The notes under the pieces were generated by a model. The model saw nothing but the letters and a program-made list of their open reading frames with translations, searched no databases and had not been told where the DNA came from. Of a stretch of 64,000 bases of DNA, positions 1-64,000 are shown piece after piece. Both the position numbers and the translations under genes were made by a program. Source of the stretch: Candidatus Omnitrophota bacterium (GTDB taxonomy: Bacteria > Omnitrophota > Gorgyraeia > Duberdicusellales > 4484-171); assembly GCA_020352775.1 (NCBI GenBank), contig CP070684.1:660469-724468 (forward strand), written 5' to 3'. How positions within the stretch are numbered: position 1 is the first letter of the stretch; each line of letters starts with the position of its first letter.

Positions 1-9
1 CTCTACGCT

Positions 10-315
10 TTACCAGTTACCGAACACAAATTCTGGCTCCATTAAGGGCTCGCTGTCTGCAGGAAATGTCACTGTATCGTATAAGCCAGAAAGTAACCGT
101 AATGCAATAAATACCGCTCCTTTGATGGGGCCGTATATTGCAGCTACAAGAGGGTCGTGCGTCTCAGCAGTCACATATATTTGTGCAGGAAGCTCTATCC
201 AGGATGTGGCTATATTTGATAAACCACGGCCTAATTTAGCACCCGCCCCCTCTTGAGCATGAGCAGTAATACTAATTCCTAAAATAAGGACTAGCAAAAT
301 AGCAATACTTTTCAT
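10..315 (-). CDS. small secreted protein, TIGR04073-like (exosortase-system-associated family)
   Basis: ORF 10..372. The internal ATG at 315 has GGAGGA 5 nt upstream (tcctcc 321-326 on +). Signal peptide MKSIAILLVLILGISITAHA. Motif KLGRGLSNIATSWIELP recalls this family. Confidence 0.6.
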   Translation of the reverse strand: MKSIAILLVLILGISITAHAQEGAGAKLGRGLSNIATSWIELPAQIYVTAETHDPLVAAIYGPIKGAVFIALRLLSGLYDTVTFPADSEPLMEPEFVFGNW

Positions 316-533
316 CTCTTTCCTCCTTTCATTTATAGATAAGATATAACACAAGCTAATAATGTTTTTCAAGGAATACTAAGGTATTTTTTAAGACTTA
401 ACCGTCTATATGGTGGTTCTTATCCGGTAGGCGCTATATATAGGTATATATAATAAGGGTTGTTTATGAAATTTCCCGTTGCTTTGCTCCAGGGAATCGA
501 AATGTAAACCCCGTGCAATAACGCTTGCGCTGG

Positions 534-1460
534 TCAGCCCAACCACTTTCTCAACAAATGCCCTAGAGGCATTCTTAGGAAGCCCCATAAATGTGAAAAA
601 AACAAATTCCAAAAGTAGCCATACTGAGGATATTTTCTACACAATAACATGTCTGCTAAACCATAAAACCTAAAACGCCTATTTGTGCCGGGGTCTGTTG
701 TAATAATCTGTGCGGGTTTGGGCAACCAATGCCCAATGACTGTATTATCTTTAAAAAACTTGGCTTGGATAAATAGCCCCAGGAGCCTATCAGACGTCCA
801 GAACGGAATCCATTTCACCGGCCCTATAAGCTGCATCGTTTTCATCAAATCTTGAAGAGCTTGCTGCACAAAGTCATTTCTCCACACCTTTTGGTAAAAA
901 TTCTCTATATGCCAGCCATGTTGATCTCTTCTTTTAAAAAATCGCCAGATAGCACTTCTTATATCAAATTTATTTTTCAAAGGTGCGATGGGAACAGCTA
1001 ATATTGCATTCCCTTGTTCATACAAGGAAAGGTCGTCACCTCTTGTTAAAACTGGCATTTTGTGTATGTCAGGTAACTCTTTCCATTCTCTTTCATTTTC
1101 TAGATTTTCTTGAATCTGCGTTGCTTCCTTCTGCAGCCTAAGAACCCAGCTTTCGGGATATAATTTGAAATATTTTGCAGTTAAAGACATAATATCGGGA
1201 TGCATGTATTGGTCATCGTCAATACAAAGAACATATTCACCCGTTGCATTAAACAATCCGAGCAGGCGTTGTATTAATTCCCCTCTTAATGGGCATTTTA
1301 ATCTTTTTATTCGTGGATCATCAATAACGTTAATCGAAGAATCAGGCGGATAAACAAATATAAATTCAACAGGCCCTTTGACTGTCGTAAGACTGTTTAT
1401 CCAATTTTCAGAAGCAGTTCCTCTTAGTGGTACAACAATAGATAGCATATTCCCCTGCAT
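534..1460 (-). CDS. glycosyltransferase family 2-like protein
   Basis: 308 aa. N-terminal LSIVVPLRG followed by a CIDDDQ (DxD) motif, typical of GT-A/GT2 enzymes. GAGG lies 8 nt upstream of the ATG. Confidence 0.55.
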   Translation of the reverse strand: MQGNMLSIVVPLRGTASENWINSLTTVKGPVEFIFVYPPDSSINVIDDPRIKRLKCPLRGELIQRLLGLFNATGEYVLCIDDDQYMHPDIMSLTAKYFKLYPESWVLRLQKEATQIQENLENEREWKELPDIHKMPVLTRGDDLSLYEQGNAILAVPIAPLKNKFDIRSAIWRFFKRRDQHGWHIENFYQKVWRNDFVQQALQDLMKTMQLIGPVKWIPFWTSDRLLGLFIQAKFFKDNTVIGHWLPKPAQIITTDPGTNRRFRFYGLADMLLCRKYPQYGYFWNLFFSHLWGFLRMPLGHLLRKWLG

Positions 1461-1698
1461 AAATTACCTCACTCTTATTTACTTTTCTCTTTGCGTACCG
1501 TTTTTTTATTATAGCACTTTTAGTGAAATTTATAAATTTAATACAAATGATGTAAATGCAAAAATTAATAAAAATTATATTGGGATATTTTTGTGAAAGA
1601 GCAAAAAAAGAAAACTATTATACTCCAATTTGGCATATTCTTGGCTTTATTAAAATTCGGTATAATTACTGATAACGGGCCTTTCATATTCTTACCTG

Positions 1699-2502
1699 TT
1701 AAAAATGCAAAAATGGCGCTATTTTTCGTATTAACGAAAGTAAAGTTCTTTTTATCACCTCTGCGCCCTTATTGTAGCTTTTGCCTTGAAAATGCCCTGC
1801 CTTACCGCTAAAGAGGGGTTCGACTGGAAAGCGATTTATTATCTCTGATTCCGCCTTTGCCTCCTTCATGAGCCGATAAAGCTCTAATTCCAGATAAAAA
1901 CCCTTTTCCTTGTATTCTTCAAAAAACCTTTTTAAAAAAAGAGTATAGAATCTTTTACTGAACAAGAAGAATCTTGTGTCGCAATATGGGCCAGCAGATT
2001 TATTAATCCCAAATAATCTTAAAAAAATCCAATTATGCTCTTTTGCCTCGCAAGATAGATCGCAGCGCGCCGGCACTTTCTCTAACAAGCCAGTGATATT
2101 CAAAAGGCGGATTCTCCCCGTGAGCTTGGCAATATACGAGGCTTGCTTGCATAAAACAGACTTCTCCATGGCTTCCCTGATAATCTGTGCTTCACCATGA
2201 GACTTTCCATACTTTTTAGAAAACTCCCCGCAATCGAAAGAAATAAATTCAAACTTCTTATTATAGGGGTTCTCTCTCACCGCTTTTTTTATTTTATCAA
2301 GCGGCCAGCCTGAATTTTCAGCAAATACTATTCTTTTAATGTGTGGGTGGTTTTTAGCGTAGTAGATTAATGTATCTATATATTGCTGTTGGCGTTGTGC
2401 CGGATCCAAAAGTGTAACGTTTTTTCTTCGTATTTTGACATCAATAGCAGCAGTTAGCAATAAAGTCAAATCTCGCTCGATGTTTAACATATTTTTATTC
2501 AC
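1699..2502 (-). CDS. hypothetical protein in glycosyltransferase neighbourhood
   Basis: 267-aa uninterrupted ORF, same strand as the flanking GT-like genes. No motif recognised. Confidence 0.4.
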   Translation of the reverse strand: MNKNMLNIERDLTLLLTAAIDVKIRRKNVTLLDPAQRQQQYIDTLIYYAKNHPHIKRIVFAENSGWPLDKIKKAVRENPYNKKFEFISFDCGEFSKKYGKSHGEAQIIREAMEKSVLCKQASYIAKLTGRIRLLNITGLLEKVPARCDLSCEAKEHNWIFLRLFGINKSAGPYCDTRFFLFSKRFYTLFLKRFFEEYKEKGFYLELELYRLMKEAKAESEIINRFPVEPLFSGKAGHFQGKSYNKGAEVIKRTLLSLIRKIAPFLHF

Positions 2503-2637
2503 TTATGGTCTACATTGATACCCAACACATCTAAATATACCTTTGCTACACCCTCTGTTGTAAACTGCTCAATCCATTGCGGATCAATCTTTTTCAGGGA
2601 TATAAAAATAAATCGGGGGCAATTTCTGACCCATAGT

Positions 2638-3585
2638 CTAAATCCAATATTTCAATTGCAGATCATAATTACCAGCTTGTTCTTGGGGGTGGTGTCCCGA
2701 TTCAACATCTTCAATAATTTTTGGCAGTGCTTCGATGAATTTTACCCCATGATTGCAAGGATGAAGAGTCCAGCTCTTCGAAGAAATGATATCCGCACGA
2801 ATAAATCCTTTTCTTTTTATCCCCTCAGTAACCATTTTTTCCCAAGACTCTAAGCGACCAAGCCCTGTAAAATGATATATTTTTTCCATCAATACTCGTG
2901 GCACCCTATCCTTTATACTTCCTTGCTTTTTCGCCCATAAAATTTTTAATGGCAGTAGCTCTTCAAAGCGTTTACGATCTATAAGAAATGTTCGACTACT
3001 AAAACCTTTTAATCGATAGAAACCGCCTGAATCTTTTTCAGAAAAATATTTGCTTTCATATAAGTTATTTTCTTTACTTTGTGGGCCGGCTGACGGCCGC
3101 ACACATATAACTTCCGGATGTTCCCGCAATATCCTGATTCCTTCCTCTATCCAATTATATTCTCGACCCTGATAAAGCAACATGTCGCTATCAAAATGAA
3201 GAAAATAATCTCCTTTGGCTTCTTCAATACAAAAAATAGATCCCAACACAGGATATCCTTTCCAATTATGCGTCTGGCGTATTCGGCTTGTGCCAAAATG
3301 TTTGCGATAAGCTCTTTTGCGATAATCTTCTGGAAAATCAATATCGATAATTTTGTCCACTATGCCGTTAGACAGCAATTTATTGCAGCAATCACGTAAT
3401 TGCTTAGGCGTCCCAATATTTGGGCGGAATCTCTTTTCTTCCGATAATGGTTTGGTATCTATGGCCAATACGCATTCGGCAAAAGAAAAGTTGCACATTC
3501 GTACGAGATGCGGAATTGTCTGCATCATAAAAGAAACGTCTGTTTTTGCCGCTAAAAACCATAATGATACATCATTCTTAATCAT
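2638..3585 (-). CDS. glycosyltransferase-like protein (GT-A fold suspected)
   Basis: 315 aa. HFDSDMLLY resembles a DxD nucleotide-sugar/metal site. Co-directional with the other GT-like genes. Confidence 0.45.
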   Translation of the reverse strand: MIKNDVSLWFLAAKTDVSFMMQTIPHLVRMCNFSFAECVLAIDTKPLSEEKRFRPNIGTPKQLRDCCNKLLSNGIVDKIIDIDFPEDYRKRAYRKHFGTSRIRQTHNWKGYPVLGSIFCIEEAKGDYFLHFDSDMLLYQGREYNWIEEGIRILREHPEVICVRPSAGPQSKENNLYESKYFSEKDSGGFYRLKGFSSRTFLIDRKRFEELLPLKILWAKKQGSIKDRVPRVLMEKIYHFTGLGRLESWEKMVTEGIKRKGFIRADIISSKSWTLHPCNHGVKFIEALPKIIEDVESGHHPQEQAGNYDLQLKYWI

Positions 3586-3852
3586 AAATACCCTTCTTTT
3601 ATCGGGTTACTTTCTATATTAAACCTTAAAAATTTACCCTCTCATCATTGGAAGACTTGTATTTTTTTAAAGCCGCCTCAAATGTAAAAGCCACATGTAC
3701 TAATACGCTCAACGTCAACCAAAAGTGCTATGTAAAAACGGCTCCTTTTCATTTAAATCATATCACCGATTAGCACCTTTTGAAATCCAGAATAAGCTGA
3801 TTTTAGTGAGTTGATTTACGAATTGTTTTTAAATTAAGTGGGCCTTTTAAAA

Positions 3853-3931
3853 TGGCGGGGTCGATGGGATTTGAACCCACGATCACCTGATCGACAGTCA
3901 GGGGACTTAAACCGGGCTAATCGACGACCCC
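3853..3931 (-). tRNA. tRNA-Asp(GTC), CCA encoded
   Basis: The reverse complement folds as a cloverleaf: acceptor GGGGTCG/CGACCCC, anticodon stem CCTGA/TCAGG with loop CTGTCGA, T-loop GGGTTCAAATCCC, 3' GCCA. Confidence 0.9.
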
Positions 3932-4102
3932 GTTAAAAATTACAAATACTAGCGCACAAATGGCAAGCTCACCAAAGAACTAAAATTATACATAAATATG
4001 ATCTTTTTTCAATCTCTTTCTGGTTTGGGGAATCCCCTCAAAACATTTTAATTTATCAATCAGACGAATTACTACCGACGATATACGATTAAAATAAAGC
4101 CA

Positions 4103-4176
<74 letters not shown>

Positions 4177-4201
4177 AAATGCCTTGTCAACAAAGCAAAG
4201 A

Positions 4202-4286
4202 GTGCCGGGGGCGGGACTTGAACCCGCACGTTCCTTACGGAACAACAGATTTTAAGTCTGTGTTGTCTGCCATTCCAACACCCCGG
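4202..4286 (-). tRNA. tRNA-Leu(TAA), long variable arm
   Basis: Reverse complement is GCCGGGGTGTTGGAATGGCAGACA..., with anticodon loop CTTAAAA, an extended variable arm and T-arm GCGGGTTCAAGTCCCGC. Confidence 0.9.
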
Positions 4287-4319
4287 CTGGATGATAGGCT
4301 GCAGGAATTATTATTTCTT

Positions 4320-4394
4320 TGGAGGCGTGGGCCGGATTTGAACCGGCGCATAGCGATTTTGCAGACCGCTGCCTTACCACTTGGCTACCACGCC
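4320..4394 (-). tRNA. tRNA-Cys(GCA), CCA encoded
   Basis: Reverse complement is GGCGTGGTAGCCAAGTGGTAAGGCAGCGGTCTGCAAAATCGC..., with anticodon loop CTGCAAA and T-arm CCGGTTCAAATCCGG. Confidence 0.9.
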
Positions 4395-4429
4395 GAGTTA
4401 GCTTTAGCAATAAAAATCAAAGAACAAAA

Positions 4430-4630
4430 CTATTCTTTCTCTTTCACTTTCCCTTCTGCGATTTCGCGTATTGCATTTTGCAAGGCCTTCTCCCCTGGTT
4501 TTTCAACCAAAGGCTTTTCTCCATCAGCTAAAGTAAGGGCGCGTTTTGCGACTAAAACCGTGAGTTTATAAATTGAACCGCTGGTGGCATCCAAAAGCTT
4601 CTCTAAAGGGATGTTTTTATCTTCCATCAT
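4430..4630 (-). CDS. rpoZ: DNA-directed RNA polymerase subunit omega
   Basis: 66 aa. SIYKLTVLVAKRALTL is a typical RpoZ core. Sits directly downstream of gmk, the conserved gmk-rpoZ pair. Confidence 0.8.
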   Translation of the reverse strand: MMEDKNIPLEKLLDATSGSIYKLTVLVAKRALTLADGEKPLVEKPGEKALQNAIREIAEGKVKEKE

Positions 4631-5208
4631 TCCCTCCGGAATTTTTCAGCTAAAAGTATTGCTTCTAAAACATTTAAAGAGGTGCTCAGGTCCTGATTTA
4701 TAATTACATAATCATAATATCGCGAAGATTGCAACTCTTTTTTTGATAATTTTATCCTTTTTTTAATCATTTCTGCAGCCTCGATTCTCTTTTTTAGGCG
4801 GGCCTGGAGCTCTTTTTCAGTAGGAGCGGATATAAAAATCGTTATAGTACGGGCCTGTTTAAAATTCTTCTTTAAATACATCCCCCCTTTCACGTCAATG
4901 CAGAGAATTAAATCCTTTTTCTCTCTTTTGGCTACGGCAAAGAAATATTTGGGGGTTCCGTAGTAATCCGAAAGTACCTTTTCGTTTTCCAAAAAAAAGT
5001 TTTTTTTCTTTAGTTTTAAAAACTCTTCTTTGCTTACGAAAAAATAATCTCTTCCTCCTCTTTCCCCAGGACGAATCCGGCGGGTAGTAAAAGAAATGCC
5101 TTTTACAAATGCTCTTCGGATGGGTTTTTTTCGAAATAGTTTATCTACTAATGTAGTCTTTCCTGCTCCTCCGGGACCAGAGAAGATAAAAATAGTGGGT
5201 TTTTTCAT
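4627..5208 (-). CDS. gmk: guanylate kinase
   Basis: P-loop SGPGGAGKTTL, then TTRRIRPGERGGRDYFFVSKEEF, the Gmk signature region. Confidence 0.9.
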   Translation of the reverse strand: MKKPTIFIFSGPGGAGKTTLVDKLFRKKPIRRAFVKGISFTTRRIRPGERGGRDYFFVSKEEFLKLKKKNFFLENEKVLSDYYGTPKYFFAVAKREKKDLILCIDVKGGMYLKKNFKQARTITIFISAPTEKELQARLKKRIEAAEMIKKRIKLSKKELQSSRYYDYVIINQDLSTSLNVLEAILLAEKFRRE

Positions 5209-5999
5209 TACTCGATATTCTGTGCCTGCTCTCTGATTCTTTCTAAGTAGGTCTTTGATTCAACAATCAATGAAGATACAATTTTACGCTTTGTTTTACT
5301 GGAAGCTGAATTTAATTCCCTTAAAATCTCCTGAGTCAGAAAATCCATGGCTTTTCCTTTTGGTTCTGCTTTGGAAGAACTGATTTTGCTTTCCAGCTTA
5401 TTGATATAAAAAGAAATAAGAGAAACTTCTTCGTCAATATCCTCTTTGTTGTTATTTTCTGTTTTTTGCGGAGGCGGTTTATGTTTTTTTACCTGGCCAA
5501 TGTTTCCTTTTAGCCGCTTTAAATTTTTAAGCATCTCATTTTTAATTACTTTCCCTTCTTTCTTTTTGAACTCTTCTAGCCTATTCAATCCGTCTTTAAG
5601 TGCGGCAAGAACAATAGTCTCATAGCCCCCCTTCTCCTCTTCACCCCAAACCACATGAGGAAGCTGTAAAACCTGAGCGAGGTTCATCTGCGAGGTTAGA
5701 TTATATTTTTTACTCAACCGTTTAAGTTGTGAAACGTATTTATCAAGAACTTTTTCTTCAATGTGAATCTGGCCTTGAGCAGGCCTTTTTAAGAAGACGT
5801 GCACTTCGATCTTTCCTCGCGGGATCCTTTTTTTTACTTCTCGTTTTATCTTCTCCTCTAGAAGAACATTTTCTGCACCAAGATTATGTATTGAGATATC
5901 GAGATATTTAAAATTAAGTGAGCGCAGTACCAGCTGAATCGCCTGCGCATCTTTTCGTTTATATATCGAGGCGTAAGCAGTCATCGACTTCATCGCCAT
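5208..5999 (-). CDS. yicC: YicC-family stress-induced protein (TIGR00255-like)
   Basis: N-terminal MKSMTAYA and C-terminal EILRELNSASSK resemble YicC_N and DUF1732 motifs. Conserved yicC-gmk-rpoZ order. Confidence 0.8.
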   Translation of the reverse strand: MAMKSMTAYASIYKRKDAQAIQLVLRSLNFKYLDISIHNLGAENVLLEEKIKREVKKRIPRGKIEVHVFLKRPAQGQIHIEEKVLDKYVSQLKRLSKKYNLTSQMNLAQVLQLPHVVWGEEEKGGYETIVLAALKDGLNRLEEFKKKEGKVIKNEMLKNLKRLKGNIGQVKKHKPPPQKTENNNKEDIDEEVSLISFYINKLESKISSSKAEPKGKAMDFLTQEILRELNSASSKTKRKIVSSLIVESKTYLERIREQAQNIE

Positions 6000-6496
6000 A
6001 TCCTTTTTTTGCCTTCCTTTACAACGGTCTCTTTTGCAGGATAAAGATCATATGCTATTTCATCAGGTTCAAACCACAGCTTTATCTCTCGTTCGGCTTC
6101 GGAAAGGTCGCTTGAAGCATGAATTACATTTTCAAATAGCCCGCTGGTAAGAATCCGGCCATAAGCGCCGCGTATACTTATTGGCTCGGCCTCCTCGGGA
6201 TTAGTTGCTCCTGCAATTTGTCTTACTTTATCGATTGCATTAGGCCCCCAGTAAATCAATAACATTACTCTATTTTCACCATGCTTTTTTCCTGTAATAT
6301 AATCAATGAGTTCGAGATAAAAAGGCTTGCCTTTAAGGTGTGCATAATGTTTGTGTGCCAGATCTATTTCTACTTTCATTATTTTCGCACCGATAATCTT
6401 TAGCTTTGTTTCTGAAAGCCGGCTTAAAATATTCCCGGTCAGGGATTTTTTAAGTCCGTCTGGTTTGATAATTACTAAAGTTGCCTCGTTTTTCAT
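5990..6496 (-). CDS. ndk: nucleoside-diphosphate kinase
   Basis: TLVIIKPDG at the N-terminus. NVIHASSD contains the catalytic His. Has a C-terminal extension of about 20 aa. Confidence 0.85.
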   Translation of the reverse strand: MKNEATLVIIKPDGLKKSLTGNILSRLSETKLKIIGAKIMKVEIDLAHKHYAHLKGKPFYLELIDYITGKKHGENRVMLLIYWGPNAIDKVRQIAGATNPEEAEPISIRGAYGRILTSGLFENVIHASSDLSEAEREIKLWFEPDEIAYDLYPAKETVVKEGKKRIWR

Positions 6497-7323
6497 TTCA
6501 GTCTCCTCAGGATACGGTCGAGGTCTTCCAAATTATAATATTCGATTAAGATTCTACCACGATTATTTCTTTTATTAAATACTCTGACTTTTGTGCCCAA
6601 GAGCTTTTGGAGCTTCTCCTCCACTTCCATTACAAACGGGTCAGCCTGACGTTTTTTATGCGAGGCTTTCTTTGCTCTTTTTTCTATCTCTCTTACCGAA
6701 AGTCCTTCACTTAAAATCTGATGAAATAACTTCTCTTGGTCTCTTCTGTTTTCAATCGCAAGAATAGTTCGGGCCTGAGTGCGTGTGAGTATTCCCTTCT
6801 CAAGAGCCTCTTTAATACTATCGGGCAGCTTAAGCAGCCGCAGGGTGTTTGCAATAGTGGTTTTGTCTTTTCCCAAAAATGTGGCGAGGTCATCTAAACT
6901 AAACTCAAAATCATCCATTAAGCGTTTAAATGCCAAGGCTTCTTCTATGGGATTTAAGTCCGTTCGCTGCAAATTTTCTACAATCGCGCATACCAAAACC
7001 TCTTTTTCGTCTAGCTCCCTAATAATTGTTGGTATCTCCTTGAGCCCCAATGACTTAGCAGCATTAAACCTTCGGCTTCCCGCAACGATTTCAAACTCCT
7101 CATCGTTGATTTTGCGCACCACAATAGGTTGGATAATCCCCCGTTCTTTAATGGATTGTGAAAGCTCATTGAGCTCTTTTTCATCAATGTTATGCCGAGG
7201 TTGATATCTACTTTCCTTTATTCTATGAAGTGGTAGGCGCGCAAAATCTTTTTGGGACGTCAGCGGGATTTCTCGTTTCGGAATGAGTGCATCTAATCCT
7301 TTCCCCAACACTTTTTTCCCCAT
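6493..7323 (-). CDS. parB: chromosome partitioning protein ParB
   Basis: GKGLDALIP N-terminus. IQPIVVRK...EIVAGSRRFNAAK matches the ParB box. A helix-turn-helix region follows. Confidence 0.9.
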   Translation of the reverse strand: MGKKVLGKGLDALIPKREIPLTSQKDFARLPLHRIKESRYQPRHNIDEKELNELSQSIKERGIIQPIVVRKINDEEFEIVAGSRRFNAAKSLGLKEIPTIIRELDEKEVLVCAIVENLQRTDLNPIEEALAFKRLMDDFEFSLDDLATFLGKDKTTIANTLRLLKLPDSIKEALEKGILTRTQARTILAIENRRDQEKLFHQILSEGLSVREIEKRAKKASHKKRQADPFVMEVEEKLQKLLGTKVRVFNKRNNRGRILIEYYNLEDLDRILRRLK

Positions 7324-7324
7324 T

Positions 7325-8116
7325 TTAAATTTCCTCCTTTGCCAATACCTCTGGCTCTATTTTTTCTTTTATAATTTCTTCGGCTAGATTAAGATATGCT
7401 TTTGCACCCACACATATTGGATCATAAAAATAGATGGGTTGCCCAAAGCTTGGCGCCTCTGCAATTCTGATGTTACGAGGAATAATAGTATTGAATGTTT
7501 TTTCTTTAAAAAAGTTTCGTACTTCCTCTATTACCTGCAAAGAGAGTCTGGTACGAAAATCTGCCATCATTAGAAGTACTCCTTCGATATTTAAATAGGG
7601 ATTCAATCGTTCCTTAATTATTTTTACAGTATGCATTAATTTAGAAACTCCTTCTAATGCATAATATTTACATTGAATTGGAATAATTAAACTATCTGCT
7701 GCGGCAAGAACATTGACCGTTAAAAGCCCCAAAGATGGTGGCGCATCAATGATTATATAGGTGAAATCTTCACGAATTTTATCTAATGCTGCTTTGAGTC
7801 GCAATTCTCGATTTTCGCTTTGGACCAGCTCTACTTCTCCGCCAGTAAGCGAAATGTGTGCAGGAAGAATGGAAAGCTCTGGCCATTTGGTAGGATAAAT
7901 GCTTTCTTTTATATCAGCGTATCCAGTAATAACATCATAAATGGAATTCTTGCCTTCCCCCTCTATCCCCGTACCAGAAGTAGCATTACCCTGAGGATCC
8001 ATATCTATAAGGAGGGTTTTTTTGTTGGCTAAACCTAGATAAGAACTTATATTAATGGCAGTAGTAGTCTTCCCTGTACCCCCCTTCTGGTTACAAACTC
8101 CGATAATACGTCCCAT
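7325..8116 (-). CDS. parA: chromosome partitioning ATPase ParA/Soj
   Basis: Deviant Walker A NQKGGTGKTTT. DMDPQGNAT motif. Confidence 0.9.
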   Translation of the reverse strand: MGRIIGVCNQKGGTGKTTTAINISSYLGLANKKTLLIDMDPQGNATSGTGIEGEGKNSIYDVITGYADIKESIYPTKWPELSILPAHISLTGGEVELVQSENRELRLKAALDKIREDFTYIIIDAPPSLGLLTVNVLAAADSLIIPIQCKYYALEGVSKLMHTVKIIKERLNPYLNIEGVLLMMADFRTRLSLQVIEEVRNFFKEKTFNTIIPRNIRIAEAPSFGQPIYFYDPICVGAKAYLNLAEEIIKEKIEPEVLAKEEI

Positions 8117-8138
8117 AATTTATATTGTGGCTTGTAAG

Positions 8139-8154
8139 GTTTTCACGTGAAAAC
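8139..8154. promoter_or_regulatory. parS-like site (perfect 16-bp palindrome GTTTTCACGTGAAAAC)
   Basis: Read directly from the sequence. The core TTCACGTGAA is shared with canonical parS TGTTNCACGTGAAACA. Lies 23 bp upstream of parA. Confidence 0.6.
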
Positions 8155-8369
8155 ATTCTATGCGAAACATAGCTGCGCACAACGCATTAATATCTCCGAT
8201 ATTACTACTATTAAGCAAATGGCGAGGATATAAAGCTAACTCTTGTAATTTTATAATACCCTCCGGATCACAAAGCTGAAAACACTATCAAATCTATTTT
8301 TGTATCTACAAATATTTTAATCGCGCCTGCGCGGGATTGCAAGGAAATTTTATTTCAAATGTTTTCTGC

Positions 8370-8385
8370 GTTTTCACGTGGAAAC
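8370..8385. promoter_or_regulatory. parS-like site GTTTTCACGTGGAAAC
   Basis: Second copy, one mismatch from the palindrome. Confidence 0.55.
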
Positions 8386-8485
8386 GCGATCCAGCTCTCG
8401 TGGTTTTCCCATCTCTATGTACATCGTGCAATTATAAAAGACCGTTAATGTTCCGTATTGATGTACTCATTTTGTTTAACGAGAT

Positions 8486-8501
8486 GTTTTCACGTGGAAA
8501 C
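8486..8501. promoter_or_regulatory. parS-like site GTTTTCACGTGGAAAC
   Basis: Third copy, identical to the second. Lies just downstream of the yidC stop. Confidence 0.55.
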
Positions 8502-8506
8502 GATAT

Positions 8507-9925
8507 TTATGCCCGCGAAATGCGGTATTGATACATTAGCATAAAAAGGTTTTGGACAAGCCAGTAAAGCACAATTGCTGAAGGAAAATTATAAAAAATA
8601 ACTCCAATAAAAAGAGCAAAAAACAGCCCCATTGATTTCTGTTGTGAAGACGCCGAAGAAACGCTTATTTTCTGTTGAGTAACGCCCAAGATCATAATAA
8701 GAATCGGCAATATATTAATATAGTTTTTAATCAATGGTAAACTAAAAGGAAGCATAAAAGCTCTGTCTGGTAAAGTCAGATCTTTAATCCATAAGAAATG
8801 GGCACCCTTTAATTCCACAAATCGCAATAGGACTTGATAGAGAGCAATAAATATCGGAAACTGGAAAAAGAGGGGAAGGCATCCCCCTAAAGGATTAACT
8901 TTATATTTCTTATATAGCTCCATTATTTCTTTGTTAAGTTTTTGGGGGTTATCTTTATGCTTTTTCTTTAATTCCTCAACCTCAGGCTGGAGTTGCTGCA
9001 TTTTCTTCATTGCTTGGGTGCTTTTCCTGCTAAAAGGAAAGAGGAGACCATAAATACCCATTGACAGTAGAATAATTCCGAATCCCCAGTTTCTTGTAAT
9101 TAAGTAAAAGAACGTGAGGAGTTTGCCCATCACTACTCCAATACCATGGAAAAACCCGTAATAAATAATCTCCTGAAGATTATACGCTGCTAATTCTTTT
9201 TTGATTTGGGGTCCGACATAGATAGAAATCTGTGAACCAGGAGAATCTATAGCTAATAATATTTCGTTCGCATCTTTTATCCAGCGAATATCATATGAGT
9301 GGGGGAGGAGTGAAGCACAATAATATCTGTCTCGAGCGCCGGCAAATTTAACGTTTGCCAAAGTCTGTGGTTTGACTTTTTTGAATCCTGCTCGCTGCAA
9401 AAGATCTTTTTGCTTGTAGAAAAACTCCTGGTATCTCTGATCTAACATGCTGGGCGCCAATGGGTTAGAAAATATTACCATTTCGCCCGGCGGAGACAAA
9501 GAGGAGGAGTAGTTTATAGTAATAATGGGCCCCGCAAAAAGAAATTCTTTTTTTACTCCTGAGGAGGTAAATTCCAGTGCGTTCTCGCTGGTCATTACGT
9601 TAAACTTTTTGTCTTTTTCCGCCGGTGTAAATCCGATATTTTTAAATATCATCTCCTCATCATACCTTCGTATTTTAAGACTCCGTATATAACCACCTCT
9701 GGGAGAGTATGTTACGACGAAATTGTCCATTTTTATTTCTGCGAGCTCGAGCTTTTCTTCGGCTTTCTCGATTTCAGAAATCCTTGGTTCTTTTTTGAGA
9801 GGCTCTTCAATTAGAACCTGTTCGATCTTAGGCTGCTGCTGAGGAGCATATTTTGAGAGAAAAAAAGAATAGCCAAGAAAAAATAAAAATGTGATGGCAA
9901 GGGCAAGAAATAGTCGTTTCTCCAT
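8507..9925 (-). CDS. yidC: membrane protein insertase YidC
   Basis: 472 aa. N-terminal TM segment plus a periplasmic domain. C-terminal 60-kDa insertase core with KYKVNPLGGCLPLFFQFPIFIALY. Confidence 0.9.
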   Translation of the reverse strand: MEKRLFLALAITFLFFLGYSFFLSKYAPQQQPKIEQVLIEEPLKKEPRISEIEKAEEKLELAEIKMDNFVVTYSPRGGYIRSLKIRRYDEEMIFKNIGFTPAEKDKKFNVMTSENALEFTSSGVKKEFLFAGPIITINYSSSLSPPGEMVIFSNPLAPSMLDQRYQEFFYKQKDLLQRAGFKKVKPQTLANVKFAGARDRYYCASLLPHSYDIRWIKDANEILLAIDSPGSQISIYVGPQIKKELAAYNLQEIIYYGFFHGIGVVMGKLLTFFYLITRNWGFGIILLSMGIYGLLFPFSRKSTQAMKKMQQLQPEVEELKKKHKDNPQKLNKEIMELYKKYKVNPLGGCLPLFFQFPIFIALYQVLLRFVELKGAHFLWIKDLTLPDRAFMLPFSLPLIKNYINILPILIMILGVTQQKISVSSASSQQKSMGLFFALFIGVIFYNFPSAIVLYWLVQNLFMLMYQYRISRA

Positions 9926-9937
9926 ATTAAGTTCCTG

Positions 9938-10144
9938 TTAGGGGAGGGGGTCAACCACTCCCTTGGCAAAAGGATTGCAGCGTAAGAGACGTAACCCCGT
10001 CAGCTGCATTGCCTTTAAAAATGGGTATTGCAAAAATGCCTGCCGTGCATACTCCGAGCATGTGGGAATGTACCGGCAGCGGGCAGGGAACAGAAAGGAA
10101 ACCCGCTGATATAACGCGATAAGTAACAGGGTGATTTTGTTCAT
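9938..10144 (-). CDS. yidD: membrane protein insertion efficiency factor YidD
   Basis: 68 aa. [11 protein letters not shown] and RCNPF motifs. Confidence 0.85.
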
Positions 10145-10278
10145 ACAGCGAGTCTTTTTCTGCCTTTTTTGCGTCGGCTGTTTAAGATGCTGCGTCCGGA
10201 GCGAGTCGCCATGCGTTTTCTAAAGCCGTGTGTTTTTTTGCCTTTTATCTTTGTGGGGGTCGTTAATCCCTTTTTCAT
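10141..10278 (-). CDS. rpmH: 50S ribosomal protein L34
   Basis: Absent from the ORF track because it is under 60 aa. Hand translation gives [45 protein letters not shown]. Its TGA overlaps the yidD ATG (ATGA). Confidence 0.9.
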
Positions 10279-10645
10279 AATAGAGCAATTGTAGCATAGC
10301 GCGTAAGGCTGTCAATATTTTTATCAAATTTCTGGATATTTTTTCGCAGTGAAAATTAATGTGATTTGTTGTTGATTTTTTTATTGCAACTGCTAAAACT
10401 TATAGTATAATCTTTATCCCTGCCAAAACTTAACGAACGTAAATGTGTAAAAAGTGCCTGCGCAAATTATTTTATGCATGGATTTTTGTCTTTTGCTTTT
10501 TATGCCCGCCCCAAAAACTAAAGGGTGAGGATTGATAGAAGGGGCCTTTTTCAAGATATATCGCGTTGTGAATAACTTGTGAATTCTGTGAATTCCCCTT
10601 ATAAATACAGCTACTTTTTGCTCCCAGAGGAGGGGCATAAACGTA
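10279..10645. promoter_or_regulatory. candidate oriC / dnaA promoter region
   Basis: Divergent rpmH/dnaA spacer. AT-rich tract at about 10310-10400. Three tandem DnaA-box-like 9-mers: TGTGAATAA 10567-10575, TGTGAATTC 10578-10586 and 10587-10595 (consensus TGTGGATAA). Gene strand polarity switches here. Confidence 0.55.
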
Positions 10646-11977
10646 ATGGATAAAGTTTGGGAGAAATGCAAAGACGAGCTTAAGGATGTTGTGGGAACGA
10701 TTTCTTTTGATACCTGGATTGCCCCTTTAAATATGAAAAAGCTGGAAGGGACGTCACTGGTTTTGGAAGTGCCGGATGCTTTCTTTCAAAACTGGGTAGA
10801 AACAAATTACCTTGCCCAAATAAAAACGGCTTTGCGCAATATTGCCCAAAAAGAATTTGACGTTCGCTTTGAAGTTAACCCTTCGCTGCTTAAGCGCCGT
10901 GCAAACAAAATCTTTAAGACTATTGAAAAAAGCTTTCAGGAAAAACCTCAGGATTCTCTCAAATTAAACCCGCGCTTTACTTTCGATGCTTTTGTTGTGG
11001 GTTCTTCCAATAGAATGGCCCATGCTGCTTCTTTAGCTGTAGCCAATGCACCAGGAAAATCTTATAACCCCATTTTTATTTACGGAGGGGTGGGGCTTGG
11101 CAAAACTCACCTTATGCAAGCCATTTCCCATCATATTCTGGCTAAGACTCCCAACGCAAAGGTAAAATACACTTCGTCAGAAAAATTCACAAATGAATTG
11201 ATTCTTGCTATTCAACACCGCGCCACAGAACGTTTCCGCCAAAAATATAGAAATATCGATGTTCTTTTAATCGATGACATTCATTTTCTCGCGGGAAAAG
11301 AAGCGTCTCAGGAGGAATTTTTCCATACCTTTAATGTTCTTTATGACTACCATAAACAAATTGTGGTTTCTTCCGATAGGCCTCCCAAAGAAATCGCCCG
11401 GTTGGAGGAGAGGCTAGTTTCGCGTTTTAGCTGGGGGCTTGTGGTAGATATCCAGCCGCCTGATTTTGAAACAAGGGTTGCGATTTTAAAAAAGAAGTTG
11501 GAAAAAGACCCTATTAAGATTGGCGAGGATGTGATACAGTTTATTGCTAAAAATATCACCACCAACATCAGAGAGCTCGAAGGCGCTCTTATCCGTATTA
11601 TTGCTTATTCGCTCATTGAAAGTAAACCTATATCGCTAGAGGTGGCAAAGGGAATACTTAAAGATATGGTAAAGGAAATTTATCGCCGCGTTACCCCTGA
11701 TACCGTTTTAGAGAAAGTGGCTGTCTACTTTGGGGTGTTGAAAGAGGATCTTAAAAAATCCAAAAGGAACAAGACTTTGGTACTCCCCAGACAAATTGCG
11801 ATGTATTTAATAAGAGAGCTCACTGAATTATCTCTTCCTGAAATTGGAAGTTTCTTTGGGGCCAAGCATCACACCACCGTTCTTTATGCTGCCAAAAAGA
11901 TAAAGGATGATTTAAAAAAAGATGGGAAGCTAAAATTAACCATTAACAGCCTTGCACAGGAAATTAAGAATTTATAA
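10646..11977 (+). CDS. dnaA: chromosomal replication initiator protein DnaA
   Basis: 443 aa. Walker A GGVGLGKTHL. LLIDDIHFLAGKEASQEEFFHTFN. C-terminal DNA-binding domain with RQIAMYL...HTTVLYA. Confidence 0.95.
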   Translation: MDKVWEKCKDELKDVVGTISFDTWIAPLNMKKLEGTSLVLEVPDAFFQNWVETNYLAQIKTALRNIAQKEFDVRFEVNPSLLKRRANKIFKTIEKSFQEKPQDSLKLNPRFTFDAFVVGSSNRMAHAASLAVANAPGKSYNPIFIYGGVGLGKTHLMQAISHHILAKTPNAKVKYTSSEKFTNELILAIQHRATERFRQKYRNIDVLLIDDIHFLAGKEASQEEFFHTFNVLYDYHKQIVVSSDRPPKEIARLEERLVSRFSWGLVVDIQPPDFETRVAILKKKLEKDPIKIGEDVIQFIAKNITTNIRELEGALIRIIAYSLIESKPISLEVAKGILKDMVKEIYRRVTPDTVLEKVAVYFGVLKEDLKKSKRNKTLVLPRQIAMYLIRELTELSLPEIGSFFGAKHHTTVLYAAKKIKDDLKKDGKLKLTINSLAQEIKNL

Positions 11978-11986
11978 AGAAAGGTA

Positions 11987-12042
11987 TGTGAATAAAAGGT
12001 GATTTTTGGGTTTGTTTCTGGTAGAATATTTTTGAATTCACA
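11987..12042. promoter_or_regulatory. two DnaA-box-like sites in the dnaA-dnaN spacer
   Basis: TGTGAATAA at 11987-11995 and the inverted GAATTCACA at 12034-12042. Same words as upstream of dnaA. Confidence 0.4.
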
Positions 12043-12072
12043 GATTTGACACCCCCTACAACAGCAACTACT

Positions 12073-13170
12073 ATGAAATTTAGTATAGAAAAAGAAGTAT
12101 TATTAGAAACATTACAAAAAGTTTTAGGCCCAGCCACTTCCAAACAAAACTTTCCTGTATTAAATAACGTCCTCATTTCTTCTACACATAATAAGCTAAA
12201 ACTAGTAACAACGGACTTAGATACTACCATTATTACAACCCAAGAAGCCAACATTCAAGAAAAAGGGAAAACCTCAATCCCCATGAAGAAACTCATCTCC
12301 ATCGTGAGAGAACTTCCTTCACAAGAAATAACTGTGGAAATAACCAAGAATAACCTCTTAATAAGGTGTGGAAAGATTGAGTTTAAAATAAACACTATCG
12401 ACCCAGAAGAATTCCCTAAGGTAGAAGAGAGCCAGAAAGCCTCACTAATAAAGATATTGCCAGAGGTGCTGGGAGAGATGATAAGACTTACATCTTTTTG
12501 TGTGGGGCAAGAGGAAACAAACTACATACTCAATGGAATACTTTTTGAGATACATGAAGACAAAATCAAACTAGTAGCTACCGACGGCAAAAGACTTTCT
12601 TTTATTCAGCGCAAACTACACCACACCCAACCCGAAGTAAAAACAAAACTCTCTTTTATTGTTCCAATAAAAGCAATCCAGGAATTAACCAAGCTCATCA
12701 AAGAACGAGAGGAGGAGATTTTTCTAGCCGTGGAAGAAAACAGGGTGGGGTTCGATTTTAAGGATACGCAGTTTATCACCAGAACCATCGAAGGCGAATT
12801 CCCCAATTACGCCCAATATGTCCCCAAAGAAGGAAAGGATAAGCTAATCATAAACCGAAAGGAATTTCTGGCGGCTCTGCGTAGAGCAGATCTTCTTTCC
12901 ACCCCAGATTATCAAGGAGTAAAGGTAGAATTAAAAAAAGACTCAATAGTTGTTTCCAAAAGCACCCCCCAAATGGGAGAGGTAAAGGAAGTAATCGGTG
13001 CGCAATACAGCGGGACGCCGATGCAAATAGGGTTTAACCCCCAATATCTTATGGATGTTTTGAAAAATATGGATCAAGAAGAGGCGGGGTTTAATTTTTC
13101 CGGTGCCGATAAACCCGCGGTTTTAAGAAGCGAAGACTACATCTACCTTGTTTTACCTATAAAGATTTGA
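12073..13170 (+). CDS. dnaN: DNA polymerase III subunit beta
   Basis: MKFSIEKEVLLETLQKV is a typical DnaN N-terminus. Three-domain length. The ORF track starts at TTG 12046, but I prefer ATG 12073. Confidence 0.9.
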   Translation: MKFSIEKEVLLETLQKVLGPATSKQNFPVLNNVLISSTHNKLKLVTTDLDTTIITTQEANIQEKGKTSIPMKKLISIVRELPSQEITVEITKNNLLIRCGKIEFKINTIDPEEFPKVEESQKASLIKILPEVLGEMIRLTSFCVGQEETNYILNGILFEIHEDKIKLVATDGKRLSFIQRKLHHTQPEVKTKLSFIVPIKAIQELTKLIKEREEEIFLAVEENRVGFDFKDTQFITRTIEGEFPNYAQYVPKEGKDKLIINRKEFLAALRRADLLSTPDYQGVKVELKKDSIVVSKSTPQMGEVKEVIGAQYSGTPMQIGFNPQYLMDVLKNMDQEEAGFNFSGADKPAVLRSEDYIYLVLPIKI

Positions 13171-13174
13171 GTTC

Positions 13175-15821
<2,647 letters not shown>

Positions 15822-15835
15822 AACCAAAAAGAGTA

Positions 15836-18274
15836 ATGGCTGAAGGGATTAAAGAAAAAGTTGTTGCGCGACACCTCGAAGAAGAGATGAAAGACTCTTA
15901 TCTATCTTACGCGATGAGCGTAATTGTAGGAAGAGCTCTGCCTGACGTACGGGACGGCCTTAAGCCGGTACAAAGAAGGATTCTTTATGCTATGCATGAG
16001 TTGCATCTAAGATACAATCAATCTTATAAAAAAAGCGCAAGAATCGTAGGAGAATGTCTTGGTAAATACCATCCCCATGGGGACATCGCGGTTTATGATG
16101 CTTTGGTGCGAATGGCTCAAGACTTTTCTTTGCGCTACCCCTTAATTGATGGGCAGGGTAACTTTGGTTCCATTGATGGAGACCCACCGGCGGCAATGCG
16201 TTATTCCGAAGCCAGGATGTCCCGCATCACAGATTATATTTTGCAGGACATCGAAAAAAAGACTGTCCGTTTCTTCCCCAATTTTGACAACTCCCTTAGT
16301 GAACCAGAAGTCCTTCCGGCAGTATTGCCCAACCTTTTGCTTAATGGCGCAAGTGGAATTGCTGTAGGGATGGCAACAAACTTACCACCGCATAATCTAG
16401 GAGAAGTTTGCGATGCCTTAAGCTACTTGGTTGATAATCCCAACGCTTCAGTAAAAGACCTTTTTAAATATATCAAGGGTCCGGATTTTCCTACCGGCGG
16501 GATAATCTGTGGACGCACTGAAATTTTAAATATGTATAAAGAAGGCAGGGGCAAACTCACTGTAAGAGCAAAGGCAACAACAGAACGCGAGAAGCATAAG
16601 GCCCAAATAGTCATTACAGAAATTCCTTACCAGCTGAACAAGACTACCCTTATTGAGCAGATAGCCAACATTATTAATGATAAGAAAGTAGAAGGAATTT
16701 CTGACTTGCGAGACGAATCAGATAAAGACGGAATACGAATTGTCATTGAGCTTAGACGCGATGCTCAACCCGAGATCATTCTAAATCGGCTTTATAAGCA
16801 TACCAGCATGGAAACGACCTTTGGGGCAATTCTTCTGGCGCTGGTAAACCGTAGACCCCAGATACTCAATCTCAAAGAAATGCTCCATCAGCATATTCAC
16901 TTCCGCAAGCAAGTGATTGTAAGACGCACCAGATTTGAGCTTGAAAAAGCAGAGCGGCGAGCCCACATATTAGAAGGGCTAAAGACCGCCCTTAAATTCT
17001 TGGATCAGGTTGTAGAAATAATTAAGAAATCCAAAAGTCCGCAAGATGCCAAAGGCGCACTTATGAAAAAGTTTAAGCTTTCTGAAGTCCAGGCCCAGGC
17101 GATTCTAGAAATGCAACTACAACGACTGTGTGCTTTGGAGCGGAAAAAGATAGATGAGGAGTATTTAGCGTTACTTAAAACAATCGAGTCTTTAAAGTCT
17201 ATTCTTTCTTCGGAGAAGAAACAGGAAATTTTAATTAAAGAAGAGACAAAAGAGCTAAAAGAGAAGTTTGCTGACGCCCGCCGCACTGACATCGTGGCTG
17301 AAAAGGAAGAGATAGAAATAGAAGATTTAATCGTGGAAGAAGATATGGTAATTACCATCACTGGATCCGGCTACATTAAACGAATGCCCTTAACCAGCTA
17401 TCGTCAGCAGCGTCGAGGGGGAAGGGGAGTGACTGCCATGGCTACGGCTGAGGAGGACTTTGTAGAACACCTCTTTGTTGCTTCCAGTAAAGACACCCTC
17501 CTTATATTTACTGATGAAGGAAAGGTATACCCTTTAAAAACATATGAAGTTCCGCAAGGCTCGCGCACCTCAAAAGGAAGAGCGATTGTAAACGTCCTGC
17601 ATTTAAACAGCAAAGAAAAAATCACCGCGGTTCTTTCAATAAAAGAATTTGATCCCGATCATTTTGTTTTTATGGCCACCCAGAAAGGCATTGTGAAGCG
17701 AACCGCTTTAGATTTATTTTCTAATATGCGTAAAAGCGGAATCAATGCAATAAATTTAGAAAAAGGAGATCATCTGGTTGGCGCTGGAGTCTGCGAAGAG
17801 AAGGATGAAATCATTCTAGCTAGCCAGAAGGGACTGTCCATAAGGTTTAAAATGAAAGATGCAAGGCCCATGGGCAGACAAGCGCAGGGGGTTAAAGGAA
17901 TAAAGCTGGGCAAGGGCGATGTAGTCTTGGGAATGGCGCTGATTAAGGGCGCAGCAAAGAAAGATGATTTTTATATTCTTACTGCCACTGAAAACGGCTT
18001 TGCCAAACGCACCCCGGTGGAGGAGTACCGTTTGCAATCCCGCGCCGGCAAAGGCATCATTAACATAAAACTTTCTCCAAAGATAGGAGAAGTAAAGGGG
18101 CTTATCCTGGTGCGCGCAGATGATGAAGTAGTGTGTATTACCCACAAAGGAGTTCTTATCCGCACCCACATAAATCATATTCGTGTTTCGGGCCGCTCTA
18201 CTCAAGGGGTAAGAGTGATTAATTTGAGCAAAGGGGATAAGCTCTCAACCGTAGCCCGCATTATCCCAGAATAA
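15836..18274 (+). CDS. gyrA: DNA gyrase subunit A
   Basis: [13 protein letters not shown] and [18 protein letters not shown], with the active-site region [11 protein letters not shown]-terminal beta-pinwheel repeats. Confidence 0.95.
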
Positions 18275-18371
18275 AAGAAGCTCTATTGACAAATTCATTG
18301 TTCTGTCTAAAATATACTTTTCTTTTCGCAGCCATTTTTGATATTTGATTTTTAACATTTAATTTTTATGT

Positions 18372-18446
18372 GACCCCATCGTCTAGCCCGGTTTAGGACA
18401 TCGCCCTTTCACGGCGACGGCGCCGGTTCAAATCCGGCTGGGGTCG
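18372..18446 (+). tRNA. tRNA-Glu(TTC)
   Basis: Acceptor GACCCCA/TGGGGTC, anticodon stem TCGCC/GGCGA with loop CTTTCAC, T-arm CCGGTTCAAATCCGG. Confidence 0.9.
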
Positions 18447-18467
18447 TTTTATGAAAGAGACTAAAAG

Positions 18468-18923
18468 ATGGAAGAACAAAAAAAAGCGCTGGATCCAAAA
18501 AAACGCCCCTTGGGAGTAACGATTCTAGGGGGAATCAATTGTTTTATTTTGGGAGGAGCGGTATTTCTGCTCTCCATATTGGTGTATATCAATCTTAACC
18601 CCGAAAGCTGGGAGGCGGTTCTTGAGATGCTTAAAGAGAAAGCCCAGGGGTTGCCTCTTGAGTATGCGCAATTTAAGAATTCACTTTTAGTGCAGGCGAC
18701 AATCGCGGCGATCTATGCCGTTAGCGGTGCCGGACTGCTGCTGCGTAAAGAATGGGCAAGAAAGCTTACCCTGTATTTTTCTTTTGCAATGGTCCTTTTT
18801 TTATTTATCTCTGCACTTACTAATCCTCGGTTTATCACCCAGGCAGTTGCTCAGGTGTTTTATCCAGCGATCCTCATCATATATTTTACCAATAAAAAAG
18901 TAGAGAGCTACTTTAAGACATAA
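18468..18923 (+). CDS. hypothetical integral membrane protein
   Basis: 151 aa with about four hydrophobic segments. No family recognised. Confidence 0.5.
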   Translation: MEEQKKALDPKKRPLGVTILGGINCFILGGAVFLLSILVYINLNPESWEAVLEMLKEKAQGLPLEYAQFKNSLLVQATIAAIYAVSGAGLLLRKEWARKLTLYFSFAMVLFLFISALTNPRFITQAVAQVFYPAILIIYFTNKKVESYFKT

Positions 18924-19039
18924 TGTGCGGAACCTTTGGTTATACTGACAAACTCTAGCGGTTTTTGATAGTCGATAATATTTAAGCAGCAAAAACTTCT
19001 TGACAAGTCAATGGAGTGGGGTATATTTAAATAGAAGAC

Positions 19040-19092
19040 AAAGGCGTCTTTTCTTTACGCAAAAAGGCAAAGAAAAGACGCCTTTTTGTTTT
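19040..19092 (+). terminator. intrinsic terminator hairpin (17-bp perfect stem + U-tract)
   Basis: AAAGGCGTCTTTTCTTT (19040-19056) pairs with AAAGAAAAGACGCCTTT (19069-19085). TTGTTTT follows. An A-tract upstream makes it potentially bidirectional. Confidence 0.75.
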
Positions 19093-19155
19093 AGTGGTTT
19101 TTGTAAATCTAAGGTAATGTCATGTTTCAAGCGAGATATTAAAAGGAGGAGAACG

Positions 19156-19908
19156 ATGGCTGAGCAGAAACAGATGGGGAAAATTAAGGTGATAGTTTGC
19201 CAAGATAAACAAGAAGTAGCCAGGGAAGGTGCTAATATCTTTGCCCAAGCTGTTAGAGAGAATCCGGCTATAGTGATGGGGCTGGCAACTGGAGGGACTC
19301 CAGTGGGGATGTATAAGAAATTAATCCAGATGCACAAGGAAGAAGCTTTGGATTTTAGCCGCGCCTCATCCTTTAATCTTGATGAATATTTAGGATTATC
19401 TGGGGACCATGACCAAAGCTATAGATATTTTATGGATGAGAACCTTTTCAATCATATTAATATCGATAAGTCAAAAACGCGTGTTCCTGATGGGAAAGCC
19501 CAGGATACTCAAATGAGCTGTCGCAAATATGAAGAGGACATCAGGGCAGCCGGAGGCATAGACATGCAGCTGCTTGGCATCGGGTCTAACGGACACATCG
19601 CTTTTAACGAGCCGGGGTCAGGAGGAGATTCTCGGACAAGGGTAGTTGATTTAACAGAGGGAACGGTTAGAGATAATGCCCGTTTTTTTGAAGACGGGTC
19701 GCAAGTCCCGCGAAAAGCAGTAACTATGGGCATCGGAACGATTTTAGAAGCAAAGAAGATTGTTTTATTGGCTACGGGAAGTAATAAGGCGGATGCGGTA
19801 ACCAAAGCCATTAAAGGGTCTGTGAGTTCAGCTGTCCCAGCCTCTTTTTTGCAACACCACCCTGACTGTACATTCATTATTGATAGGGAGGCCGCCACAG
19901 GATTATAA
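19156..19908 (+). CDS. nagB: glucosamine-6-phosphate deaminase
   Basis: Start moved to ATG 19156 (AAAAGGAGGAG 6 nt upstream). GLATGGTPVGMYKKL, FNLDEYLGL and GIGSNGHIAFNEPGS are NagB signatures. Confidence 0.9.
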   Translation: MAEQKQMGKIKVIVCQDKQEVAREGANIFAQAVRENPAIVMGLATGGTPVGMYKKLIQMHKEEALDFSRASSFNLDEYLGLSGDHDQSYRYFMDENLFNHINIDKSKTRVPDGKAQDTQMSCRKYEEDIRAAGGIDMQLLGIGSNGHIAFNEPGSGGDSRTRVVDLTEGTVRDNARFFEDGSQVPRKAVTMGIGTILEAKKIVLLATGSNKADAVTKAIKGSVSSAVPASFLQHHPDCTFIIDREAATGL

Positions 19909-19923
19909 TAAAAGGAGAGGTAG

Positions 19924-21189
19924 GTGAAGGGTTTAAAAAAATTAAGGTGGCTCTATCCAGGAATAAGAATTAAGCGGTGGATTTTACTCATTGTGTTAGG
20001 GATAATAGCGGTAATTTTCGGCGCAGCCAGATTTATCGGCGAGGCGCTTTTGTGGTTAAAAACATTAGATGCAGCGCTTATCTTTCTAGGAATAACTCTG
20101 ATTGTCGCGGGAGTAAGAAGTATGGTCAAATCTTTCGTTAGTGTTTTTTTGCCCTCTTTCGGAGAAGATTTGGTGGACATCATTTATAAAAAGAGATATT
20201 TAGAACGGGGACCAAGGATGGTGACCATAGGTGGGGGCCACGGACTCGCCACCTTGCTTGCGGGGCTAAAAGAGTACTCCACCAACGTAAACGCCGTGGT
20301 CACAGTAGCTGACAGTGGCGGTTCTACAGGCAGACTGCGCCAGGAATTTGACGTGCTTGCCCCGGGTGATATACGCAATTGCATAGTTGCCCTGGCAGAC
20401 GTACCGTCGCTCATGGGTGAGCTTTTTCAGTTCCGGTTTAAAAAAGATTCGGAATTGAAAGGGCACAATTTCGGAAACCTTTTTATTACCGCCATGACGC
20501 AATTAACAGGTGATTTTGAGAAAGCCGTGGAGGAGTCCAGTAAGGTTTTAGCTATTCGAGGAAAAGTTCTCCCTTCAACTTTAAACAAGGTAAATTTAGT
20601 TGCTGAGTACAAAGACGGGTCACGTGTGGAGGGGGAAGCAGAGATCCCCGAAAAAAAAGTCCCTATTGAAAGAGTATATTTAAATCCCACACATTCAGAA
20701 TTACAAAAAAAGATTCGACCAGCCTCCCATGCAATAGAAGCTATAGAGAATGCTCAAATTATTATTATCGGGCCGGGAAGCCTTTATACCAGTATTTTAC
20801 CAAACCTTGTTATTAAGGAAATTAGCGAAGCGATAGCTGGATCCAGTGCTTTAAAAATATATGTATGTAATGTTATGTCCCAACATGGTGAGACAGATGA
20901 TTATAGCGCTTCGGAACACCTTAAAGCAATAATCAAACATACTCAGCCTAAGATAATAGATTATTGCATTGTGAATACTAAAGTACCTCAGGAAGAAGCG
21001 CTCGCTAAGTACAGGGAAGAAAAAGCATTCCCCGTAAAGGCAGATTCTTGGGAAATCCGCCGAATGGGTTATAAGGTAATTGAGGGGAATGTAATCCATG
21101 CTGCTGATTTTGTGCGGCATGATCCAAAAAGGCTGGCCCAAGCCATTATGAATATTTTCCGCAGAGAAACAATCCGTAGAGAATTCTAA
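19924..21189 (+). CDS. YvcK/gluconeogenesis-factor family protein (CofD-like) with N-terminal membrane anchor
   Basis: VTIGGGHGLATLLAGLK, VVTVADSGGSTGRLR, GDIRNCIVALAD. The first ~90 aa contain two hydrophobic helices. GTG start. Confidence 0.85.
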   Translation: MKGLKKLRWLYPGIRIKRWILLIVLGIIAVIFGAARFIGEALLWLKTLDAALIFLGITLIVAGVRSMVKSFVSVFLPSFGEDLVDIIYKKRYLERGPRMVTIGGGHGLATLLAGLKEYSTNVNAVVTVADSGGSTGRLRQEFDVLAPGDIRNCIVALADVPSLMGELFQFRFKKDSELKGHNFGNLFITAMTQLTGDFEKAVEESSKVLAIRGKVLPSTLNKVNLVAEYKDGSRVEGEAEIPEKKVPIERVYLNPTHSELQKKIRPASHAIEAIENAQIIIIGPGSLYTSILPNLVIKEISEAIAGSSALKIYVCNVMSQHGETDDYSASEHLKAIIKHTQPKIIDYCIVNTKVPQEEALAKYREEKAFPVKADSWEIRRMGYKVIEGNVIHAADFVRHDPKRLAQAIMNIFRRETIRREF

Positions 21190-21281
21190 AGGCAATTGTC
21201 CCCTCCTTTTAGCTATTGACGCAAGCTTGGTAAGGTTTTAAAATACCTCCAAACATCATAAACCCCAAAAAAGTTTTTAGT

Positions 21282-21953
21282 ATGTTATATATAGTGGCTA
21301 CCCCAATCGGCAATTTAGAAGACATTGCATTGCGTGCCCTGCGCACCTTAAAGGAAGCTGATCTTATTCTCGCAGAGGACACCAGAAAAACAGGGCTGCT
21401 TCTTAAGCATTTCAGCATAAAAAAACCCCTTAAGAGCTTTCATGATCACAATGAGGCCAAAATGACCCCGTGGGTAATCGAGGAGCTCAAAAAAGGAAAA
21501 GACGTAGCGCTGGTTTCTAGCGCCGGCACCCCTACCATAAGCGATCCGGGCTATAAGCTGGTACGGGCCTGCCGCAAGGAATCCTTGAGGCTGACAGCAG
21601 TGCCAGGGCCTTCTGGTGTGACCAACGCCCTTTCGTTAAGTTCTTGTGCGCATGATAAATTTGTTTTTTTAAGCTATCTGCCAAGAAAGAGAGGGGAGCG
21701 AAGGAAAACACTGGAGAAGATTAAAGGCTGGCAGTGTGCCATTGTTTTTTTTGAATCACCCTTTAGGGTGCTGAGCGCACTGAGGGATTTAAAAGAGATA
21801 ATGGGCAATAAGCGCCTTACTATTGCACGCGAGATGACTAAGAAGTTCGAAGAGGTGTTAGAGGTAGCCACGGAGGAGGCGATCAGGCACTTTGAAAGCA
21901 TCAAGCCCAAGGGCGAATTCACTATTGTTATCGACAACAAAGACTCATATTAA
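21282..21953 (+). CDS. rsmI: 16S rRNA (cytidine1402-2'-O)-methyltransferase
   Basis: MLYIVATPIGNLEDIALRALRTLKEADLILAEDTR is a classical RsmI N-terminus. Confidence 0.9.
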   Translation: MLYIVATPIGNLEDIALRALRTLKEADLILAEDTRKTGLLLKHFSIKKPLKSFHDHNEAKMTPWVIEELKKGKDVALVSSAGTPTISDPGYKLVRACRKESLRLTAVPGPSGVTNALSLSSCAHDKFVFLSYLPRKRGERRKTLEKIKGWQCAIVFFESPFRVLSALRDLKEIMGNKRLTIAREMTKKFEEVLEVATEEAIRHFESIKPKGEFTIVIDNKDSY

Positions 21954-21969
21954 GGCAGGCAGATTTCCC

Positions 21970-22100
21970 TTGACAGTTAGTGGTATAAGGAGTATATATC
22001 TAATAGCCTTTAAGCTGGTCCAGTGAGACTGGTAAGGAGAAAAATGAAGGAAAGACTAAAACACAATCAGCCCGTTCCTAAATAAAGGAGCGGGTTTTTC
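21970..22100 (+). promoter_or_regulatory. pyrR leader: promoter, PyrR-binding-like hairpin and attenuator terminator
   Basis: TTGACA 21970-21975, 17-nt spacer, TATATA 21993-21998. GGTCCAGTGAGACTGG at about 22017-22032 compares with PyrR box ARUCCAGAGAGGYU. Terminator CCCGTTCC(22071-78)/GGAGCGGG(22087-94) followed by TTTTT. Confidence 0.65.
22044..22085 (+). CDS. possible 13-aa leader peptide MKERLKHNQPVPK
   Basis: ATG 22044 is preceded by AAGGAG (22033-22038) at 5-nt spacing. The ORF runs into the 5' arm of the attenuator stem. Confidence 0.3.
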   Translation: MKERLKHNQPVPK

Positions 22101-22109
22101 CTTTTTATC

Positions 22110-22661
22110 ATGGCTAATTTTAACGAAAAGTCCAAAATACTTAATCCCGAAGATATCCGCCGCTGCCTCTATCGGCTAACACATGAGATTCTAGAAAAAA
22201 CCTCAGATCCTAAAGAATTGGTGCTTATTGGTATCCAAACCCGCGGGGTGCATCTAGCATGCAGAATCAAAGAAATCATAAAAGAATTAGAAAAAGCCGA
22301 AGTTCCTTTAGGCACCCTTGATATTACTTTTTATAGAGATGATTTAACTGCTGTTGGTCCGGCACCGCTCGTAAAAGAAACCGCAATTAATTTTGACATC
22401 ACCGATAAGGTAGTAATTTTAATAGACGATGTTCTTTTTAGTGGAAGGACTATTCGGGCCGCGCTTGATCAGATTATGGATTTTGGCAGGCCCCGCAGGG
22501 TTGAGCTTTTGGTTTTGGTAGACAGAGGGCACCGGGAGCTACCCATCAGGGCTGATTTTGTGGGTAAAAACATCCCCACTTCAGATAAAGAGCAGGTCGA
22601 GGTAAGGCTTAAGGAAATTGACGGAAAAGACGAAGTAGTTATTTTAGAAAAAAGCTCATGA
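22110..22661 (+). CDS. pyrR: bifunctional pyr operon regulator / uracil phosphoribosyltransferase PyrR
   Basis: [14 protein letters not shown] plus the PRPP-binding motif [19 protein letters not shown]. Confidence 0.9.
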
Positions 22662-23599
22662 AAGCGATAACGTGGGAGAAAAAAGACCTTTTGGGCCTAG
22701 AAGATTTAAGCAAAGAAGAAATCGAGCTGATTCTTTCCACTGCAGAGTCGTTCAAGGAAGTATCAACCCGAGATATCAAGAAAGTACCAGCTTTGCGTGG
22801 AAAGACAGTGTTAAACCTCTTTTATGAGCCTTCCACGCGTACGCGCGTCTCATTTGAGGTGGCAGCTAAAAGGCTTTCGGCTGATGTGATAAATATTGCG
22901 GTGGAGTCCTCAAGCGTAAAAAAGGGCGAAACCTTAGTTGATACCGGAAGAAATATCCAGGCCTTAAAGGCTGATATTGTGGTGGTACGCCATGGCTCTT
23001 CTGGTGCGCCAGCGATGTTGGCCCAGCATCTAGATATCAGTGTGGTAAATGCTGGTGACGGCTGGCATGAGCATCCCACCCAGGCACTTCTTGATATTTT
23101 TACCCTAAAAGAAAAAATTGGCCACATTGAAGGGTTAAAAGTGGCCATTGTGGGTGACATCGCGCATTCGCGTGTAGCACGCTCAAATATTTGGGGCCTC
23201 ACCAAGCTCGGCGCCAAAGTTACGGTATGTGCCCCAGCGCTAATTATCCCACCGGCGATGGAAGAGTTGGGGGTTGTGGTCACTAATAATATTGATGAGG
23301 CGATAGAAGAGGCGGATGCAGTTAATGTTTTAAGAATGCAATTTGAGCGCGACTCGGAAACAGCATTTCCCAACCACCTTGCATATTTTAAGGAGTTCGG
23401 TATTACCGAAGAAAGACTCAAAAAAGCAAAAAAAGATATTATTGTGATGCATCCCGGACCGATTAATCGCGGCATTGAGATTTCTAGCGAAGTAGCTGAT
23501 GGACCCTCATCAGTAATACTTGAGCAGGTCACAAATGGAATCGCAGTAAGAATGGCAGTACTTTTCTTAGTGGCTCAGGGCCAGGAAATAAAAAAATGA
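22658..23599 (+). CDS. pyrB: aspartate carbamoyltransferase catalytic subunit
   Basis: [32 protein letters not shown]. Confidence 0.95.
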
Positions 23600-24870
23600 G
23601 CATATTAGTTAAAAATGGACATATAGTTGATCCGGCAAATAGTATCGATGAAGTTAAGGATATTTTAATCGAAGGCGCCCAAATATCTAAAGTTGCTAGC
23701 AACCTCGCAGCTAGTGCCGAAACAGTTATTGATGCTAAAGGTAAAATCGTCATCCCAGGCCTCGTGGATATGCATGTACATTTGCGTGAACCAGGTAGAG
23801 AAAATAAAGAAACTGTTGCAAGCGGCACAAGAGCGGCTTTAAAAGGAGGAGTCACTTCAGTTTTGGCAATGCCTAATACCGAGCCAGCCATAGACTGTGA
23901 AGAGCTAGTAGAGTCACTTAAAAATATTATTAAGGACACTGCCCATAACAACGTCTACATCTGCGCAGCAATTACCAAAGGAAGGCTAGGCCAAGAATTA
24001 GTTGAAATCGGAAAGGTAAAAAAGAATGGGGTAATCGCGATTTCAGATGACGGTGCTTCAGTAGATAATGATGTTTTATTCCTAAAAGCATTGAAACAAG
24101 TTAAACGAGAAGATCTTCTCGTAATTTGTCATTGCGAAGATAAGGCGCTTTCAGGTCAAGGCGTGGTTAATCTGGGATTAACTTCTACCCGCCTGGGCTT
24201 AAGAGGTATTTCCAAAAAGTCTGAATATAAGCGTATTGAAAGAGACATCAAGCTGGCTGAAAGTGTTGGCGCAAAGATACATATTGCGCACGTAAGCTGT
24301 GCTGAATCCGTTGAGCTAATCGCGAAAGCAAAAAGAAAAGGAGTGCGAGTTAGCGCTGAAACCGCGCCCCATTATTTTGCTTTAAGCGAAGAAGCGGTTT
24401 GGGGCTTTGACACAAACAAAAAGATGAACCCACCATTAAGGAGTAAAGACGATGTGCTGGCAATAAAAGAGGGGCTAAAGAGCGGCGCAATAGATGCAAT
24501 TGCCTCAGACCATGCCCCGCATACCCAGAATGAGAAAGATATCGAGTTTGACCGGGCTGAATTCGGGGTTACAGGACTAGAGACTACTCTTTCGGTAACT
24601 ATCACCGAGCTAGTAGATAATGGTGTTTTATCCTGGCCCCAGGCAATAACTAAATTAGCACTTAAACCCGCACAGATTTTAGGAATAAACAAAGGACAAT
24701 TAAGTAAAGGGTCTGATGCCGATATCGTGGTGGTTGATCCCCAAAAAGAGTGGATTGCCACCAAAGAGAGCTTAGTTTCCAAATCCAAAAATTCAGCATT
24801 TTTAAATAGGCGTTTAAAGGGTGTTGTCGAATATGTAATTTGTGCAGGCGCAATCGCCTATAAAGCATGA
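23596..24870 (+). CDS. pyrC: dihydroorotase
   Basis: GLVDMHVHLREPG, and DHAPH in AIASDHAPHT. Amidohydrolase fold length. Confidence 0.9.
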   Translation: MSILVKNGHIVDPANSIDEVKDILIEGAQISKVASNLAASAETVIDAKGKIVIPGLVDMHVHLREPGRENKETVASGTRAALKGGVTSVLAMPNTEPAIDCEELVESLKNIIKDTAHNNVYICAAITKGRLGQELVEIGKVKKNGVIAISDDGASVDNDVLFLKALKQVKREDLLVICHCEDKALSGQGVVNLGLTSTRLGLRGISKKSEYKRIERDIKLAESVGAKIHIAHVSCAESVELIAKAKRKGVRVSAETAPHYFALSEEAVWGFDTNKKMNPPLRSKDDVLAIKEGLKSGAIDAIASDHAPHTQNEKDIEFDRAEFGVTGLETTLSVTITELVDNGVLSWPQAITKLALKPAQILGINKGQLSKGSDADIVVVDPQKEWIATKESLVSKSKNSAFLNRRLKGVVEYVICAGAIAYKA

Positions 24871-25322
24871 AGTTTATCCTCACTAAAGAACTGGGCAGAT
24901 TAGTAAGGTGGCTGCGTATCTTAGGGTTTGATACAGCTTATCATGACAGCGATAACATAGGGACTTTAATCATCCAAGCTTTGAGGGAAAATCGTATCAT
25001 TGCCACGCGCAGGAAAGCCAAGGTAGATGATTTGGAGAAAAAAACAATAGTGATACACTCTGATAAAATCCAGGACCAACTACAGGAAATAAAAGCAAAG
25101 TTGAATTTAGCCATTGATGAGAGTAAAATGTTTAGCCGCTGCACGGTTTGTAACGAGGCGCTTAAAGAGGTAAAAAAAGAAGAGGTAAAAACAGAAGTAC
25201 CGCCTTACGTATATGAACATCACGATGAGTTTATGCGCTGCAGGAGGTGTCGAAAAGTTTACTGGCGGGGCACGCATTGGGGCAATGTAAATAAGGCTTT
25301 AAAGAGATTAGGTATAACTTAA
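24867..25322 (+). CDS. Mut7-C RNase-domain (DUF82, PIN-like) protein with C-terminal zinc ribbon
   Basis: N-terminal LGRLVRWLRILGFDTAY. CTVCN...CRRCRKVYWRGTHW zinc ribbon. Its start overlaps the pyrC stop. Confidence 0.7.
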   Translation: MKFILTKELGRLVRWLRILGFDTAYHDSDNIGTLIIQALRENRIIATRRKAKVDDLEKKTIVIHSDKIQDQLQEIKAKLNLAIDESKMFSRCTVCNEALKEVKKEEVKTEVPPYVYEHHDEFMRCRRCRKVYWRGTHWGNVNKALKRLGIT

Positions 25323-25326
25323 AGAA

Positions 25327-26565
25327 ATGCAATTTGTAGCTGATTTTCATATTCATTCACGGTATTCGCGCGCCACCTCTAAAGAGATGAACGTGCCCAC
25401 TTTAGCGAAATGGGCCAAACTAAAAGGAATACAGCTTTTAGGTACGGGAGATTTTACGCACCATCTCTGGTTACAGGAATTAAAGCAACACTTACAGCCC
25501 CAAGGAAAAACTGGTTTATATCTATATGAAGGAGTAAATTTTATTATCTCAGGTGAGATCTCAAGCATTTTTTCTCAAGAAGGAAAAGTATACAGAGTGC
25601 ATAATGTATTTATGGTGCCTTCATTTGAGATTGCCGAAGAAATAAACAAAATGCTTGCAACCTACGGAAATATTGCTTCTGATGGCCGGCCCATCCTAGG
25701 CTTGAGCTGTAAGAAATTAACCGACGAAATATTCAAAATATCAGATGAGGTGATGCTTATTCCTTCGCATATCTGGACGCCCTGGTTTTCAGTGTTTGGC
25801 TCAAACTCCGGGTTTGACTCTTTAGAGCAAGCCTATGGTAAATATATAGAAAAAATAACCGCACTTGAAACCGGGCTTTCTAGCGATCCCGCCATGAATT
25901 GGCGCCTTTCAAAACTGGATAAATACAGTTTGGTTTCCAATTCTGACAGTCACTCACCTTCCCGTATCGGTAGAGAAGCCAATGTCTTGGATTGTGAGCT
26001 CAATTATTGGGAAATAAAAAAGGTACTGGAGGAAAAAGATAAGAGTAAATTCTTATATACTATCGAGTTTTTTCCTGAGGAAGGAAAGTATCATTATGAT
26101 GGCCATCGCAATTGCCAAATTCGTTTTTCACCCAAGGAGACAAAAGAACATAAAGGGGTCTGTCCGGTGTGCGGTAAGCCCTTAACGAGAGGGGTGTTGT
26201 ATCGCGTAGAAGAGTTAGCAGATAGGCCCGAAGGCTTTATTCCGGATAATGCCATTGATTATAAGAGCCTGGTTCCTTTTGATGAGATAATTGCAGAAGC
26301 CAAAGGAGTAGGCAAGCAGAGTAAATCTGTGATGAAAGATTATCTGGATTTAGTCAGTGCCTTTGGTTCTGAATTTAATATTATGGTTAATGCCTCTGAA
26401 GAAGAACTGTTTTCCAAGATGCCGGAAAGAATCGCCAAAGGCGTTAAGAATGTAAGAGATAAAAATTTAAATATTCTACCTGGTTATGACGGAGAATACG
26501 GTACAATTGAAATATTTCGTGAAGAAGAGGGCAAAAAGAATAACGAACAAATGACCTTATTTTAG
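25327..26565 (+). CDS. endonuclease Q-like protein (PHP domain + zinc finger; TIGR00375-like)
   Basis: ADFHIHSRYSRATS PHP-type metal site. CPVCGKPLTRGVLYRVEELADR zinc finger. About 410 aa, as for EndoQ. Confidence 0.7.
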   Translation: MQFVADFHIHSRYSRATSKEMNVPTLAKWAKLKGIQLLGTGDFTHHLWLQELKQHLQPQGKTGLYLYEGVNFIISGEISSIFSQEGKVYRVHNVFMVPSFEIAEEINKMLATYGNIASDGRPILGLSCKKLTDEIFKISDEVMLIPSHIWTPWFSVFGSNSGFDSLEQAYGKYIEKITALETGLSSDPAMNWRLSKLDKYSLVSNSDSHSPSRIGREANVLDCELNYWEIKKVLEEKDKSKFLYTIEFFPEEGKYHYDGHRNCQIRFSPKETKEHKGVCPVCGKPLTRGVLYRVEELADRPEGFIPDNAIDYKSLVPFDEIIAEAKGVGKQSKSVMKDYLDLVSAFGSEFNIMVNASEEELFSKMPERIAKGVKNVRDKNLNILPGYDGEYGTIEIFREEEGKKNNEQMTLF

Positions 26566-26574
26566 GAGAAGCAT

Positions 26575-27069
26575 ATGAAAACAGCAATTATTTTTTATTC
26601 ATTTTCAGGAAACACAAGAAGAGCAGCGCAATTTCTTAAAGAGCAGCTAGCAAAAAAGGGGGTAGCGGCAGACCTTATTGATTTAAAGCTCAAAGAAGAT
26701 GTAAAGGCATTTTTTAAGCAGTGCCAGCATGCCCTTTTTAAAAAGACACCGGAACTGGTAGGTGCTGACTATAATTTAGAAAAGTATGGCTTCCTTATGT
26801 TTTCTTCTCCGGTTTGGGCCTTTACTATTACCCCGGCCCTGCGAAGTTATCTCGGAGGGATAAGCAGCTTAGAAAATAAAAAAGCAGCCTGTTTTTTAAC
26901 TTATGGAAGCGGAAGCGGAAGCGCCAAAGCCTTAAGGGAACTGGAGAGCGTTTTGCGCGAAAAAGGAGCCCACATTATGTTCTCCAAGAATTTATCAGGA
27001 TTTAGAACTAAAAATACTACCTATTTAGAAGAGCGTTTCAGGCCTTTATTGGAAATTATTACTCCATAA
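26575..27069 (+). CDS. flavodoxin-family protein
   Basis: MKTAIIFYSFSGNTRRAAQFL is a flavodoxin-like FMN phosphate-binding loop. Confidence 0.65.
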   Translation: MKTAIIFYSFSGNTRRAAQFLKEQLAKKGVAADLIDLKLKEDVKAFFKQCQHALFKKTPELVGADYNLEKYGFLMFSSPVWAFTITPALRSYLGGISSLENKKAACFLTYGSGSGSAKALRELESVLREKGAHIMFSKNLSGFRTKNTTYLEERFRPLLEIITP

Positions 27070-27077
27070 ACTATACA

Positions 27078-27150
27078 GTCCCTATAGCTCAAATGGATAG
27101 AGCGCAGGCCTCCGGAGCCTGAAATGCAGGTTCAATTCCTGCTAGGGACA
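27078..27150 (+). tRNA. tRNA-Arg(CCG)
   Basis: GTCCCTATAGCTCAAATGGATAGAGCG, anticodon stem CAGGC/GCCTG with loop CTCCGGA, T-arm GCAGGTTCAATTCCTGC. Confidence 0.9.
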
Positions 27151-27167
27151 TTTAGGAAGGGATAGAG

Positions 27168-27632
27168 ATGAGAAAAAAAATCAATATTGCTGTTGTGGGG
27201 GGATATGACTGTTCCAAAAAGTACTATAAGATTGCGCATGCTTTAGGTCAGCTCATCGCACAGGAAGGGTGGGTGTTAGTTTGTGGGGGTCGCTCTGGAG
27301 TAATGGAGGCAGCAGCTAAAGGTGCCAAAGAAAAAGGGGGCCTAACTGTTGGGATTTTGCCTAGCTTTGACGGCAAAGACGCAAACCTTTATATAGATGT
27401 GAAAATACCCACCGGCTTAGGATATGCCCGTAACATCTTTGTGGTGAGAGCTGCAGATATTATTGTGGCAGTGGATGGCAAATACGGCACTTTATCCGAA
27501 ATAGCATTTGCATTTAATGAAGAGAAAACAGTAATTGGAATCGATACCTGGGATATACCGGGAGTGATAAAAGTTAAAACCCCAAAAGAGGTGGTGGCAA
27601 AAATAAAAAAGAAGCTAGGAATAAGAAAATGA
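27168..27632 (+). CDS. TIGR00725-like / LOG(SLOG)-superfamily Rossmann protein
   Basis: IAVVGG...LVCGGRSGVMEAAAKGAKEKGGLTVGILP is the characteristic LOG-like GGxxGxM motif. Confidence 0.65.
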   Translation: MRKKINIAVVGGYDCSKKYYKIAHALGQLIAQEGWVLVCGGRSGVMEAAAKGAKEKGGLTVGILPSFDGKDANLYIDVKIPTGLGYARNIFVVRAADIIVAVDGKYGTLSEIAFAFNEEKTVIGIDTWDIPGVIKVKTPKEVVAKIKKKLGIRK

Positions 27633-28174
27633 ACCCCTTAAGAGGAGAGACAGAAAAAAGCATGATCAATAAAGCAGAGATAAAAGAACTTATAGACAAA
27701 AATAACTTGGTCGAGGATTATATAGATCTTGATGCCCAACTTACTCCCAATGGGTTTGATTTAACTGTAGAGAAGATTTTTAAATTTAGTGGTGCGGGGT
27801 CGTTGGATTTTTCTAATCGTGAACGCCAGCTTCCTGAAACAGAAGAAAACACCCCTCAAAAATCGAAACCCGAAGATAAATACGGTTGGTGGCAGCTACC
27901 TAAAGGCGTATATAAAGTAAGGACCAACGAAACTGTAAATATACCTAATAATTTGGTTGCCTTGGCATTCAGCCGCACTTCGCTTTTGCGCATGGGTGCC
28001 TTTACTCAGAACGGTGTTTGGGATGCAGGATTCAAAGGAAAGAGTGAATTTGTTTTGGTAGTTTATAATCCTTGCGGTATAAAAATAAAACAAAATGCAC
28101 GGGTAATACAACTCGTATTTTTAAGAGTAGAGGAGACAGAAAAGTATAAAGGTATATATAATAATTTAAAATAA
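27629..28174 (+). CDS. dut: archaeal-type dUTPase (dCTP deaminase superfamily, MJ1102-like)
   Basis: LDFSNRERQLPE, FSRTSLLRMGA, ARVIQLVF and YKGIYNN line up with my recollection of the M. jannaschii dUTPase. Overlaps the upstream gene by 4 nt. Confidence 0.7.
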   Translation: MNPLRGETEKSMINKAEIKELIDKNNLVEDYIDLDAQLTPNGFDLTVEKIFKFSGAGSLDFSNRERQLPETEENTPQKSKPEDKYGWWQLPKGVYKVRTNETVNIPNNLVALAFSRTSLLRMGAFTQNGVWDAGFKGKSEFVLVVYNPCGIKIKQNARVIQLVFLRVEETEKYKGIYNNLK

Positions 28175-28175
28175 G

Positions 28176-28403
28176 ATGGGCCAAGCAAAATTTAACTTTA
28201 AAGAGGTAACGGAGCAAGAAGAGGGTTTGGATTTTTCCAAAAAGGTTCCTTGCCCTCACTGTAAAAAACCCATTCCCTATAATGCCACAATGTGTCTTTA
28301 TTGCGGTGAAACCGTCACAACTCCCACAAAACCTTCACCTTTTATGTGGGTGATTGTCGGTGTAGTGATTATTGGTATTCTTTTTATGCTGTTTAAAGGA
28401 TGA
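28176..28403 (+). CDS. zinc-ribbon protein with C-terminal transmembrane helix
   Basis: CPHCKKPIPYNATMCLYCGE followed by the hydrophobic stretch FMWVIVGVVIIGILFMLF. Confidence 0.55.
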   Translation: MGQAKFNFKEVTEQEEGLDFSKKVPCPHCKKPIPYNATMCLYCGETVTTPTKPSPFMWVIVGVVIIGILFMLFKG

Positions 28404-28407
28404 GAAA

Positions 28408-28803
28408 GTGAGCACCTTACACATACAGACTAAAAAGCGCAGTGAATTTATTGACATCACGCGTGATATTCAAAAAGCAGTAAATAGCCAAAAAATAAAT
28501 GAAGGAATTTGTGTTGTGTTTTGCCCCCATACTACTGCCGGCCTAACCATTAATGAGAATGCGGACCCTTGCGTGAAAAAAGATATTATTAGCCATTTAG
28601 AAGAATTGGTTCCCGAAGATAAGCCATATTCACATTCAGAAGGAAATTCTGATTCCCACATAAAGAGCTCTTTAGTGGGCAGCTCACTAAACATTATTAT
28701 TGAAAATAACCAACTAGTTTTGGGAACCTGGCAGGGTATTTATTTTTGTGAGTTTGATGGTCCCAGAAGCAGAAACGTATTTATAAAAGCAATAGGAGGA
28801 TAA
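28408..28803 (+). CDS. yjbQ: YjbQ/UPF0047 family protein (secondary thiamine-phosphate synthase-like)
   Basis: Start moved to GTG 28408 (AAAGGA upstream). FIDITRDIQ, CVVFCPHTTAGLTINENADP and HIKSSLVGSS are family hallmarks. Confidence 0.8.
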   Translation: MSTLHIQTKKRSEFIDITRDIQKAVNSQKINEGICVVFCPHTTAGLTINENADPCVKKDIISHLEELVPEDKPYSHSEGNSDSHIKSSLVGSSLNIIIENNQLVLGTWQGIYFCEFDGPRSRNVFIKAIGG

Positions 28804-28814
28804 CCGAAACTTAA

Positions 28815-29618
28815 ATGCCGGAATTACCAGAAGTTGCAACAATAAGAGCACAACTAAAACGAAGCGTTCTAAACAAAAGAATAAAAGAAGTCATTATAAA
28901 AGATAAAAGGCTAATCAAGGGAATCCCGCCACAAACCTTCAAATCTAAAATAAAAGGAAAAACCATAAAAGATATTTTACGAAGGGGCAAGGTTCTTGTT
29001 TTAAAGCTGGATCAGAAGCTATTTCTTGTAATTCATTTGCGCATAAGCGGCTGGCTAATGCTGAGCAGAAAAGAAGAGCGATGCGCCAGAGTGATACTGG
29101 CTCTTTCAGATAATAAATTGCTAAACTTTTGCGATATGCGGGCATTGGGAGATATAAAGGTGGTATAGGATTGGAATCAGCTGTCGATAATTAAAACCAT
29201 GGGGCCAGAACCCTTAGAGATCAAAAAAGAAAATTTCTTAGCACTTTTTAAGAATAGAAAAGCAATGGTAAAGCCCCTTATTATGGACCAAAGATTTCTA
29301 GCGGGGGTAGGAAATATTTATGCTCAAGAGGCTTTGTTTTGTGCTGGAATTCATCCTGAAAGAAAAGCAAACAGCATTAAAAAAGAAAAGTTAGAAAAAC
29401 TTTATGAGTGTCTCATTTCAATTCTTAGGGTGGCTATCAATAAAAAGGGCTCTTCAGCTAATACTTATCGCCAACTCGATGGAACGCAAGGAAGTTATAT
29501 CCCATTATTAAAGGTATACCAACGAGAAGATGAGCCTTGTTTTAAGTGCAAAGCGCCTATTAGGCGCAAGGTAATGAGTTCAAGAGGAACCTATTTTTGT
29601 CTAAGGTGTCAGAGATGA
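28815..29618 (+). pseudogene. fpg: formamidopyrimidine-DNA glycosylase (Fpg/MutM) interrupted by one in-frame TAG (29166-29168)
   Basis: N-terminal half MPELPEVATIRAQL. C-terminal half GPEPL...FLAGVGNIYAQEALFCAGIHP...CFKC...CLRCQR. Both ORFs share one frame, separated by VV*DWNQLSIIKTM. Confidence 0.85.
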
Positions 29619-31510
29619 AAACCTCCGGGCAGAGACTATTTTTTTCAGAGCAGGATATCAGAGAACTTATTGCGCCTTGCAAAAATAAACCCTATGTTTT
29701 TTTAGAAAGCGCACTTATTGACAAGGAAAATCACAGCTCGTTATTGTTTACTGATTTTAGCGATATCCTCACCTTTCATCATCATGATGACCCGCACTTA
29801 TTTTTTAATAAAGTTCAAGATTACCTGGCTAAAGGATACTGGGCATGCGGTTACTTTGACTATGAATTTGGCTATTTTCTGGACCCAGCCTTAAAAGAAC
29901 TAAGAGATAAAAGTGAGGCGCCCCTTGCGTGGGTAGGGATGTCTCGACCCCCACACATTATCCGGCATAAGGATTTAAAAAATAATTTAGAGAAAGAAAA
30001 TACTAATCTTTCCTACAGCGTAAAAAATATCCACCCTAATATCAGCGAAAGAGAGTATGCTGGCTGCATACAAAAAATAAAAGAGCATTTAGAAGAAGGG
30101 TTTAGTTATCAAGTAAATTATACCTTTAAGATGAAATTTGATTTTGAGGGTGATATCCTTGATTTTTACCTTAACCTGCGCCGGGCTCAACCCACCCCCT
30201 ACTTAGCGCTTATTAATACTGGCAATCAAAAAATACTCTCGTTTTCTCCGGAACTTTTTTTCAGAATCAATGGCAAACAAATTATAACCCGGCCTATGAA
30301 AGGAACTGCCTGGAGAGGACTAACCCCCCAAGAAGATTTAACCAAAAGAGATGGGTTCGCCAAAAGCGAAAAGATCAGGGCCGAGAATGTAATGATCGTA
30401 GATTTGTTGAGAAACGATTTAGGGAGAGTATCACAAAGGGTTTGGGTTCCTAAGCTTTTTGAGATAGAAAAATACCACACTCTTTTTCAGATGACCTCAA
30501 CTATTCAGGCGGAATTAAAAAATGATCTCAGCCTTTTTGATATTTTCTCTTCCTTGTTTCCTTCTGGATCGGTGACGGGCGCTCCCAAAATAAAAACAAT
30601 GCAGATCATTAAAGAATTAGAGAAAGAGCCGCGCGGAGTATATACTGGTGCAATTGGATATATTTCTCCGAACCGAGACGCTTGTTTTAACGTTGCTATA
30701 AGGACAATTTCGCTCAATCAGGATAAGGCTGAGTTGGGGATAGGAGGAGGAATTGTTTATGACTCCTTAAAAGAAAGCGAATATTGTGAAGCCCTTCTTA
30801 AAGCCTCTTTTCTTACTAGAAAGTTTCCTCCCTTTAAGCTTATCGAAAGCATCTTATGGACCCCCAGCAAAGGCTATTATTTACTTGAGTTGCATCTTGC
30901 GCGCCTTAAGCGTTCCGGTGAATATTTTTCTATTCCTTTGGACATAAATAAAGTAGAAAAATCTTTAAAAGAGCTTGCCACAAATTTTAAAGGAGAAAAG
31001 GTTAAGGTAAGGGTCTTAGTGGGTAGAAACGGCGAAATTCTCATCGAAGAAGAACGCTTGGCAGATATCTGTCAACCAGTAAAGGTAAAGCTGAACACAC
31101 AAAAAATAGATTCTTACAATTGTTTTCTTTACCATAAGACTACTAATCGCCTAATTTACGATTGCCAGCGCCAGAAAGCTTTAGAAGAAGGATTTTTCGA
31201 TGTTATTTTTTTAAATACTAGAGAGGAGCTTAGCGAAGGAGCAATCACTAATATTTTCTTATCAAAACAAGGCATTCTTTATACTCCAAAGCTATCTTGC
31301 GGGCTTCTGCCCGGAGTTTTAAGGGAACATCTTTTAAGTGAAGGGAAGGTGCGCGAATGCACCCTGTATCTAAAAGACCTAAAAGAAGCTGATAAAGTTT
31401 ATATCGGGAACTCGGTAAGGGGGCTTCTGGAAGTAGAAGTTATTTTTAGCCAAGATTTAAAGGAGAATGCATTGTTAAAGGTAGGCCCCTCTGATATAAT
31501 AAAAACTTAA
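29615..31510 (+). CDS. pabBC: fused aminodeoxychorismate synthase component I / aminodeoxychorismate lyase (PabB-PabC)
   Basis: Chorismate-binding core SFSPELFFRI...TRPMKGT...SLFPSGSVTGAPK...RGVYTGAIGY. The C-terminal ~250 aa are class-IV aminotransferase-like. ATG 29615 overlaps the fpg stop. Confidence 0.8.
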   Translation: MKTSGQRLFFSEQDIRELIAPCKNKPYVFLESALIDKENHSSLLFTDFSDILTFHHHDDPHLFFNKVQDYLAKGYWACGYFDYEFGYFLDPALKELRDKSEAPLAWVGMSRPPHIIRHKDLKNNLEKENTNLSYSVKNIHPNISEREYAGCIQKIKEHLEEGFSYQVNYTFKMKFDFEGDILDFYLNLRRAQPTPYLALINTGNQKILSFSPELFFRINGKQIITRPMKGTAWRGLTPQEDLTKRDGFAKSEKIRAENVMIVDLLRNDLGRVSQRVWVPKLFEIEKYHTLFQMTSTIQAELKNDLSLFDIFSSLFPSGSVTGAPKIKTMQIIKELEKEPRGVYTGAIGYISPNRDACFNVAIRTISLNQDKAELGIGGGIVYDSLKESEYCEALLKASFLTRKFPPFKLIESILWTPSKGYYLLELHLARLKRSGEYFSIPLDINKVEKSLKELATNFKGEKVKVRVLVGRNGEILIEEERLADICQPVKVKLNTQKIDSYNCFLYHKTTNRLIYDCQRQKALEEGFFDVIFLNTREELSEGAITNIFLSKQGILYTPKLSCGLLPGVLREHLLSEGKVRECTLYLKDLKEADKVYIGNSVRGLLEVEVIFSQDLKENALLKVGPSDIIKT

Positions 31511-31518
31511 AAATAGCC

Positions 31519-32286
31519 ATGAAAGCAAAACAACTAAAGGTAAAAGTAAAAGACATTAAAAAAGTTAATGACAATATTTTCCTTCTTTCTATTTCTTCAG
31601 CGTATCTGGCTTCTCAATCCCGGCCGGGCCAATTCTTGCATTTTAAAATCCACTCCACAATTTTGCGCCGTCCCTTAAGTGTTCATAGAGTTAAGGGAAA
31701 AGAGGCACATGTTTTATTTAAAATTAGAGGCAAGGGGACAGAGATTCTTTCACGCTATAAAAAAGGTGAAATTTTAGACGTTATCGGTCCTTTGGGAAAT
31801 GGGTTTTTTCTAAAGAAAGCAGCCGCAATGGAGACTACAAATATCTTGGTTGCAGGCGGAATTGGAGTTGCGCCCCTTATGTTTTTAGCTGAGAAATTAA
31901 GAGGGGAAAAATTGGTTTTATTGGGAGCAAAGACAAAGAAAGAAATCGTGTGTGAATTAGAGTTTAGGAGAGTAGGATGTAAAGTAAGTGTCGCCACCGA
32001 AGACGGCTCCAAAGGAATAAAGGGAACCGCAACTGAACTTTTAAGAAAAACATTGATGGGTAGTGAGGCAGGCAAAATCAATATCTATGCCTGTGGCCCG
32101 CAAGAGATGCTTTCACAAATCAACAATGTTATTGATAGTCACCCTGTTCTAGAGTGTCAGGTTTCTTTTGAGCAATTTATGGGCTGCGGCTTAGGGGTTT
32201 GTTGCGGCTGCACTATTGAGACAAAACATGGATACAAAAAGGTCTGTAAAGACGGGCCAGTTTTTAACATAAAAGATGTCTGGTAA
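31519..32286 (+). CDS. pyrK: dihydroorotate dehydrogenase electron-transfer subunit
   Basis: PGQFLHFKI...LRRPLSV FAD-binding site. C-terminal 2Fe-2S motif CGLGVCCGC...C. Confidence 0.85.
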   Translation: MKAKQLKVKVKDIKKVNDNIFLLSISSAYLASQSRPGQFLHFKIHSTILRRPLSVHRVKGKEAHVLFKIRGKGTEILSRYKKGEILDVIGPLGNGFFLKKAAAMETTNILVAGGIGVAPLMFLAEKLRGEKLVLLGAKTKKEIVCELEFRRVGCKVSVATEDGSKGIKGTATELLRKTLMGSEAGKINIYACGPQEMLSQINNVIDSHPVLECQVSFEQFMGCGLGVCCGCTIETKHGYKKVCKDGPVFNIKDVW

Positions 32287-32358
32287 GGTATTGATAAATA
32301 AAGTAGTTTATAGTAGTCTATACCTAAATAAATCAACCACACTAGATTGGAGGTAGTA

Positions 32359-33531
32359 ATGAGTCCAGCAAAGAGCGCACAAAAAGAGCACTTTATTTCC
32401 ATCATTGTCCCGGTTAGAAACATGGAAAGAACCATTAAAACTACTTTTAAGTATTTGATGAATGCAGAGTATCCCCGCGATAGAATGGAGATTATATTTG
32501 CTGATGGTGGTAGTAAAGATGCCACTGTTTCCATAATAAAAAATTATCAAAAAGATCACCCTTGTATTAAGCTGGTGGAAATCCCCAAGTGCCCTTCGCC
32601 CGGATTTGCCCGTACGCGTGCCCTTAAAGAAGCTAAGGGAGATTTTATTTTCTTTACCGATGGGGATTGCGCCCCATGTAAGGACTGGATTTATAAGATA
32701 TTGGAGGCATTCAAGAAAGATAGAAAAATAGGTGCGGTGGGAGGAGAGATTTTTACTTTAAGGGTTGATGAAAAGAATCTGGTTGAGATTTTTTGCGAAG
32801 CCTTCGGCTTTAATCGCGTAGCCTGGCGTTATGGGTGGTTAGAAGAAGGCTATTATCCCGACCTTGATGATTGCACTCCTACTCAAATTTGCGGGCATCG
32901 AGCTTATTTCTTTGTCACCGCTAATGTTGCCTACCGCAAAGAAGCAATAGAGGATAACAAGAGAAAATTTTGGGATTTACCTACCGGGGAAGATATGGAT
33001 TTTGGCATACGCGCTAGAGAAAAAGGGTGGAAATTTTACTTTTTACCTTCGGCTTCGGTAGATCACATGCATCGGGCGGATTCGACCGCACTTCTTAAGG
33101 TGTGGCGTTCCTATGGAGAAGGACACCCTCCTTTACTTGCCGCGCATGCTAAAAATTACCTAGAAATCATCCCGCAATTTATCGGGCGCTGGCCCAATCA
33201 TCGAATTTTTAGGTTTCGTTCACCAGTAAAAGGGTTTATCTACATTGGAAACTTTCACCTCATGCATTTATCTGGATTTCTTTTTATGCTCTTTTTTATT
33301 CTGCAATGGCTCTTTCCATTTTCTTTCTGGTTGAGGCTATTTGCCTGGCTGTTTTTGCCTGCCTTTTTGTTTTTTGTTTTTCGGTTTTTTAGGCCCGCAT
33401 TCAATATTATTCCCTACAGCCAGTGGCTTGCATTTTCAAAGATGAAGTATTTAACCAATCTCTACTTTATTTGGGGTGGAATCAAGAATTCCAAGAAACA
33501 TAAGACTATTTGCGTTGAGCCCAGCTTTTAG
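32359..33531 (+). CDS. glycosyltransferase family 2 with C-terminal membrane domain
   Basis: ISIIVPVRN, FTDGDCAP (DxD). The C-terminal ~110 aa are hydrophobic. ATG 32359 has GGAGG 5 nt upstream. Confidence 0.7.
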   Translation: MSPAKSAQKEHFISIIVPVRNMERTIKTTFKYLMNAEYPRDRMEIIFADGGSKDATVSIIKNYQKDHPCIKLVEIPKCPSPGFARTRALKEAKGDFIFFTDGDCAPCKDWIYKILEAFKKDRKIGAVGGEIFTLRVDEKNLVEIFCEAFGFNRVAWRYGWLEEGYYPDLDDCTPTQICGHRAYFFVTANVAYRKEAIEDNKRKFWDLPTGEDMDFGIRAREKGWKFYFLPSASVDHMHRADSTALLKVWRSYGEGHPPLLAAHAKNYLEIIPQFIGRWPNHRIFRFRSPVKGFIYIGNFHLMHLSGFLFMLFFILQWLFPFSFWLRLFAWLFLPAFLFFVFRFFRPAFNIIPYSQWLAFSKMKYLTNLYFIWGGIKNSKKHKTICVEPSF

Positions 33532-33598
33532 ATGAAGCTGGCCAACGTACACCCGATATAAATTGTAGCAGGTTGTCGGGGTCATTGAAGGAGGTAAT

Positions 33599-33955
33599 AT
33601 GATTGCCGCATATATAATCTTGGGATTAGTCGCTGGTATTGCCAGTGGATTTTTAGGAATAGGGGGAGGAACGATTCTGATTCCAGTTTTGGTTTACATG
33701 TTTGGCCTCACTCAGCATCAGGCCCAAGGAACAACTTTAGCGCTCATGGTTCCCCCCATAGGGCTTTTAGCAGCGATGAAATATTATTTTGAGGGGAATG
33801 TAAAGATTAATATGGCAGCATTTATCTGTATAGGATTTTTTGTGGGGGGCTTAATTGGCGCTCTGTTTGTACATAAAGTATCTGACCCACATCTTAAGAA
33901 AATTTTCGGGGTCTATCTCCTATTTATTTCTTTAAAGATGATTTTTGGAAAATGA
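33599..33955 (+). CDS. half-size TauE/SafE (TSUP) family membrane protein
   Basis: 118 aa with four TM segments. GFLGIGGGTILIPVL motif. Confidence 0.65.
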   Translation: MIAAYIILGLVAGIASGFLGIGGGTILIPVLVYMFGLTQHQAQGTTLALMVPPIGLLAAMKYYFEGNVKINMAAFICIGFFVGGLIGALFVHKVSDPHLKKIFGVYLLFISLKMIFGK

Positions 33956-34875
33956 AGAAAAAAGTAAAAATCAATTTAAAGGTAAAACTGGCAGTATTGA
34001 CTTTAGACAATCCTGTTGTTTGTGCCTACGGATCATTTGGGTTTGGCGAGGAATTAAGGGGCCTTGTTAATTTTAAAAACATTGGTGCCATAATCACAAA
34101 GACTATAACTTTACTTCCTAGGGCAGGTAACCCTCCCCCCCGGATTTATGAAACTGGCTGCGGAGTGATGAATTCGGTAGGCTTAGAAAATCCGGGATTG
34201 GATGGCGTTATAAAAGAGAAATTACCCCTTTTACAGAAATTGCCCACAAGCTGCATTGTAAGCGTGGGTGGTTTTACTTCTGAAGAATATCAGGGAATTG
34301 TAGAAGAGCTTGAAGGAAAGAGAGGAATAGATGGATATGAAATAAATTTATCCTGCCCTAATTTAAGGTTAAAAAGGATGATCTCACAGAGTGAGGCTGC
34401 CACTTATAAACTAACCAAGGCTTTAAGGAAATTGACTAAAAGGCCGTTATTTATAAAAATTTCACCCGAAGTAACCGACATTGTAAAAACAGCTTATGCT
34501 GTTGAGGCAGGAGGTGCGGATGCAGTTTCTTTAGTAAATACATTCCTTTCCATGGCTATAGACATAGAGACTCAAAAGCCCTTTTTGGGTAGCATCTATG
34601 GGGGTTATTCTGGCAGGGCCATTAAACCTTTAAGTCTTTACAGGGTCTGGCGGGTTGCTCAGAATATAAAAATCCCCGTTATCGGCGGAGGGGGAATAGA
34701 AAGTACCTCTGATGCAATCGAATTTATTTTAGCAGGAGCAATCGCAATAAGCCTTGGAACAGTAAACCTTGCCTTTCCTAATCAGGCCAGCCAAATTGTT
34801 GAGGGGATAAAAAAGTATATGAAGCGTGAAAACATAACTGATATAAATAAATTAAGAGGCAAGGTAGATGCCTAA
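33952..34875 (+). CDS. pyrD: dihydroorotate dehydrogenase B catalytic subunit
   Basis: NSVGLENPG, EINLSCPN, GGIESTSDAIEFILAGA. Confidence 0.9.
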   Translation: MKKKVKINLKVKLAVLTLDNPVVCAYGSFGFGEELRGLVNFKNIGAIITKTITLLPRAGNPPPRIYETGCGVMNSVGLENPGLDGVIKEKLPLLQKLPTSCIVSVGGFTSEEYQGIVEELEGKRGIDGYEINLSCPNLRLKRMISQSEAATYKLTKALRKLTKRPLFIKISPEVTDIVKTAYAVEAGGADAVSLVNTFLSMAIDIETQKPFLGSIYGGYSGRAIKPLSLYRVWRVAQNIKIPVIGGGGIESTSDAIEFILAGAIAISLGTVNLAFPNQASQIVEGIKKYMKRENITDINKLRGKVDA

Positions 34876-35533
34876 GCCTTGGAATAAACTCATTGTGGCC
34901 TTAGATCTTACTTCGCAAAAGAAAATCAAAGAGGTTATTAAGACCCTTTCTCCCAAAGTTAAGAAATTCAAGGTAGGTTTGATTGCTTATACAAGATTTG
35001 GGCCAAAAATAATTAATTGGGCCAAAGAAGCTGGCGCTGATGTTTTTTTGGATTTTAAGCTATATGACATCCCCAATACTATGATTGAGACCGCAAAAAC
35101 TTTTATTGAGTCGGGGGTTTGGGCATTTACGGTGCATCTTAAGGCCGGCCAAGAAGCCTTAGAGAGTTTAAAAGGGGCTCTCACTAAAGAGGCGAGACTG
35201 CGTAAGAAGCGCCGGCCCCTTATTATTGGTGTTACCGAGCTCACTTCCCAAAAAGCCTCTTTAAATAAAGTATTACAACTGGCAGAGGTTGCGCGTAAAA
35301 GCAAAATTGATGGAGTAGTATGCAGCGTCTGGGAGGCCAAGCAAATAAAGGAAAAATTTGGCCTTTGTACCATCACCCCGGGGATAAGGGCAAAAAAAGA
35401 GGGTGATGACCAGAAAAGGATCGCCACCGTAAAAGATGCCTTAAAAAATAGAGTGGATTACTTTGTGGTAGGACGACCCATAATAAAAGAAAAAGACTAT
35501 TTAAAAGCAGCAAATCAGATCCTAGCCGTCTAA
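34868..35533 (+). CDS. pyrF: orotidine 5'-phosphate decarboxylase
   Basis: LIVALD, FLDFKLYDIPNT, VVGRPI. Confidence 0.9.
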   Translation: MPKPWNKLIVALDLTSQKKIKEVIKTLSPKVKKFKVGLIAYTRFGPKIINWAKEAGADVFLDFKLYDIPNTMIETAKTFIESGVWAFTVHLKAGQEALESLKGALTKEARLRKKRRPLIIGVTELTSQKASLNKVLQLAEVARKSKIDGVVCSVWEAKQIKEKFGLCTITPGIRAKKEGDDQKRIATVKDALKNRVDYFVVGRPIIKEKDYLKAANQILAV

Positions 35534-35615
35534 ATTGGCAAAAGGCAAAAACAATTTGTTTTTTCAGTGGTTAGAGATATAATAAACACCCTTAATATTT
35601 AAAATAAAGGTGATT

Positions 35616-35954
35616 ATGGCTGAAGGCCTAAAAGAATTACTCAATAAAGTAAAGGCAAAAGAAGGGGCAGCGCAGGAAGTGATTCTTGCGGCGCAAAAGG
35701 ACTCTGAGCATATAATTGATGCTGCTTATAAGGAGAAAGCTGCGGTTTTTGGGCGGGTTAAGAGAGAATACGGCCAGAGCCTAGAGCAGTTACAGGCCGA
35801 AGCCCAAGAGGAAGCTGAGAAAGCCAAAGCCAGTATAGCGCAAGAGAGCGAAAAGACCTTAGAGGCTTTAAAAACAAAAAAGCCCCAGATTGTTGAGAAG
35901 CTAAAAGAATTTCTCATTACGCAGATAAAGAATCATGGCTATAGAGAAGATTAA
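35616..35954 (+). CDS. A/V-type ATPase small coiled-coil subunit (H/G-like)
   Basis: About 112 aa, Ala/Glu/Lys-rich helical protein at the head of the ATPase operon. Assigned from position and composition only. Confidence 0.45.
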   Translation: MAEGLKELLNKVKAKEGAAQEVILAAQKDSEHIIDAAYKEKAAVFGRVKREYGQSLEQLQAEAQEEAEKAKASIAQESEKTLEALKTKKPQIVEKLKEFLITQIKNHGYRED

Positions 35955-37815
35955 GAAAGTCGAGATAATCGGCTTTGATAAAATCAAATACCAGGTTTTA
36001 AGAAAACTGCAAGAAGAAGAAATCATCCATCTAGAGACCCCTTCTTTTGAAAAACCCCCTTCCTTGGAAGCTCCTAATTTACGTGATTTAGAAAGAGCAG
36101 TTAAATTTCTATCTTTTTTCGAAGAGAAAAAGTTTATGGGGGATATTTTCCCGGAAGTGCGCTTCAAAAACAAAGAGGAATTTAAGACCTTAAAACCAGA
36201 GGATTTCTCTTTGGTAATTGAAGAGCTGCTCAAAATTTCATCTCAGACAGAGGAAAGAGCTCTAAAGATTAAAGAGTGTTACGATGAATTACACACCATC
36301 TCTCAGCTTACCTTTATTAATGCTTCCTTAGAAGAGGTTCATTCTCTAGAACACTTTTCTCTCCTTTTTTTAAGGCTAAACAAAATGGAGCGCTCTAAAT
36401 TAAAAGAGCTTGTGAGTCCAAAACAATTTGTGCTAAAAGAACTGCCCTCAGAGAATCATAGAAATATTTTTGTGCTGCTGATGCACAAGCACGATTTAGC
36501 CGAGGTGGCAGTTAACCTAAGAAAGGAAGGACTTAATATCCTAGATTTGGCGTTACATGTTTGGGCTAACCATCCTGACAAAAGTCCCCACAAGATCATC
36601 GAGAGCTTAAATAATGAAATCTCAGAGCTAACTACCCAGATAAATACCTTAAAAGATAAAGCCAGAGAATATTTAGGCTATAAAGAGAAACTGATGCACC
36701 TTTATGATTTTATCTTGAATGAAGAATATAATAATTCCATAGAAAAAGGTCTTTTAAAAACAGAAAATTTCTTTCTTTTTGATGGCTGGGTTTTGGCCAA
36801 AAGAGAAGAGGAGCTTCTTAAAGCATTAGAAGAATTTGGCGATAAGATTTATACTCACCTGCGTCAACCCAAAGAGGGTGAAATCGTCCCTACTTATTTA
36901 AAAAACAATAAAGTGATTTCACCTTTTGAGATTTTAGTAAAGATGTATGGGCCGCCACATCCACGTTCGCTTGATCCCACCCGCATCCTAGCTCCGTTTT
37001 TCTTTCTGTTTGTGGGGATATGTATTTAAGATGCTGGTTACGGGATTATGCTTGCACTTATCAGCGGCTATATTCTGTGGAAGAAAAAGCTTACTGAGAC
37101 AGGTAAAAAGTTTTTTACCTTCCTAAGTTATCTGGGCATTGCAACATTTCTAGTGGGAGCCGCTCTTGGGGGCTGGTGGGGTAAGCCCGCACCATTAAGG
37201 GTAATTGATGTTATGGCCTCACCTTTCCAGTTTCTTTTGTTCTGCTTTGCTCTGGGATTTATCCAGGTAATTACTGGGATTGTAATGCGAATATATATAG
37301 AGGTAAAAAACAAAAACTATCAGAAAGCAATTTCGCAGCTAGGTTGGATCGGGTTATTGGTGAGTTTACCGCTTTATTTTGGGGCAAAAATCATCATTTT
37401 TAAAACCCTAAGCTTCGTGAGTGTTGCAGGCATACTTTTATTCTCTTCAAGGAGTAAGAATGTTTTTGCCCGTATCGGGATCGGATTATATGAGCTATAC
37501 GGCATAACAAAATACTTCTCTGACGTTTTATCCTATTCTCGTCTCCTGGCTCTGGGTATGGCTACGGGAGTAATTGCAATGGTGATAAATCTTTTAGCGG
37601 GATTAGCTTTTAAAATTCCAGTATTAGGAATTGTATTTGCGCTAGGGATTTTAGTTGGCGGACATCTCTTTAATCTGGCCATAAATTTGATGACTGGTTT
37701 TATTCATTCTGCCAGGCTTCAATTTGTGGAATTTTTCTCTAAGTTCTTTGATTTAGGAAAGAAATATTTCGAGCCTTTAAAAATAAGGACAAAATATAAT
37801 CATGTGACCCAATGA
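35935..37815 (+). pseudogene. atpI: A/V-type ATPase subunit I (a), interrupted by one in-frame TAA (37027-37029)
   Basis: ORFs 35935..37029 and 37048..37815 are in the same frame. Read-through gives DPTRILAPFFFLFVGICI*DAGYGIMLAL, so the stop sits immediately before the conserved DAGYG motif. Confidence 0.85.
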
Positions 37816-37838
37816 CATTATAGTCAGGAGGTGAAACA

Positions 37839-38312
37839 ATGGAGTTAGGTTTGGTTTTAGCGATTTTTGGAGGAGCAGTAGCAGTAGTGGCAGCCGGTAT
37901 TGGTTCTGCCATTGGAGTTGGTATGGCAGCGCAGGCTTCAAACGGAGTGATGTCGGAGAAACCAGAAAACTTTGTTTCCTGCCTTTTGCTTACTGCCTTA
38001 CCCGGTACCCAAGGGATTTACGGATTTTTAATCGGCATTATCTTGATTATGAAGCTGGGGATGCTGGCAGAACCAGTGACGGGATTAAGCATCTCCCAGG
38101 GTTGGAGCATTTTTGCCGCCTGTCTTCCAGTGGGCCTGGCAGGGCTGGTTTCAGCAATTCATCAGGGTAAAGTCTGTACTACCGGAGTGTATATGGTGGC
38201 CAAGCAACCAGCGGATTTTGTCAAGCCTTTGATTTTAGCAGTGTTTGTTGAGTTTTATGCGGTGTTAGGACTTCTCATTTCACTGTTAATGCTGAACGGA
38301 ATTAAGTTATGA
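37839..38312 (+). CDS. atpK: A/V-type ATPase proteolipid subunit K (c)
   Basis: 157 aa with four hydrophobic helices, Gly/Ala-rich (GIGSAIGVGMAAQA). Confidence 0.85.
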   Translation: MELGLVLAIFGGAVAVVAAGIGSAIGVGMAAQASNGVMSEKPENFVSCLLLTALPGTQGIYGFLIGIILIMKLGMLAEPVTGLSISQGWSIFAACLPVGLAGLVSAIHQGKVCTTGVYMVAKQPADFVKPLILAVFVEFYAVLGLLISLLMLNGIKL

Positions 38313-38731
38313 GTGAATTAAATAAGATTTTTCAATCCTTATTTGAAGAGAAACAGAAAGAAAAAGAAGGCATTTTAAAAGAAGCCCAAGAGAAAAAAGA
38401 ATCTGTACTTAGAGAATTAGAAGAAGAGGCGAAAAAGCACTATGAACGCTGGTATAAAAAGAGCCGCGATAATATTCTGCGCAGAAAACAAGAAGAGATT
38501 TTTGGAACCCAGCTTAATTCCAAGCAGGTAATCTTAGAGGAGAAAGAAAAAATCTGGAAAGAAGCTTTGGGAGCAGTTAAAGACTATCTTAGCAAGCATA
38601 AAGAAGATATGCCCAAAAGAGAGTTAGTTACAAAAGAAGGAGTAAAAAAGATAGATATTGATATGGATGAGTTTTTGAAGTTTCTTAAGGAAAAATACGC
38701 CTCGCAGACCGAGGATTTTTTTGGGCTATGA
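38309..38731 (+). CDS. atpE: A/V-type ATPase subunit E
   Basis: Charged coiled-coil N-terminus. Operon position I-K-E-C-F-A-B-D. Confidence 0.6.
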   Translation: MSELNKIFQSLFEEKQKEKEGILKEAQEKKESVLRELEEEAKKHYERWYKKSRDNILRRKQEEIFGTQLNSKQVILEEKEKIWKEALGAVKDYLSKHKEDMPKRELVTKEGVKKIDIDMDEFLKFLKEKYASQTEDFFGL

Positions 38732-39456
38732 GAAAGTGGGATTATGGATTCGCTTTAGGCCAAATAGGGGTTTTAGAGAAAAGTATTTTGCCGCGCGAAA
38801 TTCTAGAGGAGACTCTTTCGCTTTCTTCGCAGGAAACATTCTTGCGGCTTAAAGAAGGGTTTAGCCGTGGCTATGAATATAGGAGAGAGTACGATTTTTT
38901 AGAAGAGGTATTTGAGAAAGAAGAGGGCGCGCTCAAAGAACTTGCTTCTTTTCTTTTGAAAGAAGAAACTGCTATAAATATTTTAAAAGGACTGGATAAT
39001 CCTCAAGTTCTAGAAAAAGCGCAAATTTCTTTAGAGTCATTTTTAGAGGGTTTTTTAAGATTTTACTTTGACATTCTAAACACCCTTATTTTTTTAAGAA
39101 TAAAAAAGCATAATTTAAAAGAGGATTTTTATGAACATAACGGTTGTCAAGAGCTTTTAAATATCTTAGAGAAGGAGGATTTTATCCGCCTTAACCCTTC
39201 GATTAAAAACTTTTATTATCAAGCTAAAAAGCTGATTGAGGAGGGCCAGGATTACCTCTTGGAGTTTTTAAAAGAAAGATTTCTGGTTGAGTTCCTGAAA
39301 GAGAAGAAGAAAAAATTATTAGGAGAAGAGGTTGTTTTCTGGTATTATTTTGCCAAAAGAATCAACTTAAAAGTAACCAAACTCTTTGTCTTGGGTAAGC
39401 TTTGCACTTTAAAGACTGAAAAGTTAAAAAGAGCTTTAGGGGTAGCGTATGGCTAA
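38728..39456 (+). CDS. atpC: A/V-type ATPase subunit C (d-like), short
   Basis: Operon position and helical-repeat character. At 242 aa it is shorter than usual. Confidence 0.55.
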   Translation: MRKWDYGFALGQIGVLEKSILPREILEETLSLSSQETFLRLKEGFSRGYEYRREYDFLEEVFEKEEGALKELASFLLKEETAINILKGLDNPQVLEKAQISLESFLEGFLRFYFDILNTLIFLRIKKHNLKEDFYEHNGCQELLNILEKEDFIRLNPSIKNFYYQAKKLIEEGQDYLLEFLKERFLVEFLKEKKKKLLGEEVVFWYYFAKRINLKVTKLFVLGKLCTLKTEKLKRALGVAYG

Positions 39457-39727
39457 GGCAGTATTTGTGGGGAAAGAAAAAATAAGCCAGATTTTTAAGG
39501 CAATCGGGCTAGATGTAATTTTGGAAGAAGAGCTTAAAAGTAAGAGCTTAGCAGAATATGAACTTATTTTTGCGGAAGAACCAATATATCAAACTTTATG
39601 CCAGGATTATCCCTATAAGGTAATTATTCCTTTAGTGGATTTTGCAACACGAAAAGATTCCATAATCGAACACATGAGAAAAACCATACAGACCACAGTA
39701 GGAGAAGAGGTGTTAAAGAATGGCTAA
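39449..39727 (+). CDS. atpF: A/V-type ATPase subunit F
   Basis: 92 aa. Size and position immediately before the A subunit. Confidence 0.65.
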   Translation: MAKAVFVGKEKISQIFKAIGLDVILEEELKSKSLAEYELIFAEEPIYQTLCQDYPYKVIIPLVDFATRKDSIIEHMRKTIQTTVGEEVLKNG

Positions 39728-41465
39728 GCCAATGATTGTGAGAGTTTCAGGGCCGTTGGTAGTGGCTAAAAACTGTCTTGGAGCCAAAATGTATGATGTG
39801 GTTAAGGTTGGTAAAGCCGGTCTAACTGGTGAGATTATTGAGCTAAAAGAAGATCTTGCTTTTATTCAGGTTTATGAAGAGACCGCAGGTATTGGTCCTG
39901 GTGAGCCAATAGTTCTTACTCACATGCCTTTAAGCGTAGAGCTGGGCCCAGGACTATTAGGAAAGATTTTTGATGGTACCCAAAGACCTTTAGAGACAAT
40001 TTATACTGATAAAGGTAATTTTATTATGCGCGGTATAGATTTACCTTCTTTAGAGAGAGAAAAAAGATGGGAATTTAAACCAGTAAAAGAAGAAGGAGCT
40101 ATAGTAGAAGAAGGAGATTTATTAGGCGAGGTTCAAGAAACAGAACTTGTTTCTCACAAAATATTGGTGCCTCCTGGAGTATCTGGAAAAGTCACAAAGA
40201 TTAATCAGGGTGAATTTAGGATCGAAGATATAATTTGCGTTATAGAAAAAGACGGTAAAAAGCATGAATTAAAACTTTTTCAAACCTGGCCAGTCAGAAA
40301 ATCACGGCCCTTTAAAAGAAGAGTTATGCCTACAGAGATTCTTTCTACGGGCCAGAGAGTGATTGATGCTTTTTTCCCGGTAGCAAAAGGAGGAACTGCT
40401 TGTGTTCCAGGACCATTTGGTTCAGGAAAAACCGTGGTGCAGCATCAGCTTGCTAAATGGAGCGATGCTCAGATTATTGTCTATGTTGCTTGTGGCGAGC
40501 GCGGCAATGAGACTGCGGATTTACTACTAAGTTTTCCTGAACTTAAAGACCCTCACAGCGGCCGGCCTCTTATGGAGCGCACTGTAATCATTGCTAACAC
40601 TTCAAACATGCCGGTTGCAGCAAGAGAGGCTTCCATTTATACCGGAATAACTATTGCGGAATATTTTCGTGATCAAGGTTATTCTGTGGCTTTGATGGCA
40701 GATTCTACTTCGCGCTGGGCAGAAGCATTAAGGGAAATTTCAGGAAGGATGGAGGAGATGCCTGGAGAGGAAGGCTACCCTGCCTATTTACCGGCGCGTC
40801 TTGCGGAATTTTATGAAAGGGCCGGTCAGATAGAGTGTTTAGGAAGCCAAGCCAGGCGCGGAGCATTGAGTGTAATTGGTGCGGTCTCTCCCCCAGGAGG
40901 AGACCTTTCAGATCCAGTGGTTCAGGCAACATTAAAAGTAGTAAAAGTGTTTTGGGGCTTAGATGATAGGCTTGCTAATGCGCGTCATTTTCCAGCCATT
41001 AACTGGCTTATCAGCTATTCTCTTTATCATGAGCCCTTAGAAGATTTTAAGAGAGAAAAAATAGCAGAGACCTTCGAGGAGCTGCGCTCACAAGGAATGA
41101 GGCTTTTGGAAGAAGAGGAGGAGCTTAAAGAGATTGCCCGCTTAGTGGGCATGGAAGCATTGAATGATGAAGAAAAATTAAAATTAGAAGTGGCGCGCTC
41201 AATAAGAGAAGATTTTCTTCATCAGAACGCCTTTCATCCCGAAGATACCTTTACTTCTTTAAAACAGCAGCATTTGATGTTAGAGCTCATTTTGGATTTT
41301 TACCAGTCTTCTCTGGACGCTTTAAGAAAAGAAAAAGAATTGAATAAAATCCTTAAGTTGCCAGTAAGATTAGAGATTTCCCGGGCAAAATTCATCCCCG
41401 AAGACCAACTAGATAAATTCACTCAGATTAAAGAGAGAATAGCACAGGAGATTGATAATGTTTAG
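39720..41465 (+). CDS. atpA: A/V-type ATPase catalytic subunit A
   Basis: Walker [15 protein letters not shown]. Non-homologous region present. [12 protein letters not shown]. Confidence 0.95.
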
Positions 41466-42825
41466 AGAGTATCAAACCCTTACTCAAGTCCAGGGGCCAT
41501 TGTTAATGGTCAGAGAAATAGAAGGAGTAAAATTTGCAGAGCTAGCTGAGATAATTTTACCTGATGGCTCAAAGCGGTTCGGTAAAGTATTGGATGTGTC
41601 TGATAAGTTAGCGGTGGTGCAGGTATTTGAGGGTACACGCGGTCTGGATGTGGATAAGAGTAAGGTGCGTTTTTTAGGAAAGACCGAAACTGTAGGGGTA
41701 AGTAAGGATATGCTGGGCAGGATTTTTAACGGCAGAGGAATTGTGCGTGATGAGTTGCCTGCGCCCGCAGTCCATAAGGTAATGGATATCAACGGTCTTC
41801 CCATAAACCCTGTGGCAAGAGACTACCCTCAGGAATTTATTCAGACCGGTATCTCCAGTATCGATGGCATGAATCCTTTGGTGCGTGGCCAGAAACTTCC
41901 TATTTTTTCTGGCTCCGGACTTCCTCATAATAGGATTGCAGCCCAGATTGCGCGCCAAGCACGAGTGTTAGGAAAGAAAGAAGAGTTTGCAGTAGTATTT
42001 GGAGCAATGGGGGTTACGTTTGAGGAGGCCAATTTCTTTATTGATGATTTTAGAAAAACCGGCGCTTTAGAGCGCGCAGTTCTTTTTGTGAATTTAGCCA
42101 ATGAGCCTGTAATTGAAAGAATTTCTACTCCGCGCTTTGCTCTTACCACTGCGGAGTATTTAGCGTTTGAGCTACAAATGCATGTTTTAGTAATTCTAAT
42201 TGACATGACTTTTTACTGTGAAGCCTTGCGTGAGATCTCTTCTGCCAGAAAAGAGGTGCCTGGCAGGCGTGGCTATCCCGGTTACATGTATACGGATTTA
42301 GCCACAATTTATGAACGCGCCGGAAGAATAAAAGGAAAGAAGGGTTCAATCACTAAATTTCCTATCTTGACCATGCCTGATGATGACAAAACTCATCCTA
42401 TACCTGATCTTACTGGCTATATCACCGAGGGACAGATAATTTTATCAAGGAGTTTGCATAAAAAAGGAATTTATCCTCCCATTGATGTTTTGCCTTCCCT
42501 TTCTCGCTTAAAAGACAAAGGAATCGGGCAGGACAAGACCAGAGAAGACCATGCTGATTTACTCAACCAGTTATTTGCCTGTTATGCGCGGGGCCAGGAA
42601 GTAAGGGAACTGGCTTTGATTTTAGGAGAAGACGCTCTCACAGATATTGATAAGATTTACTTAAAATTTGCAGATAGATATGAAGAAGAATACGTAAAAC
42701 AAGGTGAATTTGAAGAGAGAAGCATTACTGAAACTCTGGATATCGGCTGGAAATTACTAAAAGATTTTCCTGAGGAGGAGTTAAGAAGGATACGGCCTCA
42801 AATTTTGGAGAAGTATTATAAATGA
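41452..42825 (+). CDS. atpB: A/V-type ATPase subunit B
   Basis: [36 protein letters not shown]. Confidence 0.95.
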
Positions 42826-43433
42826 GAGTAAAGGTAAATCCCAATCGTATGGAGCTATTGCGGCTAAGGCGCAGAGAAACTCTTGCCCAGAGAGGCCACC
42901 GGCTCCTTCAGGATAAACTAGAGAAATTAATTGCTGAATTTCATAAGTTGACCAAGGAATACAAAAAGATTTCTAAAGAGTGGAAAGAAGCCTTTGGTGA
43001 ATTCTTTGAAAGTTTTGTGATTTTAAAAATACAGACAGAAAAAGATAAATTAAAAGAATTGCTTGATTCTGTTTTACCCTTAGAATTTGAGATAAGTTCC
43101 ATAAGACTCTTGAATTTAAAATTACCACGTTTTTCCATCAAGGAAAAAGAAGAACCTAACTATTCTGCCAAGACCACTCCTTGCCAGTGGGATAAGATTA
43201 AGGAGAAAAGGAGAGAGGTTGTAAGGCTTCTATTTGAAGTTACACAAGTTTATCTAGCTTTAAAGTCAGTGGGCGAAGAGATTCTAAAGACCAGAAGAAG
43301 AGTAAATGCCCTGGAGCATATTCTTATGCCTCAAATTGTAGCATCGATAAGGTTTATCGATGATAAGCTTACAGAGTTGGAGCGGGAATTCTTAACAAGA
43401 TTGTTACGAATCAAGGATTTGATTAGAGACTAA
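42822..43433 (+). CDS. atpD: A/V-type ATPase subunit D
   Basis: [27 protein letters not shown] is a typical D-subunit N-terminus. Confidence 0.85.
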
Positions 43434-43462
43434 GTGTCAGATATAATTATAGAACAAATTGC

Positions 43463-43534
43463 GGGCGGTTGGCGCAGTGGAAGCGCACTTGACTTACATT
43501 CAAGGGGTCACAGGTTCAAATCCTGTACCGCCCA
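43463..43534 (+). tRNA. tRNA-Val(TAC)
   Basis: Acceptor GGGCGGT/ACCGCCC, anticodon stem CTTGA/TCAAG with loop CTTACAT, T-arm ACAGGTTCAAATCCTGT. Confidence 0.9.
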
Positions 43535-43564
43535 TGGTTTTATAAAGGTAAGAAGTTAGTAGAA

Positions 43565-45298
43565 ATGGATTTAGAAACCTTAAGACATTCTTGTGCGCAT
43601 GTTATGGCAGCAGCGGTGAAGAGGCTCTATCCTGATGCCAAGCTGGGCATAGGGCCGGCGATTGAGAATGGCTTTTACTATGATTTTGATATACCCGAAG
43701 GGATAAAAGAAGAAGACCTAATAAAAATTGAAGGGTTGATGTGGAAGTGCATCAAAGAAAATCACCCATTTGTTAAGGAAGAAATGGATGTGCATGAGGC
43801 AATGCAGTTTTTCAGACAACAGGGCGAGCCTTTTAAGGTAGAGCTCATCGACGAGCTAGAAAAGCAGGGCGAGACCAAAGTATCTGTCTATAGGAATGGT
43901 GATTTTGCTGATCTATGTAAGGGGCCACATGTTAAATCTTGCGGTGAAGTAAAGTATTTTAAATTACTTTCAACCTCTGGTGCCTATTGGAAAGGAGATG
44001 AAAATAATCCTCAATTTGTGCGTATTTATGGAACAGCGTTTTTCTCTCAGGAAGAACTCGATACTTATCTAAAGAATTTAGAGGAAGCCAAAAAAAGAGA
44101 TCACCGCCTCCTGGGCAGAGAATTGGGGTTATTTGATATCTACCACAATCAAGCCGGTGCAGGTCTAGTTTTTTATTTGCCCCAGGGTGCAATTTTACGA
44201 AAGATTATTGAAGATTGGGAAATTAAAGAACATCTTAGGCGCGGATATCAGATGGTGATGACTCCGCATATTATGGATAAAAAGCTCTGGGAGAAGAGCG
44301 GGCATTTGGAATTTTATGAGGAGTTTATTTATCCAGTAACCAGAGATAATCAGGAATTTATTTTAAGACCCATGAATTGTCCGGGCCACATCCTTATTTA
44401 TAAATCGCAAGTAAGAAGCTGGCGCGATTTACCTCTTAGAATATTTGAATTAGGAACTGTGTATCGCCATGAGAAAAGCGGGGTCTTACATGGGTTGCCG
44501 CGGGTAAGAGGTTTTACCCAGGATGATGCGCATATTTTTTGTAAGAAGGAAGACCTATATTCTGAAATCGAGGGGGTTTTAGATTTCGTAAAAGATGCCA
44601 TGGAGGTTTTTGGATTTGATGAGTTTGATGCTGCCTTAAGTACAAGGCCTGAAAAATTCATCGGCGAGAAAAAAGATTGGGATTTATCAGAGAAGGCTTT
44701 AGAGGAAGTACTTACGAAAAAGCAAATTAACTATAAAGTAAATGAGGGCGAGGGGGCGTTTTACGGACCCAAGATCGATATCAAATTAAAAGATGCTTTG
44801 GGCCGGCAGTGGCAGTGCGCAACTATTCAGCTTGATTACAACATCCCGCAGCGTTTTGACGTTACTTATCGAGCCTCAAGCGGTAAAGAAGTGCGCGCCG
44901 TAATGATTCACAGGGTTATCTTGGGCAGCCTAGAAAGGTTTATTGCTACCCTCCTTGAACATTATGGGGGAAGATTTCCGCTCTGGCTTTCTCCTACTCA
45001 GGTTAGTGTGTTACCCATTACCGGCCAGGTGCAAGAGTATGCCTGCGAGATAAAAAAGATTCTTGAGGCCGAGGGCTTTAGGGTGGATGTTGACCTTAGA
45101 GAAGAGACTTTGCAGAAAAAGATCAGAGACAAAGAGCTTTTTAAAATTCCCTATATGGTGATTGTGGGCAAGAAAGAAGAGAAAGAGTGTATGGTTTCTT
45201 TGCGTAAACGTGGCATGAAAAACTTAGGAACAATGCCCACCGAGGAGCTTATCGTCTTATTAAAAAAAGAATTGACACAGAGAGCAAGCTCGGATTAA
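43565..45298 (+). CDS. thrS: threonine--tRNA ligase (no N-terminal TGS domain)
   Basis: Begins at LRHSCAHVMAAAVKRLYP...GFYYDFD (the editing domain). Class II core RPMNCPGH, FTQDDAHIF. 577 aa. Confidence 0.9.
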   Translation: MDLETLRHSCAHVMAAAVKRLYPDAKLGIGPAIENGFYYDFDIPEGIKEEDLIKIEGLMWKCIKENHPFVKEEMDVHEAMQFFRQQGEPFKVELIDELEKQGETKVSVYRNGDFADLCKGPHVKSCGEVKYFKLLSTSGAYWKGDENNPQFVRIYGTAFFSQEELDTYLKNLEEAKKRDHRLLGRELGLFDIYHNQAGAGLVFYLPQGAILRKIIEDWEIKEHLRRGYQMVMTPHIMDKKLWEKSGHLEFYEEFIYPVTRDNQEFILRPMNCPGHILIYKSQVRSWRDLPLRIFELGTVYRHEKSGVLHGLPRVRGFTQDDAHIFCKKEDLYSEIEGVLDFVKDAMEVFGFDEFDAALSTRPEKFIGEKKDWDLSEKALEEVLTKKQINYKVNEGEGAFYGPKIDIKLKDALGRQWQCATIQLDYNIPQRFDVTYRASSGKEVRAVMIHRVILGSLERFIATLLEHYGGRFPLWLSPTQVSVLPITGQVQEYACEIKKILEAEGFRVDVDLREETLQKKIRDKELFKIPYMVIVGKKEEKECMVSLRKRGMKNLGTMPTEELIVLLKKELTQRASSD

Positions 45299-45365
45299 AT
45301 ATAGCAAAGCAATTACAGAGGCCAAAAGGCTGTAAGAGCAGTATATATAAAAGGAGGTCAACTAG

Positions 45366-45869
45366 GTGAAGTATGTTAGGGTGAACGAAAGGATTTTTGC
45401 CAAGACTTTACGACTCATTGGACCTGAGGGAGAACAGCTGGGTGTTTTTCCACGCGATATGGCTTTAAAGAAGGCCTATGAGTCTGACTATGATTTGGTA
45501 GAGGTGGCTCCTAATGCTGATCCGCCGGTCTGTCGCATAATGGATTTTTCCAAATATAAATACGAGCAGGAGAAACGAGAACGGGAGGCAAAGAAACATC
45601 AAAAGCAGTCGCAACTTAAAGAGGTACGCATCAGTCCCCGCATAGATAAACATGATTATGAGGTTAAACTTAAACATATTAAAGAGTTCTTGGGCAAAAA
45701 ACATAAAGTAAGAGTGAGAATGCGCTTTAGGGGCAGAGAGGTTGCTCATAAGGAGATTGGTAAGCGCGTGATCGATAAATTGGTGCAGGATGTAGAGGCA
45801 ACAGGAAAAGTAGATCGAGAGCCGCACATGTTGGGCATGACTTTAATGATGGTGCTGGGGCCCAAATAA
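45366..45869 (+). CDS. infC: translation initiation factor IF-3
   Basis: GTG start with AAGGAGG 8 nt upstream. DYDLVEVAPNADPPVCRIMDFSKYKYE. Confidence 0.9.
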   Translation: MKYVRVNERIFAKTLRLIGPEGEQLGVFPRDMALKKAYESDYDLVEVAPNADPPVCRIMDFSKYKYEQEKREREAKKHQKQSQLKEVRISPRIDKHDYEVKLKHIKEFLGKKHKVRVRMRFRGREVAHKEIGKRVIDKLVQDVEATGKVDREPHMLGMTLMMVLGPK

Positions 45870-45882
45870 GAAGGGAGTATCT

Positions 45883-46083
45883 ATGGGGAAGTTAAAAACA
45901 AAAAAAGCAATCACCAAAAGAGTAAAGGTAAGCAAAAAAGGAAAAGTATTGCGTTCCAAGGCTGGGCGTAGGCACCTTTTAAGCGGAAAAACTACTAAAA
46001 GAAAAAGAACCTTAAGAAGAAAAGGATTGGTGTCGTCAGCACAGAGTAAACTAATGAAAAGATCGCTTCCATATTTAGGGTGA
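45883..46083 (+). CDS. rpmI: 50S ribosomal protein L35
   Basis: MGKLKTKKAITKRVKVSKKGKV...RRHLL. Confidence 0.9.
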   Translation: MGKLKTKKAITKRVKVSKKGKVLRSKAGRRHLLSGKTTKRKRTLRRKGLVSSAQSKLMKRSLPYLG

Positions 46084-46098
46084 AGAAAGGAGTTTTAG

Positions 46099-46443
46099 AT
46101 GAAGGTAAAACACGCAGTAGCATCACGCAAACGAAAGAAAAAGGTACTAAAGGCAGCTAAGGGGTATTGGGGGCAGCGCTCTAATATATATCGGCGCGCC
46201 CAAGAAACTACCCGGCGTGCTGGAGTTTATGCTTATCGGGACAGACGCACCAAAAAGAGAGAGTTTCGTTCTCTCTGGATTAACAGGATAAACGCTGCGG
46301 CCAGAGAAAGAGGCATCTCTTATCGAGAGTTTATTCATGGATTAAAAGAAAATAAAATACTTCTGTCGCGGGATATTTTAGCGGTAATTGCTGCCCAATA
46401 CCCTGAAGTATTTGATAAAATAGTAACTACCATTAAGAAATGA
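46099..46443 (+). CDS. rplT: 50S ribosomal protein L20
   Basis: [15 protein letters not shown]...[21 protein letters not shown]. Confidence 0.95.
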
Positions 46444-46835
46444 GATATATTTTAGTTGTTGGCTGTGGTAAAGCAGGAAAAGAGCTGGCGTTAGAGTTCG
46501 CCCGCACTGAAAACGTAGTGATGGTGGATAAAGACCTAAAGGCTTTGGATACTCTAGGGGATGACTTTAACGGTAAAAAGATTTGGGGCGATGTGCTTGA
46601 TGTAAATGTTCTGGAAAATGCTGGCATAAAAGATGCTGACGCTCTGTTTCTACTTACCGGCAACGATAACCTCAATTTAGTGGTAGGTAAAGTCGCCAAA
46701 AGAAAATACGGGGTTGAAAAAATAGTGTTACAGGTTAACGATATCGTGAAGAAAAGAATCTTTAGGGAAGAAGGCCTCACCATTGTTAACCGCACGTATC
46801 TGATTGTAGAGGTGCTTAAAAAATGTATATCATAA
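46440..46835 (+). CDS. TrkA-N (RCK N-terminal, NAD-binding) domain protein
   Basis: [14 protein letters not shown] Rossmann motif. 131 aa with no RCK_C domain. Confidence 0.75.
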
Positions 46836-47488
46836 TTGCCGGTGCCGGTCGCCTAGGATTATTGTTGGCAAAAAAGCTAAAAGAGGATAAGCATCAGGTC
46901 TGTGTTGTCGAAAAGAGCGAAGGCTTGTGCAATAAACTGGCGCGAGAACTAAACGGCGTCTTAGTCATTTCCGGAGATGCCACTTACCCTGATATTTTAA
47001 GAGAGGCTAAAATAGAGAAAGCTGAGGTGTTAGTTAGCGCGACCTCTAGTGACGAGGATAATGTCATTATTTGTAACCTCGCCAAAGAAGTATTTGGAGT
47101 GCGCCGCACCGTAGCCAGAGTAAATGACCCTAAACATCTACCTCTTTATAAATATATGGAGGTTGACAATCCCATTGACTCTACCTCTATTATCGCACGC
47201 ATTGTAGAGGAAGAAGCATCTTTTACTGATGTGATGAGTCTTTTAAGTATAAAGAAGGGCAGGCTCTCTATTGTGCGGGTAGATATTCCAGAAGATTCTC
47301 CGGTTGCAAACAAAGCCGTAAAAAATCTATCATTACCTGCCAATTCAGTTCTTGTTTCGATATTAAGAGGCCCCGACATCATCATCCCTTCGGGAGATAC
47401 AGTTATTTTATCTGGCGATGAGGTGATTGCTGCCACCCTCATTGATGTGGAGAAAGAGCTGGTTAAGTCACTTATCGGAAAGATATAA
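46823..47488 (+). CDS. trkA: Trk/Ktr potassium uptake regulatory subunit (RCK_N + RCK_C)
   Basis: [17 protein letters not shown]. The C-terminal half is TrkA-C like (VRVDIPEDSPVANKAVKNL). Confidence 0.8.
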   Translation: MYIIIAGAGRLGLLLAKKLKEDKHQVCVVEKSEGLCNKLARELNGVLVISGDATYPDILREAKIEKAEVLVSATSSDEDNVIICNLAKEVFGVRRTVARVNDPKHLPLYKYMEVDNPIDSTSIIARIVEEEASFTDVMSLLSIKKGRLSIVRVDIPEDSPVANKAVKNLSLPANSVLVSILRGPDIIIPSGDTVILSGDEVIAATLIDVEKELVKSLIGKI

Positions 47489-47600
47489 CTTAGATTTAGT
47501 GATGCGAATAATCGCGGGAATAATTTTAGAAGTTAGTTTTTGCCTTTTTGTTATCGGGGTGGGGCTTCTTCTTGCCTTCCTCTTTTAATTTTTAACAAGA

Positions 47601-49085
47601 ATGATTATTTCTCCGGACCGCAAAGATTTCTCTACCATCTTTAATATTTTAGGAAGACTCATCCTGGGTCTAAGCGCCTTTATGCTTATCCCTTTAGCAG
47701 TAGCATTCCTGCGTAAAGAAGTATCTCCCTTTTTTGATTTTATTATTTCCTTCTTGCTCACCACCTCTTTGGGATTTTTGCTTTTAGTGCTTTTTCCCAT
47801 AAAAAAAGAGGTGAGCTGGATTCACGCTTTTTTTAGTGTAAGCTTAGGATGGCTTATTTTTTCTTTGCTGGGAGCAATACCGCTTTGGTTCTCAAAACAC
47901 TTTGGTTGTTTTCTTGATGCCTGGTTTGAGGCCATGAGCGGGTTTGCCACCACCGGCCTTATTCTTATTCAGGACCTTGATCATCTTTCTTTTGCCCATA
48001 ATACTTGGCGCCATCTGACGATGTTTATCGGGGGCCAGGGAATAATCCTAGCAAGCCTTTCAGTATTGACTATGGCGCGGCCGGTAGCAGTAGGATTTTA
48101 TATTGGCGAGGCGCGCCAAGAAAAGATTATGCCCAATGTTATTGCCACCGCGCGCTTTATCTGGAAGGTAAGTTTTGTTTATTTACTTTTAGGAGTAGGA
48201 ATATTCAGTGCAATTCTTATTCAGCGGGGGCTTTCAATCGAGAAAGCTTTCTTTCATGCCTTTTGGCTTTTCTGTGCCGCTTTTGATACTGGAGGGTTTG
48301 CTCCTCAAGCACAGAACATCGCTTATTATCATTCGGGGGCGTTTGAGGCTGCTACCATGGTATTTATGTTTTTGGGCGCAATTAATTTTAATCTTCATTT
48401 CTGGGTATGGATGAAGAGGAAACGCGAGCTTTTTGAAAACTTTGAGATCCACACCTTTTTATTTACTTTGTTTTCTTTAAGCATCTTAACTTATTTTTCC
48501 CTCAAAGGACTAAGTAACCTCACTATTTTTAGAAGGGGGTTTTATCAGCTCGTCTCTGCCCATACTGGTTGTGGCTTCGCTAATATGACAAGCTTAGATT
48601 TACGCAATTCTCCTCCAGTGATGATTCTTTCTGTAATCTTTGCGATGATGATTGGAGGAGGAGTTTGTTCTACCACCGGAGCAATAAAGCTGATGCGGGT
48701 TGGGATTATTTTTAAAACCCTAATTATGGAGATAAAAAGATGGATGATGCCTTTTAGGGCGGTGTTTAGAGACCGCTTTCATCATCTGCAAGATTTAATA
48801 CTTTCTGATAAGAGGATAAAAGAAGCTTATGTTTTTGCTGCTATTTTTCTTTTAACTTATGTGTTGGGAGCAGTGATCGGAATGGTGCTGGGTTATCCTC
48901 CACTTTTGGCGCTTTTTGAATCGGTTTCGGCAACGGCCAATGTAGGTCTTTCAGTGGGAATAACCAATCCTGCGATGCCTAATACTTTGAAGGTGATATA
49001 TATTTTACAGATGTGGTGCGGCAGGTTAGAGTTTCTTTCTGTTTTTGTTTCTTTAGGGTTTATTATTTCTTTGTTTAAAAGATGA
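47601..49085 (+). CDS. trkH: TrkH/KtrB-family potassium transporter
   Basis: 494 aa, polytopic. Selectivity-filter-like segments SGFATTGL, FDTGGF, TGCGF and ATANVGLS. Confidence 0.85.
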   Translation: MIISPDRKDFSTIFNILGRLILGLSAFMLIPLAVAFLRKEVSPFFDFIISFLLTTSLGFLLLVLFPIKKEVSWIHAFFSVSLGWLIFSLLGAIPLWFSKHFGCFLDAWFEAMSGFATTGLILIQDLDHLSFAHNTWRHLTMFIGGQGIILASLSVLTMARPVAVGFYIGEARQEKIMPNVIATARFIWKVSFVYLLLGVGIFSAILIQRGLSIEKAFFHAFWLFCAAFDTGGFAPQAQNIAYYHSGAFEAATMVFMFLGAINFNLHFWVWMKRKRELFENFEIHTFLFTLFSLSILTYFSLKGLSNLTIFRRGFYQLVSAHTGCGFANMTSLDLRNSPPVMILSVIFAMMIGGGVCSTTGAIKLMRVGIIFKTLIMEIKRWMMPFRAVFRDRFHHLQDLILSDKRIKEAYVFAAIFLLTYVLGAVIGMVLGYPPLLALFESVSATANVGLSVGITNPAMPNTLKVIYILQMWCGRLEFLSVFVSLGFIISLFKR

Positions 49086-49591
49086 AAATAGTAAGGATTA
49101 AGTTAATTTCTTTAGTAATTTTTCTTATTGCTTTCAATTTAGGGGGGGCTTTCGGCCTCTATGCCGAAACCATCCCACTTAAAAAAATAGTGGAGGATCC
49201 GGATGATTTTGAATCCAAACTTGTTGAGGTAGAAGGTGAGGTAATCGGAGAGCCACTTTATGCTAAGGAAGGGGCGTGGGTTAATATCTTATCCAAAGGG
49301 TATCACGCTGGAATTGTTGTGCCGCGAATTTATTTGGATAAGATTAAACACTGGGGTGGTTACCGGGAAAGCGGAGACATTGCTAAAGTGCGGGGAAAAT
49401 TCTATAAAGAATGTCCTCTTCATCATGAGATGCATATTCATGCCCACACCCTTGAGATTATTGCTTTAGGAGCGCCAAAGTCAGATGTGGTATTGCCTTT
49501 CAAGGTACAAATGGCCGTTAGTTTATTTATAATCTGTTTGATAATAGGATTGGTTTATTTTATAAAAAGTCGGCATGGAACACGAAGTTAA
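49082..49591 (+). CDS. hypothetical bitopic membrane protein with His-rich motif
   Basis: N-terminal and C-terminal hydrophobic helices. CPLHHEMHIHAH cluster. Its start overlaps the trkH stop (ATGA). Confidence 0.45.
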   Translation: MKIVRIKLISLVIFLIAFNLGGAFGLYAETIPLKKIVEDPDDFESKLVEVEGEVIGEPLYAKEGAWVNILSKGYHAGIVVPRIYLDKIKHWGGYRESGDIAKVRGKFYKECPLHHEMHIHAHTLEIIALGAPKSDVVLPFKVQMAVSLFIICLIIGLVYFIKSRHGTRS

Positions 49592-50618
49592 AAGGTTAGA
49601 AGAAGATTTACAGAAAGATATTGAAAAGGCCTCTGATGCTTCTGATATTGAGGCTTTGAGAATAAAGTATCTGGGGCGAAAGTCACCCTTAGCTGAGCTT
49701 TTCTCTCAAATCCCTTCTCTAAGTACTGAGGAAAAGAAAATCTGGGGTAAGAACCTTAATATCCTCAAACAAAAAATCACTACCCTTATTGATGAAAAGC
49801 TAAGTGGCTTTGAAGGGAAAGAAGAGGAAATTGATTTAACATTTCCTTCTCGTCCTGTTGAGCGTGGATCGCGCCACGTTATAAGTGTGGTATTACAAAA
49901 AATTTGTGATATCTTTGCGCATCTGGGATTTGTAGTGATTGAAGGTCCAGAAATTGAGGATGAGTGGCATAACTTTACGGCATTAAATTTTCCTTCAGAT
50001 CATCCTTCGCGCGATGCTTTCGACACTTTTTATCTGGATCTTAAGGAAGGTAAAAAAGGAAAACAGCTCCTGCGCTGTCATACCTCACCCTCTCAGATAA
50101 GAGTGATGCAGAAAAATAAACCTCCTTTTGCAGTGATTTCGCCGGGAAGAGTTTATCGACCCGATGAGGTTGATGCAACCCATTCTTTTATGTTTCATCA
50201 GGTTGAAGGCTTCGCAGTAGGCCAAGATAGTAACTTTGCCCACTTAAAAGGGGTACTTTTTTACTTTGCGCGCCAATTCTTCTCACCCGATGTTTCTTTG
50301 CGGTTTAGGCCTCATTTTTTCCCTTTCACTGAGCCATCCGCAGAGGTGGATATTTCCTGTATTATTTGTGGCCAGGGAAAGAATAAAAAGAAGACAACCA
50401 GATGCAGTGTGTGTAAAGGAAAGGGGTGGCTAGAAGTATTAGGTTGCGGCATGATTCATCCTAATGTCTTAGAGGCTTGTGGTATAGATTCAAAGAAATA
50501 TCAAGGGTTTGCTTTTGGAATGGGAATTGAGAGGATGGCGATGTTAAAGTATGGAGTTAGTGATATAAGGCTGTTTTGTGAGAATGACGTTAAATTTTTA
50601 GAGCAATTTAATCTATAA
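49575..50618 (+). CDS. pheS: phenylalanine--tRNA ligase alpha subunit
   Basis: HPSRDAFDTFY, LRCHTSPSQIR, FHQVEGF, GFAFGMGIERMAMLKYG. Confidence 0.95.
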   Translation: MEHEVKRLEEDLQKDIEKASDASDIEALRIKYLGRKSPLAELFSQIPSLSTEEKKIWGKNLNILKQKITTLIDEKLSGFEGKEEEIDLTFPSRPVERGSRHVISVVLQKICDIFAHLGFVVIEGPEIEDEWHNFTALNFPSDHPSRDAFDTFYLDLKEGKKGKQLLRCHTSPSQIRVMQKNKPPFAVISPGRVYRPDEVDATHSFMFHQVEGFAVGQDSNFAHLKGVLFYFARQFFSPDVSLRFRPHFFPFTEPSAEVDISCIICGQGKNKKKTTRCSVCKGKGWLEVLGCGMIHPNVLEACGIDSKKYQGFAFGMGIERMAMLKYGVSDIRLFCENDVKFLEQFNL

Positions 50619-50623
50619 ATATT

Positions 50624-52630
50624 ATGAGGTTTAGTTTAAATTTTGTAAAAGAACTCTTGCCTTTAGATGTATCCGCTCAAGAGCTTGCTTCACGTCTCAC
50701 TATGGCCGGAATGGAGGTAGAGTTTTTAGCCAGGGCAGGTAAAGATTGGGTGTTTGATGTTGAAGTCACTACCAATCGTTATGATTGGCTTTCCGTAGTG
50801 GGTATTACTAGAGAAATCGCAGCATGTTTGCACAAAAAGGCAAATATTAAATACCCCAAGGTAGTTAAAAGACCAATTCTTAAAGAGCGCAAAGTGATTA
50901 TCGAGGACCTAAAAGATTGCCCTTTATATATTGGTCGTCAAATCGAGGATCTAAAGGTTAAAAATTCACCGGCCTGGCTACGGGAGCGCGTTTTTCATTG
51001 CGGGATTGCCACTATCAATAACGTTGTTGACATCACCAACTATTGCATGCTTAAGTGGGGTAACCCTCTTCATGCTTTTGATGCTGATAAGTTAGAGGGT
51101 AATATTTATATTCGCAGAGCAAAAAAAGGAGAAATTTTTATAGGAATCGATGAAAGAGAACGCAAGCTATGTAGAGAGAATCTGGTAATTGCGGATGATA
51201 AGAAAGTAATAGCTCTGGCAGGAGTGATGGGTGCAAAAAATAGCGAGGTTAGCGAAAACACCAAGAACGTATTTTTAGAGGCGGCTATTTTTTCACCTCT
51301 TACCGTAAGACGTTCCCGCCGCGCTGCGGGAATTGATACGGAGTCATCCTATCGTTTTGAGCGCAAAGTTCATCCTGATTATCTAGAATATGCTTCTGTG
51401 GAGAGCTCTCGTCTTATGCAAGAGTTGGGTGGCGGCAGATTCACCGGTTATGCAGAGGCGGGTAAAAAGCCGATCATAAAAAGTAAAAAACTCACGGTTG
51501 ATTTAAAGCGCTTTGCTGACTATCTGGGAGAGGAGATATCATCAACTCAGATAAAAAAGATACTTACCAATCTTGATTTTGAAATCCTAAAATCTCAGAA
51601 AGATAAAATATCTGTGTTGCCTTCACGTTTTCGTTTTGATTTCGAAGATGAGGTTGATGTATATGAGGAGATTGTGCGTATTTATGGTTATGACAGAATC
51701 GCTCCCTGTATTCCGTTTCTTGTACCTCGAGATGAAAGTTCTTTTTCTGTCAGCGAACCAGGATTTCTGTATCGCTTCAAAAATGAGCTGAGGACATTTA
51801 TGGCATCGTTGGGTTTAAGAGAGATTATTACTTATAGCATTGAGGCTGACCAGGAGCTGGCTAATTTGGGTCAGAAGGATTTCATTTTGTTGCTCAATCC
51901 TCTTCGCGCCCAGGAAAACGCAATGCGCACCAGTCTTCTTTTGGGAATGATAAAAAGCATTCGCAATAATTTAAACCGCAACCAAAAAGATTTACGCTTT
52001 TTTGAAATTGCTAACATTTACTCTCACCAGAAAGAATCCTTTATCGAGAAACCAGTGCTTGCTATTGGGCTTAGTGGCCAAGCCAATACCCTCTTTTGCC
52101 TCAAAGGTTTAGTGGAAGAGATTTTCAAATATCTAAACATCGAAGGTATGGATTTACGCCCAGAGCCTCAAGCGCACCTTAGTAATGCATTAGGAATCTA
52201 TATCAATTCTGAGAAGGCGGGACTTCTGGGTAAGCTCGATGAGAAAACAAAGAAAGATTTTGATTTAAAGCAGGATTTACTTTTTGCCCAGCTCCAGGTG
52301 GGGGTATTGAAAGAGAAAAGAAAAGAAATAGCATACCGGTCTTACAGTCTGTATCCGGCAGTATCACGCGATATCAGTATTGCCCTAAGAAGAGATAAGA
52401 AGTTTGCCAAAATCAGGGCTGCAGTAGAAAGAAAAGCCGGTGAGTTTCTGGTTGATATGCGTATTGTGGATGAATATAGAGGTAAGGACATATCTTCAGA
52501 TTACCATGCCTTTACATTGAGGGTTTTCTATCAATCCAAAGACAGAACTCTTACCTCAAGCGAAGTCGATGCTCTCCATACCGGAATAAGAGAAGATTTA
52601 CACACCCAAGAGGGAATAATTTTACGATAA
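50624..52630 (+). CDS. pheT: phenylalanine--tRNA ligase beta subunit (short form, no OB tRNA-binding domain)
   Basis: MRFSLNFVKELL...MAGMEVE runs directly into VEVTTNRYDWLS. B3_4, B5 and the C-terminal FDX-ACB-like region are present. 668 aa. Confidence 0.9.
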   Translation: MRFSLNFVKELLPLDVSAQELASRLTMAGMEVEFLARAGKDWVFDVEVTTNRYDWLSVVGITREIAACLHKKANIKYPKVVKRPILKERKVIIEDLKDCPLYIGRQIEDLKVKNSPAWLRERVFHCGIATINNVVDITNYCMLKWGNPLHAFDADKLEGNIYIRRAKKGEIFIGIDERERKLCRENLVIADDKKVIALAGVMGAKNSEVSENTKNVFLEAAIFSPLTVRRSRRAAGIDTESSYRFERKVHPDYLEYASVESSRLMQELGGGRFTGYAEAGKKPIIKSKKLTVDLKRFADYLGEEISSTQIKKILTNLDFEILKSQKDKISVLPSRFRFDFEDEVDVYEEIVRIYGYDRIAPCIPFLVPRDESSFSVSEPGFLYRFKNELRTFMASLGLREIITYSIEADQELANLGQKDFILLLNPLRAQENAMRTSLLLGMIKSIRNNLNRNQKDLRFFEIANIYSHQKESFIEKPVLAIGLSGQANTLFCLKGLVEEIFKYLNIEGMDLRPEPQAHLSNALGIYINSEKAGLLGKLDEKTKKDFDLKQDLLFAQLQVGVLKEKRKEIAYRSYSLYPAVSRDISIALRRDKKFAKIRAAVERKAGEFLVDMRIVDEYRGKDISSDYHAFTLRVFYQSKDRTLTSSEVDALHTGIREDLHTQEGIILR

Positions 52631-52878
52631 AGGGCGAAAACGGTTAATTACAAAGGGCGCGGTTCCTTGAAAATCGTCACCACAGATGTTATAATAAAAT
52701 TGAACCCTACCTGTCGCGTGGCAGGTATGAGCGCTACAGCCAACAACATATGTAAGGGGGCTAAATTTCCCCTCGTTGAGGCGAGAAGGATGCAGCGCCC
52801 ACGTGTGTGAGCTACGGACTGTATGCGGCACACCTGCCCGGACTAATGGTGGGGTTTTTCTCTTGTAATTGCCGCCCT
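52631..52878. ncRNA. candidate structured RNA (or MITE-like element) of unknown class
   Basis: Noticeably GC-richer than its flanks. The ends pair: AGGGCG 52631-36 with CGCCCT 52873-78, and AATTACAA 52646-53 with TTGTAATT 52863-70. There are several internal hairpins and no credible ORF. Confidence 0.4.
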
Positions 52879-52901
52879 AATAAAACCCTTTAAAAATCAA
52901 A

Positions 52902-54158
52902 ATGAAAGACTCAGCAAGCGAAAACGTTCCTTTAGCAGTAAGGCTAAGGCCTCATGATTTGGAAGAATTTGTGGGACAAAGTCATGTGCTAGGAGAGGGA
53001 AAGCTCCTGCGCCGGGCCATCACTTCTAAGAGAGTGCCTTCGTTGATTCTGTGGGGTCCTCCGGGATGTGGGAAAACTACCCTGGGATTCATTGTAGCCA
53101 AAGAGCTGGGGGCGGATTTTGAGTATATAAACGCAGCATTTTCTTCAGTAGCTGAAATAAAGAAGATAATTGCCCGGGGCAGGGATCGATTTAGCAAAGA
53201 AGGAAAAAAAGAAGTTCTTTTTATTGATGAAATTCACCGGTTTAATAAGCTGCAGCAAGAGGCTTTAATTCCTGATACAGAACTTGCCAGTATTCATCTG
53301 GTCGGCGCCACAATTTATAACCCCTCCTATTATCTCATTCCTTCACTTATTTCCCGCTCCCTGGTTGCTAAATTTAAGCCCTTAACAAAAGAAGATATTC
53401 TTTTTATTTTAGATAGAACCGTAAAGGATAAAAATAATTGGGGTAGTGTTTTGGTGGAGGCAGATGAGGATGCTTTGGATTATATCGCCACTCTTTCAAG
53501 CGGTGATGCCAGAAAAGCATTAAACGCTTTAGAAATTGGAGTAATAAGCACCACAGCCAGGGATGATAATAAGATTGTGATAGATTTAGGGGTCGCCAGA
53601 GAAAGCATTCAGAAGAATGTTTTTTATGATAAAAAGGACTCTTATCATTACGATACGATTTCGGCATTCATTAAGTCAATTAGGGGCAGTGATGTTGATA
53701 GTGCCCTTTATTGGCTTGCAAAAATGCTTGCGGCAGGAGAAGACCCTCGCTTTATTGCTCGTCGCCTGGTGATTTTGGCCTCTGAAGACGTCGGCAATGC
53801 CAATCCTTTTGCATTAGTGCTTGCCACCAGTTGTTTTAAAGCAGTAGAATTTGTAGGAATGCCAGAAGCGCAGCTTAACCTGGCGCACACCACGATATAT
53901 TTAGCGGCTTCACCAAAGTCAAACGCCTCATATATGGCACTAAAAAGAGCCCAGGAAGACATTGAAGAGGAAGAAACCAACGAAGTCCCCCAACACATAA
54001 AAACACACTCCAAAGATTACAAATACCCCCATAGCTATGGGGGCTATGTAGAGCAGGATTATGGAGCTAAAAAGAGGTATTATTTTCCAAAGGATATAGG
54101 CGAGGAAAGAAGAATCAAGCAATTCTTAGAATACTTGTGTAAAAGCAAAAATCGCTAA
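52902..54158 (+). CDS. rarA: replication-associated recombination protein A (RarA/MgsA)
   Basis: LILWGPPGCGKTT, FIDEIHRFNK, then a MgsA_C region (DPRFIARRLVILASEDVGNA). Confidence 0.9.
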   Translation: MKDSASENVPLAVRLRPHDLEEFVGQSHVLGEGKLLRRAITSKRVPSLILWGPPGCGKTTLGFIVAKELGADFEYINAAFSSVAEIKKIIARGRDRFSKEGKKEVLFIDEIHRFNKLQQEALIPDTELASIHLVGATIYNPSYYLIPSLISRSLVAKFKPLTKEDILFILDRTVKDKNNWGSVLVEADEDALDYIATLSSGDARKALNALEIGVISTTARDDNKIVIDLGVARESIQKNVFYDKKDSYHYDTISAFIKSIRGSDVDSALYWLAKMLAAGEDPRFIARRLVILASEDVGNANPFALVLATSCFKAVEFVGMPEAQLNLAHTTIYLAASPKSNASYMALKRAQEDIEEEETNEVPQHIKTHSKDYKYPHSYGGYVEQDYGAKKRYYFPKDIGEERRIKQFLEYLCKSKNR

Positions 54159-54200
54159 TCCGGCCTTGTCTTTTGGTAATGTTATGGTAAATTATTTACG

Positions 54201-55175
54201 ATGATTAGGCAAATTTCTAGTCCAAGATTAAAAGAGCCTATTGTGATTGCGGCCTGGCCCGGGATGGGGGAGGTGGCTTATCGCTCTGCGCTTTTTTTAC
54301 GGGAAGTAATGGGGTTTAAGATGTTTGCTAAGCTGGAAGCAGCGGAATACTTTAAGCCCGCCGCGATTTCAGTAGAAAAAGGAGTTTTAGACATTCCTTC
54401 ACTTCCCGCGGGATTCTTTTATTATGCAAAAGGCAAAAACCATCCGGATATTATTCTTTTTTTAGGAGAAGCCCAGCCTCCATTAGAGCACGCCGAGGAG
54501 CTTTCAAGCGCGATTATAGGCTTTGTGGCCCGTTTTAAAGCCAAGTTTCTTTTTACTTTTGCTGCCAAGCCTGAACCTATCGACCATAAGGTGGATCCTG
54601 CAGTTTGGGTTGCGGCTACACACGAGGAGGTGGCTAAACGTCTTTCCAAGTTTAACTTGAAGGTTTTAAAAGAAGGCCAGATCAGTGGGCTTAACGGGAT
54701 CGTGGTTGGGGTGGCAAAACATAAAGGTCTAAAGGGAGCCTGCCTTTTAGGGGAAATCCCCTTTTATACTGTCCAGATTGAAAACCCCAGAGCCTGCGCC
54801 AACATCTTAAAAGTGGTGAATGATTATCTGAAGCTTAATTTAAACCTTTCACCCTTAGAGCAGCGCGCCAAATTCATCGAGGCTGAGATTGATAAGCTCA
54901 TTAGTTATTTAAAAGGAGAAGCTGTTAAAGAAGAGGGTCCCACTCCGTTAAGCGATGAAGATATTGATAAGATAAAAAAGGACCTTGCGGCCTATACTAA
55001 GCTACCGCAGTCAGCGCGGGAAAAAATAGAAAAGCTTTTTAAGGAAGCGCAGGAAGATATCAGCGCTGCCAGCAAACTAAAGGCGGAACTGGACCGCTGG
55101 AATATCTACAAAGAATACGAAGATAGATTCCTGGATTTATTCAGGAAAAAAAAGAAAAAAGAAGATACGCAGTAG
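54201..55175 (+). CDS. PAC2-family (proteasome-assembly-chaperone-like) protein with C-terminal coiled-coil tail
   Basis: PIVIAAWPGMGEVA and the following ~210 aa resemble PAC2/PF09754. The last ~100 aa are charged and helical. Confidence 0.5.
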   Translation: MIRQISSPRLKEPIVIAAWPGMGEVAYRSALFLREVMGFKMFAKLEAAEYFKPAAISVEKGVLDIPSLPAGFFYYAKGKNHPDIILFLGEAQPPLEHAEELSSAIIGFVARFKAKFLFTFAAKPEPIDHKVDPAVWVAATHEEVAKRLSKFNLKVLKEGQISGLNGIVVGVAKHKGLKGACLLGEIPFYTVQIENPRACANILKVVNDYLKLNLNLSPLEQRAKFIEAEIDKLISYLKGEAVKEEGPTPLSDEDIDKIKKDLAAYTKLPQSAREKIEKLFKEAQEDISAASKLKAELDRWNIYKEYEDRFLDLFRKKKKKEDTQ

Positions 55176-55177
55176 AA

Positions 55178-56356
55178 ATGCATCTTTTTCTTACAGGGCG
55201 GCCCTCCTGTGGGAAAACCACCCTTATTAAATCACTCCTAAATTACATTCCTAATTCCAAAGGATTTTTTACTGAGGAGATACGCCAGGGCAGCGAGCGC
55301 ACGGGGTTTAAGGTTAGCACCCTTGAAGGTAAAGAAGCAGTGTTTGCCCACAAAGATTTTAAATCCCCTTACAAAGTTTCAAAATACGGCGTAGATATAG
55401 AGGTTTTTGATTCTGTGGCAGTAGTCCAATTACAGGAAGCTTTGGAAAGTAAGTGTGAATTCGTCATCATCGATGAACTGGGTAAGATGGAGTTGTTTTC
55501 AGAGAGGTTTAAAGAAGTAGTGCCTAAGCTCTTAGATAAAAAGAAAGTTTTAGGGACAATTTCTGTAATAGAAGATCCTTTTTTAGAAAAAATCAGAAAA
55601 AGAAAAGACGCCTGTATTTTGGATATGAACAAAGAAGGCCTTGAAGAAGTAAAAGAAAAAGCTCACTTAGCGCTAAAGAGCTTAGCAGTCAAAGAGATAC
55701 GCAGGCTTGAAGAAAATGCCAGAAAGATGGGGCTTAGTGAACGCACTTTAATTGAAAATGCTTCTAGTAATCTTTTCAAAGCAGTTGATAATTTAAAATT
55801 AGGAAAAGAAATTTTAGTGGTTGCGGGCAGAGGAAATAACGGTGCCGATGTTTTAAGCTGTGCAAGGAAACTGCTAAGTTCTGGCTATAAAGTTAAAGTT
55901 GCAATTGCGAGTGAAAAAGAGCTAGGGCCAGAGGCGTTATTTCAGAAAGAAACTTTAGAAAAAAGTGGGATTCGCATCCATAATATATATCAGCAAGGTT
56001 TAGGGCAATTATCTTCTTTGGTTAACAACTGCAAGTGGATTCTTGAAGGAATTTTAGGAATTGGCATTAAAGGAGAAGTTTCTCCGTTTCTTTGTGAAGT
56101 AATTGATATTATAAACAAAAGCGCTAAGACGGCTGTGGCTTGTGATATTCCATCAGGACTTTATCCCGATGAAGGGAAACCCTTAGGTAAAGCGATAAAA
56201 GCAGATTACACCGTAACCTTTATTGCTCCCAAAGAGGGATTCTTCTTGGGTGAAGGACCAAATTATTGTGGTAAGATCTTTGTGGCTGATATCGGAGTAT
56301 CACGAGAGAGCCTAGAAAATTTTAATGATGATGTATCAAGAGAGATTTTACCGTAA
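55178..56356 (+). CDS. fusion protein: THEP1-type NTPase + YjeF_N (NAD(P)HX epimerase) domain
   Basis: N-terminal half has the P-loop LTGRPSCGKTTL and Walker B VIIDELGKME. C-terminal half has LIENASSNL...LVVAGRGNNGADVLSCARKL...DIPSGL. Confidence 0.7.
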   Translation: MHLFLTGRPSCGKTTLIKSLLNYIPNSKGFFTEEIRQGSERTGFKVSTLEGKEAVFAHKDFKSPYKVSKYGVDIEVFDSVAVVQLQEALESKCEFVIIDELGKMELFSERFKEVVPKLLDKKKVLGTISVIEDPFLEKIRKRKDACILDMNKEGLEEVKEKAHLALKSLAVKEIRRLEENARKMGLSERTLIENASSNLFKAVDNLKLGKEILVVAGRGNNGADVLSCARKLLSSGYKVKVAIASEKELGPEALFQKETLEKSGIRIHNIYQQGLGQLSSLVNNCKWILEGILGIGIKGEVSPFLCEVIDIINKSAKTAVACDIPSGLYPDEGKPLGKAIKADYTVTFIAPKEGFFLGEGPNYCGKIFVADIGVSRESLENFNDDVSREILP

Positions 56357-57044
56357 GCAGATATCTTCTAAATTTAACCTGGAGATTTCTTATCAGGAAA
56401 GTGACCTCTATATATCTAGCGACAAAGAAATTGACGAATCTGTTGTAGAGAAAATATTAAAAAAATACTACGAAGAGATCGCATGTTATATAAAGAATAA
56501 TCCCCGTTTTATGTCATCTCTTTCCCCTCTGCAAGATGATAGCAAAGCCCCCGCGATCATAAAAGATATGATTGAATGCTCACGCATTACCGGTATTGGT
56601 CCTTTCTCTTCGGTTGCTGGGGCCATTGCCCAGTATGTAGGAAATGAGCTTTGCGGTTATGCCAACGAAGTTATTGTAGAAAATGGAGGAGATATATTTT
56701 TCAAAATAGTGGAAGATAAGAAGGTCGGGTTATATTTAGGAAAAGATTTTAAGCAGCCCTCATTGCAGTTAAAAATTAAAGGAAATGAATCTTCTTTCGG
56801 TATCGCATCTTCTTCAGGCCAGTTCGGACATAGTTTAAGTTTTGGAAAAGCGGATTTAGTAACTGTCCTTGCCAAGAACGCAGTTATTGCAGATGGTTTT
56901 GCCACTGCATTTACTAATCGTATCCAGAAAGAAGAGGATATAGAAAGAGTTTTTGATGTTGCCAAAAAAAGTCCCTTTATCAATGGAGTATTAATCGCCC
57001 TGGAAGGAAAAATCTTTCTCTGGGGAGATCTTCAGCTCGAATAG
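56325..57044 (+). CDS. UPF0280-like (ApbE-superfamily) protein
   Basis: YQERFYRK...DLYISSDKE N-terminus and a length of about 235 aa recall UPF0280. Overlaps the upstream gene by 32 nt. The start could be any of three consecutive ATGs. Confidence 0.5.
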   Translation: MMMYQERFYRKQISSKFNLEISYQESDLYISSDKEIDESVVEKILKKYYEEIACYIKNNPRFMSSLSPLQDDSKAPAIIKDMIECSRITGIGPFSSVAGAIAQYVGNELCGYANEVIVENGGDIFFKIVEDKKVGLYLGKDFKQPSLQLKIKGNESSFGIASSSGQFGHSLSFGKADLVTVLAKNAVIADGFATAFTNRIQKEEDIERVFDVAKKSPFINGVLIALEGKIFLWGDLQLE

Positions 57045-57048
57045 CTCT

Positions 57049-57813
57049 CTAGAGCCGCACAACTTCAAAATCCTTTACAAAGACGCATCTTTTTCCTAAA
57101 GGCTTAAGCTCAGCGCGGATTCGTTTCTCTTCACCCTTTTTTAAGAGGAGAAAGTGAACTGGAATAAGCTTTGTGTCAGGCTTATCTTTAAGGTATTCAC
57201 TAAGCGTTTTTGAATCGGTGTGCATTAAATTTATTTTGGAACCAGGGGAAAAGGAGGAAGAGGGCCCAGTACAATCGTGAATGAGATAATTTAGCTTTCC
57301 TGCTTTTTCTATCATCGAGGCAGAAAAGGAGGTATCTGAGGTATAAAATAATGATTTCTTTCCAGAGCTAAACTTTACTCCGAAAGAGCCCTGCATATGC
57401 TTATTTTCTATGCTGCTTAGCCTCAGGCCGTCTTTAGAATAAAAAGGATTCTTTTTGAATACATCGATGTAGTGTATTTGAGGAAACTTATCCCTATCGA
57501 GATTAAATAATGCCCGCAAGCTTTCAACGATCTTTTTGCAGCGATTGTTGGTAAAGATATTTAAACGGTCATTGAGCCCAGCTTGGGTATGAATTAGAGA
57601 AATAATTCCATAGATGTGATCTGGGTGCTCATGAGTGATGACTACATTCTGTAATTTCTTAAAATCGACATTTGCCTTTAAGAGCTTGTGTACAATTGCC
57701 CCCGGACAATCAATTAGGAAAGTTTGACTTTTGTGGATAAAGACAAAGGCGGTATTATCTCTGTCTTTGGTAGGAATACTTGAAGCCGTTCCTAAAAAAA
57801 TAATCTTAGCCAT
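57049..57813 (-). CDS. MBL-fold metallo-hydrolase (RNase Z/BN-like)
   Basis: ITHEHPDH (HxHxDH) motif. N-terminal IIFLGTASSIPTKDRDNTA resembles RNase Z. Confidence 0.7.
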   Translation of the reverse strand: MAKIIFLGTASSIPTKDRDNTAFVFIHKSQTFLIDCPGAIVHKLLKANVDFKKLQNVVITHEHPDHIYGIISLIHTQAGLNDRLNIFTNNRCKKIVESLRALFNLDRDKFPQIHYIDVFKKNPFYSKDGLRLSSIENKHMQGSFGVKFSSGKKSLFYTSDTSFSASMIEKAGKLNYLIHDCTGPSSSFSPGSKINLMHTDSKTLSEYLKDKPDTKLIPVHFLLLKKGEEKRIRAELKPLGKRCVFVKDFEVVRL

Positions 57814-57829
57814 AGAAGAATAGTAGGAT

Positions 57830-57915
57830 TGGTGCGAGGGAGGGGATTTGAACCCCTACGGTTTCTCAACCGCTAGCCCCTCAAGCTAGTGCGTCTGCCG
57901 TTCCGCCACCCTCGC
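57830..57915 (-). tRNA. tRNA-Leu(GAG), CCA encoded
   Basis: Reverse complement is GCGAGGGTGGCGGAACGGCAGACGC..., with anticodon stem CTAGC/GCTAG and loop TTGAGGG, a long variable arm, and T-arm GGGGTTCAAATCCCC. Confidence 0.9.
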
Positions 57916-57962
57916 ATAAAGGAAGATATTTATATCACACATCGGTTATTTACGCAATATTT

Positions 57963-58892
57963 TTAGGCAGTTCTTCTGTCTAAAATGTATTTACTCTGAG
58001 GAAATTTTTTAGCCAGATTTTTTACCTCTGCGCCGCGGCCAGAGACTTGAGCAAGATGGTTGAATTTTTGCTCTTTATTGGTAATGATTCCAATGGAGAT
58101 GGTAGGAAAACCGAATTTGTGCACTAATCCATCTCTTCCATTTGTTTCAATGTAGCCTGTGGCCCTTTCTGCTTCATCGAAAAACTGCGGGGCGATGGCA
58201 TCAAACTTAGCAATAATTTCTTTGGCTAGGCCTTCGGCAGTCTCAACAGAGGTAAGTATCACAAAATCATCACCGCCAATGTGTCCCACAAGATCGGTGG
58301 GGGTTCCTTTGGTATGAACACATTCTATTAATAGGTGAGCAGTGTTTTTGATGAGGCGATCTCCACGCTCAAATCCGTAATAGTCGTTGAGAGCTTTAAA
58401 ATTATCCAGATCAATGTAAAGCACGGCAAACTGTTCGCTGGTTTTTATTTTTTCCTCAAGAAAGCGGTTTATGGTTGTGTTTCCTGGTAGGCGGGTAAGA
58501 GGGTTTGCGTCTAAATGGATATTAGCGCGGCGCAAAAGCATTTTGATGCGCGCAACCAGCTCCTGTGGAGCAAAAGGCTTTATCATATAGTCATCTATCC
58601 CGGCTTCAAGCCCTTTTACTTTATCGTCTACTTCAGTTTTTCCTGTAAGCATCAATATTGGGGTATGCAGAAAGTGGCGGTTCTTGCGCAGCGTTTTACA
58701 AATTTCTGTGCCGTCAATATCAGGGAGGCTGTAGTCTAAAATAAGAATATCTGGTTTTTCTTTTTTGGTTTTCTCCAGAGCCTGGGTGCCGTTTTCGGCT
58801 TCTAACACCGTATAGTCTTTTCCTAAAGTGAGCGTGATAAGGTCACGAATATCGGGGTCATCATCTACGACAAGAATTTTTAGTTTAAACAT
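57963..58892 (-). CDS. response regulator with GGDEF-type output domain (motif reads GGDDF)
   Basis: REC domain ILVVDDDPDIRD...DILILDYSLPDIDG...KPF. GGDEF domain DANPLTRLPGN...HIGGDDFVIL. Confidence 0.85.
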   Translation of the reverse strand: MFKLKILVVDDDPDIRDLITLTLGKDYTVLEAENGTQALEKTKKEKPDILILDYSLPDIDGTEICKTLRKNRHFLHTPILMLTGKTEVDDKVKGLEAGIDDYMIKPFAPQELVARIKMLLRRANIHLDANPLTRLPGNTTINRFLEEKIKTSEQFAVLYIDLDNFKALNDYYGFERGDRLIKNTAHLLIECVHTKGTPTDLVGHIGGDDFVILTSVETAEGLAKEIIAKFDAIAPQFFDEAERATGYIETNGRDGLVHKFGFPTISIGIITNKEQKFNHLAQVSGRGAEVKNLAKKFPQSKYILDRRTA

Positions 58893-60333
58893 TTTTTGCT
58901 AATTTAAGAGTAAAATAAAAAGTTGTTCCTTTTTCTGGTTCAGACTCAAGCCAGATTCTTTCTTTATGAGTATCGATAATTCTTTTTACCAATGCAAGGC
59001 CCAGACCACTACCGGTTACCGTGCCGGCAGTTTTTGAACGGTAAAATTCCTGAAATATTTTTTCTGTTTCATCCTTGGCAATTCCTACTCCAGTATCAGA
59101 GATTGAGATGTTTGCGCTGCTATCTTCGACAGCACATTTTACTGTGATTTTTCCGCCTTCAGGAGTAAATTTAATAGCGTTATTGATTAAGTTGGTGAGG
59201 ACCCGTTCAATAAGGTTTTTATCCATTAAAACCGTCAGGCTTTTAGGGGTTTCCTGAAAAAACTGGAGTTTCTTTGCATGTATTTGAGGAGAAAGTAAAT
59301 CTGCCACTTCTTTAATTGCCTGTATGATATCTTGAGGCGCGATTTTTACCTCGGTCTTTCCGGACTCGATACGGGAGATATCTAATAATAAATTCACCAT
59401 ATCCACGAGTTTATTCACGTTGGTATCTATTTTATCTAAACTTTTTTTAGCTTGCTCAGGTAACCCGCCGAATTCTTCTCCTACCAGGAGTCTGGCAAAG
59501 CCTTTAATGGAAGTAAGAGGCGTTCTTAATTCGTGTGATACGCTGGAAATAAAATCAGTTTTCATTTTGCTTACCATTTCCACTTTCCTTAAACTCTTAA
59601 CCAGCTCATGGGTGCGTTCTTTTACTTTCTTTTCTAACTCTTCTTTTGCCAGATACAACTCTTCAAACAACTTAATATTATCAAGGCATTGCCCTAGGTA
59701 CATGCAAATAATTGAAAACACGCTTTTTTCTTCGCGTCTTATCTCAGCGTGGGGTAGAGGGTCAGAGACGATAAAGACTGCGTGAATATCTGCTTGGGCG
59801 CGCAAGGCTCCTAAAAAAATAGCGGAGGTTTTAAGGTTTAAGGCAAGGTCTTTACATATTTGTGAATCGCAGGAGATAAAAGGCGTAGCCAGAAATGCTT
59901 TTTTGTTGCGGGAGATAAAATCAATTACTAGCTGCGCTTCTTGATTCGTAAAATCAATATTAAGTTTTTTCTCTAAAGTAACAAAATCCAGAACGAGAGC
60001 TTTTTTAAAGCCGAGCGCGTTTATGATACGTTCATTTATTTGTGAAAAGAGCGCGTCTTTATCTAGAATCCGTATCGAAGAAAGAATGAGATTTCTAAGA
60101 AAGGCTAACTTTTGCAGTTTATCTTCAACCTCATCCTGGGAAAGCTTTAACTCCATATCACTTTTTATGATCAGCTTTGTTTGATTATCTAATTCTGTGA
60201 TAGTGCGGGAAAGTTTCCCTACTTTATTTTTAAGGACAGAAGCGTTTCTGGTTTTAACAATAAGAAGAAAGAGGAGTACTAATGCCAGTAAAAAAGTAAG
60301 GATCAGGGCTATAATAGATAAGTTTAAGTCCAT
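58885..60333 (-). CDS. sensor histidine kinase
   Basis: N-terminal TM helix. H-box SHELRTPLTSI. N, G1 and G2 boxes (NLINNAIKFTP, DTGVGI, GSGLGLA). Confidence 0.9.
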   Translation of the reverse strand: MDLNLSIIALILTFLLALVLLFLLIVKTRNASVLKNKVGKLSRTITELDNQTKLIIKSDMELKLSQDEVEDKLQKLAFLRNLILSSIRILDKDALFSQINERIINALGFKKALVLDFVTLEKKLNIDFTNQEAQLVIDFISRNKKAFLATPFISCDSQICKDLALNLKTSAIFLGALRAQADIHAVFIVSDPLPHAEIRREEKSVFSIICMYLGQCLDNIKLFEELYLAKEELEKKVKERTHELVKSLRKVEMVSKMKTDFISSVSHELRTPLTSIKGFARLLVGEEFGGLPEQAKKSLDKIDTNVNKLVDMVNLLLDISRIESGKTEVKIAPQDIIQAIKEVADLLSPQIHAKKLQFFQETPKSLTVLMDKNLIERVLTNLINNAIKFTPEGGKITVKCAVEDSSANISISDTGVGIAKDETEKIFQEFYRSKTAGTVTGSGLGLALVKRIIDTHKERIWLESEPEKGTTFYFTLKLAKNV

Positions 60334-61448
60334 AATGTCATTAATGAACTTGCCGCTTCAATTTCAATTTCTTTGTTTTTTTTGTCAGCTAAAAAAGAAT
60401 AATCTGCATAAATTCCCAGAAATAAAAATTGTTCACTCAGATATTTTCTTACCCAGCGCAGCTCTTCTTCGGCAGCAGCGGGTGTTAATATTTTCTTTCG
60501 TATAAGAGAGTTTATCATAAATGCGACTCCCTCACTACTTTTTCCCATTGCATTTAATTCTTTTTTAAGGGATTCAAGGAAAGAATCTGGGTGCAAGAGT
60601 AAAATTTGGGCGCTGTCTCCTTCTTTTACGGTTCCGGTACACACTAGCGAACCATCTTCAAGATAATCCCGGATACTTACTAAACGCGTTTTTCCATTTT
60701 CTTCTATGCCCAAAGGATAATAAAGAAAAAGCCGTTTATTTTTAAAAGTTTCAAACTTTTCTTGGAGGTAATGGCGATAGATATTTATTGCAGGCTCTGC
60801 ATTTATTTCTGCGATTATCTCACTTTTGCCCAATATTTTGGTGATGACAAAAGGCTTTCCTAAAGGCAGATACCCTTCTAAACGAAAGGCATTTATGTTT
60901 AAGCCTTTACTTATAATGTTTAAGGCTCCCTCAGAAGCGGCATTTGCTATCTGCAGATAGGTAGCAGTACCCTTTTTTATATATCCTGCCCCAATTATAT
61001 CTAATCCTTGGGCAGTAGCCGAATTTAATTCCTTTAGGCATTGAAGGCGCTGACCCTGTCCAGAGAAAAGACTTAAAAGATTTTTCTTCTTGCCCTTAAA
61101 TTCTTTAAGGGTATTGCCTAGCCAGGAATCAAGCTGACCAGGGCTTTCTTTTAAAACCGCCCCCTTTAAGCGTGCCTCCCTTTTGTTAATTGCCCAGGCA
61201 ATAATACCTTTTTCTATGAGTCGTCCTTCAAAAATTAAAAGAGGAGAGGTTATGCCAAAGAGGCCTTCAGGATTGAGGGTGAATTGCAGTGTTTTTGCGA
61301 TATTGTGCGCTTGGTAATGAGGAGTAAAGAATACAATTACGTATTTTACAGCGCGAGGAAACACAGACTTTATTTTCAAAGATATTTCCTTGGCTGCATC
61401 CTCACCGCTTTTTTCACTTAGTGCGATTGCAAATTTCTTTTCAATCAC
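60324..61448 (-). CDS. FIST-domain-like sensory protein
   Basis: 374 aa. YVIVFFTPHY...GITSP resembles FIST_N. Overlaps the start of the kinase gene. Assignment is tentative. Confidence 0.45.
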   Translation of the reverse strand: MIEKKFAIALSEKSGEDAAKEISLKIKSVFPRAVKYVIVFFTPHYQAHNIAKTLQFTLNPEGLFGITSPLLIFEGRLIEKGIIAWAINKREARLKGAVLKESPGQLDSWLGNTLKEFKGKKKNLLSLFSGQGQRLQCLKELNSATAQGLDIIGAGYIKKGTATYLQIANAASEGALNIISKGLNINAFRLEGYLPLGKPFVITKILGKSEIIAEINAEPAINIYRHYLQEKFETFKNKRLFLYYPLGIEENGKTRLVSIRDYLEDGSLVCTGTVKEGDSAQILLLHPDSFLESLKKELNAMGKSSEGVAFMINSLIRKKILTPAAAEEELRWVRKYLSEQFLFLGIYADYSFLADKKNKEIEIEAASSLMTLWT

Positions 61449-61495
61449 TGTTAGGTATAAAGATATTGGCCAGAATATGTATTGCTTACTCGAAG

Positions 61496-62239
61496 CTATT
61501 TCTTCTCCATAAAGACGCGAAAGAGATCAATTGGTACCGGAACTATTACCACCGATGATTTTTCTGAAGAGATCTCAACCAGAGTTTGAAGATATCTCAT
61601 CTGAAGCGCCATGGGGTGGTGAGCAATTATTGTGGCAGCCTCTTTTAGCTTATCCGCAGCTTGTTGTTCTCCCGCGGCTGCGATTACCTTTGCGCGACGC
61701 TCACGCTCTGCCTCTGCCTGGCGTGCCATTGCCCGGCGCATCTCATCCGGTAAATCAACATGTTTTACTTCAACTACCGATACTTTTATCCCCCAGGGGT
61801 CGGTTTGTTTATCAATAATTCCCTGCAAAGAAGAGTTTATTTTTTCCCGGTTTGAAAGAAGTTCATCGAGCTCAACCTGGCCCACTACACTTCTTAAAGT
61901 GGTTTGTGAAATCTGTGAAGTGGCAAAGTCATAATCTTCTACTTCAACTATTGCTTTTATGGGGTCCATTACGCGATAATAAACCACTGCGTTTAGCTTT
62001 ACGGAAACATTATCTTTGGTGATGATGTCCTGAGGAGGAACGTCTAAAGTGATGGTGCGTAGCGACAGCTTAACGAGTCTATCAATGGGCCAGAGAATAA
62101 AAAATATCCCTGGGCCCTTGGGCTCTCTCAGTACCCTTCCTAACCGAAATATTACAGCGCGTTCATATTCTTGTATAATTTTTATACAGTTAAATAAATA
62201 GGCCACTGCAACCAGAACTAGAATTAGAGTGCTACTCAT
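61496..62239 (-). CDS. SPFH/band-7 (stomatin-like) protein
   Basis: N-terminal TM helix. [12 protein letters not shown], and [18 protein letters not shown]. Confidence 0.9.
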
Positions 62240-63561
62240 TGTTCCTCCTTTCTTTTTACCAATAACTTAAGACCCTTGATATTTTCTACTATGATTGCTT
62301 CACCCTTTTTTATAGGCTCTAAAGAATAAGCATTCCAAAGCTCACCATGGATAAGGACTTTTCCTTGTTTATGAATATGGGTTTGAGCAATACCTTCTTC
62401 GGCCAATAACCCTTCTTTTCCTACACGGGATTTTACTAATTGAGCTGAGATTACTTTCTTTAGAAGAAATATAGTCAGAGCTGCCAGGAATATAATAACC
62501 GGCGCAAACACTTTAAAAGAAACCTTTATAAGCAAAGGTTGATTAAAGAGCATCACCGAGCCAAAAAAGAGAGAAATCACTGCCCCTAAAGTAAATATTC
62601 CAAAAGTAGGCGTGAATGCTTCGATGTCTAAAAAAAGCACTCCCAAGATAATGAGCGCTACTCCGGCATAGTTTATGGGAAGGACACTAAAAGCATAAAA
62701 AGCAAGAATCAAGAATATAAGACCAATAACCCCCGGAACGCCAAAACCAGGATGGGTGATTTCAAAAAGCAGCCCCAAGAATCCTAAGGTCAACAGCAGA
62801 TAGGCAATATTTGGTTCTATGACCATATGAAGAAATTGCTCGCGCTTAGTAAGTGGAATTTCTTCAATGGAGGAGCTTTTAATGGAAATCTTTGTTTCAC
62901 CTTTAGCGGTAATTACGGTTTCACCATCTATTTCTTTAAGAAGGTCATTTAGATCCTGCGCAATAAAATCACACACCCCTTCTTTGAGTGCTTCTTTTTC
63001 AGTAATGGAAGTGCTTTCTTCAATGGCTTCTTTTATAAAGGAAAAGGGCCTGTTTCTTTGGGTGGCTATTGTTTCTGCCCAGGCCAGGGTATCATTTATG
63101 ATTTTATCTTTTGTTTCTTGGCCCAGGGTACCCCAGCTGCCCCCTCCTATTACAGGATGGGCTGCACCCAGATGAGTTGAGGGGCTCATGGCAAAGATAT
63201 GAGCTGCATAACTGATAAATACTCCGGCACTGGCTGCTCTGCCTCCTTTGGGATGGATATAAGCAATTACAGGGACAGGGGAGTTTAGGAGCAATTTTAC
63301 AATTTTTTCCGTGGACTTAAGAAGTCCACCCGGAGTATCTATTTTAAGAATGAGGATAGAATTTTCTGTCTCTGCTTTTTTTAGGCCTCGTTCGATGTAG
63401 TCAGCAGTAACGGGGTTGATAAGGTGCTCTTTTACAGTGAGTATTTTTATGTTTGTTTGGCCAGAAGCCAGGAGCGGCAGGGCTAATATAGAAAGTGTAA
63501 TGAAGAGAACCAGGGGTTTTTTCATCGATTTTAACTTACCATATAGAGGAGTAAAAATCAA
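62236..63561 (-). CDS. NfeD-family membrane-bound ClpP-class serine protease
   Basis: Signal peptide, a ClpP-like domain (IDTPGGLL...AASAG), 4-5 TM helices and a C-terminal OB NfeD domain ([12 protein letters not shown]). Overlaps the SPFH gene. Confidence 0.85.
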
Positions 63562-63726
63562 TATATTTCTCGTCCGGCAAGCACGGACTCTTGGTTTACA
63601 ACCATCTGGGCAGCAATGAGATGTGTAAATTTTCTTCCTGGAGACGCTCTTTTGTTTATAAAATGTAAACGCTTTCTTGACATTTAATATTTAATATGTT
63701 ATATACTAATAACAATATTTATATAA

Positions 63727-64000
63727 ATGGAAGTAATCAAAAGGGTTGCATTAATAGATTTTGTCTTTCTAATCGTCTGTCTAAGAATACTTTATATTGC
63801 TATCATCCAGGGTGTTTTAAGAGAAGCCTTCCGGCTGGGGGGGATTTTTTGTGGGTCAGTCCTTGCATTTCATTTTTATCCCCAACTCGCAAAAACTATA
63901 GAAGTTAATTTACCTTTGGTAGGCCAGAAATATTTTGCTCTGGCCGCTTTTATTCTTATCTTCCTAGGAGCAAAAACAGCATTTTATCTTGTAGCTAAAA
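63727..64000 (+). CDS. cvpA: CvpA-family membrane protein (5' partial, runs off window)
   Basis: Not in the ORF track because it has no stop. Hand translation gives MEVIKRVALIDFVFLIVCLRILYIAIIQGVLREAFRLGGIFCGSVLAFHFY... Preceded by TTGACA, a 17-nt spacer, then TATATA. Confidence 0.6.
   Translation, partial: MEVIKRVALIDFVFLIVCLRILYIAIIQGVLREAFRLGGIFCGSVLAFHFYPQLAKTIEVNLPLVGQKYFALAAFILIFLGAKTAFYLVAK

Follow-up and report, generated by a model that had tools for sequence, protein, structure and literature searches.

6S RNA is described as present in nearly all bacteria, and its mechanism is reportedly laid out in the 2006 work of Wassarman and Saecker. In E. coli, ssrS and ygfA (fau) form a dicistronic operon, in which the protein gene follows 6S closely on the same strand. 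The established cycle of this RNA consists of open-promoter mimicry, sequestration of the RNA polymerase holoenzyme and pRNA-driven release (PMC8414754, PMC8876501), and the pRNAs of E. coli, A. aeolicus and R. sphaeroides carry GG at positions 4/5 with an A adjacent to the start (PMC8414754). The 6S gene adjoins rarA in lactic acid bacteria and, as 6S-1, in B. subtilis, and most of the species described have a terminator at its 3' end; the 6S candidates of Weissella, which have TATAAT as their -10 box, were missed by covariance models and recovered through synteny (PMC8414754). A report on the Ms1 RNA of Actinobacteria describes a rod-like molecule with a 6S-related shape that interacts with RNA polymerase (PMC9130861).

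The window, that is the whole stretch of 64 kb analyzed here, comes from an uncultured Candidatus Omnitrophota bacterium, whose MAG was recognized through a 100% match to the encoded RarA, and covers part of a contig that measures at least 1.27 Mb. The spacer between the following two genes very probably carries ssrS, the 6S RNA gene of this organism.

50624-52630, + strand: pheT (Pfam B3_4, B5, tRNA_synthFbeta and FDX-ACB)
52902-54158, + strand: rarA (Pfam MgsA_C and AAA)

This spacer had been singled out as more GC-rich than its surroundings, which it is (48%, and 55% in the RNA core, against 40% for the window), and all seven complementary segment pairs listed in the original prediction were found at their coordinates. 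Folding of the 271-nt spacer yields -94.9 kcal/mol for the + strand (z = -3.8 relative to dinucleotide shuffles) and -88.7 kcal/mol for the - strand (z = -3.35); for the core (52700-52862, + strand) it yields -73.7 kcal/mol (z = -5.1), a value equaled by none of 200 shuffles. Because the listed pairings are in place, the GC content exceeds that of the window and the folding energy lies beyond that of shuffles, we conclude that the structure of the spacer is real and non-random. A stable structured RNA had been proposed, and the folding z-scores and the covariation described below agree with it. The absence of a plausible ORF needs rewording, since mechanically called ORFs of 47–69 aa do overlap the spacer, but its substance stands, as the substitution and indel pattern among homologues is RNA-like and not protein-like. 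A small ORF with the look of a Shine-Dalgarno sequence and start (AAGGAUG...) was rejected: neither its GGA nor its AUG is conserved, three homologues (L087, L088 and L092) having AAGAUG, and frame and stop differ between homologues.

Relatives were collected as loci encoding a RarA of 68–86% identity. Most of them share the order pheS-pheT-spacer-rarA-PAC2, with a spacer of 264–384 nt; at L090 and L091, other genes replace pheT. The spacers of all these relatives hold a conserved core (mean column identity 79–81%) that starts with AACCCUGCC and ends with GGCGGGGUUUUUU; outside this core, the flanks of different species show no relationship. A degenerate 29-nt core pattern recovered 18 further copies from JGI metagenomes, most of them between pheT and rarA; three more of the 21 pattern matches (L096, L104 and L106) had no model hit, were treated as chance and were set aside. 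The alignment used below (A3) comprises 22 distinct full-length clade sequences, and the covariance model (R1), whose E-values are rough given a short calibration, was built from eight clade sequences only (alignment A1).

The element had been drawn as a unit of about 250 nt. It does contain a structured RNA, but the unit is shorter, about 156 nt, and is preceded by a promoter of its own.

52631-52653, no strand: 5' arms of the outer helices, AGGGCG (52631-36) and AATTACAA (52646-53), upstream of the promoter and outside the RNA
52667-52672, + strand: -35 box TTGAAA of the predicted 6S RNA promoter (promoter score 11/12, 17-nt spacing)
52687-52695, + strand: extended -10 box TGTTATAAT of this promoter (promoter score; conserved in clade homologues)
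52703-52858, + strand: probable 6S RNA (ssrS), about 156 nt with approximate ends (R1 score, Rfam-positive homologues, rod covariation)
52848-52859, + strand: closing stem 3' strand (52848-52855) running into a U-tract (T run 52855-52859) (pair counts, alignment)
52863-52878, no strand: 3' arms of the outer helices, TTGTAATT (52863-70) and CGCCCT (52873-78), downstream of the U-tract and outside the conserved RNA

The promoter lies inside the spacer and is near the sigma-70 consensus (TTGAAA-17-TGTTATAAT, 52667-52695, score 11/12, extended -10); transcription is predicted to start at about 52702-52703, given that initiation usually occurs about 7 nt downstream of a -10 box. TTGAAA or TTGAAT followed by exactly 17 nt is found in all 22 clade homologues, and the -10 box reads TATAAT, TATACT or TATATT (the last in L082 and L095), nearly always with TG. 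Between the -10 box and the conserved 5' end there are 9 to 40 nt across the clade; the long leaders suggest 5' processing in the species that have them, and little or none for the window copy. At the other end, GGGTTTTT is conserved across the 22 clade sequences at the site of the closing-stem 3' strand and U-tract, which look like an intrinsic terminator and probably mark the 3' end. That the RNA is encoded on the + strand follows from its promoter and U-tract, from R1, which gives the window copy 167 bits on the + strand versus 25.7 bits on the - strand, and from the many G-U pairs, which read on the opposite strand would become A-C mismatches.

The nested closing helix of the original prediction (AGGGCG/CGCCCT and AATTACAA/TTGTAATT) cannot belong to this transcript, because its 5' arms precede the -35 box, and it was absent from 16 of 16 relatives. 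The flanks of the window copy form a duplex of -19.1 kcal/mol versus -10.9 ± 2.9 kcal/mol for shuffles, nominally above chance (4 of 500 shuffles); flank complementarity was absent in all 16 relatives tested, the closest being L081 (133 of 500 shuffles). This complementarity is what speaks for the alternative offered at the outset, a MITE or another mobile repeat with its terminal inverted repeats at 52631-53 and 52863-78. Against it, blastn and the covariance model both find a single copy in the 64-kb window, the core keeps its syntenic position in dozens of genomes from different species and phyla, the inverted repeats are missing in the 16 relatives, no target-site duplication is evident and the covariation preserves RNA pairing. 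We consider the probability of a mobile repeat close to negligible.

The window copy is not recognized directly as a 6S RNA by the Rfam family RF00013 (6S/SsrS). Scans at the gathering level and at E ≤ 10, with 501 nt and with 171 nt, gave no RF00013 report for it, possibly because speed filters drop the sequence, and the reports on the window were limited to tRNAs elsewhere and chance-level snoRNA or miRNA matches (sR12 at 15.7 bits versus a threshold of 38). The gathering score of RF00013 is 46.4 bits. Of eight clade loci scanned, three exceed it (L082 with 54.6 bits, L094 with 47.7 and L090 with 47.4), the window copy does not, and nothing was reported for L081, L087, L088 and L092. The clade thus straddles the detection limit of the family. 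RF00013 aligns L082 end to end (model positions 1-187) and assigns to it the closing stem, the internal loop, the bubble-adjacent helix, the central bubble and the terminal arm; its signature, GGGAGCC...GGUGCCCACCUG, agrees with the 6S family consensus. Since L082 fits RF00013 and aligns readily with the window copy, the element of the window is in all likelihood also a 6S RNA. It has a gene of its own, present once in the region, and a length of about 156 nt where 150–200 nt are expected. The window copy may be a paralogue if a second, more canonical 6S lies elsewhere in the genome.

The same RNA was found next to rarA in other lineages. Direct blastn and nhmmer searches of the spacer against 80 rarA loci (GTDB species) gave no match; only the covariance model bridged the gap to these loci. 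Over the 80 loci, R1 matches lie immediately upstream of rarA in several lineages.

L003, Omnitrophota: R1 match of 69 bits
L002, Omnitrophota: R1 match of 56 bits
L005, Omnitrophota: R1 match of 39 bits
L038, MAG labeled Bacillota: R1 match upstream of rarA
L041, Victivallales MAG: R1 match upstream of rarA
L076, Kiritimatiellae MAG: R1 match upstream of rarA
L006, Ca. Makaraimicrobium: R1 match upstream of rarA
L009, Planctomycetia MAG: R1 match upstream of rarA

The locus with the closest GTDB RarA (L001, 67% identity) has a different upstream neighborhood and no R1 match. Built from the clade only, R1 reaches the Rfam-positive 6S RNAs of other lineages at 25–69 bits, and the same coordinates score 57–102 bits with RF00013. 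Similarity is continuous from the window copy through the Rfam-positive members of its clade to 6S RNAs that occupy this locus in other phyla, and the 6S signature blocks GGGAGCY...GGYRCCCACNUG and AGCCAACA are present, the latter conserved across phyla. This continuity and these shared blocks speak against an undescribed class of structured sRNA that would be 6S-like in shape only, for example a core-binding, Ms1-like RNA or one with an unrelated function. Such a class would account for the lack of an Rfam match in the window copy, for the shortness of the RNA (about 156 nt) and for a conserved alternative 5' hairpin outside the Rfam 6S consensus; we nevertheless judge it very unlikely. Ms1, which is about twice as long, shows no sequence relation to the window RNA, which is homologous to bona fide 6S. 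The original prediction had been unable to match the element to 6S RNA, whose identity was reached only via the homologues, and had itself noted that an Rfam hit would turn its possible novel class into a known one, which is how the matter now stands. SRP RNA and a CsrB-like GGA decoy were also considered and rejected; GGA is not conserved. At about 156 nt, the RNA lies at the short end of the 6S length range.

The structure common to the clade was obtained by applying RNAalifold to the 22 sequences, which gave a rod of 40 pairs in 8 helices.

52704-52711, + strand: closing stem 5' strand ACCCUACC, paired with GGUGGGGU at 52848-52855 (helix 1, 98.9% paired)
52713-52726, + strand: 5' strands of the inner closing-arm helices (52713-52719/52838-52843 and 52723-52726/52832-52835)
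52732-52741, + strand: 5' strand of the bubble-side helix toward the closing stem (CGC 52732-34/GCG 52825-27 and CAGCC 52737-41/GGACUG 52816-21; helices 4 and 5)
52742-52755, + strand: central bubble 5' strand AACAACAUAUGUAA (unpaired in the 22-sequence consensus, in agreement with RF00013 on L082)
52756-52800, + strand: terminal (apical) arm (helices 6-8)
52756-62/52794-800, + strand: terminal arm helix GGGGGCU/AGCGCCC
52768-70/52788-90, + strand: terminal arm helix UCC/GGA
52773-76/52781-84, + strand: apical hairpin UCGU/GCGA with loop 52777-80
52801-52815, + strand: central bubble 3' strand ACGUGUGUGAGCUAC (near-invariant CCACNUGURUGAG, matching the Rfam 6S consensus CCCACCUG)

Standard pairs fill 97.8% of the rod cells, versus 93.4 ± 0.4% in shuffles, and no shuffle out of 500 reaches the rod in any of five pairing measures. 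Compensatory changes affect 16 of the 40 pairs, versus 6.7 ± 1.5 in shuffles, and occur in every helix; these counts are of sequences and not of independent events, five rows being near-identical. When the 3' partners are slid by 1–3 columns, pairing falls to 31–44%. The ends of the RNA are joined by the closing stem, which runs into UUUUU at 52855-59; there the window itself has a compensatory A-U where its relatives have G-C (columns 12/161). Helices 2 and 3 are 97.4% and 98.9% paired and include four pairs with compensatory changes. In helices 4 and 5, next to the bubble toward the closing stem, 10 sequences have U-A and 9 have C-G at pair 37/137, and L092 has A-U in place of G-C at pair 44/129. 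In the terminal arm, 9 sequences have C-G, 8 have U-A and 5 have U-G at pair 68/104, and compensatory changes affect three pairs of the apical hairpin. We conclude that the RNA adopts the canonical 6S rod, with a closing arm running into the U-tract, a terminal arm and, between the two, an open bubble of about 15+15 nt. The Rfam scan, the covariation in homologous spacers and the copy number, which had been proposed as checks at the outset, proved decisive, the first of them through the homologues.

The internal pairings that had been read from the single sequence fare unevenly against this rod. GGCAGGT/ACCTGCC, regarded as a competing pairing, lies within the conserved rod of the 22 homologues (helix 3 and its neighbors), and two others, GGGG/CCCC and GTGTG/CACAC, are not conserved, with 69% paired each among the same sequences. 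GCGCT/AGCGC is 97% paired, with covariation that stems from few lineages, but it conflicts with helices 4 and 6 of the rod, which are better supported. The core of TACCTG/CAGGTA is conserved, though not as part of the rod: it belongs to an alternative hairpin near the 5' end, taken up below.

The central bubble, between helices 5 and 6, is truly open. A helix inside it (AUGUA/UGUGU), proposed by the single-sequence minimum free energy fold, was rejected, being 73.6% paired and matched by 261 of 500 shuffles. The distal part of the 5' strand is free to vary, and the 3' strand is almost invariant. On the closing-stem side, the 5' strand of the adjoining helix (52732-52741) doubles as the predicted pRNA template; its invariant CC (52740-41) lies 3–4 nt from the bubble edge, and A52745 stands beside the predicted start. 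We place this start at C52744, because the resulting pRNA, 5'-GUUGGCUGUAGCGCU, would have GG at positions 4/5 and an A next to its start, the signature described for other 6S RNAs (PMC8414754). The template thereby carries what is looked for in 6S RNAs (GG at 4/5 or 5/6 and an adjacent A), as a signature in the sequence.

In addition to the rod, the clade conserves a second pairing near the 5' end.

52710-52725, + strand: putative alternative 5' hairpin, CCUGUC (52710-15) with GGCAGG (52720-25), 97.7% paired and mutually exclusive with rod helices 2-3

Its general form is CCUGUY/RRCAGG. At pair 18/24 of this hairpin, 11 sequences have C-G, 7 have U-A and 3 have U-G, and pair 17/25 shows one change from U-A to C-G. 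Column 24 has no partner in the rod, and its covariation therefore points to a stage at which the hairpin forms; its role can be proposed by inference. With the pRNA site blocked, constrained folding let the released 3' strand form another small hairpin, GACUG-N4-CAGUC; with 72% paired in the clade, it was not relied upon. The alternative 5' hairpin and the tight same-strand layout of 6S and rarA, which recurs in several phyla, allow a variant of the 6S reading, a compact 6S RNA with a built-in switch in which RACAGGU (52719-26) would pair with either the 3' strand or CCUGUY. Release could then differ from that of described 6S RNAs, and 6S could be coupled to RarA. We regard this variant as rather unlikely.

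Taken as an ordinary 6S RNA, the molecule would act in the established manner. By analogy, it is predicted to bind the polymerase holoenzyme, to be released by a pRNA and to be abundant in stationary phase; the near-consensus extended -10 promoter fits an abundant transcript, for which it is only suggestive. The rod and its bubble would imitate an open promoter and occupy the active-site cleft of the holoenzyme with the housekeeping sigma factor, and this sequestration would dampen sigma-70-dependent transcription as nutrients run out. During outgrowth or a nutrient upshift, the polymerase would copy the 5' bubble strand from C52744 into the predicted antisense pRNA, which would open with 5'-GUUGGCUG. 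The hybrid of pRNA and 6S RNA would then displace the 3' strand, so that the RNA refolds and the polymerase is freed. Speculatively, the refolded state could contain the alternative 5' hairpin, the weak GACUG-N4-CAGUC hairpin or both.

The start codon of rarA is 43 nt downstream of the RNA. Within the interval from the U-tract to this start codon (52860-52901), the promoter search found none specific to rarA, which makes it plausible that rarA is partly expressed by read-through from the 6S promoter. The same observation would suit a cis-acting rarA leader, a riboswitch or attenuator in which promoter, RNA and terminator-like stem serve as an expression platform. Such a role would agree with the place of the element immediately before rarA, in the same orientation, which the window shares with most relatives across several phyla, and with the two mutually exclusive conserved pairings near its 5' end. 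The RNA is, however, homologous to RNAs above the Rfam 6S threshold, and its position relative to rarA is not fixed. At L090 and L091, an extra terminator-like palindrome and a 150-aa ORF intervene between the two, at L012 about 2 kb separate the 6S match from rarA downstream of it, and in Fictibacillus (L017) the match lies downstream of rarA on the opposite strand. Among further rarA loci sampled, such an RNA was present in 2 of 20 and absent in 18. Moreover, the U-tract follows a closing stem that joins the ends of the RNA, and not a switchable pair of terminator and antiterminator, and no Rfam cis-regulatory family matched the window. A leader function in place of 6S is, in our judgment, highly improbable.

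As a 6S RNA, the window copy shares with the described members of RF00013 (E. coli 6S, B. subtilis 6S-1) the rod of closing arm, open bubble and terminal arm, the blocks bordering the bubble (GGGAGCY/GGYRCCCACNUG), AGCC at the template edge, the predicted pRNA with GG at 4/5, a strong sigma-70 promoter of its own and the single copy. It differs in being unreported by Rfam and in its length (about 156 nt versus a consensus of 187 positions), its closing stem abuts the U-tract directly, and the conserved alternative 5' hairpin is specific to the clade. The tight same-strand layout and the possible read-through recall E. coli ssrS-ygfA, with rarA here in place of the gene for 5-formyltetrahydrofolate cyclo-ligase and with co-transcription as a possible consequence of the layout. 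The orientation differs from that of the published 6S–rarA pairs: in the window, 6S precedes rarA and is read in the same direction, whereas rarA is upstream of 6S in lactic acid bacteria and in the opposite orientation in B. subtilis (PMC8414754). The phylum differs as well, Omnitrophota being PVC-related and the published linkage being from Firmicutes. Our literature search found no paper that names 6S RNA together with Omnitrophota.

Our results show an ordinary housekeeping RNA of a known family, borderline for Rfam and from a phylum that has received little study. They reveal no new kind of RNA, and a known synteny in a different orientation will not surprise a specialist; their value is mainly practical and concerns annotation. 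Annotation that depends on Rfam likely omits ssrS from such Omnitrophota genomes, and the 22-sequence alignment together with the synteny to rarA (and pheT) offers a simple route to recover it. The linkage of 6S and rarA is extended from Firmicutes to Omnitrophota, Planctomycetota, Kiritimatiellia, Victivallales and others, which mildly strengthens the idea of a functional link. If the variant with a built-in switch and RarA coupling were true, the refolding and release step of 6S RNA would be implemented differently in this Omnitrophota clade, and 6S transcription would be mechanistically tied to the expression of RarA, a replication-fork rescue factor.

The sequences on either side of the 6S RNA gene of the window, 52631-52653 and 52863-52878, are complementary and enclose the entire gene, including its promoter. 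These arms, which the original prediction had read as an outer closing helix, lie outside the 6S transcript. The duplex that they form has an energy of -19.1 kcal/mol, a value equalled in only 4 of 500 shuffles; the complementary flanks are present in none of 16 relatives (0/16) and are found in this genome only. This complementarity could be the product of chance, or pheST transcripts that read through the gene could form a stem peculiar to this lineage, such as one that serves in their processing.

The distance between the -10 box and the conserved 5' end of the 6S RNA is variable among homologues, from 9 nt in the window (52696-52703) to 40 nt at the related locus L092. The longer leaders, found upstream of the RNA in L082, L087, L090, L092 and L099, are A/G-rich. 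Judged from sequence, this variable spacing implies that the 6S precursor would be trimmed at its 5' end in many relatives. The covariance model built from the clade of the window also scored the 6S rod in reverse-complement orientation (26–29 bits; window 52697-52861, minus strand, and likewise the minus strands of L081 and L092), because the rod is nearly symmetric. For near-symmetric rod RNAs, G-U pairs together with promoter evidence are required to call the strand.

Downstream of rarA, the window carries a PAC2-family gene followed by a fused NTPase_1 (THEP1-like) and YjeF_N protein (54201-56356), an order common to the window and the related loci L082 and L083. At L081 the PAC2 gene keeps this position and the gene after it is cut and of unknown family; L087, L088, L089, L090, L092 and L094 are without the NTPase_1 domain or without a YjeF_N gene entirely. 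Upstream, CoA_binding and Peptidase_M42 genes take the place of pheT in L090/L091, where a palindromic terminator-like element, a 150-aa ORF with no Pfam match and then rarA come after the U-tract of the 6S RNA. This element, a second terminator-like palindrome within 1806-2478, consists of GCUGUCCUUCGGGCAGC between U and A runs. Elsewhere in the window, which holds eight tRNA genes in total, four are clustered within ~540 nt (3856-4394, minus strand).

Among the GTDB rarA loci scanned with Rfam, 11 of 29 had an Rfam 6S RNA within 3 kb of rarA, usually on the same strand and directly upstream.

Placement of 6S RNA relative to rarA
Directly upstream, same strand: Omnitrophota, Planctomycetia, Kiritimatiellae, Victivallales and Ca. 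Makaraimicrobium
Directly upstream, same strand: L038 (MAG labelled Bacillota) and L022 (unclassified 'uncultured bacterium' MAG)
Exception, ~2 kb upstream, same strand: L012 (Thermoanaerobacterales MAG)
Exception, downstream, opposite strand: L017 (Fictibacillus)

At the rarA locus of a Verrucomicrobiae MAG (L011), 6S was not found; an Acido-Lenti-1 RNA (RF01687), scoring 48.4 bits where the threshold is 37, occupies 2127-2173, ~830 nt upstream of rarA. Given the lineages listed for the 6S-bearing loci, we conclude that the linkage between 6S RNA and rarA, described in Firmicutes, extends far outside that group.
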